A stretch of DNA of 50,792 nucleotides from a virus. Taxonomy: Duplodnaviria; Caudoviricetes. The position numbers and the translations under genes were made by a program. The notes below the pieces were generated by a model that worked only from the letters and a program-made list of their open reading frames with translations, was not told the DNA's origin and made no database searches. The stretch's first letter is position 1. The number at the start of each line of letters is the position of its first letter. The stretch spans positions 1-50,792 of the IMG/VR virus record IMGVR_UViG_3300015366_000230; one strand, written 5' to 3'. Shown piece after piece: positions 1 to 50,792 of this stretch.

Positions 1-117
1 ACCGCCCCCTCCTCCGCCACCAGCGACAATGACAATGCTAGATGTGTAAGGGGATGAAGTAGAAGCTGTAAATCCAAAAGATTTAACTGATTCTGCTCTG
101 GCTGATAAAAATGGCAT
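1..117 (-). CDS. 5' part of a glycine-rich tail-fibre-type protein (probably continues at 50745-50132 across the contig gap)
   Basis: ATG at 117 just after the TAA of 119..646. Reads MPFLSARAESVKSFGFTASTSSPYTSSIVIVAGGGGGGG and is open to the contig edge. Matches the YLIAAGGGGGG start of the Gly-rich domain in 48471..49382. Confidence 0.75.
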   Translation of the reverse strand, partial: MPFLSARAESVKSFGFTASTSSPYTSSIVIVAGGGGGGG

Positions 118-118
118 A

Positions 119-646
119 TTAGGCGAACTTTGTTTGTGAAGCAAAAACTGTAAAAGTAGCACTAGCTGTTTTAAAGATAGTGAAAACATAAGCATCAATA
201 GAGCTTGTATTGCCACTAGTAGGGGCTGTTCCGCCTTGCCATTTTGGTGTTACGGAGCTTCCGTCAATTTGAAAAGCATTTAAATAATAGGCTGTTCCGC
301 CATTAGTGTTCATAAAAACAACAGATACGGACTCTCCTACTGCCATGCTATTGTTTAAAGTAACACTAGAGCTTCCACGGATATTAATTGTGGCGTTTGC
401 AGTTGCATTGCTTGTGTAATAAAGGATGGCTTGCGTCAAAACATCATAATTTACCGTTGTAGCCATAGCTGTAGCGGTAGTTGTTTGCTTTTCTTTAATA
501 GCTCCAGCAAAAGAGGATGTTTGGTCAGCATTAACCGTGAAAGCTGTTGTTGGAGTAGCGCCAGTTTGGAAAACAAGATTTCCATTTGTATCGCCAGTAG
601 CAACAAAAGCCGTTGTTGTGCTTGTTCCTGCGCTTACTATGCTCAT
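119..646 (-). CDS. tail fibre-associated structural protein
   Basis: Thr/Ser-rich beta-type protein directly downstream of the long fibre; C-terminal W-x-GG-x-AP...D-x-Y-x-F motif typical of phage fibre domains. Confidence 0.6.
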   Translation of the reverse strand: MSIVSAGTSTTTAFVATGDTNGNLVFQTGATPTTAFTVNADQTSSFAGAIKEKQTTTATAMATTVNYDVLTQAILYYTSNATANATINIRGSSSVTLNNSMAVGESVSVVFMNTNGGTAYYLNAFQIDGSSVTPKWQGGTAPTSGNTSSIDAYVFTIFKTASATFTVFASQTKFA

Positions 647-647
647 A

Positions 648-3600
648 TTAAATTACCATCCATCTTTGACCTGAAGAAACTGTTAATGAAACACCGCTTG
701 CAACAGTAATTGAACCTACAGAAAAGGCATTTGTTCCTGAAGCAATAGTGTAACTTGAATTTACGGTAGTTGAGTTAACAAAAAGACCGTTTGAAGCAAC
801 TACTTCTGGAGCAGATAAAGCGCCAGTAGAAGGATTAAAATTATATGCTGAATTGACATTAGCAGTGCCAAAAGTGCCAGAAGTGGTGCTATTAAATACC
901 GGATAGAAAGTAGCATTAGAACTGGTAGAAGTTACTGTAATTGTTGATCCTGCGCCTGAATATCCAGAATAGCCTGAAATACCCAAGCCACTATAACCTG
1001 AAATTCCTGAACCAGAATATCCAGATATACCCGAATATCCTGATGCGCCATTAGAACCTGTACCACCAGAATAGCCTGAATAACCAGAAGTCCCATTAGT
1101 TCCAGTACCGCCTGAATATCCAGAATAGCCCGATGTACCATTTGTACCTGTACCGCCAGAGTATCCGCTAAAGCCAGAATAGCCAGAAATACCAGAATAA
1201 CCAGAAATTCCAGAATAACCACTAAAGCCAGAATAACCACTTACTCCGCTTCCGCTATAACCACTTATTCCGCTAGTTCCTGAGTAGCCTGAGATACCTG
1301 AATAACCACTGTATCCACTTGTTGCTATTCCTGAGAAACCTGAGTAACCACTATAACCACTTGTTCCGCTTATTCCCGCTGTAATAGCTAAAAATAATGG
1401 ATGATTGTTTGCAAAATCAGTTGTGCCTGTGCCACCTGAAGATATAAGGCTAACTGGAACTGTCCAATAACTATTAGAAGTTCCAGCATTTATGTTTGTT
1501 GTTGCACCAGTAATTAACCATGACTGATAATTGGCACTTGCATTTTGATCTTGAATTGTAAATTTTTGTGTAGGTTGTAACAATGCTAAAAATATATCAA
1601 TATCATCGCCATTGTTTGTAAGATGATTAATATTAATTTGTGTAGCATTACTTTGTGTTGCAGTATTCCAAAGTAAATATCCACTTGCAGGTTGTCCACT
1701 TGTTTGGACTGCTTCTGCATAATATAAAAATAAACTAGATGATGAACCTTGTACACCTGAGAATCCGCTTAGTCCTGAGTAACCGCTTACACCCGACCAT
1801 CCGCTGTATCCTGAAAGTCCCGACCATCCCGATACCCCTGAGAATCCTGACCATCCGCTAGTTCCACTGTATCCCGATTCCCCACTCCAGCCACTGTAAC
1901 CCGATGTACCTGAGTAACCACTAAAGCCTGAATAGCCACTATAGCCTGATAAACCAGAATAACCACTTACACCACTTCCAGAGTAACCGCTTGTACCTGA
2001 GTATCCAGAAATGCCTGAGTAACCAGAAATTCCGCTTGCGCCTGAATAGCCTGATATTCCTGATCCAGAATAGCCAGAAATTCCTGAATCTCCGCTAAAT
2101 CCTGAGTAGCCACTTATACCACTATCGCCAGACCATCCAGAATATCCGCTAATACCAGAATCTCCGCTAAATCCAGAAATGCCTGAATCGCCTGAATAAC
2201 CGCTAAAACCAGAAATTCCAGAATCACCTGAATACCCATTTATTCCAGAATCACCGCTATAGCCGGAAATACCGCTATCGCCTGACCAACCAGAAATACC
2301 GCTATCGCCACTATAGCCAGATATGCCACTATCTCCAGAATAGCCACTTATTCCAGAGTCACCAGAAAATCCGCTAATACCACTATCTCCTGACCAACCC
2401 GAAATACCACTATCACCACTAAATCCGCTAATGCCTGAATCACCAGAAAATCCGCTATAACCAGAAATTCCTGAGTCACCAGAGAATCCAGATATACCAG
2501 AGTCACCTGACCAACCACTTATTCCTGAATCACCAGAAAAACCTGAGATACCGCTATCGCCAGAATAACCACTAATACCAGAATCACCACTATATCCAGA
2601 GATTCCTGAATAGCCTGATTCACCGCTATATCCTGATGTGCTATCTCCGCTATAACCAGAGAATCCTGAGTAACCAGAAAAGCCTACAATTTGACCAGCA
2701 TTAAACCATTCAGTACCATTCCATACCCACAAGTCACCATCAGAGATAACAATGTAGGCATCATTGACTTGATTGCCTGTAGGGGGTAAGTCAGCAGGTG
2801 TTGGTACTGATCCCAATAAATTAATGGATGTACCTTGTTGACCGCTATAACCCGAAAAACCTGAATAACCAGAAATACCAGAATAGCCTGAAGTGCTATC
2901 TCCTGAGTATCCTGAAATACCAGAATCACCAGATAAACCACTTGTTCCAGAATAACCAGAATAACCACTGATACCTGAATAACCTGATGTGCCTACACCA
3001 GAAAATTGTGTCCAAATAATAGGGGTTACATTAATAGTTCCAGCTACAGGAGCAATAACTACCCAACCTGTACTGCCATTAATAGTTCCATATTGAATAA
3101 AAGTAAAAGCACCGGGTACTTCTGACCAGATATTCATATCTAGCGATCTTGACCAAGCAGTTTCAGATACTACATAAATTCCATTTTCAGCAGGATCATC
3201 TTGGTTTTTTACACAAACTCGATCACCAACTAAAACAGTGTAATTATCAATAGTTTGTAAACCATAAAGATCAATGTTGTTACCTAAAGGAGTGGTAGCG
3301 CATTGACAAGATGCTTTAGCCACCATGCCTTGAGCTATTGCATCGGCATAGGCTTTATTTACTAAATCATTTGGGTTAACAGGCAAAGTATTAACTTGAC
3401 CTGTTACTGTAAACATATTTTGAAATACAGCGGAATACAAACCTTCTTGTAAACCTTCAATTTGAACAAAAGCTCGACCTGTTCCCGCAGTCATTAAATT
3501 GACTACAAAATCACCAATAGACCAAGCTCTAGCGACTGTTCCTTCTTGACCTCTAATAACTGTCCATACATTGCCAGTTACATTCGTAACATAAACAATC

Positions 3601-3773
3601 TCATTAATCAGATTATTTTTTGCGCTAACAATCGTAGCGGTAAAGGCTTGCCCTACTGCTGGGCTAGGAAAATTAACTGAAGTGCCACTAGCGACTGTAA
3701 TCGTTGTGGCTGTGCTGCTAACAGGCAGCGCAAGCGCAGTTTGGGCTTGATTAGAAAATAATAGTATTGTCAT
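648..3773 (-). CDS. long tail fibre with collagen-like (Gly-X-Ser)n repeats
   Basis: N-terminal baseplate-anchor domain and fibre module (GDRVCVKNQ...ENGIYVV). Two long SG[YFIDW] triplet tracts with Gly at every third residue. Located after the baseplate genes. Confidence 0.8.
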   Translation of the reverse strand: MTILLFSNQAQTALALPVSSTATTITVASGTSVNFPSPAVGQAFTATIVSAKNNLINEIVYVTNVTGNVWTVIRGQEGTVARAWSIGDFVVNLMTAGTGRAFVQIEGLQEGLYSAVFQNMFTVTGQVNTLPVNPNDLVNKAYADAIAQGMVAKASCQCATTPLGNNIDLYGLQTIDNYTVLVGDRVCVKNQDDPAENGIYVVSETAWSRSLDMNIWSEVPGAFTFIQYGTINGSTGWVVIAPVAGTINVTPIIWTQFSGVGTSGYSGISGYSGYSGTSGLSGDSGISGYSGDSTSGYSGISGYSGFSGYSGQQGTSINLLGSVPTPADLPPTGNQVNDAYIVISDGDLWVWNGTEWFNAGQIVGFSGYSGFSGYSGDSTSGYSGESGYSGISGYSGDSGISGYSGDSGISGFSGDSGISGWSGDSGISGFSGDSGISGYSGFSGDSGISGFSGDSGISGWSGDSGISGFSGDSGISGYSGDSGISGYSGDSGISGWSGDSGISGYSGDSGINGYSGDSGISGFSGYSGDSGISGFSGDSGISGYSGWSGDSGISGYSGFSGDSGISGYSGSGISGYSGASGISGYSGISGYSGTSGYSGSGVSGYSGLSGYSGYSGFSGYSGTSGYSGWSGESGYSGTSGWSGFSGVSGWSGLSGYSGWSGVSGYSGLSGFSGVQGSSSSLFLYYAEAVQTSGQPASGYLLWNTATQSNATQININHLTNNGDDIDIFLALLQPTQKFTIQDQNASANYQSWLITGATTNINAGTSNSYWTVPVSLISSGGTGTTDFANNHPLFLAITAGISGTSGYSGYSGFSGIATSGYSGYSGISGYSGTSGISGYSGSGVSGYSGFSGYSGISGYSGISGYSGFSGYSGGTGTNGTSGYSGYSGGTGTNGTSGYSGYSGGTGSNGASGYSGISGYSGSGISGYSGLGISGYSGYSGAGSTITVTSTSSNATFYPVFNSTTSGTFGTANVNSAYNFNPSTGALSAPEVVASNGLFVNSTTVNSSYTIASGTNAFSVGSITVASGVSLTVSSGQRWMVI
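1755..2990 (-). repeat. coding tandem 9-nt degenerate repeats (SGI/SGY/SGF/SGD/SGW); second tract at ~955-1380
   Basis: visible in the translation; DNA codons are diversified while the triplet protein pattern is kept. Confidence 0.9.
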
Positions 3774-3791
3774 AGCAAACCCTTAATGCTA

Positions 3792-4058
3792 TTAAAGAAC
3801 AGTGTAAGTGTCGTTAGCAACACCAGTAAATTTAATTGATTTAACTGGGAAAGCTAAAACATAATAAATTTGACCTGTCATAGAGCCAGTTGGAGTAACT
3901 GTATAATAGTTAGTTCCGTCAAAAGAAATAGCAATCGCCTTAGTAGAGTCGGCACTATTTAATGCAATAGAAGCTGGAATTTGAGTACCAACAACATTTA
4001 CTGTTGCAGTAGTTCCTGTCAAAGTTCCAGTAATTGGACTTCCATAATTTGTTGTCAT
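3792..4058 (-). CDS. small virion structural protein
   Basis: 88 aa beta-rich ORF between two fibre genes, with an AAGGA RBS. Confidence 0.55.
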   Translation of the reverse strand: MTTNYGSPITGTLTGTTATVNVVGTQIPASIALNSADSTKAIAISFDGTNYYTVTPTGSMTGQIYYVLAFPVKSIKFTGVANDTYTVL

Positions 4059-4068
4059 AATTTTTCCT

Positions 4069-5448
4069 TTAAGCTGTATATATTCCTGAAGTAGTAAATG
4101 TATGGATAGTAAATGTACCTGAAGTTGTTACTGTGCCTCCAGTACCACGCTGTGCGCCTGTATACCAAATAATTACAACACCTGAACCACCAACTCCAGT
4201 ATTTCTACCGCCTGAACCGCCACCAGTATTGGCTGTTCCATTTGTGCCGTTTCCGTATCCTGAATTTCCATCACTACCATTACCGCCACCACCAATACCG
4301 CCACCGCCTCCGCCATATCCTGCCGAAGCATCACTACCGCAACCGCCTCCGCCTCCGCCATAATAAGGAGTAGTTAAACCAATAGTGATCTGTACGCCTG
4401 CACCTCCACCGCCACCTGAACCTTGTGGAGTTGAACTACCATTATTTCCACCATTACCACCATTGGCAGTTGCTCCGCCACCACCGCCTAATGCAGTTGG
4501 CGAACCTGTGCTTGAGCCTCCGTTAAAGCCTTGACCACTTGTACCTGAACCACCAGAGCCGCCACCGCCTCCGCTACCGCCTGATCCACCAGAGCTACCA
4601 TTTCCAGCGCCAAAACCACCGCCTAAAGCAGTTGCTAATGTAGGTAAAACTGAATTAGAGCCTGTGCTGTAAGAGCCGCCAGCCCCAACAATAATGTTGT
4701 AAGTAGTTGAAGGAACAAAAACAGCAGAAGCATTAAAAACTACACCGCCAGCACCACCGCCACCAGTACCACCATTAGCTCCACCACCGCCACCAACCAC
4801 TAAATAACTTGCTGAATAAGCAGATGGGGCAGATGGATTTTGCAAAATAAAAAATCCATTTGATGCGCTATAAAGCAAAAGTAATGGATAACCAAAACCA
4901 GCGATATTTCCCGCTTCTAAAGCAACTCCATTTCCTTTAACAATAGGAGCTGGCGGTAAAATGGTTGACCCCATAGTAAGCTGCAAAGTTGCCGCGCCGG
5001 TATTGAGATTAGTAGATTTCAATACAAATAAAAAGCCGTCTGGAATAACTGTTAAATTTGATGTAATTTGACTTGTTAAAGCATTCGCTGTACCGCCAGC
5101 AACTCCAAAAGTATAAGTGCCAAGCTGTAATTGGTCTATTTGGATATTGTTTTCCATTGTTCCTTTAGTAGGATACATACCAAAACTATTGCCAGTCAGC
5201 CAAGTTTGAGCCGTTGTATTTTCTTGCGCTCTAACCACGGTGACGGTATCGCCTGATCTAGCTGTTACTAAAACAATTTCATAGCTAGTGCTAGAGCTGT
5301 TATAGATAGTGGCTAAAAATACTTGTCCAGAAGTTGGAGTTGGAAATAGCGAACCAGTACCCGCTTGAAGATAGATAGTGGTATCAGCGCTAGTAATCGG
5401 GCTTGCCAATGCGGATAAAGCATTATTAGCGAATTGCAAAATAGTCAT
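4069..5448 (-). CDS. second tail fibre with a C-terminal glycine-rich domain
   Basis: N-terminus paralogous to 648..3773; C-terminal GGGGG-rich domain ending IHTFTTSG. Confidence 0.75.
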   Translation of the reverse strand: MTILQFANNALSALASPITSADTTIYLQAGTGSLFPTPTSGQVFLATIYNSSSTSYEIVLVTARSGDTVTVVRAQENTTAQTWLTGNSFGMYPTKGTMENNIQIDQLQLGTYTFGVAGGTANALTSQITSNLTVIPDGFLFVLKSTNLNTGAATLQLTMGSTILPPAPIVKGNGVALEAGNIAGFGYPLLLLYSASNGFFILQNPSAPSAYSASYLVVGGGGGANGGTGGGGAGGVVFNASAVFVPSTTYNIIVGAGGSYSTGSNSVLPTLATALGGGFGAGNGSSGGSGGSGGGGGSGGSGTSGQGFNGGSSTGSPTALGGGGGATANGGNGGNNGSSTPQGSGGGGGAGVQITIGLTTPYYGGGGGGCGSDASAGYGGGGGGIGGGGNGSDGNSGYGNGTNGTANTGGGSGGRNTGVGGSGVVIIWYTGAQRGTGGTVTTSGTFTIHTFTTSGIYTA

Positions 5449-5457
5449 AGCAAAACC

Positions 5458-6075
5458 TTAATAAGTAACATTGAAAGTATACTGGAAAGGGAGCTGTAAA
5501 GCACCTGAATTTATTGCCGCTTGCAAAATTGGCGCAAAAGTCACTAATGAGCTTGATGGGTTTATAGCTATATCCACTACGTTGTTGGAGGCAAAACTGA
5601 CGCCAATATCATAAGTATTTGGGATTGGAAGAGGAACCCCATTTTGTTGCGCCAAAAATCTATACACTCTGTTTTTTAACCAAACAGTATTAAATTGGAA
5701 TCCATCGCCTTTATAGAAATTCCAAGTAATTACTCGTTTAAAAATATCGTCCGTCGTTTCGTAAAAACCTGCTGGAGAAATAATAATGTTTTCGTTATAA
5801 ACGGTTGTATCGTAAACAGCTTCGTCATACACACCCGAAGATATAGTTCCAGAATAAGGTAAAACAGGTCTAAGAATACCGTATATACTGAGTGCCGTCC
5901 AATCTAATAAAGGAGCAATTTGAGTTGTATATACAGGTAAATTTAAATCATTTGTGTTATCTAAATAAGTTTGTGAGATATTGTTATATGCTGTAAAAAA
6001 CGCTTGTAAATCGTCAACATATACATCTTGCGTATATTGCTGATAAAGATAGGCTGGAAGAACCTTAGTCTGCAT
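5458..6075 (-). CDS. baseplate wedge protein (DUF2612/gp48-like)
   Basis: located between baseplate J and the fibres; LLDW...YGI-R motif. Confidence 0.6.
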   Translation of the reverse strand: MQTKVLPAYLYQQYTQDVYVDDLQAFFTAYNNISQTYLDNTNDLNLPVYTTQIAPLLDWTALSIYGILRPVLPYSGTISSGVYDEAVYDTTVYNENIIISPAGFYETTDDIFKRVITWNFYKGDGFQFNTVWLKNRVYRFLAQQNGVPLPIPNTYDIGVSFASNNVVDIAINPSSSLVTFAPILQAAINSGALQLPFQYTFNVTY

Positions 6076-6076
6076 A

Positions 6077-7708
6077 TTAGCCTTGAGTAATTGTGACTAA
6101 TTCAGTTGCAGTTTCAAAGTAACTTTCAGGGTCGCCATATATTAACCCTGTACCTGAAGAAGGGTTTACTACGTTTCCGTTAATAGTTACTGTAAATACC
6201 ATGCGAGAAAGTAGGGGTGCTGGCACTAAGTTAACAATAGCATTTTGAAATACATTTTGTAATTCAAATACATTGATTGGTTGCCCTACATAAATACTAT
6301 TAATGTAGTTAACAATTGCTGGATTACCTAGTTGAGCAACTGCTGAAGGAGATACATAGTTTAGTGATGTTGTATTCCAGACTAATCCAACCGTCACTGT
6401 TTGTACTGGGGGGATTACAAAAGTAATGTTGTAACTATCCGGATAGTCGTTAATAGAAACTATTTCGTTTCTCAAATTTGGAGTAACTATACCGCCGCTT
6501 ATATAAGTACCGGCGCTTGCAGAATCAAATCCGGTATACCCCAAAGTTCCAACTGTCCCGGGATTACTAGCCAAAGGATAAGTAAATGTTGTGGAATTTA
6601 CTTGAGTAAACGTATACGTACCGTTATAACCTGTAGGTGTGCATCCTGCAATAGAACCGCTAGTTGTACCTGAAGGTAATCCGTGTGGGTAAGCAGTAAC
6701 TACAGTTACGGTGCCTCCACCTGTGCTTGCCCATGTAATAGATGAAATTGCTACCGCAAGCGTAAATGTTTCTTGACCAGTAACTACCGCCACAAAAGGC
6801 ACGTTGTTAATACCTGACATTCCTGTGACGCCAGTGATATTAATGGTTTGACCAGTGGTATAGCCGTGAGTCAAATTAGTTGTTACGGCGGCTGAATATG
6901 CGTTTGTAATAGCTGTAATGCCTAGTGTTGATCCAGTTAACGTGGATATATCAAACACACTTTTAAAAATAGCGTTAGCAACAGAGTATGGGTCGCCACC
7001 GCCTACAATTATTTCCCATTGGGCAGTGCCTACTTCACGCACTGCAATAAGACGGGCTTGGACTCCAGACACTTTTTGTAACTGAGTTTTTAAAAAAGTC
7101 GGCATTCCTTGAGCTGAAGCCAATCCCGCTTGAACTACTTGTGCTCTATAGTCTTGAATTGGTTGAACCGATGCTCCGGGTAAACCCGCAGTTAAGTTTG
7201 TACACGTTAAAGTTACCCCTGAAGGGATAGAGGTAATAATCTGAGTGACAGTTCCAATTGGAACTGCCCATGAGCCAGCAGATGTAGCTAAGCAGTAAAG
7301 CGATACGCTTTGACCATTTGTCTGAATAATTCCGCCGTCTTGAACAGTGTATTGGTAACTACCATCGGACACGGTAAAACCAACTGGAATAATAAAACCC
7401 GGGCTGCCCGTAAAAGTTACATAAACCGAAGTGTTTGATCCAATCCCTTGTTGAACGCCATAGACTTGCCCTAATTGATAAAGAATTGAAGGGTTAGCTG
7501 TGGCGGGGCTAATTGAATTTACAAGATCTACAAAGGCTTGATCTTGAACTACTACGGCGCCCGCAGCGGTGGAAGCCATATCTTCAACTAAAGAACCGGG
7601 TAAATTGGCTGTTAAACCAGGCGCAAGAGCAGTCGCCGCCGCAATTTCAGCGTTTAAAAGATCTGTTGGAAGAGCTGGCACTGCGCCAGCGGTAGTAATT
7701 TGTGCCAT
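6077..7708 (-). CDS. baseplate J-like wedge protein with inserted FCCH-like beta domains
   Basis: J-type architecture (L..LG..YGV, VTFTG..G..IP.G, IIV.GGD...VA.AI) plus ITAITNA...HG...G...I.GV.GM inserts. Confidence 0.8.
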   Translation of the reverse strand: MAQITTAGAVPALPTDLLNAEIAAATALAPGLTANLPGSLVEDMASTAAGAVVVQDQAFVDLVNSISPATANPSILYQLGQVYGVQQGIGSNTSVYVTFTGSPGFIIPVGFTVSDGSYQYTVQDGGIIQTNGQSVSLYCLATSAGSWAVPIGTVTQIITSIPSGVTLTCTNLTAGLPGASVQPIQDYRAQVVQAGLASAQGMPTFLKTQLQKVSGVQARLIAVREVGTAQWEIIVGGGDPYSVANAIFKSVFDISTLTGSTLGITAITNAYSAAVTTNLTHGYTTGQTINITGVTGMSGINNVPFVAVVTGQETFTLAVAISSITWASTGGGTVTVVTAYPHGLPSGTTSGSIAGCTPTGYNGTYTFTQVNSTTFTYPLASNPGTVGTLGYTGFDSASAGTYISGGIVTPNLRNEIVSINDYPDSYNITFVIPPVQTVTVGLVWNTTSLNYVSPSAVAQLGNPAIVNYINSIYVGQPINVFELQNVFQNAIVNLVPAPLLSRMVFTVTINGNVVNPSSGTGLIYGDPESYFETATELVTITQG

Positions 7709-8031
7709 TAGCTTGCCACCGTAGATTGAATAACTGTTCCGTTTTGAAATACTGCTGCTATATTGTATGTCGGATTGACTGCGTTTTGTTGTATCACAAC
7801 CGTTAAACTAGCAAAATGCGGTGCGTATTGTCCTTGAGTTCTATTTACTGCAATGTCGGGCGGAATTTGCGTCATAACCGAGTTTTGAGCTGGTATCCCA
7901 TAGTTTGCATAAAAAGGACTTTCCCCTTGATTTAATCGTAAAGTCTGAGCTAACGTAGCCAGCCATATATAACTGGTTTCGGTTACTTCTACCCATCGCT
8001 TTGTTGCTGGATCTACGCCATAAGTTCTCAT
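7708..8031 (-). CDS. baseplate wedge/sheath initiator (gp25/gp46-like)
   Basis: L.L..GE.PF...YGIP motif; located between spike and J. Confidence 0.65.
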   Translation of the reverse strand: MRTYGVDPATKRWVEVTETSYIWLATLAQTLRLNQGESPFYANYGIPAQNSVMTQIPPDIAVNRTQGQYAPHFASLTVVIQQNAVNPTYNIAAVFQNGTVIQSTVAS

Positions 8032-8780
8032 ACTGGTTTTCCTGAATTATCACTACCTGCTCTAACTCCACTATGAACGTGGTTTTCAAGACTAATACTT
8101 CCAGCGGTAATATCGCCACCTGAAGCAATACCGCCCGTATTTGTAAGACTACCTGTTTGGTTAATGTTACCTGTTACATTCATCGTAGCTCCAGTGCCGC
8201 CGGTAATGTTAAATCCAGCGTCGCCCGTAATTAATCCATGTATAGTCAAATTTCCTATAATGGTAACGCCTGTTGCGTCTATAGTCATTTTGGTATTACC
8301 AATGGTGACTACGGTGCCTGTTGGAGTTAGTGTAATAACGCATTTATTACTGCTATCGCGAATTACAGCGCCATTTGGAGCATTAATATTAACGGCGTTA
8401 GGGTCAACTGACTCCCAATCTTTATTACCTAAAGGTACAAAAATAAGCCCACCAAGGTTAAAAGGCGTTGTTAATGGAGCTAACCCTTGTCCAAGCCCGT
8501 TGATCCCGCCCAAGCGTGTATCGGCTGCTATGCAGACCCCATAATCGCCTACTTGTACGGGAAGTCGTACGTAGTTACTTTCGGCAATAGCGCAAGTAAC
8601 TGGAGGAAACGTAAAATCGCCGCCAGTGTCGATTTCAAAATTAACTGTGACAATTGCACCGTTTACGGCGGTTACGCGCGCAGGTAATTGCAAACCAAAA
8701 TTTTCTTGATTTGAATTTAATCGATTTTGAATATATTCAGTAATCGTTACCGCAAAGGGGGTTTTTTGAGATAAATCCAT
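8028..8780 (-). CDS. baseplate central spike
   Basis: N-terminal OB-fold-like region, beta-helix repeats, C-terminal HxH iron motif (LENHVHSGV). Confidence 0.85.
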   Translation of the reverse strand: MDLSQKTPFAVTITEYIQNRLNSNQENFGLQLPARVTAVNGAIVTVNFEIDTGGDFTFPPVTCAIAESNYVRLPVQVGDYGVCIAADTRLGGINGLGQGLAPLTTPFNLGGLIFVPLGNKDWESVDPNAVNINAPNGAVIRDSSNKCVITLTPTGTVVTIGNTKMTIDATGVTIIGNLTIHGLITGDAGFNITGGTGATMNVTGNINQTGSLTNTGGIASGGDITAGSISLENHVHSGVRAGSDNSGKPV

Positions 8781-8782
8781 AA

Positions 8783-9778
8783 TTAAAAAGCTACCCCGGG
8801 CATAACTGCATCAATAACGGTTACCCAACTATCTCCGTTTGGCTGTCTACTGCTGCCAATATGATGCAGTTTATTAATCATAAAAGAACCGTTAAATGCC
8901 AAATTATTTCTAAATTGAGAGTTATTATTAATTACGTTATTCACTGGGATGTGATTCTGAAACGTAATATAATCCCCAACATTTAAATCAGCTCTCATAG
9001 TGACTCGAGCTTGAATAGTGGCGATGTCAATCCAAGTAAGGTTTCCGATAACATCGGTAAAAGCTATTTGTTTTGTGCCTGTAGGTGCTATTGTGGAATC
9101 GCTCAATAAAAACCCTTGGCTAGTAGCGGTAATACTTGCACCAGCGTATGTTGGACTTGGATTAATCCAACGGCTAATTTCTTGTACTTTTTTAGCAAAA
9201 GCAATGAAGCTAGTAAACTGCCCTTTTGCATCTTCGGTATATACTAAATTTGAGCTAAAGCTACCTGAAATATTGGTGTTAGCTCCGTACGCGTTTTTTA
9301 ACGCTTGTGTAACGGCTTCCGTTAAAGTTTGACCTTTATCCCATGCCATAGTGATATTGGCAACTGCGTTTGGATTTACTTGCGCGGGGATAAGTACAAT
9401 GTCTAATCCTACTTCGGTACCTTGCCACGTAGAAAAAGATTGCAGTATGGAGCCATTTACAATTACTCCGGCTTGGTTTGGATTAGCAAAGGGTAAACCC
9501 TTAGACATTCCAACACCAATTTGAATTTTGGCATAGTCATAACCCAAACCGCTTGCTTGTTTGACAGGGTTAAACCCTGCTTTTTGTCCTAAATCTTTTA
9601 AATCTACACCCCAAAGTTTTATGTGGCTATTTCCAGCGGGTTGATGATACCAAGTTTGAAACACGTCTAAATCAAGCCGTAGGCATGAGTAATTATCAAC
9701 GCCAAGAACTGATTGTGAATTAAAAGTTATTGGTGAAGAAGATTTTACGGGTGTGATCTGGACAGAGTATGACCTCAT
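8783..9778 (-). CDS. baseplate hub protein
   Basis: size and position upstream of the spike; C-terminal G.F.I....H.G.SR....W.T. Confidence 0.7.
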   Translation of the reverse strand: MRSYSVQITPVKSSSPITFNSQSVLGVDNYSCLRLDLDVFQTWYHQPAGNSHIKLWGVDLKDLGQKAGFNPVKQASGLGYDYAKIQIGVGMSKGLPFANPNQAGVIVNGSILQSFSTWQGTEVGLDIVLIPAQVNPNAVANITMAWDKGQTLTEAVTQALKNAYGANTNISGSFSSNLVYTEDAKGQFTSFIAFAKKVQEISRWINPSPTYAGASITATSQGFLLSDSTIAPTGTKQIAFTDVIGNLTWIDIATIQARVTMRADLNVGDYITFQNHIPVNNVINNNSQFRNNLAFNGSFMINKLHHIGSSRQPNGDSWVTVIDAVMPGVAF

Positions 9779-10047
9779 GGGGTAATCTCGAAATTCCCGC
9801 TACTTGCTCTATAAACAAGCTTTGAAGTTTGAAAATATCCGTATACCAAATCAATATCGAAATGATCGGGCGATGAAATAATTGGGTTAGTCACAATTAA
9901 ATTACCCGAGTTATCGTAAATACTTATGTAATACCTTGGTGCATATATGTTCCAAGTACAGATTGCTACATAAGTAATCCCGTCTAAAGTTGGATTAAAC
10001 TGAAAATTAGCATATTGTGACGGATTAAAATTAACAATAGTGGTCAT
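9775..10047 (-). CDS. small baseplate protein
   Basis: F...LDG..Y.....WN....RYY motif; synteny. Confidence 0.6.
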   Translation of the reverse strand: MTTIVNFNPSQYANFQFNPTLDGITYVAICTWNIYAPRYYISIYDNSGNLIVTNPIISSPDHFDIDLVYGYFQTSKLVYRASSGNFEITP

Positions 10048-10676
10048 TGTGGTACCACGCTTTCACCGGGGGCTAATCCTAATGGGTTTGTCCAATTTGT
10101 AGTGGTTGGCAATCCGTTTGAAACGGCGTTCATTAAAGTGCCTTGAATTGACTCGGCGGCAGATTGCGTAATCAAAGGTTGCACAAAATCCCATTGATAC
10201 ATATATTGAACTTGTTTATCGCTGGCAGGCGTGATATCGCGCAAGCTAGTTAATAAGCAATTAAAATAAGTGTATGCTGGTGTGATTACAGTAAAAGTTC
10301 CACCTGTAGAAATATGAGTTTGAATACCTAATTGCAACGCGGTAAGAATCGCTTGCTTTAAGGTATAGCCTCCGTGAGTTTGTGCGGGGCAAACCATTAG
10401 CATACTAACGTCTAAAGGTTGCTGTACAACTGCATTGGCAGCCGTAGCAAAGTTAGCGAATGGATATGTCGCTACATCCCATTTTGCCAAACTACCGCCG
10501 GGGAGCGGTTTAAAATGAGCAAAAAATTCACCATTTTCAATACCGGGTATATCAAACATTTCTGTGAGCAAAGTCACGGGGGCGTATCCACCTAATAAAT
10601 TAGCAAGTCCGCCTTGTAGCCAAATCGGAGCTATTTCATAAACTGCTGAAAAAGCGGTTTGTCCAAAAGAAGCCAT
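10044..10676 (-). CDS. tail tube initiator/baseplate protein
   Basis: directly after the tape measure gene; V.TP...Y...LL motif. Confidence 0.55.
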   Translation of the reverse strand: MASFGQTAFSAVYEIAPIWLQGGLANLLGGYAPVTLLTEMFDIPGIENGEFFAHFKPLPGGSLAKWDVATYPFANFATAANAVVQQPLDVSMLMVCPAQTHGGYTLKQAILTALQLGIQTHISTGGTFTVITPAYTYFNCLLTSLRDITPASDKQVQYMYQWDFVQPLITQSAAESIQGTLMNAVSNGLPTTTNWTNPLGLAPGESVVPQ

Positions 10677-10678
10677 AT

Positions 10679-12223
10679 TTATCTTCCTGTCGTTCCAGCT
10701 AATTGAGCTGTTGCATTTGGTATGGATGTGCCCGGGGCGCCTTCAAAAGTAATTTGCATAGCATAATTTTGTCTGCGGCTTCTCTCAACGGGGTCAATTT
10801 GATAATTGTAATATCTTTCGTAATTAATATTAGCTTCGACGCCTTCTTTACGACCTACACCGCTTTGCAAGCGTTTTAAGGTAGCTGCTTCGGTATTCAT
10901 TAATTCCCAACGCATAAAGGCAACTTGTTCATCGTCGGGGGTAGATGTAGTTAAAGGGTGACCCATCACTTTTGCAAAAAGCGCTTGTCTAGCTTTACCC
11001 CATTGGGCAAGACCGATATGACCGCCGCCAATATCATTACTAGCTGCGGGATTAAATCCACTTTCACCGTATAAGCCACCCATAAAACCAGCGATTACAT
11101 CGGGTTTAACGCCTAAACCACCCAACATCATTGCGGTTTTTTGCGCGGCGGAATTTAGTTGTACTTGATCTTTACCAAGTACTTTATGTTCCCAATTACC
11201 GATTTGTTGCATTCCTTGATAAGAACCAGCCACAAATCCGGGGATCTTTGAGACTACCCATGCAATAGCTTGTCCAAGCATTGCCAAGCCATTAAAAAAT
11301 TCTTTGATCTGCTGTTTACCTTCTGGACTATTGATAAACTCAGTTAAATCCTTAATTGCGCTTTTTACTTCATCGCTTTTAAGGAAATCTGCAATAGCTT
11401 GTTCGACTGCTTGAGTAAGCTGAATTAATGGCTGAGTCAACCCTTCTAGGTTGTCTAGCAAATTTACTTCAATAGAGTTTCCAGCTTCGCGAATTTTTAC
11501 CCAAAAATCTTGCCAGCGTTTGCTGCTTTCTTCTGATAGTTTGAATTTTTGTAGTCCTTCTGCTGCATCGCGAGCAGATTTATCGAGATCTTCAATACTG
11601 GTTTTTGCAAGGCGAATTAAATTTTCTTCGCCGCCAACCAAATCTGTCCACCCCATTGTTTTTGCATAGGATAAGTTTTGACCTGACCCGAGAAACTGCT
11701 CGCGAATTGTTTTAAGCATGGGCGCCAAATTTTGATAGGCATCTTTATCCATGCTGCCACCAGCATTAAATAGCTTCCAAGATTCTTCAGGTGTGCGCTG
11801 AATCCGAGCAATATTCGCCAAAGTAGACTCGGGATCAATGTAACGCCCATAGTAGACGTTTGCTGATCGTAATTGAGCTGTGCTTACACCCGCGCCTTGC
11901 GCGCGGCGATAAACATCGCTTCCTGAAGCAGCTAACGCTCCAAAACCAAAGCCGGTGCCGGCGGCGCTAAAAGCAACCCATTTTGCCGCAGATATAGCCA
12001 TAGATGCCATATTGCGAGCAATATTAAATGTAGATACGGATAAATCTTTAAAAGTCGCAGAAACGTCTTTTGCGGACTTATTGACCTTATCAAAATGCTT
12101 ATTGATGTCTTGCCATTTTTTGGATTGCTGATCCATTTGTTTGATGTATTTATCAAACGTGGCTTGAAAAGCTTTAAACTTTTCATCTTGGACATCAATC
12201 TCAATAACACTTTTTACAGCCAT
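10679..12223 (-). CDS. tape measure protein with C-terminal phage tail lysozyme domain
   Basis: helical Ala/Lys-rich body; AG.MG....ESGFNP.A.N...G..GLAQW...R lysozyme motif. Confidence 0.8.
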   Translation of the reverse strand: MAVKSVIEIDVQDEKFKAFQATFDKYIKQMDQQSKKWQDINKHFDKVNKSAKDVSATFKDLSVSTFNIARNMASMAISAAKWVAFSAAGTGFGFGALAASGSDVYRRAQGAGVSTAQLRSANVYYGRYIDPESTLANIARIQRTPEESWKLFNAGGSMDKDAYQNLAPMLKTIREQFLGSGQNLSYAKTMGWTDLVGGEENLIRLAKTSIEDLDKSARDAAEGLQKFKLSEESSKRWQDFWVKIREAGNSIEVNLLDNLEGLTQPLIQLTQAVEQAIADFLKSDEVKSAIKDLTEFINSPEGKQQIKEFFNGLAMLGQAIAWVVSKIPGFVAGSYQGMQQIGNWEHKVLGKDQVQLNSAAQKTAMMLGGLGVKPDVIAGFMGGLYGESGFNPAASNDIGGGHIGLAQWGKARQALFAKVMGHPLTTSTPDDEQVAFMRWELMNTEAATLKRLQSGVGRKEGVEANINYERYYNYQIDPVERSRRQNYAMQITFEGAPGTSIPNATAQLAGTTGR

Positions 12224-12232
12224 TTTGATTTC

Positions 12233-12505
12233 CTACAATAAAGTTTTGCTTTTTATCGCTCTAATTAAATGTCTTTGACGATATTCTGAAGCATCGTCAA
12301 ATTTACCGCCAACTTCTTTCATAAGTTCATCAAAATGCTTGTAAGTGATAAAGTCTAAGATACTATGGATGATTCCTTCACCTTCTTGCCAGTACTTTCT
12401 GTCTTGGTCAATGTCGGTAAGCCATTCTGATACCCCGTAGAGTCCAAGGATGTAAGTTCCCAATTTCGCAGCGCACCTGCCATCTCCAAAAAGGAATTCT
12501 TTAAA
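12233..12505 (-). CDS. -1 frameshift extension of the tail chaperone (GT-like)
   Basis: The -1 frame is open from about 12570 to the stop at 12233. T TTA AAG lies at 12505-12499. Confidence 0.65.
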   Translation of the reverse strand, partial: FKEFLFGDGRCAAKLGTYILGLYGVSEWLTDIDQDRKYWQEGEGIIHSILDFITYKHFDELMKEVGGKFDDASEYRQRHLIRAIKSKTLL

Positions 12506-12939
12506 TCCTTCGGTGCGACTTTGGAGATTGCTGTAAAAAACACTAGAGAGCTTAATACCTCGGCTTCTTCATCTTCACTTAGAACTTCTCTTTTTACTGC
12601 TACGTCAAAGGGAATGGTTTCCCATCCCTTTTCTGTACTTACTATCACATTAGTTAAACGAATAATTTCATTTACTAACCCAAATTTTACGCCACCAGCT
12701 CCATCCCAATTTCCCGCTTTTGTTGCTATAGACTTCAAAGCAGCGTAAGCGAGTTGGGGTGCAGATAAGGCTAAATGAGCCTGACTAATACCATCAAAAC
12801 ATTGGCTAAATACTTTGCCTAACTCTAAATAAAATTGTTCAAATACAGATCGACTAATAGAAGTGGAGTGAATGTAGATTGTTCCATTTTCATCAGTCTG
12901 CACCTGCATCACAAGGGACAGATTACGATCGATTTTCAA
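12355..12939 (-). CDS. tail assembly chaperone (G-like)
   Basis: located between tube and tape measure; contains an in-frame slippery heptamer. Confidence 0.7.
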   Translation of the reverse strand: MKIDRNLSLVMQVQTDENGTIYIHSTSISRSVFEQFYLELGKVFSQCFDGISQAHLALSAPQLAYAALKSIATKAGNWDGAGGVKFGLVNEIIRLTNVIVSTEKGWETIPFDVAVKREVLSEDEEAEVLSSLVFFTAISKVAPKDLKNSFLEMAGALRNWELTSLDSTGYQNGLPTLTKTESTGKKVKESSIVS

Positions 12940-12953
12940 TTTTTATCCTTTCA

Positions 12954-13397
12954 TTATGCTGCGTCAAATAGCGTTGAGTTGATGTTGTATACGCCGCGTA
13001 AACGAACAACTAGACCAGCCTGATTACCGTCAAACGCAGTTTCTTGAATACTCATCAAAACACAGTTATTTAATTGAAATGGCGGCAATACTTGGGTATC
13101 TGGGTAAATCGTTACAGAACCTAAAGTAGTGTTTGTTTCAATTTGGTTTTTATAAGCAGCGCCAAGAGCTTGAGTTCTTAACAAGTGCATCGTTACTGTT
13201 CCGTAAACATACGGTTCTGGGCTTGTAACAGCGCCAGTCAGGGTTCCAATAAGCAATGAAGTATCGCCATCAAAAGCCAAACTGATTGCTTCGCGAGCTA
13301 GATATCCAGCAGTGACATTTAATTGCGTATAGTCAGCGTATACAACGCTGGCTAGTAGCCTATTTAATGTACCTTGTTGAATTTGTGGATTTGACAT
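12954..13397 (-). CDS. tail tube protein
   Basis: 147 aa, directly downstream of the sheath gene. Confidence 0.7.
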   Translation of the reverse strand: MSNPQIQQGTLNRLLASVVYADYTQLNVTAGYLAREAISLAFDGDTSLLIGTLTGAVTSPEPYVYGTVTMHLLRTQALGAAYKNQIETNTTLGSVTIYPDTQVLPPFQLNNCVLMSIQETAFDGNQAGLVVRLRGVYNINSTLFDAA

Positions 13398-13409
13398 TAT
13401 TTATTCTCC

Positions 13410-14723
13410 TTAAACTGGAATGTTAGATGCAGTTAAGTAAATAGTAATGGAGCTAAATCCTCTAGCTGGAACAAATGTCAAGCTTAAGCCGTTATAAGTT
13501 CCTGTAGCGTAATCACTAGGATGTTGCGCTACATATTTTACAAACGAAATTGCATTAACAGTTGCAGGGCTAAGAATTAATCCAAACGAAATACCGTTAT
13601 TAACTGTTGCTTGGGCTACTTTCTGCAAAGTATTAATACCTGCTTGATTGTAGTACAACGGATTAGTCGGTAAATTACTTCCGTTAATAATTGCATTAGC
13701 TAAAGCTTGAGCAACATTAATCGCAAGCCAATCTACGCAATACCAGTAATTAAAGGGGTTCAAGTCCATGAACGTACCGCCTTCAATTAAAGTGTTACTG
13801 ATACCGCCTTGTGCGCCAGTTCCAACCCAATTTACGCCCGCTGCCAACAATGTTGTTTGTTGTGCGTTAGTTAATGCGCTATACGCAGTAACAGCATATA
13901 CATAAGTGTATTCCAACGGATGTGCTAAATTACTTGCGCTAGGGTTGTAACTTAATGTTGCCCAAAAAATTGCGGCAGCACTAAATTCGCTAATTGGAGC
14001 TGAAGGGCTTGGCAATGTTACAAAAACAGATTTAATACCTTCCCAACCACTATATGTTGCTAAAGTAGATGATACATAGAAATATATTTGGGCAGTCGTG
14101 CCTGTATATTGCTTAGCCATTGTTTGAACGGCAGAAGTATCCCATGTTTTAGGCAATAAATAGCTGTAAAACTGAATAGTTGGGTTTGTGATATATGCTT
14201 CTAACGCACTAACGCCTTGTGCAATAGTACCTACACCTAACTCCAACACATAAACTGGAACAGTCGCGCCTTGAGCAAAAAAAGTATTTGCCATAGCAAC
14301 CAATTCAGACACATCTTCAAGCGTAAAAAATGCACCTGTTGTTACTGCCGTACCGGGATTACCTGTAACAGCATAAGTTAACGTGTAGACGCCTGTAGAA
14401 GTAACAGCAAAAGTACCGTTATATCCGTTATTTACGCTACCGCTAACAGTTACTCCTGCAATAGTCCCCTCAACTTCATCTCCAAGAGGAATTCCGTGAG
14501 CAACGGTAGTTGTAAGTGTTACAACACCACCAGACCAAGTAGCAGAAGTAATGGCGCTTGAACTAGCTAAAATAGCCGTCAAATCGCTCACTTGAGTCAA
14601 CAGTTGAGTTGACCCTGCTGATAAAGTTGTTGCGCCTTGAGATATAAAGGCTCCAGTCTGTTGCAATTTATTTGGCGCACTTGCCACCTGTTGGGTGACA
14701 ACTACATTGACAATATTTGGCAT
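13410..14723 (-). CDS. tail sheath protein (DUF3383-like) with FCCH-like insert
   Basis: IVNV.V N-terminus; DW......L......PLYY...G..L sheath C-terminus. Confidence 0.75.
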   Translation of the reverse strand: MPNIVNVVVTQQVASAPNKLQQTGAFISQGATTLSAGSTQLLTQVSDLTAILASSSAITSATWSGGVVTLTTTVAHGIPLGDEVEGTIAGVTVSGSVNNGYNGTFAVTSTGVYTLTYAVTGNPGTAVTTGAFFTLEDVSELVAMANTFFAQGATVPVYVLELGVGTIAQGVSALEAYITNPTIQFYSYLLPKTWDTSAVQTMAKQYTGTTAQIYFYVSSTLATYSGWEGIKSVFVTLPSPSAPISEFSAAAIFWATLSYNPSASNLAHPLEYTYVYAVTAYSALTNAQQTTLLAAGVNWVGTGAQGGISNTLIEGGTFMDLNPFNYWYCVDWLAINVAQALANAIINGSNLPTNPLYYNQAGINTLQKVAQATVNNGISFGLILSPATVNAISFVKYVAQHPSDYATGTYNGLSLTFVPARGFSSITIYLTASNIPV

Positions 14724-14736
14724 TTTTGCCCCCTAA

Positions 14737-15063
14737 TTAGATAAAGCTAATCGCCAAAATTTGACCTGCGCCGCCCGGCACCAAAGTAATACCTGTAGCT
14801 GCTGGCATATCTACATTGTAAACGCCAACTGCATCAGGAATCACTGCCAGTAAATTTGCATCACTAACACCTGAAGTAGAGGCATGATCGGCAACAGCCG
14901 CATTTTGACCACCAGCAGTGGAAGGAGCGATAACGCTTACTTTAGCGACGCGTCCAGCAGTAGTTTTAATTACTGTAGCTGAGGTAATATTTAAAAAAGT
15001 TTGTGTTCCTTGGGCAGTGATTAGTGCGCCATTTTGAACTCTTGGGTTTGCTGTAATTGCCAT
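14737..15063 (-). CDS. small virion structural protein
   Basis: 108 aa beta-rich ORF with a GGAG RBS, in the structural operon. Confidence 0.55.
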   Translation of the reverse strand: MAITANPRVQNGALITAQGTQTFLNITSATVIKTTAGRVAKVSVIAPSTAGGQNAAVADHASTSGVSDANLLAVIPDAVGVYNVDMPAATGITLVPGGAGQILAISFI

Positions 15064-15116
15064 TTGTAACTCCTTTTATACACTTGTTTTAGATAACAAC
15101 ATCTTACTACTTAATT

Positions 15117-16118
15117 TTATACTGGAACAGTGCCTTCTGTCAGGGTAATAAAGGCATGTTCGATTAATTGTCTTGCAATATTATTTACTGTGGTCTGAAA
15201 ATAGCTTACTTCAAAAGTAATGACTTTCTTCTGAGCGATTATCCCCATTTCAGGCTGAGTGACTTTTTCATCCTGCATAATGGGCATATTCATCATACCT
15301 ATGTTATCGGTATTTCTACTGTAATCAAGGATATATTCAACAAAATTAAGCGCGTCGTGGTTTCTGACCCCGAAAAGTTCAATTCTGACAGTATCTTTAG
15401 TCAATTGCCAAGGGTTAGATTCGGGGTCTAAAAGCGGAAAATCTTGTAAAGCGACGGTTTGTCTTGGGTCAATATCGACTGAAGCATATACCGGAGGTAG
15501 ATTTTGCTCCACCAAGTAAGACGGATACATAGGGAAAAATTGATTCAAACTAAGCCAAATAGGAAGGCTATTAGATACGATTACGCTACTTGTATCAAAA
15601 CCTGTCATGGAATCGATAATCTGCGTATCCATAATGGAGTACAGCGCATCGCCGCGGTAATGATATAGATCCGCCTGTTTATAGAAATTTTCTTTACGAC
15701 TAAAAGAGAACCGATTTCCTTGGTAATTTGCAATATAAAGGAATTGCGGGTTAACCAAATTAAAGTCTTGAACTGGCTTAGTTGCAGTGAAAATAACGTG
15801 GTTATACGTAGTGGTTCTATCCGCTAGTTGATGTAGTTCTTGATTAAAATGGAATGAACCCGATACCGTTAATTGTCGCGCGGGGACGCCTTCAGGATAG
15901 TTGTCATATAGCAGTCGGTTATATTGCGACGCATTATATAGCGCAGAATCGGTTAAAAGACTAGCGTTTACCCAAAATACATAGCCGTCTAAAGGCAACA
16001 CCAGTTTTACGTAAAGCGTAAAAGTAACTTCTTCGTTACCAGATAGAGTTTCAACGCCTTGTGCTAAACCAGCGCCAAGTTGCGGTTTTGCGGTTGCGGC
16101 TTCTACGGCTGACGCCAT
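15117..16118 (-). CDS. head-closure/tail-completion protein (possibly a fusion)
   Basis: position between adaptor/neck and sheath. Confidence 0.5.
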   Translation of the reverse strand: MASAVEAATAKPQLGAGLAQGVETLSGNEEVTFTLYVKLVLPLDGYVFWVNASLLTDSALYNASQYNRLLYDNYPEGVPARQLTVSGSFHFNQELHQLADRTTTYNHVIFTATKPVQDFNLVNPQFLYIANYQGNRFSFSRKENFYKQADLYHYRGDALYSIMDTQIIDSMTGFDTSSVIVSNSLPIWLSLNQFFPMYPSYLVEQNLPPVYASVDIDPRQTVALQDFPLLDPESNPWQLTKDTVRIELFGVRNHDALNFVEYILDYSRNTDNIGMMNMPIMQDEKVTQPEMGIIAQKKVITFEVSYFQTTVNNIARQLIEHAFITLTEGTVPV

Positions 16119-16621
16119 TATTTAATCTCCGCTTTTAATGATGCTTCAAATACGCCGGAATATATAAAAGATGGGCGCGCGGCGCGTTTTATAACTTGTT
16201 TACCTTTGCCTAGTTTGCCTTTTACATATCTTTTTGCGGTTACGCCTTTTTCAAAACGATAAGACAGTCCGTCTTTTGCGGCTTGAGTAGGTATTCCGTG
16301 TTCGCCGTATAAAGATGCCACGCGTTCTACTTCTTGAGAAGTAATAAATTTGTGCATTTTATCTGTAATTTCTTCAGAACTTATAGCAAAAACTTTGGAG
16401 ATATCTATATCTTGCCCTGCCATCATCATTTCTAAACCGACGGCAGCGTCTTTGCTAATCCAATCAGCAATTTCTTCTTTTTCGTGGTTATAGAACATTG
16501 AAAATAAACCGTAAGTTTTTTCAAGGTCTTTTCCTACCTCATAGGTGGATTTATCCCCGTAAGGTTCTGGAACATCTATAACTCCTAGACCTAGTTTCAA
16601 ACTCATTAAGTTAAACCCCAA
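16118..16621 (-). CDS. neck protein
   Basis: C-terminal RPSFI.SG....SL motif typical of neck proteins. Confidence 0.55.
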   Translation of the reverse strand: MGFNLMSLKLGLGVIDVPEPYGDKSTYEVGKDLEKTYGLFSMFYNHEKEEIADWISKDAAVGLEMMMAGQDIDISKVFAISSEEITDKMHKFITSQEVERVASLYGEHGIPTQAAKDGLSYRFEKGVTAKRYVKGKLGKGKQVIKRAARPSFIYSGVFEASLKAEIK

Positions 16622-17064
16622 AGAGTACCAAGTTGTTGCATGTAGGATAACGCTACGCGCCCGTATGGGTCTTTAATACGTTGCAAATCTAACAAGCTTA
16701 GATCACGCAATCCATGACCAATAGACAAGGATTCATGCGTACTAACATCGCCAGCCGCGTTTACAACGCCCGCTACAAAGTTATTAATCCCAAATTGAGC
16801 ACGTAAAGTAGCAAAATAAGTTTGCCCGGGTATGTCTTGTTGAAACTGTAGTAGTTGGCTTCCCGCCCAGTTGTACACAGTTAAAGTGTATATGTCAGCT
16901 AAAGTTGACGCAAAATCTGTTGGGACAATATCTAAAGCCACAACATACGCATAATTCCAACCCGGGTCGTTATCTGCCATTGCGAGCGTAGGTATACCCA
17001 TTACGGCTCTTGCCCACGCAATAAAACCATTTAATGAAGGTGGCGAAACAATTGGATCAGCCAT
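16606..17064 (-). CDS. head-tail adaptor (DUF4054-like)
   Basis: G.V..A.D...SL and PYGR..L motifs. Confidence 0.6.
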   Translation of the reverse strand: MADPIVSPPSLNGFIAWARAVMGIPTLAMADNDPGWNYAYVVALDIVPTDFASTLADIYTLTVYNWAGSQLLQFQQDIPGQTYFATLRAQFGINNFVAGVVNAAGDVSTHESLSIGHGLRDLSLLDLQRIKDPYGRVALSYMQQLGTLWGLT

Positions 17065-17100
17065 AGAAGCACCCTAGAAAGATTTTCTATATTCTAAATC

Positions 17101-17121
17101 AAAAAGCCCCCGAAGGGGGCT
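17101..17121 (-). terminator. Rho-independent terminator
   Basis: AGCCCCCTTCGGGGGCTTTTT after the stop of 17130..17633. Confidence 0.85.
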
Positions 17122-17129
17122 AGTTATTA

Positions 17130-17633
17130 CTACTTTCTTGGTCTACCGCGACCTTTTGGGGTTTCACCTTCGTGAATAACCTCAATTTTTTGGTCAAATT
17201 TCTCTGACTGATCGGCAGCGTTCTTTTTATCTTCCGTAATTTCAAACTCAATACCGCCTTTTTGTTTGATCCCCATTTCCTGTGCTTTCATTGAAATGAT
17301 TTGATCTTGTGCTGCGGCAGTAATACTGCGAGCTTCTTGAGCGCGATCGATGTTTTCTTGATCGGATTGAGTAATACCTGCTTCAATCGCTTCAACATTA
17401 ATTGGCTTTCCGATGCGATAACATAAGCCACCAAAGCCTTTTTTGACTTTAGTAACTTCCATCATTCCATACAATTCATGCTGTTTAATGATGGTATCCA
17501 CTTCCGGTTGGTTTTGAGATAGCTTAATTTGTGCGCCCGCGCGGATTTTATGCGAAAACGGTCTAATGTTTTCAGGCAGCATGTAAGTGAATAGAAAGTC
17601 CTGTTTACTGCAATTTGCGATAAATAATTCCAT
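17130..17633 (-). CDS. hypothetical protein downstream of the capsid gene, with a C-terminal AT-hook-like KGRGRPRK
   Basis: ORF with RBS and a basic tail. Confidence 0.6.
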   Translation of the reverse strand: MELFIANCSKQDFLFTYMLPENIRPFSHKIRAGAQIKLSQNQPEVDTIIKQHELYGMMEVTKVKKGFGGLCYRIGKPINVEAIEAGITQSDQENIDRAQEARSITAAAQDQIISMKAQEMGIKQKGGIEFEITEDKKNAADQSEKFDQKIEVIHEGETPKGRGRPRK

Positions 17634-17652
17634 TATTTTCCCCTAGTATGGG

Positions 17653-17730
17653 TGGGGCGCCGATGATGCGGGGTCTTTTGAACCCCCGGCGCCCCATAAA
17701 GAATGTTCCCAGCATCACTTGGGTTCTTAT
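17653..17730 (-). ncRNA. candidate structured RNA: two hairpins with complementary loop/bulge (kissing or pseudoknot)
   Basis: 10-bp GC stem 17653-17662/17687-17696; hairpin 17699-17728; loop GUGAUGC complements bulge GCAUCAU. Confidence 0.5.
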
Positions 17731-17736
17731 ATATTA

Positions 17737-17762
17737 ACAAAAAACCACCCCGAAGGGTGGTT
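17737..17762 (-). terminator. Rho-independent terminator after the capsid gene
   Basis: AACCACCC-TTCG-GGGTGGTT followed by a T run. Confidence 0.85.
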
Positions 17763-17780
17763 AAATCCTCACGCAGGATT

Positions 17781-18806
17781 TTAGTAGGCAGCCGAAATAA
17801 TCGTCATACCTTCTGGACGGATACCCCAACCAGAGGTGCTACGCATTGTGTAGAGGGTAGTAATACCACCGTCTGGCAATGGAGTAGGAATCTCTGTAGG
17901 TGCAGCCACGTCGCAAAGCATCAAAGATGTTGCAGTTGTATTTGGTGTCAATTCAGCAAATACGTTGGTGTTGATGCGTGAGTTTGCTTTAGGAATCTTG
18001 AGTTCTGGAGCAATCAAGATGATTGCATCAGTACCGCCGTAACCTTGACCGATGAGAGTATCATCAGCAGCAAAAGATACATCGTCACCACCTGCCCACT
18101 GAGCTACGGTTTCAACCAAGCCAGCAGCAGTTTCAACACCAGCACCGATACGTTGGAATTGTGTCAATGACACGATGCCGCCGTAAGAGATTTGTTGAAT
18201 AAAACGCTGTGGAGCAAGGAATACCAAGCGCAAAGGTTGACCAATTTGCAATGTAGTAGTTTTTAAGTTACCGATTGCGTTTAGCAAGAACTGAGCTAAT
18301 TGACCAGAATCCCATGTGCTGTAGCCAGTGTTACCGTTGCTGTCTGCACCTAAGTTGATGCGGGTTGCGCCAGCAGTATTGAGCAAGCCTTCGCCGTTGG
18401 CTGGGTTATAGCCGTAGAGAAGTGCATTACGCAATTGCTGAGCGATACCTTGACGAGCAGCTAAACGGAGAGCTTCTGGGAGTGCATAACCCCAAGCACC
18501 AGTAGCAGCTTCGTCGAAGTTGTCATACTGAGCGCGGGTTTGCAGACGATAAGTAGCAGTACTAATCATCGAAGGGATAACAGATGCGCTTGGCAACTGG
18601 TTAGCAGTCGATTGGTTAGCAGATACTTGAGTCGTCAACTGAACCTTTTTAGCGTAAACATAAAGGTCAGCCTCGCCTAAGCGTGGCATTGGATTCTCTG
18701 TTGCCAGAGTGGTAAACGCACCAGAAGCCAAGCTGTACTGCATAATCAGCTCAGGCATCATGAAGTGTGGATTTACTGTTACATATGAAGGTGCAAAACC
18801 TGACAT
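17781..18806 (-). CDS. major capsid protein
   Basis: 341 aa after scaffold and decoration genes; LLYG......GLLN motif; codon usage suggests high expression; followed by a terminator. Confidence 0.85.
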   Translation of the reverse strand: MSGFAPSYVTVNPHFMMPELIMQYSLASGAFTTLATENPMPRLGEADLYVYAKKVQLTTQVSANQSTANQLPSASVIPSMISTATYRLQTRAQYDNFDEAATGAWGYALPEALRLAARQGIAQQLRNALLYGYNPANGEGLLNTAGATRINLGADSNGNTGYSTWDSGQLAQFLLNAIGNLKTTTLQIGQPLRLVFLAPQRFIQQISYGGIVSLTQFQRIGAGVETAAGLVETVAQWAGGDDVSFAADDTLIGQGYGGTDAIILIAPELKIPKANSRINTNVFAELTPNTTATSLMLCDVAAPTEIPTPLPDGGITTLYTMRSTSGWGIRPEGMTIISAAY

Positions 18807-18820
18807 GATCTATTCCTTTC

Positions 18821-19480
18821 TTAGATTAGAACAACTGCTACAGGAGCAGCAGATGAGCCACCAACGATGGTGTTAGACCAGTTAGCATTACCAGTACCAG
18901 AATTGTAGTTAACAATTTTGTTACCAGAAGTGCTAATACGCAAGATTTTGCAAGGTACTGCAAAGTTGCTCGTTGCTGTTGTTGTTAAACGAAGGTTTGT
19001 TGTATCCCAATACACAGTTTCAGTAATGGAGCTACCAGCCAAAGCTACGATAGAAGCATCGCAAGGCAATGGAATACGAGCGCCTGAACCGAAACGGTAG
19101 AAGTTTACAGACATGCCGGGAGAATACAACGGCGCTGTGCTTTGTGGGGTTGTGATACCTTGAAAAGCTTGGTTAAACACGGCAATACCAGTTGGAGCAG
19201 CACCAGTAGATGCTTGAATAATGGTAGAACCTAATGTGTCAGTACCGGGTTGTGTATCGCCAGAGTAAACGCCTGATTGTGCTGTTGGAATTGTTTCAGC
19301 AATTGGAACTCCACCCCATAAAGGAGAAGTAGCAGAAGTTGAAAGAACACCGCCAGCCAACCAGAATTTAACTGCTGGATCGTCGAGTGCATCACCTTGA
19401 GTAAAACCAGCGGAGTTGACATTAAATAAGCCAGCAGCGTTGGTTGTTACCATTGGTTGTAGAGAAATTTGTGCGGTCAT
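18821..19480 (-). CDS. capsid decoration/cement protein
   Basis: located between scaffold and capsid; small-residue-rich beta protein. Confidence 0.65.
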   Translation of the reverse strand: MTAQISLQPMVTTNAAGLFNVNSAGFTQGDALDDPAVKFWLAGGVLSTSATSPLWGGVPIAETIPTAQSGVYSGDTQPGTDTLGSTIIQASTGAAPTGIAVFNQAFQGITTPQSTAPLYSPGMSVNFYRFGSGARIPLPCDASIVALAGSSITETVYWDTTNLRLTTTATSNFAVPCKILRISTSGNKIVNYNSGTGNANWSNTIVGGSSAAPVAVVLI

Positions 19481-19490
19481 GGCTTATTCC

Positions 19491-20330
19491 TTATCGCTTA
19501 ACATTTTCAGTATTAAACTTCACGACCCGATGAGTTGGGAGCTTGAAGTCACCTAACCATGCTTCCATATCACCACGGTATTCAGTGATGGTACGACCAG
19601 CTTGGTCTTTCTTGTGCAACGCGATCAATTGACCTTTTGCGATTGCGCCAGTTCCACGGGAAGCAGCCAAAGCGTCAGCGTAAACACGTTTTTCAACAAG
19701 AGCCAACATTGCGTTGTCTTTAATTGAATTTACGTTAATACTCTTCATTTCATCGCTATGAGCTTGCAAACCGCGCACCATACGCTTACGATAAGCCATT
19801 AAAGTTTCGCCTTGCAATGGGCGTGATGCAGATTTACCAAAAGCAGAATAAACAGAATCAGCTTTAGCTTGTGCATCGCACATAGCAGCTTCTTCGTCAT
19901 CTTTTTTAGCAGCTTCTTCATCGTCATCTTTACGGTCATCTTCTTCATCGTCGTCTTTTTTGAACTCCATGTGACCCGGATGTTCAACTTCGCCTTCGTC
20001 GTCTGGCTTAATTTCACCAGCTTTGCCGTGCTCTTTAGGATCAGATCCTTCTGCGTCTTTTTTAGCTTTACGCATCATGAATTTTTTAGCTTTGGCTTCA
20101 GACTCATCGTCATCTTTCTTAGCTTCTTCTTCTTCGTCGTCGTCGCATGCTTCCATGTCGTCATCTTTTTTCGCTTTAGCTTTTTTATCAGCCGCAGTTA
20201 CTAGTGGTGGCGCAGGAAGGTTTTTTTCCATTTCATCTAAACGGGACATTGTTTTGCCCAGTAAAGACATAATGGCATCTAATTTATCGCCTTGGGCATC
20301 TGCCTTTGGCTCAATCTTATTTTCAGTCAT
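19491..20330 (-). CDS. capsid scaffold protein (likely start MTENKIE at 20330)
   Basis: highly charged KKDDDEE repeats; GAGGTG RBS; overlaps the stop of the protease gene. Confidence 0.7.
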   Translation of the reverse strand: MTENKIEPKADAQGDKLDAIMSLLGKTMSRLDEMEKNLPAPPLVTAADKKAKAKKDDDMEACDDDEEEEAKKDDDESEAKAKKFMMRKAKKDAEGSDPKEHGKAGEIKPDDEGEVEHPGHMEFKKDDDEEDDRKDDDEEAAKKDDEEAAMCDAQAKADSVYSAFGKSASRPLQGETLMAYRKRMVRGLQAHSDEMKSINVNSIKDNAMLALVEKRVYADALAASRGTGAIAKGQLIALHKKDQAGRTITEYRGDMEAWLGDFKLPTHRVVKFNTENVKR

Positions 20331-22140
20331 TTTCAGACACCTCATTGTTAGTTAATAAAACTCCAGCGGCGTCGCCGCCTTTGTCCCATACTCCCTTTGA
20401 ACCCCTAGCTTTCGTAACGATTGCTATGTGATCCAGCAGGAATGGCACACCCTCAATCAAGAGTGGCTCGCCATTCTCGGTTGTAAGTGTAATGTTACCA
20501 GCAGTATTATCAAATACAACTGCTGGGGAAGTTGATACCTCACCTTCCAAAATTTCTTTAATTGCATCTTGGTCATAGATTTTTGCAATACCCCAGACTT
20601 CATCACCTTTAATGTAAGGTAGCAAAACGGAACCAACGGCACGGTTTTTAAATTCTTCTGTTGTTAATACTTGAGTTTCAGGGTGATCCATAATCACCAT
20701 TAAGCCATTACAGCGTTGTAAAAACTCGTTGTTTAAGTACAAAGATGGATCGCGCCAAACGTGTTCACCAATGCTTGAACGGAATGCCAAACCTGTACCT
20801 GTAATGCGAATTGCTAACAAAGCAATATTGGCATACATCTGTGGGCTGGCTAATAAATCTTCAGAAATCAGTTTAGCTACGTCAGTTTCGGTTTTAGCCA
20901 TAGCAATTTTGAACGCATTTTCTAAGCCCGGGTGAAGTGGCATCGGAGGCACCGTTGGACTACACCAATCGGAACCCGAAGATTCGTAGTTAAGCTTTAC
21001 TTCTTCTTTTACAAAGTTGTGAGCAACGTAATAGCAAAATTGTCCATCATCATAAAGAACTTCTAAATCGCCTTTATAATCGATGCCCGTTTCTTCTTTA
21101 CATTCACGGCGAGCGCATTCTTCAAGGGTTTCATCGCCTTTTTGATGTCCGCCGGGGATACACCAAGTACCGGGATAATCCCCACCACCCATACCTCTGC
21201 GAATCATTAAAACTTCTTCGTTAGGAGTGATAAACATAATTCCCGCAGCTCTACCTTGAGCGCCACCCATATTATCTTCAGGCTTTACTTCTTTTGGTGG
21301 TTCTGGTACTAATGCTGCGTTTTGTTCAATTGGCTCGTTTTCGGCATCTGGTACGCAATTCGGTACGCTTTTTCCGTCTTTTTCTTTCATACCATATTGG
21401 GTATAACCTTCCCAACATGGATCATCATCTGGAATAGCTTGTGCATATTCAATTAATGCGTCGCACATTTCTTCTAAATGGCTTTGCGCTTCATCAGCAT
21501 CGCATTTCCATTTTCGCAATGACTTATTGATTCTTGAATCAGGATCGTGAGCCGTCTTTTCAGAAGTAAGTTTGGCTTTCATGCCCTTCATTCGAGCGCA
21601 AAATGATTCTTTTCTTGACCCACCTTTAGGCTGAGGGGCTTTTAAATGCGCGCCATGTTCTTTGTTGTAAGATTCACGACCTTTTTCATTTAAACCACCA
21701 TTTTTGTTTTTGCCTTCTTTGGTCTGCCAAGCTTCAGAATCTTCAACACCAAAACGCGGTACGACTTCCTCATCGCAATCGTCGTCTTGTTTCATGGATT
21801 TGACATGTTGAGCAACTTGATAAAGTTTTTCGCCAATGTCTTTAATTTGCAATTTGCGTAGTTCGTGGCTTAATTCGCCTTTGCGAACCATGATATTGCT
21901 ATCAGTTTCAAACTCTGTTGGAGCTAAAAGTACAGGTGCAGATACCAAAGAATCTTCTTTTAAGGCTTTTACTTCCATTTCTTTTAATAAAAGTTCATTA
22001 AGCCACTCAAGATTTTCAGCTTCGCTGTCATCTTTGTGTTTTACAAATTTTTCGCCAACAGATTGTGGAATACCAATATTAGAATGCCCTGCGGCAGCAG
22101 CGTACATCGCTTTTCTTTGGTTTTCCGACTTAAATGGCAT
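20323..22140 (-). CDS. multidomain head protein: small N-terminal modules + NUDIX hydrolase + DUF2213-like prohead protease
   Basis: Nudix box GGHQKGDETLEECARRECKEETG; DUF2213-like R.P...DHP...DHIAIV region; DUF6321-like AW...EGK...GGLN.KGR...SFCARM module. Confidence 0.75.
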   Translation of the reverse strand: MPFKSENQRKAMYAAAAGHSNIGIPQSVGEKFVKHKDDSEAENLEWLNELLLKEMEVKALKEDSLVSAPVLLAPTEFETDSNIMVRKGELSHELRKLQIKDIGEKLYQVAQHVKSMKQDDDCDEEVVPRFGVEDSEAWQTKEGKNKNGGLNEKGRESYNKEHGAHLKAPQPKGGSRKESFCARMKGMKAKLTSEKTAHDPDSRINKSLRKWKCDADEAQSHLEEMCDALIEYAQAIPDDDPCWEGYTQYGMKEKDGKSVPNCVPDAENEPIEQNAALVPEPPKEVKPEDNMGGAQGRAAGIMFITPNEEVLMIRRGMGGGDYPGTWCIPGGHQKGDETLEECARRECKEETGIDYKGDLEVLYDDGQFCYYVAHNFVKEEVKLNYESSGSDWCSPTVPPMPLHPGLENAFKIAMAKTETDVAKLISEDLLASPQMYANIALLAIRITGTGLAFRSSIGEHVWRDPSLYLNNEFLQRCNGLMVIMDHPETQVLTTEEFKNRAVGSVLLPYIKGDEVWGIAKIYDQDAIKEILEGEVSTSPAVVFDNTAGNITLTTENGEPLLIEGVPFLLDHIAIVTKARGSKGVWDKGGDAAGVLLTNNEVSEND

Positions 22141-22151
22141 AGGTTAAAACC

Positions 22152-22952
22152 CTAATAAATTTTCTTGGATTGTAACGCTTCTTTACCTTTTTGGGTAATC
22201 ATTTCGTCGGGTAGTTGACTCACCCGGTATAAATACTTATACCTACACCGGCAATAAACCTCTTCGCCGGGCGCGACTACATCTGTAGTATAGCCATTTT
22301 TTGACTTTACGTAACCTTCTTTTTGTGCCCAACTATTGTGTATCAAAAATATTTTTTCGTCTAATTCTCGATGATCTTCACGATAATTGTAATTTGATTG
22401 GCGCCAATTACTATGCCATTGCGCTGCGATAGCTCCGTTATCTACAGCTACAATTTCATTAATGTTATTAATTAATTTGTGGGTTTGGTCAATAATAACG
22501 CGGCGTTCTTTAAAAGGTAGCAGTCCCAAAGACTTTTTAACTTGCTTCTTTTCTTCTCTTTTATCAACAGTATCGCTACCGCCAAGGGGGATCGAAGTCG
22601 CCCAACCAGAAAAACGACGTAGCATACTGCTAATCGTTTCTTCGCGGTTGTATTTAATTAAATTAACTGAAGCTAGAATGCGGCGATCCAATTCAGCGCG
22701 CATTTTTGGCTTTAATCGGTCTACAGTAAATCTTGTTACATCTTTATTGACTAATCCGCCCTTAGTTACTAAACGATCAAAAGCGCCCTTTAAAGCACGT
22801 TCAAGCTCGTTTTGGAGCTTTTGTGGTGTAATTAATGATTTTACAGCCGTTTTTCTAAGCTCTTTTACCCAATAATCGAGTCTATCTTGGCTATCGAAGC
22901 CATAAATAATAAACTCATTAATGGCGGCTGTGAGGCACTCATAGAATGTCAT
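22152..22952 (-). CDS. MuF/SPP1 gp7-like head morphogenesis protein
   Basis: R...I.DQT.K, W......R..H..LD, PGE...CRC motifs; follows the portal gene. Confidence 0.8.
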   Translation of the reverse strand: MTFYECLTAAINEFIIYGFDSQDRLDYWVKELRKTAVKSLITPQKLQNELERALKGAFDRLVTKGGLVNKDVTRFTVDRLKPKMRAELDRRILASVNLIKYNREETISSMLRRFSGWATSIPLGGSDTVDKREEKKQVKKSLGLLPFKERRVIIDQTHKLINNINEIVAVDNGAIAAQWHSNWRQSNYNYREDHRELDEKIFLIHNSWAQKEGYVKSKNGYTTDVVAPGEEVYCRCRYKYLYRVSQLPDEMITQKGKEALQSKKIY

Positions 22953-22962
22953 TGCTTTTTCT

Positions 22963-24369
22963 TTAAGCTAATTTAGGTAAATTAGGTTGTTCTTGAATTG
23001 GAATTTCATACTCTGCAATATCTTCCATATCCAATTGCATATTAGATTTAAACATTTCCGGCATTTCAGACAAATTGTCTTGCGCCCACTGAATCAATAC
23101 AGCTCTGTTTTCTGGACTTACCACTGGCAACAGAGTGCGAAGCATTTCGTTAATGCCTTTGAGTTTTACTTCTTCTGTTTTAACCAGTTCGCTTGGGGTT
23201 TCCTCAATCATAGAGTCCCAAGTTGGGGTAAACGCATCTTTCCACTCGTAAAAGGCTTGTTCGTAAGTTTTGTTGCTGTACATCTCAGGATATTTATTCT
23301 GAACAGCTTCAAAAAACTGTTTATTCCATGCGCGGTGCATTACGATTTTGTCAAAAAAGGTAAACAGGAAGCGCATATCGTTACGCAAACCAGTAACGTA
23401 CTGAGCAATAGCGATAGCATCTTGAGAGCCTTCTGCAAAGCTGTTTGCCAAAGCCTCATCTTTTAACAAGATAGCTGGCACGTCCGTAGCTGCCGCGATG
23501 TTGGCGATGATGTTGTCGCGCGCGGTAGTCATGGCAGTGTCGGTGTTATTCAAGTCGATAGACTCAATATTTTCATCAATATCAATCGACAACACGTTGC
23601 CGGTAGTGCCTTGTTGCAAGTAGCTACGCTTGATGCCCGCCGCTGTTTGCATCAAGCGATTAACGATTGAGCCAGATTGCTTTTGCTTAATTACCAGCAG
23701 ACCCGCTTTGAAAGTGACCAAATCGTCAGTGACCATAGACTGAACGAATGATTTCAAAGGATACAGGGCTCGCTGGAATACCGAACGACCTGTGAAACCG
23801 AAACCGGATGGCTGGTAAGCTAAGTAAATCGGCGTATTGTTATACACAATACAGCTACGACTTGGATGATAAGGTTGACCCGCAGCCGTTATAAAAGGTA
23901 ACGGCTTTTGAAAGTCTGGCGCATTCGGGTTTTGGTTGGTGACAGTTGAGCCAGCAAGGTTTAACGGGTCAAGTTTGTTAAAGTAAATATTTAAATCAGG
24001 CAATTTCCAAGGATCAATTTCTTGGTCAGTCGGAATACCTTCGGCGCCATACACAACGGCAGCCACACCATATACACGTTTTAAAAAAGTAACATCGCGA
24101 ATAATGTTGGTAGCGTCAAGCCTATCCCATTCTTCTTGAAATGCTTTAATCAACATTTCCTTTGGGTGACAATCCATCGCAATTAAGCGTGGCTTTGCTA
24201 ACGCTAAAACAATTGGCTTTTCAATAATCTTAGGGGCTAACGGGTGAAACTCAAAGATGGCTTTGCAAGTTTGATAACCAACAGGGCTACCCGGCTCAAT
24301 CGCTTCTGACTGTAAAAAATCCATCAATGGGGATGGTAAGCCTGTATTGGATACGGTGACGTCAGCCAT
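22963..24369 (-). CDS. portal protein (DUF1073-like)
   Basis: 468 aa directly after terL; G.SV and IAAA...P...L motifs. Confidence 0.8.
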   Translation of the reverse strand: MADVTVSNTGLPSPLMDFLQSEAIEPGSPVGYQTCKAIFEFHPLAPKIIEKPIVLALAKPRLIAMDCHPKEMLIKAFQEEWDRLDATNIIRDVTFLKRVYGVAAVVYGAEGIPTDQEIDPWKLPDLNIYFNKLDPLNLAGSTVTNQNPNAPDFQKPLPFITAAGQPYHPSRSCIVYNNTPIYLAYQPSGFGFTGRSVFQRALYPLKSFVQSMVTDDLVTFKAGLLVIKQKQSGSIVNRLMQTAAGIKRSYLQQGTTGNVLSIDIDENIESIDLNNTDTAMTTARDNIIANIAAATDVPAILLKDEALANSFAEGSQDAIAIAQYVTGLRNDMRFLFTFFDKIVMHRAWNKQFFEAVQNKYPEMYSNKTYEQAFYEWKDAFTPTWDSMIEETPSELVKTEEVKLKGINEMLRTLLPVVSPENRAVLIQWAQDNLSEMPEMFKSNMQLDMEDIAEYEIPIQEQPNLPKLA

Positions 24370-24404
24370 AAATTAATCCTATAAATAGATTGCCCATCAT
24401 ACCA

Positions 24405-25691
24405 TTAGAATCCGAGCTTATTGCCTAATCCTAGCGCAATTCCATAGACTGTGCAATCTAATAAATCGTCCGCGCGCTTGTGGGCATCGGGATCACCTAG
24501 TCTAAACGCAGATAGCTGAGTAATCAAGTGATTGCGTGTAGCGCCCTTAAAACCGACGGTTTTATTGAACGCATATTCGCTAATTTTCATTTGTTCTTGG
24601 TGAACGTACCCTGATACGTTGACCACTCTTTCATCTTTGCCTAATTGTGTCATTTTGCTATCAATGGCGCGCATATTCCAACCACGGTTTTCAGCTTGCT
24701 GCAATAAAATAGAACCAGTAGCCGTATCTTCAGTGAATATTCCCACCGATCCATAGACTGCTTTGGTTTGAATGGCTAATTCTTCTAGTCGGCGGTAAAT
24801 GCTGGGAATCCAATGCTCTAATAACCCACCATCGATTTGAACCACGTCCCAATCGAGGACGGTTAGCGGTATGCCAAACTCATTTAACGCAAAAAAGACC
24901 ACTGCAGTTCCATCGTGTTGTTTGCCGCCTTTTACCGCCGTATCCATTACCGCGAACACCGCGTCAGATCTTTCGGGGTAGGGGACGGGCAATCCGTCAA
25001 TGAGCATCTTGTCGATCGACAGGATGGCAACGCTAGACCAATCGACAAACTCGGCAAGATACTCTTGCTGGAACACTTGCGGGTGGTTGCGCTGGCGTTC
25101 GCGTTCTAATTCATCTAACGGGACATACGGGTTTGTACTGGTAGGCGCATGAAACGGCACAAAACCCAGTTCGGGATCGTTACTTGCTGCCCAAAAGAAA
25201 TTGCTAGCATCTACGCCGTTCGGCGTAGAAAATACCCATCCAATACCTTTGGTTGTCAGCATGGTTGGCTTGATGGACTTGAACCAGAGTTCATCTAACA
25301 TTTGCGGGCTTTTGGTAAACGCCGCTTCGTCAATCAGCACCAAGTCGTACTCGCGCCCGCGCCCTGCTAGCGGGTTGTCATTTAGCGCCCAGAAGTCAAT
25401 CTTGCCGCCACCCATAATCTTGATGGTACCGTCGTTGCGGTTGGCGGACTTGACCACGGGATCTAACATGTCGCGCAAATTACTCCACGGTTCGGACAAC
25501 TGCTTATACTCGGGGGTAAACAATCCGACTGACAGCCCATTGCAAGCGCCCTTAGCCGCAAGCCATTCCATCATGCGTGTTTTACCCCAGCGTCGTCCGC
25601 AGCGTACAACATTCAATCTTTTTTGTTGTAAAAACAGGGCTTCTTGCCCTGAATGTAACACTGGTAACTTGACTCTTCGGACGTCAGCCAT
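24405..25691 (-). CDS. terL: terminase large subunit
   Basis: Walker A GRRWGKT, GR...DLVLIDEAA, STPNG, QEYLAEF, nuclease D...DD..D. Confidence 0.95.
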   Translation of the reverse strand: MADVRRVKLPVLHSGQEALFLQQKRLNVVRCGRRWGKTRMMEWLAAKGACNGLSVGLFTPEYKQLSEPWSNLRDMLDPVVKSANRNDGTIKIMGGGKIDFWALNDNPLAGRGREYDLVLIDEAAFTKSPQMLDELWFKSIKPTMLTTKGIGWVFSTPNGVDASNFFWAASNDPELGFVPFHAPTSTNPYVPLDELERERQRNHPQVFQQEYLAEFVDWSSVAILSIDKMLIDGLPVPYPERSDAVFAVMDTAVKGGKQHDGTAVVFFALNEFGIPLTVLDWDVVQIDGGLLEHWIPSIYRRLEELAIQTKAVYGSVGIFTEDTATGSILLQQAENRGWNMRAIDSKMTQLGKDERVVNVSGYVHQEQMKISEYAFNKTVGFKGATRNHLITQLSAFRLGDPDAHKRADDLLDCTVYGIALGLGNKLGF

Positions 25692-25697
25692 TAGCTG

Positions 25698-26099
25698 TTA
25701 GCTTTCAATTTTTGGATCGGGCAATGAGTTCTCAACAATAATGCGTAGTTCGTTAGTGCCGTCAGCTTCTGGCTTGGCAGGTTTCCAGCCATGTAAGTGA
25801 GTAAGCACTGTCGTTGCCGCTTTTGTATCACCATTTAAAGCATTACGCATAAGCGATCCGCTGACATCGGAATGGTTTTTGGCACGTCCATAGACAACGG
25901 CTTCAGCCGCTTTTTGGTCAAATTGGCAAAGACGATTGAAATCTACGGGCAAAAAGCCGGCGGCGATAGCAAGGGCGTCACCGGATAGTCCACGATAAGC
26001 TGCATCGTAAATATTGGCGATCTCTTCTTCGGTGGCGACAATTTTGTCTGTTTTATGGTCAATAGAGAAAAATAGCGGATCGGGTGTAAAGCGTTCCAT
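25698..26099 (-). CDS. terS: terminase small subunit
   Basis: directly upstream of terL; HTH-like region then GRA...V...L...A..GD..A motif. Confidence 0.75.
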   Translation of the reverse strand: MERFTPDPLFFSIDHKTDKIVATEEEIANIYDAAYRGLSGDALAIAAGFLPVDFNRLCQFDQKAAEAVVYGRAKNHSDVSGSLMRNALNGDTKAATTVLTHLHGWKPAKPEADGTNELRIIVENSLPDPKIES

Positions 26100-26467
26100 A
26101 GTTTCTCCTAAATATTGACAGATGAGCCGATATTAGCACAAACCCTTAAATATGCAAACTATTAGGGTTTACCCTATAGTTTAAAACTATGGGCTTTTAG
26201 CTTGGGGCTGTTTGACATAATATGTTAGTACATACTAACTTAGTTTTATTTTTTAAAAATTTTTGTAGCCGATTTGCAAAAGACTTTTTTGCATAAATCC
26301 TAGATTAAAAACCCGATTCTTTGTGCTCACCTAAAGTAATGACCCCCTTTTTCGATTTTATATGGCAAAAATCCGCGCCTTATAAACAAAGGGCGGGCGG
26401 GCGATATCGCCTTGAAAGCCCCTAGTTATAAGCCCCCAGCCCCTCGCTGATAGCTTTTAGCTGACGG

Positions 26468-26495
26468 CTTGCGTATAACGTACATTATGTCAATC
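26468..26495 (+). other. dif-like XerC/XerD recombination site
   Basis: CTTGCGTATAA-CGTACA-TTATGTCAATC versus E. coli dif GGTGCGCATAA-TGTATA-TTATGTTAAAT; 11-6-11 architecture. Confidence 0.65.
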
Positions 26496-26601
26496 AATAA
26501 TAGGTTAAATTGTCATTGGAAAACTATTAGCTTAGGTCTATTAGCTAGGGGCTAACGGCTTGAAATTTAAGCCGGAGCGAGGCGGGGACAAAATTTACCT
26601 A

Positions 26602-26720
26602 TTAGCCCCTAGCCCCTAGCTGATAGCTCTAATATTAGCCCCTAGCTCCTAGCTCCCAGCTGATAGCTTTGCTATTTATCAGCTTGATCGAGCTATTTTT
26701 CAGCTATTAGCTAGCAGCTC
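26602..26720. repeat. 7-mer AGC[CT]CCT tandem repeats with GCTGATAGCT units
   Basis: TTAGCCCCTAGCCCCTAGCTGATAGCT and TTAGCCCCTAGCTCCTAGCTCCCAGCTGATAGCT; related copies near 26418, 28832, 29757. Confidence 0.75.
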
Positions 26721-27001
26721 AAAATCACGGATTTTTGCATGGTTTAAAAAATTGTCATTTGGGCAAATTGTCACGCACGAAAAATTGCTCGCCATAAAAA
26801 TATATAAAAACCCTATATATACATTCAGTAAAATTAAAAATTTAAGATAGTATGACAATTTGACCTATAAAAAAGCTCCAAGCTCCTAGCCGTAAACCTT
26901 TGCCGATTGTCACGCCCCCAAAAAAGCGGCTTTATTCATTACCTAAAAAAATGACAATTTCCCGCTATTTTGCAAAAACGCAACAAAATGTAAAATAATT
27001 C

Positions 27002-27030
27002 TTTACGCATGCTTAAAAATTTGAGATACT
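27002..27030 (+). promoter_or_regulatory. sigma70-like early promoter
   Basis: TTTACG-17 nt-GATACT with extended TGn, upstream of the early ORF cluster. Confidence 0.5.
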
Positions 27031-27086
27031 GATTTTGTTGTATCGCAATTTGATAAATGACAATTTAACCTATAAGGGATAAAAAA

Positions 27087-27197
27087 ATGAATAAACAAAA
27101 AATAACATTTTGGGAATTTTTAGGCGCTTGCGTTTTGGGCGCAGTAATCGGGACATTTTCCGCCATTGTTTACATATACGCTACAGGGGGTTTTTAA
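27087..27197 (+). CDS. 36-aa single-TM early peptide (not in the ORF track)
   Basis: MNKQKITFWEFLGACVLGAVIGTFSAIVYIYATGGF*, AAGGGA RBS. Confidence 0.6.
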   Translation: MNKQKITFWEFLGACVLGAVIGTFSAIVYIYATGGF

Positions 27198-27198
27198 C

Positions 27199-28089
27199 AT
27201 GAAAACAGTTTTTTCTAGCCATAACGAGTGCGCGCATATTTGGGCGTCACAATCACAATACGAAGGGCGCGCGGGCAATATCTTTTTTGAAGGGGATACG
27301 GTTTACAGTTACGGGCGTCATTTTCCCGTCGCGCGCTTCGCGCCTGAATTTGGCGGGATTGTTTTATTCACGGATCGCGGCTATTCCAACAGTACGAGCA
27401 AACATAAGGGGATTATTCGCGGCGCTATCCCTAGCGCCTACACCGTTATATATTGCGACGATCCAAGCCGCCCCGCCTCGCATAATTTAGATATTTGGGC
27501 GCGGCGCGTGGATCGCTTGCGCGGGGAATTTGCCGCTAAGAAAAACAAACAAGGGCGCGCCAAGCTCGCGGGCGAGATATTCGCCAATAGCTGCGCGGCG
27601 ATCGCCTATTGTGACGCGCTCAAGATCGACGCGCCCGGCTTTACTTGCTCAACCACGGACGAGGATAATAGCCGCGAATACGGTGCTATTGTTGCGCGCG
27701 AGCGAGAAGCTAAGGCGACAATTCGCCGCGCTGAATATGAGAAAAAATCCGCTCTAGAGGCTGCCGAGCGCCTCGCTTTATGGCAAGCGGGCGAATATGT
27801 ACCTTCTCACGGCTTCAATTATTGCGATACGGTTTTAAGAATTAAGGGCGAAAACATACAAACAAGCCGCGGCGCTCAAATACCCGTTGCCGACGCGCTC
27901 AAAATCTATCCTTTATTAGATCGCGCCAAGCGATCCGGCAAAACATTAGAGGCGGGGCTGCACAATATCAATTTGGGATCGTATCGTTTTAATAGTTTTG
28001 ATGGAAATACGCTTATCGTCGGCTGCCATTCGATAGCGTGGAATGAAATAGAAAAAATGGCAATTCAGTTAAATTTAAGAGAGGGTTAA
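27199..28089 (+). CDS. early phage protein of unknown function (start revised to ATG 27199)
   Basis: AGGGGG RBS; AH.WA.Q...YSYG.HF motif recalled from phage early genes. Confidence 0.7.
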   Translation: MKTVFSSHNECAHIWASQSQYEGRAGNIFFEGDTVYSYGRHFPVARFAPEFGGIVLFTDRGYSNSTSKHKGIIRGAIPSAYTVIYCDDPSRPASHNLDIWARRVDRLRGEFAAKKNKQGRAKLAGEIFANSCAAIAYCDALKIDAPGFTCSTTDEDNSREYGAIVAREREAKATIRRAEYEKKSALEAAERLALWQAGEYVPSHGFNYCDTVLRIKGENIQTSRGAQIPVADALKIYPLLDRAKRSGKTLEAGLHNINLGSYRFNSFDGNTLIVGCHSIAWNEIEKMAIQLNLREG

Positions 28090-28092
28090 AAA

Positions 28093-28335
28093 ATGGCTAA
28101 ATTTAGAGTTTACACGGACGAAAAAATAACTTTATGGCAGCGCGTCGGCTTAGTTATTGACGCCGAAAACGAAGAGCAAGCCCGCGCGATCTTAAACGAT
28201 CCGGCGCGCTTCGAGGCGCTCATGTATGACGGCGGGGGCGAATATACCGGCGACGTTGATCCGTATTGGGAGACCGAAGAGCATAGCGAATGGGATCACG
28301 TCGCCCCGACAATAACAGAAATTGGGGGTAAATAA
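28093..28335 (+). CDS. small acidic early protein
   Basis: GAGGG RBS; 18 D/E versus 7 K/R in 80 aa. Confidence 0.7.
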   Translation: MAKFRVYTDEKITLWQRVGLVIDAENEEQARAILNDPARFEALMYDGGGEYTGDVDPYWETEEHSEWDHVAPTITEIGGK

Positions 28336-28544
28336 TGATAAATATCACTTATGACGAATATCAAAAAATCCGCCGATTGTCCGATTTTGCTTTATGGTAT
28401 CTCGAAGAGCGCGAGCCGTCCGGCGAGCAATATTTTCTAGATAAAGCGGATATATGCGAGGGGCTAAAAGTGATAGAGCAATTAAACGGCGATCTATCAA
28501 TTATGGCAATTAAACAAATAAACAAGGATAGCGAAAGAGCATAA
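28335..28544 (+). CDS. hypothetical early protein
   Basis: TAATG coupling with the upstream ORF. Confidence 0.6.
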   Translation: MINITYDEYQKIRRLSDFALWYLEEREPSGEQYFLDKADICEGLKVIEQLNGDLSIMAIKQINKDSERA

Positions 28545-28547
28545 AAA

Positions 28548-28865
28548 ATGATTACTTCCGAAGATTTTAGCCGCGCAAATAATGACGTAAACGGGAACCC
28601 CCGCTATGTTTGCCACTTTTTAAGCCTGACAGTACCAAGCGATCTAGAGGGCTATTTAGGGTTAGATAAAATAACGCAAAAATACAATATAGCTTTAGCC
28701 CGCGCCCGTAAGCTAGGCGGCAAAAAATTTCACAATAAACAATATGGCGGGGGGATCATTTTTACTACTTATAACTTGCGCGAATTGTGCGAGCAAATAA
28801 ACGCGATCCGCGCCGCGTTATTGCCGCCCCAAGCCCCTAGCTATCAGCAATTAGAATTATTTTAA
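28548..28865 (+). CDS. phage early protein (DVNGNPRY...YGGGI motif)
   Basis: in the early operon, followed by a terminator. Confidence 0.65.
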   Translation: MITSEDFSRANNDVNGNPRYVCHFLSLTVPSDLEGYLGLDKITQKYNIALARARKLGGKKFHNKQYGGGIIFTTYNLRELCEQINAIRAALLPPQAPSYQQLELF

Positions 28866-28883
28866 AAATTATCAGTTAAAACG

Positions 28884-28913
28884 CCCCGCCTTGATCTATT
28901 GGCGGGGTTTTTT
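28884..28913 (+). terminator. Rho-independent terminator
   Basis: CCCCGCC...GGCGGGG followed by T6. Confidence 0.75.
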
Positions 28914-28960
28914 GGCGGGTAATTTTGCCCGATTTTGTTTTAATTCTAGAGGGTTAAACC

Positions 28961-29707
28961 ATGCAAAAAATCAATTATCTATTAAACGGGCGGCTTGCCG
29001 CTATTAAAACGCGCGCCGAGCGTAACGCCGTGCACAATCCCGAGGGCGCATACAAGAGCGCGCTAGAGTATCAGGTGAAATATGGGCGCCGTGGCTGGAT
29101 CAGGTACGATAGCGCTAACGATTATGACGACGCGGGCAATATGCGCCGTTATGATCTTAACGGGTTTGACGTCACGCCAATTCAAGAAATTAGCCCCCGC
29201 GTTTTTGATTATTCGGGTTATTATGCTGACAATTTTCAGATGGAGCTAATTAAGCCCTATATTGTGAAGATCAAAGCGGGCAAAAAAGGCGTATTTATCG
29301 CGCCCGCTATCGCTTATTCTGATTGTGACATAGCGACAATTTACCTAAGCCGCGGGCAATTAGCCCCAAATGATCCCCAAGATTTGGCGCAACAATCCGC
29401 GATATATGACGCGGCGCGAATTGCGGATTATCTAGCCGAGCGCGAAGCCGAGCGAAGCCGCGAAGCGGACGCGCAATTTCAAGCAGAGCAGCAACGCGAA
29501 GAGCTAGCCCAAGAGATAAGCGAAGCGCGCAAAACGGCGCGCGGCTTAATTGCTGCCATTCGCGCGCAACGCCGCGCGGGAATTGATCTAGGCGGCGCAA
29601 TATGCGACGCGCTAACGGATAAGCTCCGCGAATATCGGCGCGACGTTATCAAGGCTAGAGAGCGCCGCGAAGCTCTAGCCGTCAATTATTGGCTAGCCGT
29701 TGATTAA
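28961..29707 (+). CDS. hypothetical early protein with C-terminal coiled coil
   Basis: GAGGG RBS, 248 aa. Confidence 0.7.
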   Translation: MQKINYLLNGRLAAIKTRAERNAVHNPEGAYKSALEYQVKYGRRGWIRYDSANDYDDAGNMRRYDLNGFDVTPIQEISPRVFDYSGYYADNFQMELIKPYIVKIKAGKKGVFIAPAIAYSDCDIATIYLSRGQLAPNDPQDLAQQSAIYDAARIADYLAEREAERSREADAQFQAEQQREELAQEISEARKTARGLIAAIRAQRRAGIDLGGAICDALTDKLREYRRDVIKARERREALAVNYWLAVD

Positions 29708-29726
29708 ATATGATTAGATAAACAAC

Positions 29727-29749
29727 GCCGCCGTATAGGGCGGCTTTTT
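29727..29749 (+). terminator. Rho-independent terminator
   Basis: GCCGCC-gtatag-GGCGGC followed by T5. Confidence 0.75.
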
Positions 29750-30071
29750 CTCTTATTAGCCCCTAGCCCCGAGCTATTTGCTCGCAGGTATTGGGCGGGC
29801 TATTGTCGCGAATATCGCGGGCGCTAAAGGCGCGCGGGGTATTGCCGAGAATAACGCCCTTGCATTATTCGCAAGCCATTGTGCGCCCTTGCGCGCCCCC
29901 GCTTGTGCTCTTTCACAATTTGCCGATTATTGGCGGGGATATATGCGCGCGCTATAAAGCGCCCCGCCGCGCCTTATGGTATCAAGCGCAACCAATAAAA
30001 ACCTTTATTCTATAAGGCGCGGACGCTTACATTTTTGCATAAACTTAAAGTAAAACTTTAAATATGCGTTG

Positions 30072-30084
30072 TAAGTGATTGATT
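30072..30084 (-). promoter_or_regulatory. IHF consensus site
   Basis: AATCAATCACTTA matches WATCAANNNNTTR. Confidence 0.45.
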
Positions 30085-30251
30085 TTATTGGACTTAGGGT
30101 TTACCCCTATGCTAAATGAGAATTATTCTCAGTTAAAAATACAAAAACGGGGTTTTTGGCAATAAAAAAGATGGGGGCTACTCGCTGCGTCTGGTCGACC
30201 GTGTAGTCACAATCCAACAACCCAGCATTCGCTTTCACCCCCCTAAGAGGA

Positions 30252-30413
30252 TTAACTTGTTTTGCTTGGGCGTCCGCCCAGCTTGCCGTTATTTTGTACG
30301 GCTTGTGTTTTAGCAGGCGATGATACGTGCCCGCCCTTTGTGCCCAAAGCTTTAGCTGCTTTTGACAGCGTAAACTTAACGGCACCTGAATCATTACGAG
30401 TTGGTTTGTTCAT
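30252..30413 (-). CDS. 53-aa basic KGG/NGKLGGRP-motif protein (replaces track ORF 30107..30394)
   Basis: MNKPTRNDSGAVKFTLSKAAKALGTKGGHVSSPAKTQAVQNNGKLGGRPSKTS*, AGGA RBS. Confidence 0.7.
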   Translation of the reverse strand: MNKPTRNDSGAVKFTLSKAAKALGTKGGHVSSPAKTQAVQNNGKLGGRPSKTS

Positions 30414-30478
30414 ATTATTTTCCTAGAAAATGCTAAACCTAAGCGCTTAGGGTAGGGTGTATACACATTGTATATACA

Positions 30479-30655
30479 TTAATGCAAACGGCAAGGCGTG
30501 TACATTACATAGCCTTCGGGCGCGGACAGTAGCTTGACAATCGCTTTATCTTCAATGATTTGAGCTAGCTTCATCAACTCCGATTCAATGCACACAATCT
30601 CTAATGCGTTAAAGCCAGCTTGTTCGCTTAAATCAAATAGTTCTTCTTGAGTCAT
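30479..30655 (-). CDS. 58-aa hypothetical protein (not in the ORF track)
   Basis: MTQEELFDLSEQAGF...; TAATG-coupled to the primase stop. Confidence 0.6.
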   Translation of the reverse strand: MTQEELFDLSEQAGFNALEIVCIESELMKLAQIIEDKAIVKLLSAPEGYVMYTPCRLH

Positions 30656-32994
30656 TATGCGCTCCGTTTTATATCTAATACCACGGCTTTTGGCTCTGGT
30701 GGTACTTCAATCATACGCCTCAAATCGGACTTTTTGTACTTCTCTTTTAATTCTGGCGCTACAAAGATATGCTTCTTGTTTGAATAGTCGTTCGATGCAA
30801 TACGCCCCATGTCTATCCAGCCGGCTTCTTTGAGTGCATGAAGCAAAGCGGCTTGGGGTACCTTGGTTCCCGATGGCGCTAAACTAGATAGCTTATCGCA
30901 CACAAGATGGAATGGTGAACCAATCACACCGCGGCTAAACTCACCCATGCGATTCTTAAGCATCTCTACGATAAAGGACTCAGCCATTGACCTACCATGC
31001 TCAATCAAGTTCAACTTAAACTCAGTCATGCTTGGAGTTGCGCCCGGATTGAAATGAGATACATCGCGATCCCAAAGACTAGCAGCTATTTGCTCAAAGC
31101 CCCCAGCTAAATACCATTCCCAAATAGCTTTACCTTCGTAGTCTTTCATGCGTGGGCTGTCAGACTGAATTGCAAACCAACGGCGATCTTGTGATGCTAA
31201 GCTAATTGGAATTTGTTCGTTTGAAAATGCCAATACAAAAAGCCTATTAGCCATTTGATAGGGGTGCAAACCCTTACGATTAATGTTGAGCATTTCAGGC
31301 GGCGCTGCAATGATTGGCTTGAGTTTATTGGCAAGCGCGCGCCGTGCTGCTGCATCTGGCTCTTTTAACTCATTAATAATAAGAATCTCAGACTCTAAGT
31401 CATAACCCCATTGCGAATTCAAACTGTCACTATCCATGTAGCCGCGGTTTTTTAAACGTGAGCCACATACTGACCAGATAAACGGTGCCCACATGGTATC
31501 TTTACCGCAACCTTCATCTCCTACATGCAAAACAGCATGGTTAATTTTGATCTTTGGATTTTGCAATTTGAATGCCATGATATCAAGCAGATGGCTGCGG
31601 TCTTGCTCGTCTGGCACCAAACGCTCAACCAACTCTGTCCAAACAGAAATATCGTTAACTTTCACTTTTTCTACGTTAGGACGGGCATCAACCCAACGGT
31701 TGCCGTAGATGTCACCTTCGCGCCCAACGAGTACTGACTCGCCAGCCGCGTAAGTAATACCAACTACAGCTTTAGCGTTGTGAGCTTGTCTGTTTTCGTC
31801 ATAACAAACTGAGGCTTCGATTTTTCGTCCAGTGTGAACTGATCGGCAATTAACGTGTCGAAATATTGCGTTAAACGTGCCTCGAGAGATCTCCCGTCTT
31901 TCGACAAGATCGAAGTAAGCGTCGTCATCTTGGACATACGCAAATCGTTCATACCATTCTTCCTTTTCTATTCTTGCTAATTCTTTTCGTTCTACTTCAG
32001 CAATGATTTTGGAAGTATCTGAAAACATAGTTGATGGCTCAATCTTTTCTAAAGCTTTAGCCATTTTTTCGGTTAATAATTCGGAACGTACTCCGGGGCG
32101 ATGCTTTGGCGCACCATTTTCTGCTGCCCATGCTAAATACGCGTGAGAATCAAAATCTTGGCAATGTTCGTGATAACAGCAAAATGCCCGATTAACAGGG
32201 TGATAGCGAGCCATTGGATTACCATCGCTATGCTCCGCACTATTAGGGCAAATAATTCCGTACCAACCAGCACCATTGGCAGGCTCTAGCAACATTCCAT
32301 TATCAGCGATCCACTGCAAAATGTCATCATCGCCGTTATCTTCTAAGGCGATACGCTGCATGGAGGCTGTGTCTGCATCATTCGGCACAACCTCCAGCGC
32401 GTCACAGATCTGCTCAAGCGTAAATTTTCGATCGGCGTGAAATTCTAATAGCTTGGCAGCAAAATTGTTTTTACCGGGTTTAAGGTTAACTGAACCGGGC
32501 ACTCGCACGTTGCGAACGGCATTGGTAGCACCGCCATCGGTATAACCTGCATTGGCAATCGCGGTAATGGCTGCGGTGAACTCACCTTTAGTAGGCTGAG
32601 CATCAAGCGCAAAAACGTACCCCCACTGCTCGTTGCCGGGGGAAGTTTCAAGCTTCCATGTAGGATCTAACGGCGGGCGTTTGGATTTGGTTCCGATGTC
32701 ATCGCACATCAAAAAGAGCACATGCTCGCAATTGGCAGATGAAGCGGACAACTTGCCCGCAGCAAAACGATCAACAAGAAAACTACCTGTGTTGACGTAC
32801 AACGCCGTATCAGGCTTGATTTTGGTAGGTAATGAAGGAATCCAAGTGTACTTTGGTGTTCCATCTCCATGCAAAACAGGCTGTCCATCCTTCTTTACTG
32901 GCTTTTGTTGTACTAATAGAAGAGTTTCGCCTTCCGCAGGTAACTTCGATAAATATTCAATAAATTCAATTTGTGATATTATTTTGGGAGCCAT
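30655..32994 (-). CDS. primase-helicase (RepB-like primase + D5/DUF5906-type NTPase)
   Basis: DD.G...LETSPGN.Q.GY, RVPGS.N.K primase motifs; Cys/His zinc region; Walker A GDEGCGKD. Confidence 0.85.
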   Translation of the reverse strand: MAPKIISQIEFIEYLSKLPAEGETLLLVQQKPVKKDGQPVLHGDGTPKYTWIPSLPTKIKPDTALYVNTGSFLVDRFAAGKLSASSANCEHVLFLMCDDIGTKSKRPPLDPTWKLETSPGNEQWGYVFALDAQPTKGEFTAAITAIANAGYTDGGATNAVRNVRVPGSVNLKPGKNNFAAKLLEFHADRKFTLEQICDALEVVPNDADTASMQRIALEDNGDDDILQWIADNGMLLEPANGAGWYGIICPNSAEHSDGNPMARYHPVNRAFCCYHEHCQDFDSHAYLAWAAENGAPKHRPGVRSELLTEKMAKALEKIEPSTMFSDTSKIIAEVERKELARIEKEEWYERFAYVQDDDAYFDLVERREISRGTFNAIFRHVNCRSVHTGRKIEASVCYDENRQAHNAKAVVGITYAAGESVLVGREGDIYGNRWVDARPNVEKVKVNDISVWTELVERLVPDEQDRSHLLDIMAFKLQNPKIKINHAVLHVGDEGCGKDTMWAPFIWSVCGSRLKNRGYMDSDSLNSQWGYDLESEILIINELKEPDAAARRALANKLKPIIAAPPEMLNINRKGLHPYQMANRLFVLAFSNEQIPISLASQDRRWFAIQSDSPRMKDYEGKAIWEWYLAGGFEQIAASLWDRDVSHFNPGATPSMTEFKLNLIEHGRSMAESFIVEMLKNRMGEFSRGVIGSPFHLVCDKLSSLAPSGTKVPQAALLHALKEAGWIDMGRIASNDYSNKKHIFVAPELKEKYKKSDLRRMIEVPPEPKAVVLDIKRSA

Positions 32995-33016
32995 TTAATC
33001 CTCTAGTTATTGGTTA

Positions 33017-33053
33017 GAAAAGGTCTAAATCTCATAAGGGTTTAGACCTTTTC
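33017..33053. terminator. hairpin between the polymerase and primase genes
   Basis: GAAAAGGTCTAAA...TTTAGACCTTTTC, a 13-bp perfect inverted repeat. Confidence 0.6.
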
Positions 33054-33075
33054 GCTTTATTGGACAATCAGTTTA

Positions 33076-35022
33076 CTACTTTCCATATCGGGACATAATC
33101 TTAATCTCTACGTCTAAGGGTAAGCCCTCAGCCCAAACGGGCGCTTGACGCATAACAGATTCCATCTCGCATTTTACTTCTTCTGGACGGTCTGTTTCTA
33201 TAACAATTTCATCGTGGACGTGGAGAACAACATTATCCAACTGGCGTAAAGAATTACGCAATATATCATTAGCAACAGCTTGAGTAATATTTTCACAAGC
33301 AAGCCCTTTCCAAAGTCTAGCTCTAGCCCATTCGGTAGCCATTGCAGCCGGTTTCCACGCCGCTTTCGCATAGGAAACCCCCTCCTCATCTAAGCGGGCA
33401 TAGGGGTAGCATAACACGCGCCCGCTTGGAAGTGCGTACCAAAGATGCTGAGTATCATACAAATACGTTACCCGACCCGCGCTAAATTCATAGCCCGGAT
33501 TACGCATCGCTCTGGTATAGGCTGATTCAAGTTCTTGCCAGTAAAGCACCGCCCATTGGTTTGCTCGGCGCCATGCGTCCACAGTCTTTCGAGCGTCAGA
33601 CTCGGGTAGAATTACACCGTAATTGCGACCCATCGCAGCAAAAGCACCAATGCCACCACCATAACCACATGAAAGAATAGCGACCTTGCCAATCTGTCTT
33701 TTAGAGTCAGTAACTTCATTTTCTGAACAGCTAAATATACTTGCAGCTTCTTTAACATAAATATCCTTTCCAGTTCTGAAAATATCCAAAACTGATTCAG
33801 CCGTAGGCTGATTTGAAAGCCATGGATTGCACCGAGCTTCAATGCCCGCCCAGTCTGCTACTACTAGGTATTTACCCTTAGCTGGAATAATTGCTGGCCG
33901 TAACATGCCTTTTAGCACATCTGTCACTCTTTTGCCATACTGCGGCACAATATCACCGCCTTTGACCATTGCATCGCGTACCAACTCAGGCTCTTTGGCG
34001 CATTTACGAGTAAAGTTGTGAACTTGTAGCCCAAAGCTAGAAGCCCTTCCCGTAGCCGAACCGCCATTAAACATAAAGGCACCGCGAACGCGGTGATCTT
34101 CTTCATCAGCAAGGTTGACCATGCGTTGAAACTTGGCAACCGAAGATGCCCACAAGTCATCAGCACACTGAATTACGTCAGCGACGTGAGGTGGTACTTG
34201 GTCTGGGTTTTCATCAGAAAAAGCTAAGAGAGTATTGCGGACATTTTTGTCAATTGAATACTTCTTTCGACCCTCCTTGTAACTCTCCATGAGCTTGAGC
34301 GCTTCTTCACCAACCCGCGACTGAACCCACTCCCGCATCTTGGGAGAACGAACCGAGGTAATTTCACCTTTGGTGATTTCAACCACGAGCTTTTGTACTT
34401 CCGCGATCTCTTCTTCCGAGTAAAGCATAGCAGCTTGGGCAAGTGGTACGTCGACCAATACACCCTTATCATTAATAAGCTCGTTGATATGGTAATCATT
34501 TAATTCTTCCTTTGATAGCGGACGCATGGCTTTGCTAATGTTTCGCATTACCCGAACGTCTTGTTCGCAATACTCAACCATTTCCTTCATTAGTTTCGGA
34601 TCATCGTTAAATGTTCCATCAGGCTGTGGAATCGATAGGGCGCGAACCAATTGAGAACCTCTAAAATCCTTACGCATTGAGGCACCAGAAAACCGCCCAA
34701 CATCCTCAAGAGAACCGGGAGCGCAGTTGGCTCGAGCTTGCGTAGCAGTACAATAAAATTGCTCTAGCTTAAAGTTCACCTGCAAGACATACCAAAAGAT
34801 TAAACGCTCGAACGCTGCATTGTGAGCGTAAATCATGCCTTTGTGCTGCATGATTTTTTCTGGAAAAGGCATGTCAGGCATCCACGTCACAACCTCGTCA
34901 TTGTCGAACGCATACGACATACACAAGACTTCTGTAGAAAGGTCTTGCGCGTAGTTGTATACACCGCGCGTCAGCAGGTTGCAACGGGACTTGGTTTCAA
35001 AGTCAACCCAAAGAATGGACAT
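33076..35022 (-). CDS. polA: family A DNA polymerase with 3'-5' exonuclease
   Basis: DFET, AHNAAFE, Y...DV exonuclease motifs; DWAGIEAR, R...K...L...YG, HVHDEI polymerase motifs. Confidence 0.92.
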   Translation of the reverse strand: MSILWVDFETKSRCNLLTRGVYNYAQDLSTEVLCMSYAFDNDEVVTWMPDMPFPEKIMQHKGMIYAHNAAFERLIFWYVLQVNFKLEQFYCTATQARANCAPGSLEDVGRFSGASMRKDFRGSQLVRALSIPQPDGTFNDDPKLMKEMVEYCEQDVRVMRNISKAMRPLSKEELNDYHINELINDKGVLVDVPLAQAAMLYSEEEIAEVQKLVVEITKGEITSVRSPKMREWVQSRVGEEALKLMESYKEGRKKYSIDKNVRNTLLAFSDENPDQVPPHVADVIQCADDLWASSVAKFQRMVNLADEEDHRVRGAFMFNGGSATGRASSFGLQVHNFTRKCAKEPELVRDAMVKGGDIVPQYGKRVTDVLKGMLRPAIIPAKGKYLVVADWAGIEARCNPWLSNQPTAESVLDIFRTGKDIYVKEAASIFSCSENEVTDSKRQIGKVAILSCGYGGGIGAFAAMGRNYGVILPESDARKTVDAWRRANQWAVLYWQELESAYTRAMRNPGYEFSAGRVTYLYDTQHLWYALPSGRVLCYPYARLDEEGVSYAKAAWKPAAMATEWARARLWKGLACENITQAVANDILRNSLRQLDNVVLHVHDEIVIETDRPEEVKCEMESVMRQAPVWAEGLPLDVEIKIMSRYGK

Positions 35023-35219
35023 TATTTTCCTTGTTGATGTCTGCGACCTGAACCTTTACGCGTATGCGATAAGCTTTTGGTGTGATGCACTTTTTCGCTT
35101 TTATTTACTAATCCGGGAAAAATGTTTTTAATATTTACATGCGCGGCTTTAACCATTGCCATTTTTACTTCGCTAATCTGTCTACGCTCATCTGGCGTTA
35201 AGTTTGTTCTATCTACCAT
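35022..35219 (-). CDS. small basic hypothetical protein
   Basis: GAGGA RBS; coupled to the polymerase start. Confidence 0.6.
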   Translation of the reverse strand: MVDRTNLTPDERRQISEVKMAMVKAAHVNIKNIFPGLVNKSEKVHHTKSLSHTRKGSGRRHQQGK

Positions 35220-35320
35220 GATTATTCCTCTAGTTAAATTAGGTGGGGTTAGTAAGTCTTTTTAGTCTGAAATCTCTTCGAGCCATAGAGCTGAATAGTG
35301 TCGAACTAACCCCATATTCA

Positions 35321-35992
35321 TTACACTGCTGCGCGGCGGCGACGTACTGGCGTTGCGGAAGCTGGCGCCTCTTCAATCTCTGCTTCTTTTGCTTCTAACT
35401 GTGGCGCGTCAGTCGCAGACTCTACATCAATTGATTCAAAACGAATCACGCGGATCTTCGGTGTATACACCTTGCCATAAGACTTGTGTGTATAGTGCTC
35501 AGTTTCGAGCGCTACGATAGCAACAGGTTTACTAGAATCCTTCTCAATTTGCTCGGCAATCTCAACGCCCAGCGCTTGAATAGCACGTTTGCCACCGGTT
35601 GCGGTTGTTGCCCAACGAGCTGTTAGCCCCTTGTCATCGCCGTTAATGCAAGTCAATTCCAAACCCACTTGCACTTCCCAGCCTTTTTTAGCGTTGGCTG
35701 GCGCTGGCTCAAGTTCTGGCAAAGGCTGATTGATGGGAACCATCTTTTCACCCAAGACTTCACTCGCCCCCCAAGCAATATACCCATGTACAAAGCTAAA
35801 AGGGTTAATTGCCCATTCAGATCCATCTTGAGTTTCAGTCTGATCGCTACCAAAAACCCAATGACCTGTTTTGTCCATTTTGATAATAACAGTACCAACA
35901 TCGGTGACGTTAGCTAAGTTGGACTTTAGTGCTGCGGATAAATCTGCTACTGCTGGAAGGTTTGCACCTTTAAATGTGGTCAAATTGCTCAT
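35321..35992 (-). CDS. putative ssDNA-binding protein
   Basis: located between exonuclease and polymerase; aromatic beta core, acidic tail, terminal RRRR. Confidence 0.55.
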   Translation of the reverse strand: MSNLTTFKGANLPAVADLSAALKSNLANVTDVGTVIIKMDKTGHWVFGSDQTETQDGSEWAINPFSFVHGYIAWGASEVLGEKMVPINQPLPELEPAPANAKKGWEVQVGLELTCINGDDKGLTARWATTATGGKRAIQALGVEIAEQIEKDSSKPVAIVALETEHYTHKSYGKVYTPKIRVIRFESIDVESATDAPQLEAKEAEIEEAPASATPVRRRRAAV

Positions 35993-36004
35993 TGCTCTTT
36001 GCTC

Positions 36005-37132
36005 CTAGTTAAGTTTATTTAAGGCAGCGGTGAGTTGCTTGCCGATTTGTAAAACCTCTGGTCTGGGATCACTCTCAGGCACCAAAGTACTGCCACTGCT
36101 TACTGCAACTACTAAATCTTGTGGTATTTCATACCCAAAAGGCTTTAATGCTTTTTCCATTTGAGCAGGAGATTTTAGTTTGCGCGGTTCATAAACTACA
36201 CCACCTTCATATTTTGAAAAATAATTTTGTGCTTCTTTATCGTCTGACCATTGGCGTATGGCTCTTTTAGCTACTAGCTTATAGCCGGGCACTCTTACGT
36301 CAGATTCCAACATTTGGTGTGCCAACTCACGCAACTCTTTGATCCAATCTTCAAGAACATCGGCTTGTTGCAAATACGTTGCAATCAAATCAGGCTTTAA
36401 ATCTTTAAGTGCAAGTTGTGTTGAACGTGCTACCGAATCCGTCATAATTGGGCAAACAGGTTTGGCAGCGCACCAACGGCAATGGCTGCCCGATTGCATC
36501 GGCGCATCTTTACGTTTGGCTTCTTTGACTGCAATAGAAAGTTGTTGTTCAAACTCTTTAATACGTTCAGGGGTAGTTACCCAACGACGCATTTCAGGTG
36601 GCTGGACAATAATGATTTCTACTTCGTCAACATCCTCAAACGCCCATTTTGTCTTTTCAGTGCGCATAGCGGCTGCTGCATAAAACATCCCCTGATAGTT
36701 TTCTTCAGCTTCAACGATAACGCCAGAACCAAACTTCCAGTCAATGACTTTAGCTGAACGCTTTAACTTACCAATGACGTCAGCCGAACCAAACACACCC
36801 GGCAAATAATCACCAAAGTCGACTTCAGACTCAACTGAAATACGCATCTCGCATTCAGGATCGATTTCATCAAGGCTACGTAAAGCGAAGACAATCTTTT
36901 CGTCGTAAAGTTCTTGTGTAACAACCAGTTCTTTGTATTTAAAACCAATGATGTCGCTGGGATTTAAATCTTTTTCTAAAATTTCTGCGATTGCGTTATG
37001 TAGCAAGGTTCCTTCATCAGCGTACTTGCTAGAAGGCTTTGGAGGCATCTTGGCGCATAGCGCTACGGACGCTGGGCACTTGATTACCCGTGAAGCGGTG
37101 GAACCACCTACAATTGCTGAATGTTTTGCCAT
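36005..37132 (-). CDS. Cas4-like PD-(D/E)xK exonuclease (DUF2800-like)
   Basis: H....S...R...CP.S, A.EGT..H, G.AD...DWKFG, Q...YA, C.WC....C. Confidence 0.85.
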   Translation of the reverse strand: MAKHSAIVGGSTASRVIKCPASVALCAKMPPKPSSKYADEGTLLHNAIAEILEKDLNPSDIIGFKYKELVVTQELYDEKIVFALRSLDEIDPECEMRISVESEVDFGDYLPGVFGSADVIGKLKRSAKVIDWKFGSGVIVEAEENYQGMFYAAAAMRTEKTKWAFEDVDEVEIIIVQPPEMRRWVTTPERIKEFEQQLSIAVKEAKRKDAPMQSGSHCRWCAAKPVCPIMTDSVARSTQLALKDLKPDLIATYLQQADVLEDWIKELRELAHQMLESDVRVPGYKLVAKRAIRQWSDDKEAQNYFSKYEGGVVYEPRKLKSPAQMEKALKPFGYEIPQDLVVAVSSGSTLVPESDPRPEVLQIGKQLTAALNKLN

Positions 37133-37210
37133 TTTTCCTTAATCCTTTTTTCTTTAGAACTTTTAGTGTAACAGATTATTTTTTGTGTGCAACAACTTTT
37201 GTGATAAATT

Positions 37211-37492
37211 ATGAATGAACGTGAACGCGAAATAGAAAAGTACTTTGTTTGGTCAGTGGAATCTATAGGCGGAAAAACTTATAAGTTTAAGTCTACAACT
37301 CAACGTGGCGTGTCTGATCGCATCGCTTGTATTCCGAATGGACATACATGGTTTGTAGAATTAAAAAGACCAAAGGGTGGGTATTTATCACCAATGCAAG
37401 AAATATTTCGCGATGATGTTGTAGCTTTAAAACAACGATATGTTTGTTTATATACGAAAGAAATGATTAATGAATGGATTGCTAAAGCTTAG
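37211..37492 (+). CDS. VRR-NUC domain nuclease
   Basis: E..IE, GV.DR......FVELK...G..S..Q. Confidence 0.85.
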   Translation: MNEREREIEKYFVWSVESIGGKTYKFKSTTQRGVSDRIACIPNGHTWFVELKRPKGGYLSPMQEIFRDDVVALKQRYVCLYTKEMINEWIAKA

Positions 37493-38816
37493 GGACTATC
37501 AAGAAAAAGCTGTTGACTTCTTGTATGAGAACGACAGGGCAATGGTTTTAGCATCAGTGGGCGCGGGTAAGACGGCAATTGCATTGACCGCCATGCAAGA
37601 AATGATTAGTAACAAATATGTTAATAGGTGGTTAGTATTAGCTCCTAAGCGCGTCTGCACCGATGTTTGGAAACAAGAACGTGACAAGTGGGCGCCACAG
37701 TTATCCATTGCGATTTGCGTCGGCACAGCTAAACAACGGTTAGCGGCGCTTAAAAGCAATGCTCGCGTAGTTGTCATTAACTACGACAACATTCAATGGC
37801 TAACCGAACAGTATTTAGATTTTGATGGCATTGTGTTTGATGAGTTAACCAAGCTCAAAAACCCATCAGGCGCACGATTTAAAGCATTAAATAAAGTACT
37901 TGATAGCGTACTAATCCGTTGGGGGTTGACCGGATCTTTTACCAGCAATGGTTTAGAGGATGTCTTTGGTCAATGCAAAATCGTTGACCAGAAGCTGTTA
38001 GGTCGTAGCAAGGGCGCTTTCTTACAACAATACTTTGTATGTATCAATCGCGATTTTGGTGAATGGCAGCCCAGATTAGGATCGCTAGAATCAGTAATGC
38101 AACGTATTCGTCCTTCAACATTTCTATTAGAGTCATCTGAGTATAAAGATAAGCTTCCACCACTCCACACCGTAGAGATACGTTGCGATTTGCCAGATCG
38201 CGAACCCTACGAGAAGATGAAGAAAGATTTTGTGCATCAATTCCCTGAAGCAAAGGTAGTTGCCGCAAACTCGGCTGTAGTCACACAAAAACTACAGCAG
38301 ATGGCATCTGGCTTTTGTTATTATACCGAAAAATCAGTGTCTAATACACCCGGGCAGTTTGATATTAAGCAAACGCCAGTATGGTTTTCAGACCACAGGT
38401 TCGAGTTGTTAGAAGATTTGTTAGCCGAGAATCAACGCGCCAATACCCTGATTGTCTACAACTACAAAGAAGAGTTAGCTGAACTTAAACGTCGTTATCC
38501 GCAAGCTGTCACTTTTGACGATAAGGATGCAATCGAACGCTGGAACGCAGGCAAGGTTGAGTTGTTACTGATTCACCCCAAGTCCGCAGGGCATGGCTTA
38601 AACCTTCAGCATGGTGGCAATAAGCTGGTATTTATTAGCCTACCTTGGAGCTTGGAGCTGTACGAGCAAACTATTGGGCGATTGCATCGTAGCGGGCAAA
38701 CGCAGGATGTATGGTGTTACATCTTGTTAACCAATAAAACAATCGATGAACGCATCTGGGCAGCGTTGGCGGATAAGCGAGCTATTAGTGATATAGCGAT
38801 TGAAGAGTTGAAATAG
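37470..38816 (+). CDS. SNF2-like DEAD/H helicase
   Basis: LRDYQ, G.GKT, FDE, LTG, GHGLNLQ, Q..GR..R.GQ. Confidence 0.9.
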   Translation: MNGLLKLRDYQEKAVDFLYENDRAMVLASVGAGKTAIALTAMQEMISNKYVNRWLVLAPKRVCTDVWKQERDKWAPQLSIAICVGTAKQRLAALKSNARVVVINYDNIQWLTEQYLDFDGIVFDELTKLKNPSGARFKALNKVLDSVLIRWGLTGSFTSNGLEDVFGQCKIVDQKLLGRSKGAFLQQYFVCINRDFGEWQPRLGSLESVMQRIRPSTFLLESSEYKDKLPPLHTVEIRCDLPDREPYEKMKKDFVHQFPEAKVVAANSAVVTQKLQQMASGFCYYTEKSVSNTPGQFDIKQTPVWFSDHRFELLEDLLAENQRANTLIVYNYKEELAELKRRYPQAVTFDDKDAIERWNAGKVELLLIHPKSAGHGLNLQHGGNKLVFISLPWSLELYEQTIGRLHRSGQTQDVWCYILLTNKTIDERIWAALADKRAISDIAIEELK

Positions 38817-38882
38817 CAAAAAAGCAACACAATGCTTTACAAGACAAATAAATCTGTTACAGTAACTAAAACGGAGAAAGAA

Positions 38883-39044
38883 ATGAACGCAAATGAACTA
38901 GCTGATATGGCAGAATATGCTTGTTGTGCTTACCACAAAGAAATAGCCACCATGCTACGCCAGCAACAAGCCGAAATAGAAGCGTTGAAAGAAGAATTAG
39001 ATGATATTAAACAATACAACATGGATAGGAACTTATCAGAATGA
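38883..39044 (+). CDS. hypothetical protein (start MNANELAD)
   Basis: GGAGA RBS before ATG 38883. Confidence 0.6.
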   Translation: MNANELADMAEYACCAYHKEIATMLRQQQAEIEALKEELDDIKQYNMDRNLSE

Positions 39045-39328
39045 AACCACACAAACACGCAGAACTAATTAAGGCATGGGCTGATGGTGCTGAGATTGAA
39101 GAATTTAATAACTTTCGTTGGTGTGACAGCACTTTTCCAACTTGGCATGAACACATAGAGTACCGCATAAAATATATCATAAAGTTTGATCGTATTACCT
39201 TTATGAACAACCGTTTTGGATTAGGGTGGGCTGAAGATTCATACCCTTACTCTAATGCTGACGAAATATTAAGGATATTCAGAGATGCAAAAACAGACAA
39301 AATAAAATTAGTAGAGGTGTGTAAATGA
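39041..39328 (+). CDS. phage hypothetical protein (HKHAELIKAWADGAEIE)
   Basis: ATGA overlap; N-terminal motif recalled from other phages. Confidence 0.65.
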   Translation: MKPHKHAELIKAWADGAEIEEFNNFRWCDSTFPTWHEHIEYRIKYIIKFDRITFMNNRFGLGWAEDSYPYSNADEILRIFRDAKTDKIKLVEVCK

Positions 39329-39423
39329 CTGGATTTTTAATTTTATAAGCAATTTTGTATTTTGGTATTTTTATGGGGAAATCTGTTTCTAGAGCAATAT
39401 TAAGAAAGGCAAGTGAGAAATGA
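39325..39423 (+). pseudogene. small ORF with an in-frame TAA
   Basis: MTGFLIL*AILYFGIFMGKSVSRAILRKASEK*, with ATGA overlaps at both ends. Confidence 0.45.
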
Positions 39424-39518
39424 TGAAATTTATTGTTTGTTTAATTGGTTGGGTATTGATTCCATTAGCTATGCTTGTTGTGGCTTTTGATATTGCTTTT
39501 AGTTATAACAAGGAATAG
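39420..39518 (+). CDS. 32-aa membrane peptide
   Basis: MMKFIVCLIGWVLIPLAMLVVAFDIAFSYNKE*. Confidence 0.5.
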   Translation: MMKFIVCLIGWVLIPLAMLVVAFDIAFSYNKE

Positions 39519-39520
39519 TA

Positions 39521-39742
39521 ATGAAATGGCTTAGAAAAAAAGAAACACCAGCTAAAACTTACAGTTGGAGATCATTAACCGATATTTTGGCAACGCTATC
39601 TGAAGAACAAGTAGCCGAACTATTGGATCAAGAACTCGAAGGTGCCAAGCGTTGGTCAATTGTCCAGCGTTTGCATCAACGGTACACCATTCTTCGTGCA
39701 GCGCGAGAACGGGCGGATTTAAAGAAACAAATAGCTGCTTAA
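39521..39742 (+). CDS. hypothetical protein
   Basis: AAGGA RBS; in the accessory operon. Confidence 0.65.
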   Translation: MKWLRKKETPAKTYSWRSLTDILATLSEEQVAELLDQELEGAKRWSIVQRLHQRYTILRAARERADLKKQIAA

Positions 39743-39778
39743 ACTAACGTAGTAATTGATTTAACTAGAGGAAAAATC

Positions 39779-39991
39779 ATGGCAAAAGAAGAATATATTT
39801 GGACTAAACCCGGTACCGACATTGCTTTACGCTGGCGCATGCGCTACGGCTGGATACCGCCATCTGAACAGCAAGAGTACAAAGATAAATGGAAATATTG
39901 GCAAAATCTTCCTATTCGAGATTTAGATGCTGACGCCAAAGAAACGTACGAACGGGCTTTGGCTAAAGCTAAAGTAGTGAGGCTCAAATGA
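39779..39991 (+). CDS. hypothetical protein
   Basis: GAGGA RBS; W..YGW.PPSE motif. Confidence 0.65.
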   Translation: MAKEEYIWTKPGTDIALRWRMRYGWIPPSEQQEYKDKWKYWQNLPIRDLDADAKETYERALAKAKVVRLK

Positions 39992-40158
39992 ACGATCTAT
40001 CATACGACCTTGTTAAGCTTAAAAAGCTTGTTAATCAGCTAGAAATATTAAACGCCAACCCGGGGCTAATTGGAAAAAAATTAATTACAGAAGCCGTACA
40101 AGAGATTAAGATTACGGTTACCCAATTAGAAATTCAGGTGGCGAATTATGCAGACTAG
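39988..40158 (+). CDS. hypothetical protein (not in the ORF track)
   Basis: ATGA overlap; MNDLSYDLVKLKKL... Confidence 0.55.
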   Translation: MNDLSYDLVKLKKLVNQLEILNANPGLIGKKLITEAVQEIKITVTQLEIQVANYAD

Positions 40159-40255
40159 CTGGGCTGATAAAGTGGCTATCACTGTTGCAGTGATAGCTAC
40201 TATCATTCTTCTATCTGCCGTTCGCCTTGCAATACGACTTGGGGGTTGGGCATGA
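40148..40255 (+). CDS. small membrane peptide (not in the ORF track)
   Basis: MQTSWADKVAITVAVIATIILLSAVRLAIRLGGWA*. Confidence 0.5.
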   Translation: MQTSWADKVAITVAVIATIILLSAVRLAIRLGGWA

Positions 40256-40431
40256 CTACTTGGACATTATCGGAATTAGAAAACAATACGAAAGTAAACA
40301 ATAACGATTGCCCTGTGGTTGTCGTGGATAGCGGTGCTAGCGTGGAACCGATTCCGTTTGCCGGGATGGTAGACTTATCGATTACTAACGATGAGAAAAA
40401 AATTGAAATTAAAAAAACATGGGGATTTTAA
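40252..40431 (+). CDS. hypothetical protein
   Basis: ATGA overlap start MTTWT. Confidence 0.55.
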   Translation: MTTWTLSELENNTKVNNNDCPVVVVDSGASVEPIPFAGMVDLSITNDEKKIEIKKTWGF

Positions 40432-40595
40432 TGGATGAGATAGAAATTGCCAAATTGCAAGAACGATTGGCTAAAGCTTTAGCCGATGCAGATTATTGGC
40501 GTTTAATGTACGACAAACTCATTAAATATATTGACCATCAAAACAGCTATGTCCGTCATTTAGAACAACAAGTTTGGGGAGGGAAAACTTTTTGA
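40431..40595 (+). CDS. hypothetical coiled-coil protein (not in the ORF track)
   Basis: TAATG coupling; MDEIEIAKLQERLAKAL... Confidence 0.55.
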   Translation: MDEIEIAKLQERLAKALADADYWRLMYDKLIKYIDHQNSYVRHLEQQVWGGKTF

Positions 40596-41074
40596 GAAAA
40601 CGAAAAGAAATTGAAGTTAAAGTTGGTGATCCATCAACAGATGTTTGGGACGATGCAACCATATCAACATCAGAGTATCTTCGCATTCAACAGTTAAAAC
40701 ACCAATCTGCTTTAGCGGCGCTTAACGGAATTGGTGATGTTAATAGTGATGCCAAAGGGTCGGGCGCTCGCTACAATGCTGGCAAACCCGACATGAGTTT
40801 GATACCGCTATGTACTCTTGAAGATGAAGCCAAAGTGTGGGCGTATGGAAAGCAAAAATACGCTGCATGGAATTGGGCGAAAGGCATGGATTGGTCAGTA
40901 CCTTTGGCTTGCGCTTTGCGTCATTTATCTAAATGGCAAGCGGGTGAAGAGAACGATGAAGAGTCTGGTTTACCACACTTAGCCCATGCTATGTGCAATT
41001 TACGAATGTTGACCTTGTACGCAAAAACGTACGTCGAAGGGGACGATCGACCACCAAAGGAATTAATGCCATGA
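40574..41074 (+). CDS. dATP/dGTP diphosphohydrolase-family protein (DUF5664-like); start uncertain
   Basis: K....LIP, V..YG..KY...NW.KG, RH...W..GE..D.ESGL.HLAHA..N. Confidence 0.8.
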   Translation: MGRENFLRKRKEIEVKVGDPSTDVWDDATISTSEYLRIQQLKHQSALAALNGIGDVNSDAKGSGARYNAGKPDMSLIPLCTLEDEAKVWAYGKQKYAAWNWAKGMDWSVPLACALRHLSKWQAGEENDEESGLPHLAHAMCNLRMLTLYAKTYVEGDDRPPKELMP

Positions 41075-41634
41075 GTTATATTTTGTATCCGTTTTTAGTA
41101 ATTATTAATCTTATTGGAACCATTCTGACGTTTCCGTTAGCCTTTATTATTGCTATTTGCTACAGCTATCAAGATGGGTGGTGCAACAATGCAACTGTGT
41201 GGCAAAATAGCCCGCGCCTGTGGAAGTTTTTGTCTTGGTTTCAAGCCCCTGACAACAGCCTTGATGGTGACCAGACGTTTCAGGCAGCACATACACCTTG
41301 TTGGTGGTCAAAAGTCCAATGGTTGTGGCGTAACCCTTTTTATGGATTTGCAGTAGTTACATTCGACGGTTCTACAGGAATGTCGTATTCAGGCGATTTA
41401 CATTGTGATGAAAAGAACCCGGGGCATATTTTGGTCAAAGGACATGGGTTGTTTCAATGGGTTTACACCAAACATATTTTTGGTAAATGTTTGTATTTAA
41501 ATTTTGGTTGGAACATCCGCGCTTTAGTTGACCCTGCTTTCGTGACTCCGGATCAATGGCATAACAACACCGCGTTGATTAAAAAATACCCTGCGACGTT
41601 TGCTTTTAGCCCAAGGCTAGTAAGCTATCAATGA
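41071..41634 (+). CDS. phage membrane-associated protein (WF..PDN.LDGD...WLWRNP.YGF)
   Basis: likely ATGA start at 41071; N-terminal TM segment. Confidence 0.65.
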   Translation: MSYILYPFLVIINLIGTILTFPLAFIIAICYSYQDGWCNNATVWQNSPRLWKFLSWFQAPDNSLDGDQTFQAAHTPCWWSKVQWLWRNPFYGFAVVTFDGSTGMSYSGDLHCDEKNPGHILVKGHGLFQWVYTKHIFGKCLYLNFGWNIRALVDPAFVTPDQWHNNTALIKKYPATFAFSPRLVSYQ

Positions 41635-41861
41635 GTCAAACCAAATTAGGTTCTTTTATTGAGGCATGGGTAAATGTCGCAATTGGCTTTGGTATTAATT
41701 ACATTGCCAATTTGCTGATATTTCCCTTGTTTGGTTTTCACATTACTTTATTGGAAAACTTGTACATGGGTTTGATATATACCGTTATTTCAGTAGTCCG
41801 TAGCTATTGCATTCGCCGTTGGTTTAATGCCCGCATCCATAAGCTGTTAGCTAACGTATGA
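41631..41861 (+). CDS. small two-TM phage protein
   Basis: S.IEA..NV.IG...RSY..RR.FN motif. Confidence 0.7.
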   Translation: MSQTKLGSFIEAWVNVAIGFGINYIANLLIFPLFGFHITLLENLYMGLIYTVISVVRSYCIRRWFNARIHKLLANV

Positions 41862-42001
41862 GCAGTTGGCTAATAGTTCTCACCGGGCTGATTTATCTAT
41901 ACATCAGCATTGAACAGGGGTTTAAAGGCAATCTAGGGATGGCTATTTGTTATTTTGGCTACGCCCTTGGGAATGTTGGGTTTTACATGATGGCTAAGTA
42001 A
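41858..42001 (+). CDS. 47-aa membrane peptide (not in the ORF track)
   Basis: MSSWLIVLTGLIYLYISIEQGFKGNLGMAICYFGYALGNVGFYMMAK*. Confidence 0.6.
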   Translation: MSSWLIVLTGLIYLYISIEQGFKGNLGMAICYFGYALGNVGFYMMAK

Positions 42002-42498
42002 TACCTAAAGGTTGCAAATTGCAACCTTTTTTCATACCTATAAGTACAAAAAAGATACACAAATTTCGGACAACAATGTCACATTTTTGCATGATTTTTT
42101 ATTGAAATTTCATGCACTTATAGGCGTTTTTAAAATAGGTCGTTTATACAATAACAAAGTAATCATTTATACAATAACAAAGTAATCGTTGTAACTTTGA
42201 AACACAACCTACACCCTGTAATTTGCGCAATATATTGAACAAAACACCCCATATAGTTAGGGTTACGCACCACATAAAAAAGTTTCCCGAACGGGAAGAA
42301 TGTAATAAAAAGTAGGCAAAAATAGTAAAAAGTTACCGAACGGGACATTTTGTAAGGAAAAGTAATGTCAACCAAAGTGCGGATAAAACGCATTACATGT
42401 ACAAAATGTCAACGAAAGTGTACATACCCCCAAAACATGTCTACAAAACGGCAAATTCTGTACATATTAAATGACTCATTAATAAGGCTTTAAGCTAT
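42002..42498. repeat. non-coding array of diverse palindromes and short direct repeats
   Basis: 42007-42029 IR; 42088-42116 IR; 22-bp tandem 42143-42187; TTCCCGAACGGGAA 42284-42297; 16-bp DR at 42364/42405. Confidence 0.75.
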
Positions 42499-42930
42499 TT
42501 AAGGACTCTTTAATAAGTCATAAACTTTAACCGGTTCGTGGCTTTTTAAATCCACATTGCAAGCCCATTTAACCGCTTCTTCTGCTGTTAGCCCCATTCT
42601 CATGCAGACTTCTGCCGCCATTGCACCAGAGCCAATAGCCATAAAGGTTCTAACGCGTTCCCATTCTAAATCATCATTACAAGAAAAAAGCCCTTCGGCA
42701 GTTAGCTTTAAGAAAGAGCTGCCAGATTTTAGTTTGGGCTTGGTTTTTTGTTTTTTATTAATGTATTCAACGACTTTTTCGCCATCTGACCAATTGCCAG
42801 CAACGCCAAGCCATCCGTTATCTATTTGAAGAATCTTATCCTCATAATATTTGATTCCCGCATCGTCATCGGAAAACTGGCTATCTGCCACCATTACTTT
42901 ATTAATCCAATCGCCAACGATAGTAGTCAT
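42499..42930 (-). CDS. Ntn-hydrolase/HslV-proteasome-like peptidase (start MTT at 42930)
   Basis: N-terminal Thr, ADSQ, GVAG, AIGSGA..A, AEEAV..A...D. Confidence 0.75.
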   Translation of the reverse strand: MTTIVGDWINKVMVADSQFSDDDAGIKYYEDKILQIDNGWLGVAGNWSDGEKVVEYINKKQKTKPKLKSGSSFLKLTAEGLFSCNDDLEWERVRTFMAIGSGAMAAEVCMRMGLTAEEAVKWACNVDLKSHEPVKVYDLLKSP

Positions 42931-42932
42931 GT

Positions 42933-43916
42933 TTAAACCTTGTTTATACAACCTCTAAACTCGAACTCGCCATTTTGCTCATCGCTGACCATAATCAACT
43001 CTGGCATTAACATTCTACCTTGGTCAAACGACAGCAATACAAAACCCGATCGCCAGTCTTTGGGGGAATCTTCGCAATATTCAAAGGTAGCGCTCATTGG
43101 ATCCGCCAAGCAGCCGGTCTGAACCCCGTAGAAGTTGCCCTGATAGTTACTGATTGGTTGCACCGCTAAGACATGCGTATGCCCCGTAATGATGTTGGTA
43201 TTGCCCGCTGCCAGCAAGTTGCTGTAACCTGCCGTGCGCCCGCCCTTGAACCGGTGTTTGACCACAGTATCCTCACCAATCCAAAAGCTCCAACAGGTTT
43301 CCCATTCAGGAAAGTGATATTTGAGGCTAAAACCGTCTACACCGCTATATTCTGGCACCTTATTGACCAACCAAGATTCGTAACGCATGTCGTGATTGCC
43401 CAGCGTCCAGATTAAACGACAGCCAGCCGGCTTATGTTTAACGATTTGATCTAAATGATAACGGCAAGACTCTAATTCTTGCAGTACCGTAGGCTTGGCG
43501 TCGTAATTAATGGACGGAAAACGGCTCAAAACCTGTCCGTCGAACGCGTCGCCATTGCAGATGATGACTTCTGGCTTGAATTCTTTAATCATCAACAGCA
43601 GGGCTTTAAATGCCGTTGTAGTGGTATCTGTAAAATGGGCGTCTGAAAACACAATAACGCGCTTCACCTTGTCAACGTCTATGCCTCTTCGGACGTTATG
43701 GGGTGCAAGCTCTATCTTTTTAGGTTTTTCTTTTTTGGGATCTCGTAAAGAACCGTGCGTAGGCAATTCGATGTTATGCCGAATTTGAATAGCGGATTTA
43801 CGATTAGATACGCTTCTAGGGTTTATACCTAGTTTTTTTCCTACGAGAGTTGGCGACCCTAGCTTTTTCCAAAGTTTAATAAACTCTTCATCGGAACACA
43901 CAGGCTTAAACGGCAT
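42933..43916 (-). CDS. calcineurin-like metallophosphoesterase with N-terminal HTH-like region
   Basis: SDAH, GDAFD, GNHD, GHTH motifs. Confidence 0.85.
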   Translation of the reverse strand: MPFKPVCSDEEFIKLWKKLGSPTLVGKKLGINPRSVSNRKSAIQIRHNIELPTHGSLRDPKKEKPKKIELAPHNVRRGIDVDKVKRVIVFSDAHFTDTTTTAFKALLLMIKEFKPEVIICNGDAFDGQVLSRFPSINYDAKPTVLQELESCRYHLDQIVKHKPAGCRLIWTLGNHDMRYESWLVNKVPEYSGVDGFSLKYHFPEWETCWSFWIGEDTVVKHRFKGGRTAGYSNLLAAGNTNIITGHTHVLAVQPISNYQGNFYGVQTGCLADPMSATFEYCEDSPKDWRSGFVLLSFDQGRMLMPELIMVSDEQNGEFEFRGCINKV

Positions 43917-43973
43917 AGTAATCCTTATGACAATAGTTCGGATATTAACCGAACTACGTGGAAATTCAATGAC

Positions 43974-44186
43974 TTATAGTGATTTTCCTGCTATTTTTTT
44001 AATCTTTTGTTCCATTTCCCAATCTTCGCGACATTCTGCGGAACAAAATCGCCCTGTAGGGATTAGTTCATTACAGCAAAGGCAATGCCCTGTGTAAGGG
44101 TGTTTCTTTTCATTACGAATAGCTTTAATAGCTAAATCACGGTGGAGGGCTTCCATATCGGATGCCTCATCAAAAAAATCGCTCAT
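43974..44186 (-). CDS. TraR/DksA-like zinc-finger protein
   Basis: N-terminal D..D.A motif; CxxC...CxxxC. Confidence 0.65.
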   Translation of the reverse strand: MSDFFDEASDMEALHRDLAIKAIRNEKKHPYTGHCLCCNELIPTGRFCSAECREDWEMEQKIKKIAGKSL

Positions 44187-44632
44187 GCTAGCGTACCGCC
44201 TACATTTTCATAAAAGGCTTCAAGATGAGCCATTGAATTAGTCCTCTGCCCATAGGGGCTATTAGGCAAACTAGCCCAAATACGATTGCATCGAATAATA
44301 GCATCTTGGAATCTCCCATCGTTAATTAGCATATCAGCGCCAGTTTCTTTAATCAGTTCTAGCGCGATCATATCTTGTGCGTGAGGAGAAAAATCAACAA
44401 CGCCTACGCGAGTCTTGTAGGCGTCGTATATACGTTCTAATATTTGATATTTACCAGCCGCCGTAGAAGTCAAACCGTTAATAGTAATGTGCTTACGGGG
44501 ATGGTCTGCATAGCTGGCAAACAATGTTCCGCCATACAGAACATTGTAACCGTTGTCAGAATGAGCTAATAAATCTCTGCCTAACTCAGAAAAACCAATC
44601 GTTTTAAGTAACGCTATTTCGTTATTGGTCAT
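44183..44632 (-). CDS. endolysin (lambda R-like transglycosylase)
   Basis: I..SE, Y..L.GG, STAAG.YQ, DFSP..QD, WASLP..PYGQ. Confidence 0.9.
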   Translation of the reverse strand: MTNNEIALLKTIGFSELGRDLLAHSDNGYNVLYGGTLFASYADHPRKHITINGLTSTAAGKYQILERIYDAYKTRVGVVDFSPHAQDMIALELIKETGADMLINDGRFQDAIIRCNRIWASLPNSPYGQRTNSMAHLEAFYENVGGTLA

Positions 44633-45077
44633 CTGGCAATCCTAGTCTTTCGCGTTCGTACTTTTGTAATAACTCATATTTAAGCGTTACTTCAGCGCAT
44701 TCTCCAGCAAGTAGTGTGTACTTGGCTTCTGCATCAATTCTGGGGGAGGCGGTTTGTCCTGATAACACGGTACCGGTACTTGATGGGCGCACCCCGACAG
44801 CATAATAACGGCGCAAAATGATAGTTTTAGAAGCGAGTTCATTTTGAAGTCCTTTAACAATTAACTTATGGTTTTCATCTTTTTGTTTGTTTTCAACTTC
44901 CTGTTGCGTAACAAGCGCTTGCTGTTGCGCTTTGTAGTTAACAAACTTAGTATGCTCCCAATGCCAAGGAGTATATCCAACGCAAAATAGCACTACAACA
45001 GCCAGTCCAATTTCAAGGTAAGTGAGAACATTACCAGAGAAAAAACCAACAACACTACTGAGAAGAGTTTTCCACAT
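44622..45077 (-). CDS. i-spanin (Rz-like)
   Basis: N-terminal TM segment plus coiled coil, next to the endolysin. Confidence 0.75.
   Translation of the reverse strand: MWKTLLSSVVGFFSGNVLTYLEIGLAVVVLFCVGYTPWHWEHTKFVNYKAQQQALVTQQEVENKQKDENHKLIVKGLQNELASKTIILRRYYAVGVRPSSTGTVLSGQTASPRIDAEAKYTLLAGECAEVTLKYELLQKYERERLGLPDDQ
44687..44842 (-). CDS. embedded o-spanin lipoprotein (Rz1-like; not in the ORF track)
   Basis: MNSLLKLSFCAVIMLSGCAHQVPVPCYQDKPPPPELMQKPSTHYLLENALK*: lipobox LSGC, Pro-rich. Confidence 0.8.
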   Translation of the reverse strand: MNSLLKLSFCAVIMLSGCAHQVPVPCYQDKPPPPELMQKPSTHYLLENALK

Positions 45078-45297
45078 TTTTATCCGTCGCTGATTGAGCG
45101 CCTACATAAACACCGCTACCACCAATTAAAGCCCCTAGCCCCATGCCAAAAGCTGAAAAATCCATCGAATGGTTTAAGATAGCGTGTATAAAACCAAGAA
45201 TAATAAACGCTAAAGCCCCTAAAAATAGCGATACCCTACCGACACACCAAGTACGATTATCGTTTTGGGTTAACATGTCGACAAAAAACTTTTTCAT
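45055..45297 (-). CDS. holin candidate (2 TM)
   Basis: two hydrophobic segments, in the lysis cassette. Confidence 0.6.
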   Translation of the reverse strand: MKKFFVDMLTQNDNRTWCVGRVSLFLGALAFIILGFIHAILNHSMDFSAFGMGLGALIGGSGVYVGAQSATDKNVENSSQ

Positions 45298-45476
45298 TTT
45301 TTCTTTTTGATCGTCGCTTTTTTAGCAACTACAGTTGCTTTTTTTGCTGCGGGTTTGCGAGTAGTCGCTTTTTTAACCAGCTCTTTTTTTGCTTTTGCTG
45401 GTATTTCTACAGGGAATTCGGGCAGTTTAGACTCAACTGGCTTTTTACGAAGAAGGGCGCAGATTTTAGCGAACAT
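45294..45476 (-). CDS. histone H1-like Lys/Ala-rich small protein
   Basis: KKATTRKPAAKKATVVAKKATIKKK. Confidence 0.6.
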   Translation of the reverse strand: MFAKICALLRKKPVESKLPEFPVEIPAKAKKELVKKATTRKPAAKKATVVAKKATIKKKK

Positions 45477-45739
45477 TATTTATCCTGTTTGGTATCTAAT
45501 TTTGCCATTATCAAGTCTAATGTGTGTTCCATTCTTGATAATCTTTGATCTAAGTCAGTTTTTTTGACGTATTCATTGGGAAGCATTACTTCCAGTTTTT
45601 TCATGTCTTTAGCTAATTGGGTTTGAGCATCACTTACCTCTTTTTGACTGCGCGAAATGCTGTTAGTCCACCACCCAATAAGCCCGCTGATAAACATGTA
45701 GGCTAGGGTTATTGCCGCAATAATTGATTCCCAAGACAT
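45476..45739 (-). CDS. single-TM coiled-coil lysis-region protein (holin/antiholin-like)
   Basis: N-terminal TM segment, LP.EYV.K.D motif. Confidence 0.55.
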   Translation of the reverse strand: MSWESIIAAITLAYMFISGLIGWWTNSISRSQKEVSDAQTQLAKDMKKLEVMLPNEYVKKTDLDQRLSRMEHTLDLIMAKLDTKQDK

Positions 45740-45767
45740 GCTTTACCCCTCATTTAAACACTAAAAG

Positions 45768-46202
45768 CTATAGGAAGTTTAACACTTCTTGCGGTTTTAC
45801 AAAAGCATCTGGATTATGCTCCGTATGCTCCCACCAAAGAAATTGGTTAGGCGCCAAATATTTCCGATCGCGTAACAAATTAGTGTTTTCTGGGTGCCCA
45901 AAGATATTAGGGTCAGATACAGACCATAAAACAATACCCGGTTTACCTTCGCTCCAAGCTAGATGCTGAAAAAAGCTATCTACGCCGATCCACGTTTTGC
46001 AATTTTTAATGAGTTGGCGCAACTCAATCATAGGTAAATTCTTACAAAAATCCGGTACTAACTGAGTTTCTCCTTCTATGCCGACTTGAACAACTTGCAT
46101 AGTTTTTTGCAATTCTTGTACAAGTTCTTCCCAATATGGATAGTTTTTAGGATTTTCTTTGCCATTTCTCAATGGTTTTGCATAAGGATGAATTAAGATC
46201 AT
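45768..46202 (-). CDS. GT9 (heptosyltransferase-like) C-terminal lobe
   Basis: K.YP.W..L, VVQ.G, IGVDS...HLA....KP.IVLW. Confidence 0.75.
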   Translation of the reverse strand: MILIHPYAKPLRNGKENPKNYPYWEELVQELQKTMQVVQVGIEGETQLVPDFCKNLPMIELRQLIKNCKTWIGVDSFFQHLAWSEGKPGIVLWSVSDPNIFGHPENTNLLRDRKYLAPNQFLWWEHTEHNPDAFVKPQEVLNFL

Positions 46203-47176
46203 AGATACAGCTTTCTAAAAGCATTCTCTAAACTATCTTTCCATTTCCATTGATCCATTTTTTTATAGATATTCCACTGATCTAAATTGCCAAATAAGGC
46301 TTGTGCTTCGGCTATTGATTTGCCGGGTACTACTTCCGGGTAGCAAGTGAAAACAAGAGGGCTGGCAATATTAGGCAGCACACGACTAAAAACGATATGG
46401 TCGCCAAGCCCAGAATTAAGAACCACAATATTATTTCCACGATAGCGGAGGAAATTTCTGAATATAGCTTCGTCATGGTTAAACAATTCCTTTTTAGTTT
46501 CGCTACGAATACCGCCTTCTGGATTCTTTAAATGCCAAGAGTTAGCGTTAGGGATAACTATAACTGCATATCCCTTTTGATGTAACCCATAGGTAAATAG
46601 CGTTTCTTCACGATGTGCTACTCGGGATAACCCTAAGTTATAGTCATGCACCCCAGATCGGTACAAAAAGGAACAATGCAGATGTTCTACAAAATTAGAC
46701 TTTTCAATGTAGTTCCATTGAATATTAGGCTCTATATCAATATGCTTAATTTGACCTGTGGCATTGACTTGTAGCAATGGCGGGGTAAGAATAGCCCCAC
46801 CGACTGCACCCACTTTAGGTACTTGTGTTGCATAGGTATATAGGCTTTTTAAAACATTTGGCTCTGGAATACAGTCGTCATCGACTCGCCACACCCATTC
46901 AAAACCCTGTTTACAAGCGATGTCATTTGCCATTTGATGGATATGGTGCTGTCCTTTTTTAGGAGCAAATAGCCATTCCCATTGAATGCCTTTAATGTTT
47001 AAGATTTCAAAGATATGCCTGTAGATAAACTCTTGTCGCATATCCTTTGGATCGTCATTGTCATCAAAAATAATCAGCTTATCGGGAAGCTGATCTTGAT
47101 TGAGAATGGCGGTTAAAACTAAGGGCAGTGTAGTGAAATACCGCCCCCGGGTGGCTACGGAGCAGAGTACTTGCAT
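46199..47176 (-). CDS. GT2-like glycosyltransferase fused to a GT9 N-terminal lobe
   Basis: DDD motif (RVDDD), GAVGG; C-terminal GLGD.I. Confidence 0.75.
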   Translation of the reverse strand: MQVLCSVATRGRYFTTLPLVLTAILNQDQLPDKLIIFDDNDDPKDMRQEFIYRHIFEILNIKGIQWEWLFAPKKGQHHIHQMANDIACKQGFEWVWRVDDDCIPEPNVLKSLYTYATQVPKVGAVGGAILTPPLLQVNATGQIKHIDIEPNIQWNYIEKSNFVEHLHCSFLYRSGVHDYNLGLSRVAHREETLFTYGLHQKGYAVIVIPNANSWHLKNPEGGIRSETKKELFNHDEAIFRNFLRYRGNNIVVLNSGLGDHIVFSRVLPNIASPLVFTCYPEVVPGKSIAEAQALFGNLDQWNIYKKMDQWKWKDSLENAFRKLYL

Positions 47177-48456
47177 AGCATTAAATTGGCTCGGTTAGAT
47201 TCTGAAATTGGCATGGGTTCATTTGACAAAATACCATGCTCGTTAATAAAGGTAAACTCAAACCCGGGAAAGTTGCTTTCATTTAAGCCATGCAGCTGAT
47301 GATGCTCTCCCCAAAATCCTTTAGGTTCATTCCAAGGAACAGAAATCAATAATTGTTTGCAATGATTTTTGAGTTTTTCAACTATTTCTAACCCATTATC
47401 TAAATGCTCAATGACTTCAAAAGCAACAATCGCATCGTATTGGTCAAGTTCATAAGTATTAATGTCCGCCCATTCAAAAGCAGCATTTGGTCGCCAATCT
47501 TGATCTTTAGCTACTTCTACAATAATTGGATCGTAATCTAGCCCTAGATAGTTGGCATTGTCAGAAAAGAAATTGCAGCCATATCCAGTAGAGCAGCCAA
47601 TTTCTAAAATGCTTAACCCAGCAAAGTTTTTTCTAGCCCAGTTGTATCTTTGGGTTTCTCTAGGAAAAATAGTGTCACCTTTTAAAAACACTGCTCGCTC
47701 ATAATTATTGGATAGCAAGAATCGGTAGTAGTCTGGATTGTATTTTTTAGCCAATCTTAAAGAATTGGATTTAAAAGTGGCATCCCAATCTGGGACTAAA
47801 TTGACATCATGGACTGTACCTTCCCCTTGATGGTAAATTGGAAATCCGCCAGTAAAGTTATTACCTGTCCATTGTTTATCAAATACCTCTAAAACCTTAA
47901 AACCTGCTTTTTCAGCTTCAATACAAAACTCGGTATCTTCACCACCGCCTACTCCATATTCCTCATTAAGTAAGCCAATGGCATCAAATACTTTGCGATC
48001 AATCATTACACAGAAAAATACCGCAAAGTCCTTACCTGCGGGTGGAGAAAAGATTTTAATAATGCAAGAGATACCGCAATCAGGATTGGCAAAAGGTTGA
48101 TTCAATATCTCTAACCACTGATTTTTGCTTTGTTCTAGCAAAACAGTATCATTGTTTAACAAAATGATTTTGTCAGTTGTAGCCAGTTTAATGCCACTAT
48201 TACAGGCTTTTGAGTAACCTAATGGAATACTGTAAAACAAATAGTTAAAGTGTTTTGGCAATCCGAGATTGATGTATTTAGCTTCTAAATATCTAAGGTA
48301 GGCTAGGGTTTCATCGTTGCAGCCATTGGCAATAATGATAAGTTCAATGTCCTCAATATTGGTGTATTTAAAAATACTATCAATACAAGGTTTTAATAAA
48401 TCATCGCAATGATTATAAGTCGGTATAACTACCGAATACTTGGGGGATTGCATCAC
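47155..48456 (-). CDS. GT2 glycosyltransferase fused to a class I SAM methyltransferase
   Basis: SVVIPTYN, LLNND, G.LNE.Y...EDTEF; ILEIGCSTGYG, FEVIEH. Confidence 0.85.
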   Translation of the reverse strand: MMQSPKYSVVIPTYNHCDDLLKPCIDSIFKYTNIEDIELIIIANGCNDETLAYLRYLEAKYINLGLPKHFNYLFYSIPLGYSKACNSGIKLATTDKIILLNNDTVLLEQSKNQWLEILNQPFANPDCGISCIIKIFSPPAGKDFAVFFCVMIDRKVFDAIGLLNEEYGVGGGEDTEFCIEAEKAGFKVLEVFDKQWTGNNFTGGFPIYHQGEGTVHDVNLVPDWDATFKSNSLRLAKKYNPDYYRFLLSNNYERAVFLKGDTIFPRETQRYNWARKNFAGLSILEIGCSTGYGCNFFSDNANYLGLDYDPIIVEVAKDQDWRPNAAFEWADINTYELDQYDAIVAFEVIEHLDNGLEIVEKLKNHCKQLLISVPWNEPKGFWGEHHQLHGLNESNFPGFEFTFINEHGILSNEPMPISESNRANLMLCKYSAP

Positions 48457-48470
48457 TAATCCTTAAAAAG

Positions 48471-49382
48471 TTAAGCTGTGTAAGTGCCAGAAGTAGTAAA
48501 GGTATGGATTGTGTTGCCACCGCTAAAAGTTACAGTACCACCAGTTCCTTTTTGTGCGCCAGCATAAGAAATAATGACTATTCCAGAACCACCACTAGCG
48601 CTTCCGCCTCCGCCTCCGCCAGTATTAGCAGTAGCGCTTGAACCTCCGTTACCTCCGCCACCAGCACCACCAGAACCAGCGCCAGCGCCACTTACGGTAG
48701 AAGCACCACCACCACCGCCAGAATAAGATGTGGCTGTTCCTGAAATTGTAGAAGAAGTACCAGCGCCACCGTTTCCTGAAGCGCCAGTTCCCCCATTTGC
48801 ACCGACAGCAGCAGAACCTCCGCCTCCGCCAGCGCCATAGTTAGCACTTCCTGTGCTTGTACCACCTGCGTTTCCTTGCCCTGCAGTTCCAGCGCCACCA
48901 GACCTAGCAGTAAAATCCTGTCCACCACCACCGCCACCTGAACCGCCAGAAGTTCCATTTGAACCAGGGCTACCAACACCACCATATCCACCGCCAATGG
49001 CTGTTTGTGTAAATCCTGTTGAATTGTTGCCAGCAGCGCCAGCGCCCCCTCCAGCACCTACAGTAATCGTATAAGCAGTTGTAGGGGTAATTGAAGCAGT
49101 AGAAATAATTAAACCGCCAGCACCTCCACCTCCTGAAGAACCACTATTACCACCCCCACCACCTCCAGCAGCAATTAAATAATTTACTGAATAAGTAGTT
49201 AATGTGATTTGTTGCCAACTACCATTAGCATAAATTTCTACATAATTTAATGTAGTATTAAATCTTGTTGAACCAGTAGTAGGACTAGACGGTCTTTGTG
49301 CTGTAGTTCCTATTGGCAAATCTAAACTTTGCGTTGTAGTACTAGCATCAATGCCAGTAGAACCATTAATAATAACCGTCAT
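48471..49382 (-). CDS. glycine-rich tail-fibre-type protein
   Basis: LP.GTTAQRP...G..RFNT module plus Gly-rich domain ending IHTFTTSG. Confidence 0.7.
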   Translation of the reverse strand: MTVIINGSTGIDASTTTQSLDLPIGTTAQRPSSPTTGSTRFNTTLNYVEIYANGSWQQITLTTYSVNYLIAAGGGGGGNSGSSGGGGAGGLIISTASITPTTAYTITVGAGGGAGAAGNNSTGFTQTAIGGGYGGVGSPGSNGTSGGSGGGGGGQDFTARSGGAGTAGQGNAGGTSTGSANYGAGGGGGSAAVGANGGTGASGNGGAGTSSTISGTATSYSGGGGGASTVSGAGAGSGGAGGGGNGGSSATANTGGGGGGSASGGSGIVIISYAGAQKGTGGTVTFSGGNTIHTFTTSGTYTA

Positions 49383-49391
49383 AATTTATCC

Positions 49392-49748
49392 TTAAACTAC
49401 TAGGTGAGGCATTGCACATAATGGATCATGCTTACCTTCGTATATTTCAATAACTTCACCATCTAAATCACGCAAAGCAAATACGCAATACCAATTAGTA
49501 TTGTCCTCTAGCGCAGTAAAACGGTGTTTGTGTTCTTTGCGAATAACAATGAAAGTTGGTGCAGTAAACTCTTTTGATGGATAGCCCTCTACTTCTACAA
49601 GGACTTTTCCAGTTGTCAAAAGGCTTACATGGTCAAACTTATGGGTGTGGTTTTCTACGCCATCACCTGCTTTGTTCATAAGGTTTTGACGAACCCATAT
49701 GTTTCCAAAAAAGCCAAGTTCACCAGTTTCTACTGCATGATCTGTCAT
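49392..49748 (-). CDS. cupin-fold protein (likely start 49748)
   Basis: H.H.FDH...G, F.AP..I.I....H.F.ALE. Confidence 0.65.
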   Translation of the reverse strand: MTDHAVETGELGFFGNIWVRQNLMNKAGDGVENHTHKFDHVSLLTTGKVLVEVEGYPSKEFTAPTFIVIRKEHKHRFTALEDNTNWYCVFALRDLDGEVIEIYEGKHDPLCAMPHLVV

Positions 49749-50119
49749 GGTAATGTTTCTACTGGTGTTGTTGTAGGTAATGCTGCCCAAGCCAATGTTG
49801 GCTCATCCCAACGGTATTCTTTTCCGTCTGTTGGCATAGCTACAGGTGCTTCCCATGTCCATGTAGATTGGTTTAATACCCAGCTTCCGTATGGTTGTGG
49901 TGCGTAGAAAACATCATTAGCTTGGTCGTATGTATAACCAATACCAGCATAGTTACCACGCAAAGGTGTACCGCCTAATGTGTGTGTATTAGCAATAGTG
50001 TTATAGCTAGTTTGAATCCATTGACCCGGAGAAGAATCTACGAAGGTCTTAAAAAAATCAAGTTCGGCAACAATGACTTGTTCTACCTTACCATTTACTA
50101 CTTTTGCAAAATGTCCCAT
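49745..50119 (-). CDS. fibre-associated small protein (HFA...W.QTSYN...R.NYAG.G..YD)
   Basis: GGAG RBS; follows the Gly-rich fibre gene; W.APV.MP...Y.WDE....W. Confidence 0.7.
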   Translation of the reverse strand: MGHFAKVVNGKVEQVIVAELDFFKTFVDSSPGQWIQTSYNTIANTHTLGGTPLRGNYAGIGYTYDQANDVFYAPQPYGSWVLNQSTWTWEAPVAMPTDGKEYRWDEPTLAWAALPTTTPVETLP

Positions 50120-50131
50120 TTAATGCTCCTT

Positions 50132-50745
50132 TTAACCTGTAAATGTACCGCTAGAAGTAAAAGTATGTACTGTATATCCTCCTGAAGAAGTTACAGTTCC
50201 ACCAGTGCCTTTTTGTGCGCCCAAATACCAAATAACAATAGTTCCTGAACCACCGCCATAACTAGATGGGCTAAATCCACCAGCACCACCTCCTCCACCA
50301 CCTGTGTTAACCGAACCAGCAGAACCTCCAGAAGTATTTTGACCAGTTCCACCACCTCCAGAACCGCCTCCACCACGACCTGATTTTTGGTTTCCGCCTC
50401 CGCCACCACCGCCAGCGTAATATGGATTATTAGCGCCTATAGTAAATTGAAGGCCAACGCCACCATTCCTATCTCCTGTAGCAGCCCCAGCACCACCACC
50501 ACCACCACCTACTTGGTTGTTTGTGCCACCGTTAGTTCCACCACCACCATTATTACCTTGGCCAGAAGTTCCACCACCTCCACCTCCAGCAAATGCTCCA
50601 CCACCTCCAGAGCCACCAGTATTTCCGCTATTAGTTTGTGCATTTCCACCGCCACCTCCACCAACAGCAGTAGTAAATCCTGTTACCGATGAATTAGAGC
50701 CGTTGCCATTACCACCTGAACCACCACCACCAATGGTTACGGTAT
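50132..50745 (-). CDS. 3' part of a glycine-rich fibre-type protein (5' truncated)
   Basis: open frame TVTIGGGG...GTGGTVTSSGGYTVHTFTSSGTFTG*. Confidence 0.75.
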
Positions 50746-50792
50746 CTGTCTCTTATACACATCTCCGAGCCCACGAGACGCTACGCTATCTC
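50746..50792 (+). other. Illumina Nextera adapter + i7 index (artefact)
   Basis: CTGTCTCTTATACACATCTCCGAGCCCACGAGAC-GCTACGCT-ATCTC. Confidence 0.97.

Follow-up and report, generated by a model that had tools for sequence, protein, structure and literature searches.

Pseudoknots in the mRNAs of T4 gene 32, E. coli rpsO (S15) and the alpha operon (S4) are autogenous translational operators. The pRNA of phi29-like podoviruses is a separate transcript of roughly 120-174 nt whose pairing through 4-nt loops is intermolecular, and it constitutes a family in Rfam. Among HDV-like ribozymes a P1.1 helix is also expected. Minimal HDV-like (theta) ribozymes occur in phages, and their defining residue is a catalytic C at the first position of J4/2, with a P4 that is short in the minimal forms (PMC10879173). 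For phage leaders, the IMG/VR csRNA catalogue of Fremin et al. 2023 contains hundreds of covarying candidates at most 25 nt upstream of phage genes, includes pseudoknot-type leaders of GP32, and restates the gene 32 case (PMC10690425).

Here we describe an RNA element in the window, a complete IMG/VR virus record of 50,792 bp whose virion module lies on the minus strand, and in its relatives. Like the gene 32, rpsO and S4 leaders, the element is a 5' leader pseudoknot, apparently cis-acting, near the ribosome-binding site of a single gene; the gene 32 product binds nucleic acid, as the product of the gene described here putatively does. Unlike them, it is a double pseudoknot with a loop-to-bulge helix, has no sequence similarity to those leaders, and precedes a gene of the virion module. 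With the HDV and theta ribozymes it shares the nested double-pseudoknot order, a 7-bp first helix starting with G.U, and an occurrence in phage genomes, whereas it is without P4, P1.1, J4/2 and the catalytic cytosine, its P3 is of variable length, an extra hairpin (H1) encloses the 5' strand, and it stands before an ORF rather than after a tRNA. phi29 pRNA is likewise a phage RNA with a hairpin loop complementary to a bulge-type loop of the same sequence; our element, however, is an mRNA leader with a 7-bp helix and a geometry that fits intramolecular pairing.

No match to Rfam 15 was found in the whole window at gathering thresholds, and a search of 17560-17860 at E up to 10 gave only chance-level rows (best 15.4 bits against a gathering score of 60), in agreement with the first-pass annotation, which had recognized no named family. 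A blastn search of the element against 50,697 phage records returned no match, and literature searches returned only general catalogues. The csRNA catalogue shares the IMG/VR data source with our element. Queries of its searchable supplement files with five contig ids or four sequence strings did not find the element (PMC10690425), and a prior listing there under a DNAVirus_ number is possible. We regard the element as a phage mRNA-leader pseudoknot outside Rfam 15, with solid evidence for its structure and a function that we propose.

Architecture of the element and its locus

In minus-strand order, the capsid gene is followed by a small hairpin, an intrinsic terminator, the extended -10-like sequence TGTTAATAT, the element, a Shine-Dalgarno sequence GGGGA, and the start of a 167-aa ORF (Table 1). 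The element (17641-17723, minus strand) spans roughly 85 nt and forms the leader of that ORF. The window capsid is 51-53% identical to the annotated major capsid protein of Pantoea phage PdC23 and to homologues in Rac-SA53 and others. A hairpin resembling the one that directly follows the capsid stop codon in the window recurs in many relatives. Elsewhere in the head module, a 605-aa ORF (20323-22140, minus strand) matches phrog families named NUDIX hydrolase, head maturation protease, and many of unknown function, mirroring the 'NUDIX hydrolase' annotated beside the head genes of PdC23.

Table 1. Features of the element and of the flanking genes in the window.
Feature	Coordinates	Strand	Properties
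Major capsid protein gene, upstream neighbour	17781..18806	-	phrog_6671 (E 2e-139), phrog_264 major head protein
Small hairpin AAUCCU-gcgug-AGGAUU	17763..17780	-	Directly 3' of capsid stop codon; in MFE fold
Intrinsic terminator of capsid transcript	17737..17762	-	8-bp stem and T-run (17743-17762 plus T-run); terminator scan, fold
Promoter-like extended -10, TGT TAATAT	17731..17739	-	Ends 7 nt before H1 stem; consensus match only
H1 5' strand CCCA	17720..17723	-	Pairs with 17708-17711; first alignment, 4/4 pairs covary, 100% of cells paired
Unpaired A	17719	-	First nt of 8-nt H1 loop (A+GUGAUGC, 17719-17712)
PK 5' strand GUGAUGC	17712..17718	-	In H1 loop; pairs with 17663-17669; 100% and 99.7% of cells paired
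H1 3' strand UGGG	17708..17711	-	RNAfold, alignment
U-rich single-stranded linker AACAUUCUUUA	17697..17707	-	7-12 nt, mode 10, in 72 copies
P2 5' strand UGGGGCGCCG	17687..17696	-	Pairs with 17653-17662; 10/10 pairs covary, 96.6-96.9% of cells paired (96.9% in first alignment), many G.U
P3 hairpin GGGGU-UCAAAAG-ACCCC	17670..17686	-	A-rich loop; 5/5 pairs covary, 96.8-97.4% of cells paired (97.4% in first alignment)
PK 3' strand = bulge GCAUCAU	17663..17669	-	0 nt to P3, 0 nt to P2
P2 3' strand CGGCGCCCCA	17653..17662	-	First C pairs with last G of 5' strand
CCC-AUACUA-GGG mini-hairpin	17639..17652	-	Flush with P2; GGG is part of Shine-Dalgarno GGGGA
167-aa virion-module protein gene, function unknown, candidate regulated gene	17130..17633	-	phrog_6737
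Second intrinsic terminator	17100..17121 (strong; scan 17105-17121)	-	3' of 167-aa gene; terminator scan

All of the parts listed in the first-pass annotation (the H1 core, P2, P3 and the bulge) were recovered in place in the minus-strand sequence. Folding of a 91-nt stretch with RNAfold gave the identical nested helices at -36.2 kcal/mol (z = -3.29; 1 of 200 shuffles as good). The opposite strand's fold is about equally stable, so folding energy alone is no guide to the strand. P3, with strands GGGGU (17686-17682) and ACCCC (17674-17670), is enclosed by the 10-bp P2, which ends 19 nt ahead of the start codon at 17633, close to the distance of about 20 nt noted before. The element had also been described as GC-rich, and its G+C content is indeed 56% versus 42% for the genome, with the P2-P3 portion at 70.5%, a value matched by 0.09% of 44-nt windows.

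The covariance model built for the element identified a single copy in the window (111.5 bits, E 9e-30). At 12885-12934 on the minus strand, a hairpin with the same UGUGAUGC loop (12900-12920) lies just 5' of an in-frame AUG, which either starts ORF 12355-12939 or is internal to it; considered as a second copy it scored 12 bits (E 0.47), with no GCAUCAU partner nearby, and we treated it as a chance occurrence. Other identities were set aside as well. ARAGORN found no tRNA or tmRNA and no CCA follows the 3' strand, which does not fit a tRNA-like or RNase P minihelix; the variable P3 and its A-rich loops do not correspond to a 12-bp acceptor-T stack with a T-loop, and the mascRNA model scored 14.6 bits against a threshold of 42.5. 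The element is not itself an intrinsic terminator, as P2 is followed by CCCAUACUAGGGG with no U-tract, and the terminator scan lists none there.

Covariation among freshwater relatives

To define relatives through the capsid, we retained the best 80 of 141 IMG/VR relatives (87-99% identity). The element lies directly 5' of a homologue of the 167-aa gene in 76 of these best 80 of 141 capsid-linked loci, representing 45 distinct sequences. Three of the remaining four (L030, L047 and L057) end before or inside the element, and L043 alone is intact and without it. The covariance model matched 77 of the 80 capsid-linked viral loci (78 counting the window) and none in three cultured relatives. A second set, assembled through the downstream protein, comprised 80 of 125 metagenome relatives together with two MAG contigs, and the model matched all 82 of these gene-linked loci, one of them cut by a contig end. 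Because many of the metagenome and IMG/VR loci are the same contigs, our counts use distinct sequences, of which the lake viral and metagenome contigs provided 74 in total, 72 of them full length.

The loop-bulge helix was scored as a pseudoknot in the pairing alignments. Standard pairs accounted for 92.0% of 1,570 cells in the first alignment, compared with 76.3% in shuffles, and for 91.0% of cells in the second, compared with 73.9% in shuffles, none of 500 being as good. Changes on both sides were present at 28 of the 34 pairs in the first alignment, where none of 500 shuffles equalled any observed measure, and sliding the partners by 1-3 columns reduced pairing to 41-52%. Every position of H1 (upper stem), P2 and P3 covaries, with 97-100% of cells paired; this extends to the closing C-G pair of P2, which is U-A or A-U in L060, L242 and L190. 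The element is a genuine conserved structured RNA, far beyond chance. Cells with G.U outnumber those with A.C by 116:29 and 155:35, an excess which places the fold on the sense strand of the gene. The first-pass annotation had held that the G-U pair of the loop-bulge helix works only on the sense strand; that strand is favoured, but by pairs throughout the element, so that this pair is not its sole marker.

The loop-bulge helix is paired in 100% of cells in the first set and 99.7% in the second, and its sequence is nearly fixed. Besides the majority version, GUGAUGC/GCAUCAU, there are compensatory versions GUCAAGC/GCUUGAU (L046, L050, L218, L254), GUCAUGC/GCAUGAU (L051) and GUGAAGC/GCUUCAU (L062), and in the L070-L076 clade GUGAUGC/GCAUCAC converts the G.U to G-C. 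L234 (GUGAAGC/GCAUCAU) is the single uncompensated copy. Five versions pair fully. The three with changes in both strands fall at separate places in a maximum-likelihood tree built from the downstream protein, indicating at least three independent compensatory events in addition to the one-sided G.U to G-C change. The 7-nt complementarity first seen in the window thus withstood a check for covariation in the post-capsid region of relatives, with compensatory changes in at least three lineages.

The geometry around this helix is invariant. In all 72 copies the H1 loop consists of 1 free nucleotide, 7 pairing nucleotides and none after them; P2 has 10-11 bp in 66 of the 72, and the bulge joins P3 and P2 without a spare nucleotide. 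P3 varies more, with a stem of 4-12 bp and A-rich loops of 3-29 nt (72 copies; CAAAA is the commonest). No unpaired nucleotide remains where P2, P3 and the loop-bulge helix come together, and the junctions round the tertiary helix measure 0-1 nt. H1 and the loop-bulge helix, stems of 4 and 7 bp with a 1-nt loop, stacked via a continuous strand, have the classical geometry of an H-type pseudoknot, which favours intramolecular pairing, and the strand order PK5'-P2-P3-PK3'-P2' makes the whole fold a double pseudoknot. By the evidence of covariation, then, the fold is a double pseudoknot on the sense strand. The loop-bulge sequence is conserved far beyond what pairing needs, while the other helices drift freely.

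Support was uneven at the two margins of the element. The hairpin H1 had been drawn with both CCCA/UGGG and an outer AAGAA/UUCUU pairing; the inner part is fully paired and covarying, but the outer part (17724-17728 with the linker) is weak, at only 60-65% of cells paired, and it probably lies at or before the transcription start. At the other end, the CCC/GGG mini-helix, of only 3 bp and with 3-6 nt between its strands, is paired in 81-82% of cells with almost no covariation, and it is weak or absent in divergent copies (L044 type, L060, L181).

Association with the downstream gene

The carriers are uncultured tailed phages of one freshwater clade. Each genome carries one copy of the element, and the distance from P2 to the start codon is 15-23 nt, mostly 18-19 (72 copies), always before the same gene. 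Loci with a complete gene carry the element in 155 of 157 cases, the exceptions being L043, which lacks it, and L204, at a contig end. The element stays beside the gene despite an extra ORF after the capsid gene (L044/L048/L053/L067, L089 type) or a missing terminator, the capsid terminator being absent from some element-carrying relatives (L039-L042, L054, L089 type). It therefore tracks the downstream gene rather than the capsid gene or its terminator. A pattern scan of all viral contigs identified 17 new strings; 11 were true copies, all before the same gene, and the other 6 were chance matches in G+C-rich DNA beside unrelated ORFs.

The extra ORF, which separates the capsid gene from the promoter-element-gene cassette, was observed in L044, L048, L053 and L067 (at about 4030-4400) and in L089, L095, L121 and L129; the end of its product is Ala/Pro-rich in L044, L048 and L053. 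We also considered an upstream ORF starting from an AUG at the base of P2, and rejected it because that AUG is not conserved: several copies have UUUGG, AAAGG or UUUGC in its place.

Six cultured relatives (PdC23, Rac-SA53, Shewanella QDWS, Actinobacillus pPE4, Yersinia YenM_29.18 and Klebsiella Chronis) are without the element. In these phages nothing but a terminator or a short spacer precedes the gene, and the covariance model, with filters off, scored at most 6.5 bits there. Their protein is 32-39% identical to the 167-aa protein (Shewanella QDWS, 29% over 60% of the query). As it is missing from all six cultured relatives checked, the element is an addition of the freshwater clade. In L043 the same gene is preceded, at positions 4030-4152, by a terminator, a sigma-70-like TTGTCT-17-TAGAGT and a short leader without structure; among relatives of this gene, only L043's own contig was without the element, and the five other scanned loci carry it. 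Since L043 and the six cultured relatives hold the gene without the element, the element is dispensable for the gene. The element, the gene and the end of the capsid gene are also present on the MAG contigs L180 and L181, labelled Mucilaginibacter and Oxalobacteraceae; both are probably phage contigs that were binned, and hence weak host hints at best.

Promoter-like sequences precede most copies. Forty-one of the 72 distinct leaders have TGn followed by TANNNT (at least 4/6), 7-9 nt before H1 in the listed cases. In another 16 the -10-like hexamer lacks the TG, and the remaining 15 show a poor hexamer or none, so that a -10-like hexamer of either type is present in 57 of 72 copies. In leaders of the L077/L105 type, H1 follows the terminator without a gap. 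Together with the 15 copies that have no usable -10, this type indicates that a 5'-terminal position of the element is not universal. No terminator was found between the element and the ORF, either in the scan of the window or in the inspected leaders of relatives. The second terminator, beyond the gene, was found only in some relatives and bears no relation to the presence of the element. At 17064-17129 (minus strand) this terminator is followed by the conserved TTTAGAATATAG, with a -10-like TAGAAT, ahead of the next gene; relatives without the second terminator retain TACAAT, TAAAAT or TAGAAT at that position. Retention with or without the terminator suggests that several virion-module genes may own -10-only promoters.

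The 167-aa protein gave no Pfam match and no PDB sequence match, and Foldseek detected no PDB structure similar to its model at E up to 0.001. A wide structural alignment (VIA-align) reached a best Z of 4.8 over the long helix only, a BFVD search returned a single uncharacterised phage protein (1.6e-5) together with weak rows named HeH/LEM, and an ESM Atlas search returned unnamed clusters only. In the AF2 model (pLDDT 72) the N-domain is beta-rich, a long helix spans 30 residues, and the basic tail is disordered. This C-terminal tail, KGRGRPRK (17130-17160, minus strand), resembles RGRP, which we take to be the AT-hook core; RGRPRK is kept across the freshwater clade, and is not found in the enterobacterial and Shewanella relatives. 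The L043 protein retains an RGRPSKR tail without the element, so the basic tail does not track the element.

Candidate roles of the element

We tentatively favour, as the most likely role, a cis-acting translation control module for one gene, working either as a protein operator or as a fixed tuning device. This preference follows from the fixed start-codon distance, the flush Shine-Dalgarno helix and the conserved tertiary-helix sequence. The element would act in cis, post-transcriptionally, on the phrog_6737-family gene. The rigid fold stops 15-23 nt short of the start codon and abuts a CCC...GGG mini-helix that takes in part of the Shine-Dalgarno sequence. It would thus border the ribosome-binding site on the 5' side and could there set or gate translation initiation. 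What operators of this kind have, a structured leader at the ribosome-binding site of the gene, is present here, with the Shine-Dalgarno sequence partly in a flush 3-bp helix. In the version that we prefer, the loop-bulge helix would be the recognition site of a protein, and thus a translational operator: that the sequence of the tertiary helix is conserved while the other helices drift suggests protein recognition, although its strong conservation could instead reflect tertiary contacts. The candidate binder is the gene's own putative nucleic-acid-binding product, as in the T4 gene 32 and rpsO/S15 leaders; possibly it binds the leader, the AT-hook-like tail being the one feature that points to it.

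The first-pass annotation had inferred a cis-regulatory switch. The element does lie in cis, in the 5' leader of the gene; the switch itself was not borne out, as the helices are all long, conserved and rich in G+C, no conserved alternative pairing was found, and there are almost no conserved unpaired nucleotides from which a ligand pocket could be built. Where a promoter-like -10 lies 7-9 nt upstream, the transcript would begin with the fold itself, which could shield it from 5'-end-dependent decay. Translation control and such 5'-end protection can coexist.

Protection might also be the entire role, a possibility to which we give some weight while considering it clearly less probable than translation control. 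The element would then be a constitutive stabiliser or insulator of the mRNA with no regulatory input, its pseudoknot capping the 5' end of the gene's own transcript, or of a cleaved read-through capsid mRNA, and blocking 5'-end-dependent attack by RNase E/RppH or a 5' exonuclease. The fold is very stable and gives no sign of switching, the -10-like hexamers in 57 of 72 copies would start transcription at the base of H1, and weak AAGAA/UUCUU pairing is expected if the 5' half of it is untranscribed; the element-less L043, too, has a promoter-like sequence before the gene. Yet a simple 5' hairpin would do for this purpose, 15 of 72 copies are without a -10-like hexamer, and the near-invariant sequence of the tertiary helix, the 15-23 nt spacing and the flush CCC/GGG helix would be left unexplained. 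It is unlikely, in our estimate, that the element represents a protein-independent class of RNA, whether a very small ribozyme or processing signal of HDV-like topology that would generate the 5' end of the mRNA, or a bacterial counterpart of the nuclease-resistant viral RNAs that would block decay from that end. For a self-cleaving or nuclease-guiding processing site of the HDV-like kind, in which a cut 5' of the G.U pair would split the mRNA from the capsid transcript, we see only a slight chance. The order of strands is that of a nested double pseudoknot with a 7-bp tertiary helix, which opens with a G.U pair in 44 of 46 and 54 of 57 distinct rows; a G.U pair also marks the HDV cleavage site. 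The rest of the architecture argues otherwise: P4 is missing, there are 0 nt where J1/4 and J4/2 belong and there is no space for P1.1, P3 has 4-12 bp instead of 3, and the C after the tertiary helix belongs to the closing P2 pair that covaries to U-A or A-U (L060, L242, L190) rather than being a free catalytic C. The Rfam search at E up to 10 gave no HDV-type match, and hardly any conserved unpaired nucleotides are available for another active site.

Similarly slight is the chance of processive antitermination like that of put in phage HK022, by which the RNA would modify its polymerase for read-through past the 167-aa gene into the tail genes. Two structured modules right after a likely promoter, and the strong terminator (17105-17121) after the gene in the window, are what such a system would call for; however, most lineages with the element do not have the second terminator, whereas the element-less L043 does, and the fixed distance to the start codon would have no explanation. 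A riboswitch, or a switch sensing a ligand, an ion or temperature that opens and closes the ribosome-binding site, is about as improbable. It would account for a pseudoknotted 5' leader beside a Shine-Dalgarno sequence that is partly in a helix, but the conserved nucleotides are almost all paired, with junctions of 0-1 nt and no obvious pocket, the gene belongs to the virion module and not to metabolism or transport, and no Rfam riboswitch matched. Nor was any conserved, cognate-specific alternative pairing found: between linker and ribosome-binding site, cognate pairs averaged no advantage (-3.0 versus -3.15 kcal/mol for non-cognate pairs; 4214 of 5000 permutations as good), and between the P3 loop and the ribosome-binding site the cognate partners were again no better than non-cognate ones. 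Least probable of all is an RNA acting in trans or assembling with itself, in which the loop-bulge pairing would join separate molecules, as in phi29 pRNA-like rings or dimers, or engage other phage mRNAs. Complementarity of loop and bulge makes head-to-tail pairing possible in principle, and the window holds 11 GTGATGC sites where 4.9 +/- 2.1 are expected, a count reached in 0 of 100 dinucleotide shuffles, which ignore codon bias. The other GTGATGC sites are mostly in coding sequence and without structure, so codon bias may explain the excess, and GCATCATC is not enriched (2 versus 1.4 expected). The loop, with 1 nt before and 0 nt after its 7 bp, fits an intramolecular H-type pseudoknot, no terminator was seen before the ORF in the window or in the inspected leaders, the element always abuts the one start codon in cis, and the Rfam scans gave no pRNA match; the analogy with phi29 pRNA that had been offered for the window is, on these grounds, not supported.

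Very little is known of gene regulation in uncultured freshwater phages. The element brings to this field covariation of textbook quality, the tertiary loop-bulge helix included, and a link to a single gene that holds in more than 150 lake-metagenome loci. The element offers a new family for Rfam-type curation and a compact double pseudoknot for structural work. If it were catalytic or nuclease-resistant, it would constitute a new class of RNA. As a translation control module, it is a candidate for post-transcriptional control inside the phage virion module, possibly forming an autoregulatory pair with the AT-hook-tailed protein.

Follow-up and report, generated by a model that had tools for sequence, protein, structure and literature searches.

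The phage genome and the region beside its terminase genes

The DNA analysed here, which we call the window, is an entire IMG/VR virus record of 50,792 bp that is classed as linear and estimated by CheckV to be 100% complete, and its G+C content is 42%. Based on Pfam and PHROGs scans of its ORFs, the minus strand carries genes for a portal, a large terminase, capsid, tail, baseplate and a collagen-repeat fibre. The genome also has a lytic-type replication set that includes a family A DNA polymerase, a DUF5906 primase-helicase, a DUF2800 exonuclease, an SNF2 helicase and a VRR-NUC-like nuclease. No close or cultured relative was found among GenBank phages, where terL gave weak matches only (67-69% identity over 4-11% of the query).

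Several other genes of the window were observed in the course of annotation. A 1041-aa protein encoded at 648-3773 (minus strand) has four collagen triple-helix repeat stretches (PF01391, 4.4e-56) and is presumably the tail fibre. The 605-aa head-module protein at 20323-22140 (minus strand) combines DUF6321, a NUDIX domain and DUF2213, and the fusion of a NUDIX hydrolase within a head-assembly gene is unusual. An ORF at 40574-41074 (plus strand) houses the N-terminal domain of dATP/dGTP diphosphohydrolase (PF18909, 4.6e-29; phrog_801), a domain known from adenine-replacing phages; no PurZ-like gene was noticed alongside it in the window. In addition, three clustered glycosyltransferase-like genes at 45768-48456 (minus strand), one of them fused to a methyltransferase, are common to most relatives, including the complete genome G248, which lacks the site described below.

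Upstream of the terminase genes lies a repeat-dense non-coding region, bordered on its other side by plus-strand ORFs without assigned function. Its features and the neighbouring genes, in window coordinates, are:

24405..25691, minus strand: large terminase gene, terL (PF03237, 2.1e-5; phrog_2, 2.8e-32)
25698..26099, minus strand: candidate small terminase gene, 133 aa (position directly upstream of terL and weak fold evidence)
26100..27165, no strand: 1.07-kb non-coding region holding the site, repeat-dense, with no ORF of at least 60 aa
26210..26220, minus strand: lone second XerD-type half-site, TTATGTCAAAC, from its sequence
26417..26467, no strand: TAGC-type repeats in 7-nt phase on the XerC side, with more at 26523-26720 (repeat families D1-D5)
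26468..26495, plus strand: dif-type core site, 11-6-11, 28 bp, from its sequence; single in the window and kept in 29 related viral contigs
26468..26478, plus strand: XerC-type arm, CTTGCGTATAA, inner 10 nt identical to Polynucleobacter dif
26479..26484, plus strand: central region CGTACA, the would-be place of strand exchange, 1/6 bases identical to the host centre TCATTA
26485..26495, plus strand: XerD-type arm, TTATGTCAATC, inner 9 nt identical to host dif
26496..26515, plus strand: conserved XerD-side extension whose last part is the first repeat, GGTTAAATTGTCA (26503-26515); spacing fixed within the family
26749-26757 and 26765-26773, plus strand; 26853-26861, 26952-26960 and 27058-27066, minus strand: further exact AAATTGTCA repeats

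The candidate small terminase ORF (25698..26099) had no match in Pfam, PHROGs or NCBIfam. Its AF2 model is helical (pLDDT 78.5), and Foldseek returned non-significant matches only, small terminases among them (E 0.09-4.6), so the name terS-like rests on position. Two 52-aa ORFs inside the non-coding region had no Pfam match. Scans for promoters and terminators in the region of the site gave counts no higher than in shuffled sequences, and no promoter overlapped the site. By analogy with pac regions that bear repeats, as well as from its position, 26100..27165 is probably a packaging (pac) or control region.

The repeats are organised around the site. Six of the seven exact AAATTGTCA copies of the window fall within 26507-27066, of which the first three are on the plus strand and the next three on the minus strand, and most relatives with enough sequence on the right side have one plus-strand copy beside the site and minus-strand copies 230-650 nt rightward. 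The XerD-type arm has a TGTCA core in common with these neighbouring repeats. At positions +25 to +46 a conserved 22-nt extension to the right of the site ends in GGYYARATTGYCA at fixed spacing, several of its positions being preset by the selection pattern. Relatives carry repeats of the TAGC kind as well, of a sequence that is not the same.

The second XerD half-site that had been noticed in the sequence is indeed there, as TTATGTCAA on the minus strand at 26212-26220. Its core reads TTGACA on the plus strand, which is also a -35-like hexamer, and it is absent from the closest relative, L002. Among distinct family rows, some of which are near-duplicates, 15/28 have a leftward second XerD-type 9-mer: ten inverted at -205 to -257, one inverted at -497 and four direct at -284. 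We also observed an imperfect palindrome, GTTAGTA-CA-TACTAAC, at 26204-26240, immediately right of the second half-site; it is kept in L002 except for two central bases.

A dif-type site whose arms match Polynucleobacter

On the plus strand, positions 26468-26495 read CTTGCGTATAA CGTACA TTATGTCAATC, which is the layout of a dif-type site, namely two arms of ~11 bp with partial dyad symmetry, 6-8 bp apart. When TTGCGTATAA-N6-TTATGTCAA was searched for with up to 3 mismatches, the window contained one match against 0.04 expected, and 4 of 100 shuffled windows gave any match. The 11-6-11 site with XerC- and XerD-like arms that the original prediction described is thus present, as the only match of the window, and it is real rather than a product of chance. 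There is one site per genome.

The arms were then compared with the dif of candidate Burkholderiales hosts, as had been suggested, and they are those of Polynucleobacter. Among 185,579 bacterial and archaeal species genomes (one per species), TTGCGTATAA-N6-TTATGTCAA occurs at 90 loci, mostly in Polynucleobacter and other Burkholderiales, with the centre TCATTA in 50/90. In the complete chromosome of P. necessarius the host site remains single even at 3 mismatches, and its distance from dnaA is 964.7 kb on a circle of 1,893,413 bp, or 51% of the way round. The pattern [T/C/A]TGCGTATAA TCATTA TTATGTCAA is found within 2 mismatches in 203/241 Polynucleobacter genomes (one match in 193 genomes, two in 10), and a reversed-pattern control hit 4 genomes. 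For two Polynucleobacter genomes, Kono et al. 2011 (supplementary file 2) predicted TTTGCGTATAATCATTATTATGTCAAAC and TCTGCGTATAATCATTATTATGTAAAAT to be dif, and this independent 28-mer prediction agrees with the dif found here; the supplements of Carnoy & Roten have no Polynucleobacter entry. A host genome, G001, encodes a XerD that scores 349 bits against an NCBIfam cut-off of 329.6, and a second recombinase whose best match is XerC, at 268 bits and below the cut-off of 335.

In the inner 10 + 9 nt of its arms, 19 positions together, the phage site is identical to the genus dif, and the arm variants of the phage, TTATGTAAA and TTGCGCATAA, are each found in host dif sites as well. At its outer end the XerD-type arm of the window has the two bases TC, where the host and relatives have AT or AC. 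The likeness extends to the flank: the 6 nt after the host dif are ATAAGA in 38/50 genome hits and ACAAGA in 7/50, and the phage family mostly has A[TC]AAGA after the site, resembling the host ATAAGA, while the window itself has TCAATA. Public sequencing runs that share sequence with the window (Logan contigs) carry lake or freshwater labels; the shares are small, at most 0.39. Taken on its sequence, the site is supported as Xer-type and matched to a Burkholderiales host, and the site, the flanking ATAAGA, the 42% G+C and the habitat labels point to Polynucleobacter as probably the host of the phage clade.

Three further observations were made on the host side. Conservation of the host dif reaches beyond the canonical XerD arm (host loci L035-L124, e.g. 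L040), and eleven host genomes have long identical flanks on both sides of dif, of the GAGCCATACCC... type. Two contigs of betaproteobacterial MAGs, L113 and L123, have the same arms around G+C-rich centres, CGGGCT and GGCCGA, and are without phage-type flanks; they may belong to other elements of this host group as Xer sites of the plasmid type.

Conservation of the arms and turnover of the centre

An exact scan of IMG/VR for TTGCGTATAA-N6-TTATGTCAA returned 31 contigs, 29 of which are relatives of the window phage. In these 29 contigs the terminase genes lie beside the site, the TerL proteins are 64-99% and the terS-like proteins 54-92% identical to those of the window, and the site always has the same orientation, 260-424 nt upstream of the terS-like gene. 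Non-conservation in relatives had been named as what would speak against the prediction, and the same arms were found in the same place. The remaining two contigs, L008 and L030, have unrelated contexts. A scan of viral contigs with the single TerL protein gave 2 loci only, and the site pattern together with a TerL alignment was needed to reach the family.

Since the IMG/VR scan fixed both arms, two less biased checks were made. When metagenomes were scanned with no other anchor than the XerD-type arm and the repeat after it, 33 matches came up, 21 of them in the phage family; the XerC-type arm, which was left free, was exactly TTGCGTATAA in 18/21 and had one base changed in the other 3/21. 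The second check started from 80 loci picked by TerL similarity alone. The site was present in 18 of these, 660-780 nt from terL and in 3/18 with a 7-nt centre, and all 18 lie among the 43 loci whose TerL is at least 61% identical, 6 of which had too little upstream DNA to judge.

The site is not universal in the wider group. Four complete relatives (G246, G247, G248 and G250), whose TerL is 63-72% identical to that of the window, lack it anywhere in the genome at 6-nt spacing and up to 3 mismatches, and the site therefore marks a sub-clade. Its absence from complete relatives, and its presence in only 18/80 TerL-selected loci, also mean that it is dispensable for this type of phage. No gene tracked cleanly with the site when five site-bearing and three site-lacking complete genomes were compared for gene content; a TreK-like ORF (28548-28865) and a 56-aa ORF (39988-40158) track with it partly. 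A 307-aa ORF (27166-28089) was considered as an obligatory partner and rejected, being missing from the site-bearing G003 and G005. It has 169 homologues, none of them functionally named (unnamed or 'hypothetical protein').

Within the site, arms and centre behave differently. Across 18 non-redundant representatives the arms hold ~2.0 bits per position, against 0.1-0.9 in the left 40 nt and 0.6-1.5 in the centre. In the genus rows shown, the host centre hardly ever departs from TCATTA, which no member of the phage family was found to have. The 18 representatives share 0-3/6 centre bases with it (the window 1/6), and their centres are 69% G+C. The 6-nt centres of the family include CCGCTA, CGTACG, CCGGTG, CCGGTA, CTGGTG, GGTAGA, GCGGTA and CTGGCG beside the CGTACA of the window, and 7-nt centres (TTAGCGA, TGGGACG) stand between the same arms in L139, L140, L148 and L230, with the site ~766 nt upstream of terL in the first three. 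According to passages of PMC5357621, the centre measures 6-8 bp in dif-type sites and 8 bp in cer.

The rate of change was estimated from close pairs, defined as having both 40-nt flanks at least 80% identical, after two identical pairs and one duplicate pair had been dropped. In the three independent pairs that remained, the centre differs at 9/18 positions, the flanks at 16/240 and the arms at 0/57 (centre versus flanks, Fisher p=5e-6; versus the left flank alone, 3e-4), so that among close relatives the centre changes ~8x faster than the flanks. Logan contigs contain a close relative with 5/6 centre bases changed, the inner arms intact and AT as the outer bases of the XerD arm. Mosaic pairs, identical in one flank and unrelated in the other, were considered as products of site-specific exchange between lineages; this was rejected, because the terminase genes further left are of the same lineage, and the pairs are read as local turnover of the repeat tract.

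The unrelated contig L008 (IMGVR_UViG_3300019776_000431) is of separate interest. This 5.7-kb viral contig, which encodes RusA, DUF7696 and a serine recombinase, has a full host-type dif including the centre TCATTA (locus 3001-3025), ~170 nt from the contig end. It may represent the edge of a prophage adjoining dif, or else an element from the same host group that truly integrates at dif.

Possible roles of the site

The original prediction had seen no recombinase gene in the window, and this holds in all searches made. Pfam and PHROGs scans, covering 63 and 41 ORFs, returned neither a tyrosine nor a serine recombinase, and there was no match in a six-frame PF00589 search (E<=1) of ten phage records (G000, G002-G005, G246-G250) or in a six-frame PF00239 search (E<=0.1) of five (G000, G246-G248, G250). 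The ORF scans of the window likewise recognised no repressor or other lysogeny gene, and no ParA, ParB or Rep. Contigs of relatives start at different map points, and G004, G247 and G250 carry terminal repeats, which is compatible with a circular or circularly permuted genome. Joints listed in Logan contigs proved to be fragmentary alignments to relatives, with no ends and no usable joints, and were set aside.

Traces of integration were looked for on both the host and the phage side. The 241 species-representative Polynucleobacter genomes contain two distant TerL matches (40% and 32% identity), so that none is closer than 40%. Phage flanks surround 0/90 genome matches of the arm pattern, and the host centre or host left flank occurs in 0/21 family matches from metagenomes. 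No phage-host hybrid site was seen, the phage-left/host-right junction having been checked among the 90 genome hits. The search for related prophages flanked by dif, which had been proposed as a check, therefore returned none among the 241 genomes and 90 hits. The more similar of the two Polynucleobacter terminases (L242, G095:C2:108385-109647), at 40% identity, is like that of the viral contig L003, and L242 may represent a prophage from another group, which is possibly temperate.

We consider it very probable, from the sequence comparisons, that the site is a selected binding site for XerC and XerD. That it merely resembles one by chance is a negligible prospect: although short dif-like matches can arise in A+T-rich non-coding DNA, and the second half-site is also a -35-like hexamer, 0.04 matches are expected per window at 3 mismatches, 29/31 exact viral matches lie in the same place in relatives and the arms are identical to a genus-wide host dif, so that this explanation is already refuted. 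We also give little credence to the idea that a phage protein, the terS-like product or another repeat-binding protein, reads the site, its likeness to dif stemming from past capture or from the TGTCA core. TGTCA is present both in the XerD-type arm and in the AAATTGTCA repeats, the distance to the following repeat is fixed, and the region is probably pac, judged from position with weak fold evidence. Against this, the XerC-type arm is unlike the repeats and yet as conserved as the XerD-type arm, the 19 arm positions are those of the genus dif with arm variants that also occur in host sites, and a captured, functionless site would decay in its arms as fast as in its flanks. A further explanation, which we regard as unlikely, is that XerC and XerD bind without recombining, the site acting as an architectural element or roadblock in a packaging or replication complex, where the bound proteins might halt a translocase, for example FtsK, or take SMC-type complexes off the phage DNA. 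XerD-dependent SMC unloading is known in Bacillus. The abstract of PMC2800217 reports that FtsK stops at XerCD-dif. A pure binding site would be expected to show selection in its arms but none in its centre, as is seen here, and the fixed spacing to a conserved repeat, the repeat-rich setting upstream of terS and the recurrence of a lone XerD-type half-site nearby would also fit. Binding alone, however, gives no reason for a centre that changes faster than its flanks or that avoids the host centre in 18/18 representatives, nor for the exact 6-7 nt spacing of a recombination core, and no phage precedent was found in the literature searched.

Lysogeny by XerCD-mediated insertion at the host dif, in the manner of IMEX elements such as CTX-phi and VGJ-phi, had been put forward in the original prediction, and the comparisons turn against it. 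The phage is an integrase-less element with arms identical to those of the host dif, filamentous phages are described as doing exactly this, and some family centres end in ..CTA or ..GTA and so share their last 2-3 bases with the host ..TTA. Passages of PMC5357621 describe integrative elements as keeping homology with dif in at least one side of the centre, that of the exchanging recombinase, whereas here the centre is divergent (1/6 in the window, 0-3/6 in representatives). In addition, no integrated copy was seen at the host dif in species-representative genomes, no TerL relative exceeds 40% in 241 genomes, neither phage flanks (0/90) nor a host centre or left flank (0/21) turned up on the other side, and no repressor or other lysogeny gene was recognised. 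With a divergent centre, no prophage copy and no hybrid site, integration at dif is quite improbable.

A private XerCD site, at which the phage DNA would recombine with itself to yield circular phage monomers, is the reading best suggested by the selected, host-matched arms, the single site, the centre unlike that of the host and the lack of both a recombinase and a prophage; on the sequences at hand we see it as evenly balanced between right and wrong. The resolution of circular multimers, which was the second option of the original prediction, comes close to this reading. The phage arms would recruit host XerC and XerD, and the divergent centre would keep strand exchange with the host dif from being completed. 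The site would be insulated from host dif and would therefore recombine only with an identical copy of itself. Such a copy might lie on a sister genome or within a circular dimer or multimer, or it might be the one at the opposite end of an injected genome with terminal redundancy. Its job would be to make or restore circular monomers of phage DNA, beside the probable packaging-initiation region upstream of the terminase genes; terminally redundant injected DNA could be circularised by this route if the site lies in the redundancy next to pac. As described in passages of PMC5357621, Xer strand exchange occurs in the centre, and plasmid sites such as cer, which have a centre of their own, are resolved by XerC-first exchange. 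Several points weigh against a private site. Close relatives live without it, a lytic-looking phage packages concatemers without an obvious need for monomers, and the plasmid-maintenance genes ParA, ParB and Rep were not recognised in the window. The TGTCA core common to the XerD-type arm and the repeats means that a phage protein could read this arm. Either FtsK or accessory proteins are normally required to activate Xer recombination; no such activator was identified in the phage, where no gene tracks cleanly with the site. More tentatively, and on the pattern of sequence change, a virulent tailed phage may use the host enzymes as a borrowed Cre-lox, with the fast-changing centre as a lineage barcode that keeps recombination private. 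Such a centre would block exchange with the host dif and with co-infecting lineages, and would permit circularisation or monomerisation of the phage's own DNA beside the packaging site.

By analogy, a private XerCD site of this kind would work most like plasmid cer or psi, and in role would be most like P1 loxP. Passages of PMC5357621 describe cer (ColE1), psi (pSC101) and mwr as lying on recombinase-less replicons with one dif-type core, host-matched arms and a 6-8 bp centre unlike dif, as is the case here, and state that such sites recombine only with another copy of themselves. Here, in contrast, the site is carried by a tailed phage of 50 kb whose gene set is of the lytic type and for which no plasmid state is known. 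Beside the XerC arm, where the plasmid sites have ~180-bp accessory sequences bound by PepA/ArgR/ArcA, the phage shows TAGC repeats of 7 nt and no recognised sequence of that kind; a conserved repeat follows its XerD arm, and its centre is hypervariable between lineages. P1 is likewise a tailed phage with a single recombination site on its own DNA. In P1, loxP near pac also circularises terminally redundant injected DNA. However, P1 encodes its own recombinase, Cre, whereas the phage here would borrow that of its host, and P1 is a known plasmid prophage, while the pac position and terminal redundancy of the present phage are inferred. The role of loxP in keeping the P1 plasmid prophage monomeric is described in the abstract of PMC2409434, and a literature passage states that plasmid prophages usually carry their own Xer-like recombinase.

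The attP sites of IMEX elements (CTX-phi, VGJ-phi, TLC-phi and the gonococcal island) also belong to integrase-less elements and are dif-like and matched to host XerCD. They differ in that at least one side of their centre is homologous to dif and that they are found integrated at dif (passages of PMC5357621), against 0-3/6 centre bases and no integrated copy for the phage, and the carriers described in the literature searched are filamentous phages, small non-tailed phages and genomic islands rather than a tailed phage. The pdif sites of Acinetobacter plasmids are described in abstracts as dif-like sites on an extrachromosomal element, presumably used by host XerCD; these are paired and flank mobile modules, whereas the phage has one site per genome. 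In the literature passages searched, the exploiters of XerCD are plasmids, filamentous or small non-tailed phages and genomic islands; these passages contain no description of a tailed, lytic-looking phage with a host-dif mimic, and a report elsewhere could be missed.

If the site works, Xer hijacking extends to large tailed phages. Matching of dif arms would then offer a host assignment from sequence only for uncultured phages, here to Polynucleobacter, an abundant freshwater genus. The family would also provide a natural experiment on how the centre controls the choice of Xer partner, with invariant arms around a centre that changes ~8x faster than the neighbouring DNA.

Follow-up and report, generated by a model that had tools for sequence, protein, structure and literature searches.

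A gene-free spacer between convergent operons of a myovirus as a possible library of captured host toxin-antitoxin operators

What is an AT-rich, ORF-poor stretch crowded with repeats and palindromes (positions 42002-42498) doing at the point where two convergent operons of a phage genome meet? The window analyzed here is the whole IMG/VR record of this phage, 50,792 bases long, rated complete by CheckV and of the linear class. PHROG matches identify the phage as a myovirus, with terminase, portal, head, sheath, baseplate and tail-fibre genes on the minus strand; it also carries a replication block encoding a primase, a family-A polymerase, an exonuclease and a helicase. The plus-strand operon starts at about 37.2 kb and closes with a 47-aa ORF (41858..42001, plus strand) that is kept in relatives. 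The sole phage database match is to 131 bp of the 47-aa gene of Methylophilaceae phage P19250A, at 74% nucleotide identity. The end of the minus-strand operon encodes an endolysin, a DksA-like zinc finger, a metallophosphoesterase and, last, an HslV-like peptidase (42499..42951, minus strand; phrog_1040, 1.2e-27). With the plus-strand ORF ending at 42001 and the HslV-like gene at 42499, the stretch is non-coding DNA between convergent genes, as an earlier note on this DNA had described it. The terminase genes adjoin the other large non-coding region of the phage, at 26100-27165 (1066 nt).

The earlier note read the stretch as an array of unrelated operator-like sites, and every motif that it had listed was found where it had been placed. 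Among them are the palindrome AAAGGTTGCAA-A-TTGCAACCTTT followed by a T run (42007-42029), TGCATGA-n15-TCATGCA (42088-42116), two copies of TTTATACAATAACAAAGTAATC at 42143 and 42166 (2 matches in a motif search, 0 expected), TTCCCGAACGGGAA at 42284 with a variant at 42333, and two copies of AATGTCAAC[C/G]AAAGTG at 42364 and 42405. The boundaries drawn for the array, 42002-42498, hold except at the right end, where a double dyad passes 42498 and continues to 42522. The GC content of the stretch is 0.318 versus about 0.36-0.55 elsewhere in the phage, and the motifs of the units referred to below as D, C, B and the core of unit 2 are each confined to the array within the 50.8-kb genome.

A palindrome density equal to that of shuffled DNA would have counted against such an array. 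Four perfect inverted repeats (arms of at least 7, loop of at most 20) were observed versus 1.36 +/- 1.31 in 300 dinucleotide shuffles, and because 17 of the 300 shuffles reach four or more, palindrome density by itself is just mildly raised. Direct repeats (12-mers within 120 nt) occupy 11 positions where 0.01 are expected, a count that none of the 300 shuffles reaches. That the units are real is shown by their conservation in related phages and by matches in host genomes. A CRISPR array was rejected because the repeats are two-copy and mutually unrelated. That the stretch encodes a protein or one structured RNA is barely credible. It does hold ORFs of 32-76 aa, but these look spurious and none is conserved in relatives; no tRNA was found in the stretch, Rfam returned 0 matches at the gathering threshold in the whole window (the best sub-threshold score was 20.7 bits for GcvB, against a threshold of 42), and the units are reordered between phages.

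Comparison with related phages demonstrated how mobile these units are. The HslV-like protein has 171 relatives in viral contigs, from which 80 loci were kept, and pieces of the stretch recur in 19 of the 80 as separate blocks in differing combinations. In 27 relatives with the same convergent gene pair, spacer lengths range between 23 and 1245 bp, and the longer spacers hold extra small genes; in one relative (L064) the spacer has shrunk to 23 bp, and in others it consists of 110-129 bp of unrelated sequence. Blocks follow the order A-B-D-C in relatives L051 and L047 versus A-X-B-C-D in the window. The first near-palindrome of unit D (D1), sought by exact pattern, occurs nearly unchanged in 61 viral contigs with 43-48 distinct surroundings; some D1 copies are some 6.5 kb away from the HslV-like gene, so the array need not sit beside it. 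Across 48 distinct related arrays the units are conserved, yet gained, lost and reordered, which is what the proposed comparison of the syntenic locus had looked for. Recurring in shuffled form in over 60 related viral contigs, the units are real, conserved and mobile. In some relatives the array stands in front of genes or beside an sRNA gene.

The earlier note had also proposed that each motif be sought in host genomes and the genes downstream recorded, and here four units proved to match host DNA directly in front of four different toxin-antitoxin (TA) or abortive-infection (Abi) operons. BLAST of 42002-42530 against 61 genomes of one genus, that of one of the double-dyad hosts described below, found matches in 16 genomes at E<=1e-3 (best, 4.8e-11); at that threshold the control region 26100-27165, which is double the length, had matches in 2 of these 61. 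When all 241 genomes of the genus were searched, the first 199 bases of the stretch had a match in 31. The host genomes searched were species representatives only, and Pfam was run on one representative per host protein, the remaining proteins being judged from their N-terminal sequences. Early readings of the stretch as an origin, as sRNA genes or as empty promoter/terminator cassettes were dropped as main readings once the host matches had appeared.

Unit 1 (42007..42032), the 23-bp palindrome AAAGGTTGCAA-A-TTGCAACCTTT with its T run, is homologous to the operator of a host ParD/ParE-like operon. It matches 6 of the 241 genus genomes at 96-100% identity over 24 nt (3 of 61 in the smaller set), and in all three loci read the host copy spans a -35-like hexamer (TTGCAA) located 37-40 bp in front of a ParD/ParE-like pair, which consists of a 72-aa protein (Pfam ParD_like, 3e-17) followed by a 90-aa ParE-like toxin (3.4e-28). 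Changes in related phages are symmetric (GTTCCA...TGGAAC). In the window, unit 1 and its T6 come directly after the stop codon of the plus-strand operon, as expected of a terminator, and the unit may double as the terminator of that operon; the 24-nt host match could be due in part to a shared terminator-like palindrome, that is, a hairpin with a T run. Next to unit 1 lies CATACCTATAAGTAC (42033..42047), a weak, degenerate copy of the GATACCTATAGGTATC palindrome family, full copies of which are found in 12 of the 48 related arrays. When the right part of the array of one relative (L094) was searched against 121 genomes, three weak matches were obtained, of which one was informative: host locus L187 has three GATACCTATAGGTATC copies directly upstream of a pair of genes encoding an HTH protein (152 aa) and a Fic-like protein (196 aa).

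Unit 2 (42084..42123, minus strand) is the TGCATGA-n15-TCATGCA palindrome. Positions 42084-42116 are 100% identical over 33 nt to the leader region, start codon included, of a host DUF6088 (AbiEi-like)/AbiEii operon, and the unit as a whole covers that leader together with the first three codons (ATG CAA AAA) of the DUF6088 gene. Matches of 86-100% over 31-40 nt are present in 21 of the 241 genus genomes (best, 1.8e-11; 9 of 61 in the smaller set). The unit overlaps the start codon of a 214-aa antitoxin-like gene in eight of the nine loci fetched; both genes of the operon are present in seven loci and the first gene alone in one, and the ninth locus is cut by a contig end. Pfam assigns the gene products to DUF6088 (2.2e-8; 214 aa) and, downstream, to the AbiEii toxin family (2.3e-26). 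In the host, the unit runs from just after an extended -10 element (TGCTAATAT) to the start codon. Among related phages the palindrome is present in 27 of the 48 arrays.

Unit 3 (42143..42187) comprises two 22-nt iterons with a 23-bp period and the core ACAATAACAAAGTAA, and recurs in 17 of the 48 related arrays. Its homologues were found in host genomes G192, G317, G325 and G341 of the 61-genome set and in G438 and G510 of the 241-genome set. All four loci read have three to four iterons with a period of 22-23 bp, located 60-130 bp upstream of a gene for a 513-aa protein with a C-terminal Fic domain (Pfam Fic, 6.9e-10). Iterons in AT-rich DNA also suggest a replication origin or a packaging site, and we consider this very improbable. 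Besides the 23-bp period in the window, the origin reading can draw on relatives that carry three to four TAACTTTACAAT repeats at a period of 22-23 bp, and on the at least 8 of the 61 D1 contigs that end within about 70-230 bp of unit D. However, the iterons of the window are those of the host fic loci, assembly is expected to break contigs near a hypervariable region, and it is the region at 26100-27165 that the terminase genes adjoin. The array is not kept in all relatives, as would be required of an iteron origin, and no initiator was identified; its reduction to 23 bp (L064), or its replacement by 110-129 bp of unrelated sequence, would be unexpected for an essential origin.

Unit D (42466..42522), a homologue of the double dyad in front of host hipBA-like operons, consists of two 16-bp near-palindromes, D1 at 42473-42488 and D2 at 42504-42519, the latter within the final codons of the HslV-like gene. 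When species-representative genomes were scanned for D1, three matches were returned. One is a 2-kb phage fragment binned in a metagenome-assembled genome (MAG) labeled 'uncultured beta proteobacterium'; the other two share a 21-mer only, which is at chance level, and were set aside. Another contig of the same MAG contains two 16-bp palindromes 31 bp apart, the same D1-D2 spacing as in the phage, 72-118 bp upstream of an HTH gene that is followed by a gene for a HipA-like kinase (Pfam HipA_C, 1.9e-44). The left half of this site is identical to the phage D1 region at 23 of 25 positions. The double-dyad pattern was found in 7 of 301 family genomes, all of about 2-3 Mb, and the reversed-pattern control in none; in the BLAST set, 6 of the 61 genus genomes have it. 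It lies upstream of an HTH and HipA_C operon in all seven loci read, where it abuts a promoter-like site (TTGACC-17-TATATT). Phage and host differ at conserved positions (ATTAAT versus ATAAAT; GGC versus GTC in D1; D2 about 17/23 identical), so phage unit D may be recognized by a variant protein or by no protein at all. Conservation within the unit is lowest in the D1-D2 spacer. D2 lay outside the search pattern but accompanies D1 in 38 of 43 distinct contexts. In the L098-type phage variant the inner sequence is replaced and the outer half-sites span 52 nt, as they do in the host.

The genomic surroundings of these host operons raise the alternative that the shared sites are bound by phage-encoded factors, the TA operons of satellite-like islands having copied phage sites in order to sense infection. 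Three host loci (L151, L174, L175) have hipBA-like and fic genes adjoining a capsid-like gene, and units resembling the B hairpins (see below) lie on mobile-element contigs of the host genus (L186 and L185), the first of which carries a P4-type primase fragment. Nevertheless, we consider this highly unlikely. In the hosts, the sites lie where autoregulation classically acts in four different TA families, and the sequence to the right of the TA loci varies from genome to genome; the phage copies stand in front of no gene and are absent from the rest of the phage genome.

The host copies of units 1, 2, 3 and D share the features expected of operators, namely a position in or beside the promoter of a TA operon and a dyad or iteron architecture. 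The phage copies have one feature expected of a decoy, the presence of sites without a regulated gene. No conserved ORF lies downstream, and no TA protein was matched: a tblastn search of the window and 141 related phage loci (595,987 nt) gave no hit at E<=0.01 for ten host proteins (the two partners of each ParDE-like, AbiE-like, HipBA-like and HTH/Fic pair, the large Fic protein and the capsid-like neighbour). The -10/-35 elements that adjoin units 1 and D in the host are missing from the phage. From the unit matches and the one MAG-binned 2-kb phage fragment, the likely host is one genus of small-genome freshwater betaproteobacteria. We infer that this genus would fit Polynucleobacter, given genomes of about 1-3 Mb, a locus GC of 0.39-0.47 and a freshwater origin.

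The best explanation for these observations is that operator-bearing DNA from several host TA/Abi operons was captured repeatedly and retained. What was retained might still be neutral scars. In that account the operon end is a recombination hot spot at which pieces of host TA loci, or ancestral TA 'moron' cassettes, were whittled down to remnants with no function beyond termination. The spacer range of 23-1245 bp in 27 syntenic relatives, some with extra small genes, is consistent with it, as are the variable order of C and D between phages, the fusion of D2 into the end of the HslV-like gene, and the first three host codons held in unit 2, which DNA capture predicts. We judge this account unlikely, because four unrelated TA families would each have left just an operator piece, with no coding remnant in 596 kb of related phage DNA. 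Neutral remnants would also not be expected to keep D1 nearly unchanged in 61 contigs, D2 in 38 of 43 contexts even though it was outside the search pattern, or half-site spacing that is held even where the inner sequence has been replaced.

We therefore favor, with about even confidence, the interpretation that host TA/Abi operators, captured by the phage and arranged in this stretch as a modular library without genes, act as decoys. The earlier note had proposed a collection of sites for different host regulators, such as TA repressors; sequence matches uphold this in part, for four of about nine units (those of the ParDE-like, DUF6088-AbiEii, Fic and HipBA-like operons), whereas two hairpins are terminator-like and units X and C have no host match. 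The decoy reading was adopted because AbiEi represses through inverted repeats and autoregulation by ParD and HipB is textbook knowledge. ParD, HipB and similar antitoxins autoregulate their own operons, and for HipBA, operator-bound higher-order complexes have been reported to hold HipA inactive. AbiEi is known to repress its own operon by binding to inverted repeats around the promoter and +1 (PMC3985639).

In the mechanism that we propose, the phage would capture the autoregulatory sites of at least four host TA or abortive-infection operons (ParD/ParE-like, DUF6088 (AbiEi-like)/AbiEii, large Fic and HipB/HipA-like) and retain them without their genes and, for units 1 and D, without their promoters as well. 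As phage DNA multiplied, these putative binding sites would engage the antitoxin or repressor, or the toxin-antitoxin complex; we infer such titration of host regulators by the array from the matches described above. By one route, the chromosomal TA operons would be derepressed and the labile antitoxin would stay supplied; by the other, toxin-antitoxin complexes would be held on the DNA. Either way the putative defences would stay untriggered during infection. The direction of the effect is uncertain, and titration of the antitoxin could in principle free the toxin instead.

The phage units closely match the TA-operon operators of the host genus, which are palindromes, dyads or iterons at the -35 element, at +1 or just upstream of the promoter (e.g., IR1 and IR2 of AbiEi in PabiE; PMC3985639). 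In the phage, by contrast, sites of several families are lined up by themselves, lacking any TA gene and, for the most part, a promoter. The nearest known case appears to be the pseudo-ToxI RNA of Pectobacterium phage PhiTE, a mimic of an RNA antitoxin and not of an operator. This phage reportedly escapes by way of pseudo-ToxI or captured toxI, its own copy of the component of a host TA/Abi system that is not protein, and the pseudo-ToxI repeats are said to expand and to be exchanged with the host. The array likewise copies a non-protein part of such systems, but the PhiTE mimic is an antitoxin RNA that acts on the toxin, whereas the array is operator DNA that would act on DNA-binding antitoxins or complexes, and on several systems. 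An antitoxin-RNA mimic of the pseudo-ToxI type was rejected for the window, as the DNA matched in the host precedes protein TA operons of type II/IV and does not coincide with RNA antitoxin repeats.

Natural loci at which clustered binding sites titrate a DNA-binding protein, the more strongly the higher their copy number, include datA (for DnaA) and the incA iterons of P1. Those clusters titrate the regulator of the replicon itself, whereas the phage sites would belong to host defence regulators. T4 Dmd and T7 Gp4.5 are phage proteins that bind the toxin or inhibit Lon; the goal of keeping TA-based abortive infection silent would be the same, but no DNA sites are involved. The PeSLs of T4-type phages are mobile promoter/stem-loop cassettes, phage early promoters flanking small genes. 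They too are short non-coding regulatory modules shuffled among related phages at hyperplastic regions, but host operators are not their source. The titles and abstract openings of the literature searched contained no description of TA operator arrays carried by phages.

If the sites do bind host antitoxins, they would provide counter-defence without a gene product, by bare DNA that becomes more abundant as the phage replicates. A purpose would then exist for some of the 'junk' that separates phage operons, uncultured phages could be linked from sequence to their hosts and to the defence systems that they face, and operator arrays would offer a natural tool to probe how TA modules are triggered during infection. 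Even at a minimum, the repeated capture and retention of operator DNA of four TA families is a new kind of phage-host sequence sharing.

The other units are shared with phages rather than with identified host operons. Unit X (42188..42271; GTTGT-n11-ACAAC and TGTAATTTGCGCAATATATTGAACAA) is shared with relatives L057, L118 and L135, and its pattern was found in none of the 61 genus genomes. Unit C (42359..42465; two copies of AATGTCAACSAAAGTG, ATGTACA/TGTACAT and ATGTCTACAAAACGGCAAAT) is conserved in 10-12 of the 48 related arrays and lies on the other side of unit D in L051 and L047. A joint search with units X, B and C returned just phage-like contigs of one genome (G001) and weak matches inside genes among the 241 genus genomes, and no matches among 297 family genomes (four further genomes were unscored); the TAACTTTACAAT iterons of relatives had no counterpart in the host genomes searched. 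These blanks for X, C, B and TAACTTTACAAT say little, because one genome per species was searched and TA modules vary between strains. A more far-reaching version of the decoy interpretation, to which we give somewhat less than even chances, holds that lytic freshwater phages carry such a library in evolvable form, which would disarm several TA/Abi systems at once by DNA-level titration of their DNA-binding antitoxins, with units gained, lost and swapped between phages in step with the TA repertoire of local host strains. It would make the unmatched units C and X, and the TAACTTTACAAT and TGTCAAC...GGTAAATA repeats of relatives, operators of additional defence regulators.

The two B hairpins have a plainer reading. 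B1 (42276..42301, minus strand), TTCCC-GAAC-GGGAA with a T run on the minus strand, is the probable terminator of the long minus-strand (late) operon, and B2 (42332..42357, plus strand), a variant hairpin followed by CATTTTGTAAG, the probable terminator of plus-direction transcription. B1 was called as a minus-strand terminator, and the orientation of B2 was taken from 78 distinct CC-GG hairpin-like units collected from 49 distinct arrays (the 48 related arrays and that of the window). Most of the 78 have a CCCGA[AT]CGGG core, and the units with this core are of two types, type 1 (AAAAAGTTTCCCGAACGGGAAGAAT) with the T run on the minus strand and type 2 (ATTCCCGAACGGGGYATTTTGTAAG) with the T run on the plus strand. 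B1 and B2 are each present in 22 of the 48 related arrays; in the window (42284 and 42333) they are 49 bp apart and oriented back-to-back. Both combine a GC-rich hairpin and a T run with a position at an operon end, as intrinsic terminators do, and the CCCGAACGGG hairpins are probably back-to-back terminators of the two convergent operons. Being conserved in sequence, the B stems show weak covariation; the terminator reading is therefore probable, short of proof.

Terminator-like hairpins, and an array located exactly at the collision point of two operons, could also suggest a role in cis, in which bound host antitoxins form a roadblock or insulator between the operons, or report the state of the TA systems as a sensor that controls a short phage transcript. 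A leftward -10-like TATAAG is kept beside unit 2 in the phage (TGTAAG in relatives), and the arrays of some relatives precede genes or adjoin an sRNA gene. Such a role seems improbable to us. A sigma-70 promoter scan found no site inside the array, and a lenient scan gave just three weak candidates, with no sigma-70-like promoter in the window's array passing even the lenient criteria; no conserved ORF or Rfam RNA lies downstream; and the phage would have to rely on accessory host proteins found in about 2-9% of species genomes. With the decoy interpretation, the unit 1 palindrome and the two B hairpins probably close both operons and leave units 1-3 in a transcription-free pocket. Units D and C are placed in the 3' untranslated part of the late operon, which is no quiet zone.

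The 3' end of the HslV-like peptidase gene (42499-42951, minus strand) is fused with the D2 dyad of array unit D, producing a gene product that terminates in the tail YDLLKSP followed by a stop (window 42499-42521). The same fusion is seen in the related phage loci L116 and L123, and in L119 one reading frame of a putative minus strand gene flanking D2 ends with the identical D2-encoded tail. These D2 fusions look like the products of recombination within the dyad. At unit 2 of the array, comparison with window 42088-42116 showed that, in related phage locus L135 (approximately 1215-1245, D-oriented), the 15-nt spacer between the TGCATGA and TCATGCA arms has the opposite orientation with respect to the flanking sequence, as if it had been flipped via recombination between the arms.

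An Rfam scan of 20 related loci identified RF02932 (Betaproteobacteria-1 RNA, 76-109 bits) adjoining the array in seven of them (L089, L094, L101, L102, L108, L120 and L135), approximately 240 bp from unit D; it was not found in the window. In L089 and L108, the two loci oriented, RF02932 transcription is directed at the array. A conserved 40-54-aa ORF (MFDFEKPYKQYEEL...EFW.NS...IKEFF) separates the 47-aa gene (window 41858-42001) from the unit 1 palindrome (window 42007-42032) in L003, L047, L051 and others. This ORF is present in many relatives and is missing from the window.

In the host-genus mobile-element contig L185 (G454:C12), a 459-aa gene is preceded by a LexA-box-like sequence, TACTGTATATCCGTACAGTA, located immediately left of the B-like hairpin unit; the opposite side of the hairpin is flanked by a PemK/MazF-like gene of 136 aa. 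In three host genomes (L151, 1885-2946; L174 and L175, 1072-2118), hipBA-like and fic loci have a 348-353-aa gene as a neighbour. Its product had no Pfam match, and from its sequence we took it for a putative capsid-like protein. The presence of this gene beside the toxin-antitoxin modules in three host genomes suggests that the modules reside within a satellite-like or cryptic-phage island.

Within the final bases of the record (window 50748-50781) is a Nextera-type adapter string (CTGTCTCTTATACACATCT...). A minus strand glycine-rich gene is interrupted by the contig end; therefore, the record ends reflect the assembly and are not the termini of the genome. A second non-coding region, larger than the array, lies at 26100-27165, between the terminase operon and a plus strand operon. 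It carries approximately eight copies of TGACAATTT / AAATTGTCA as well as runs of TAGCCCCTAGC-like repeats, has few host matches (2/61 genomes), and is probably an early control or packaging region.
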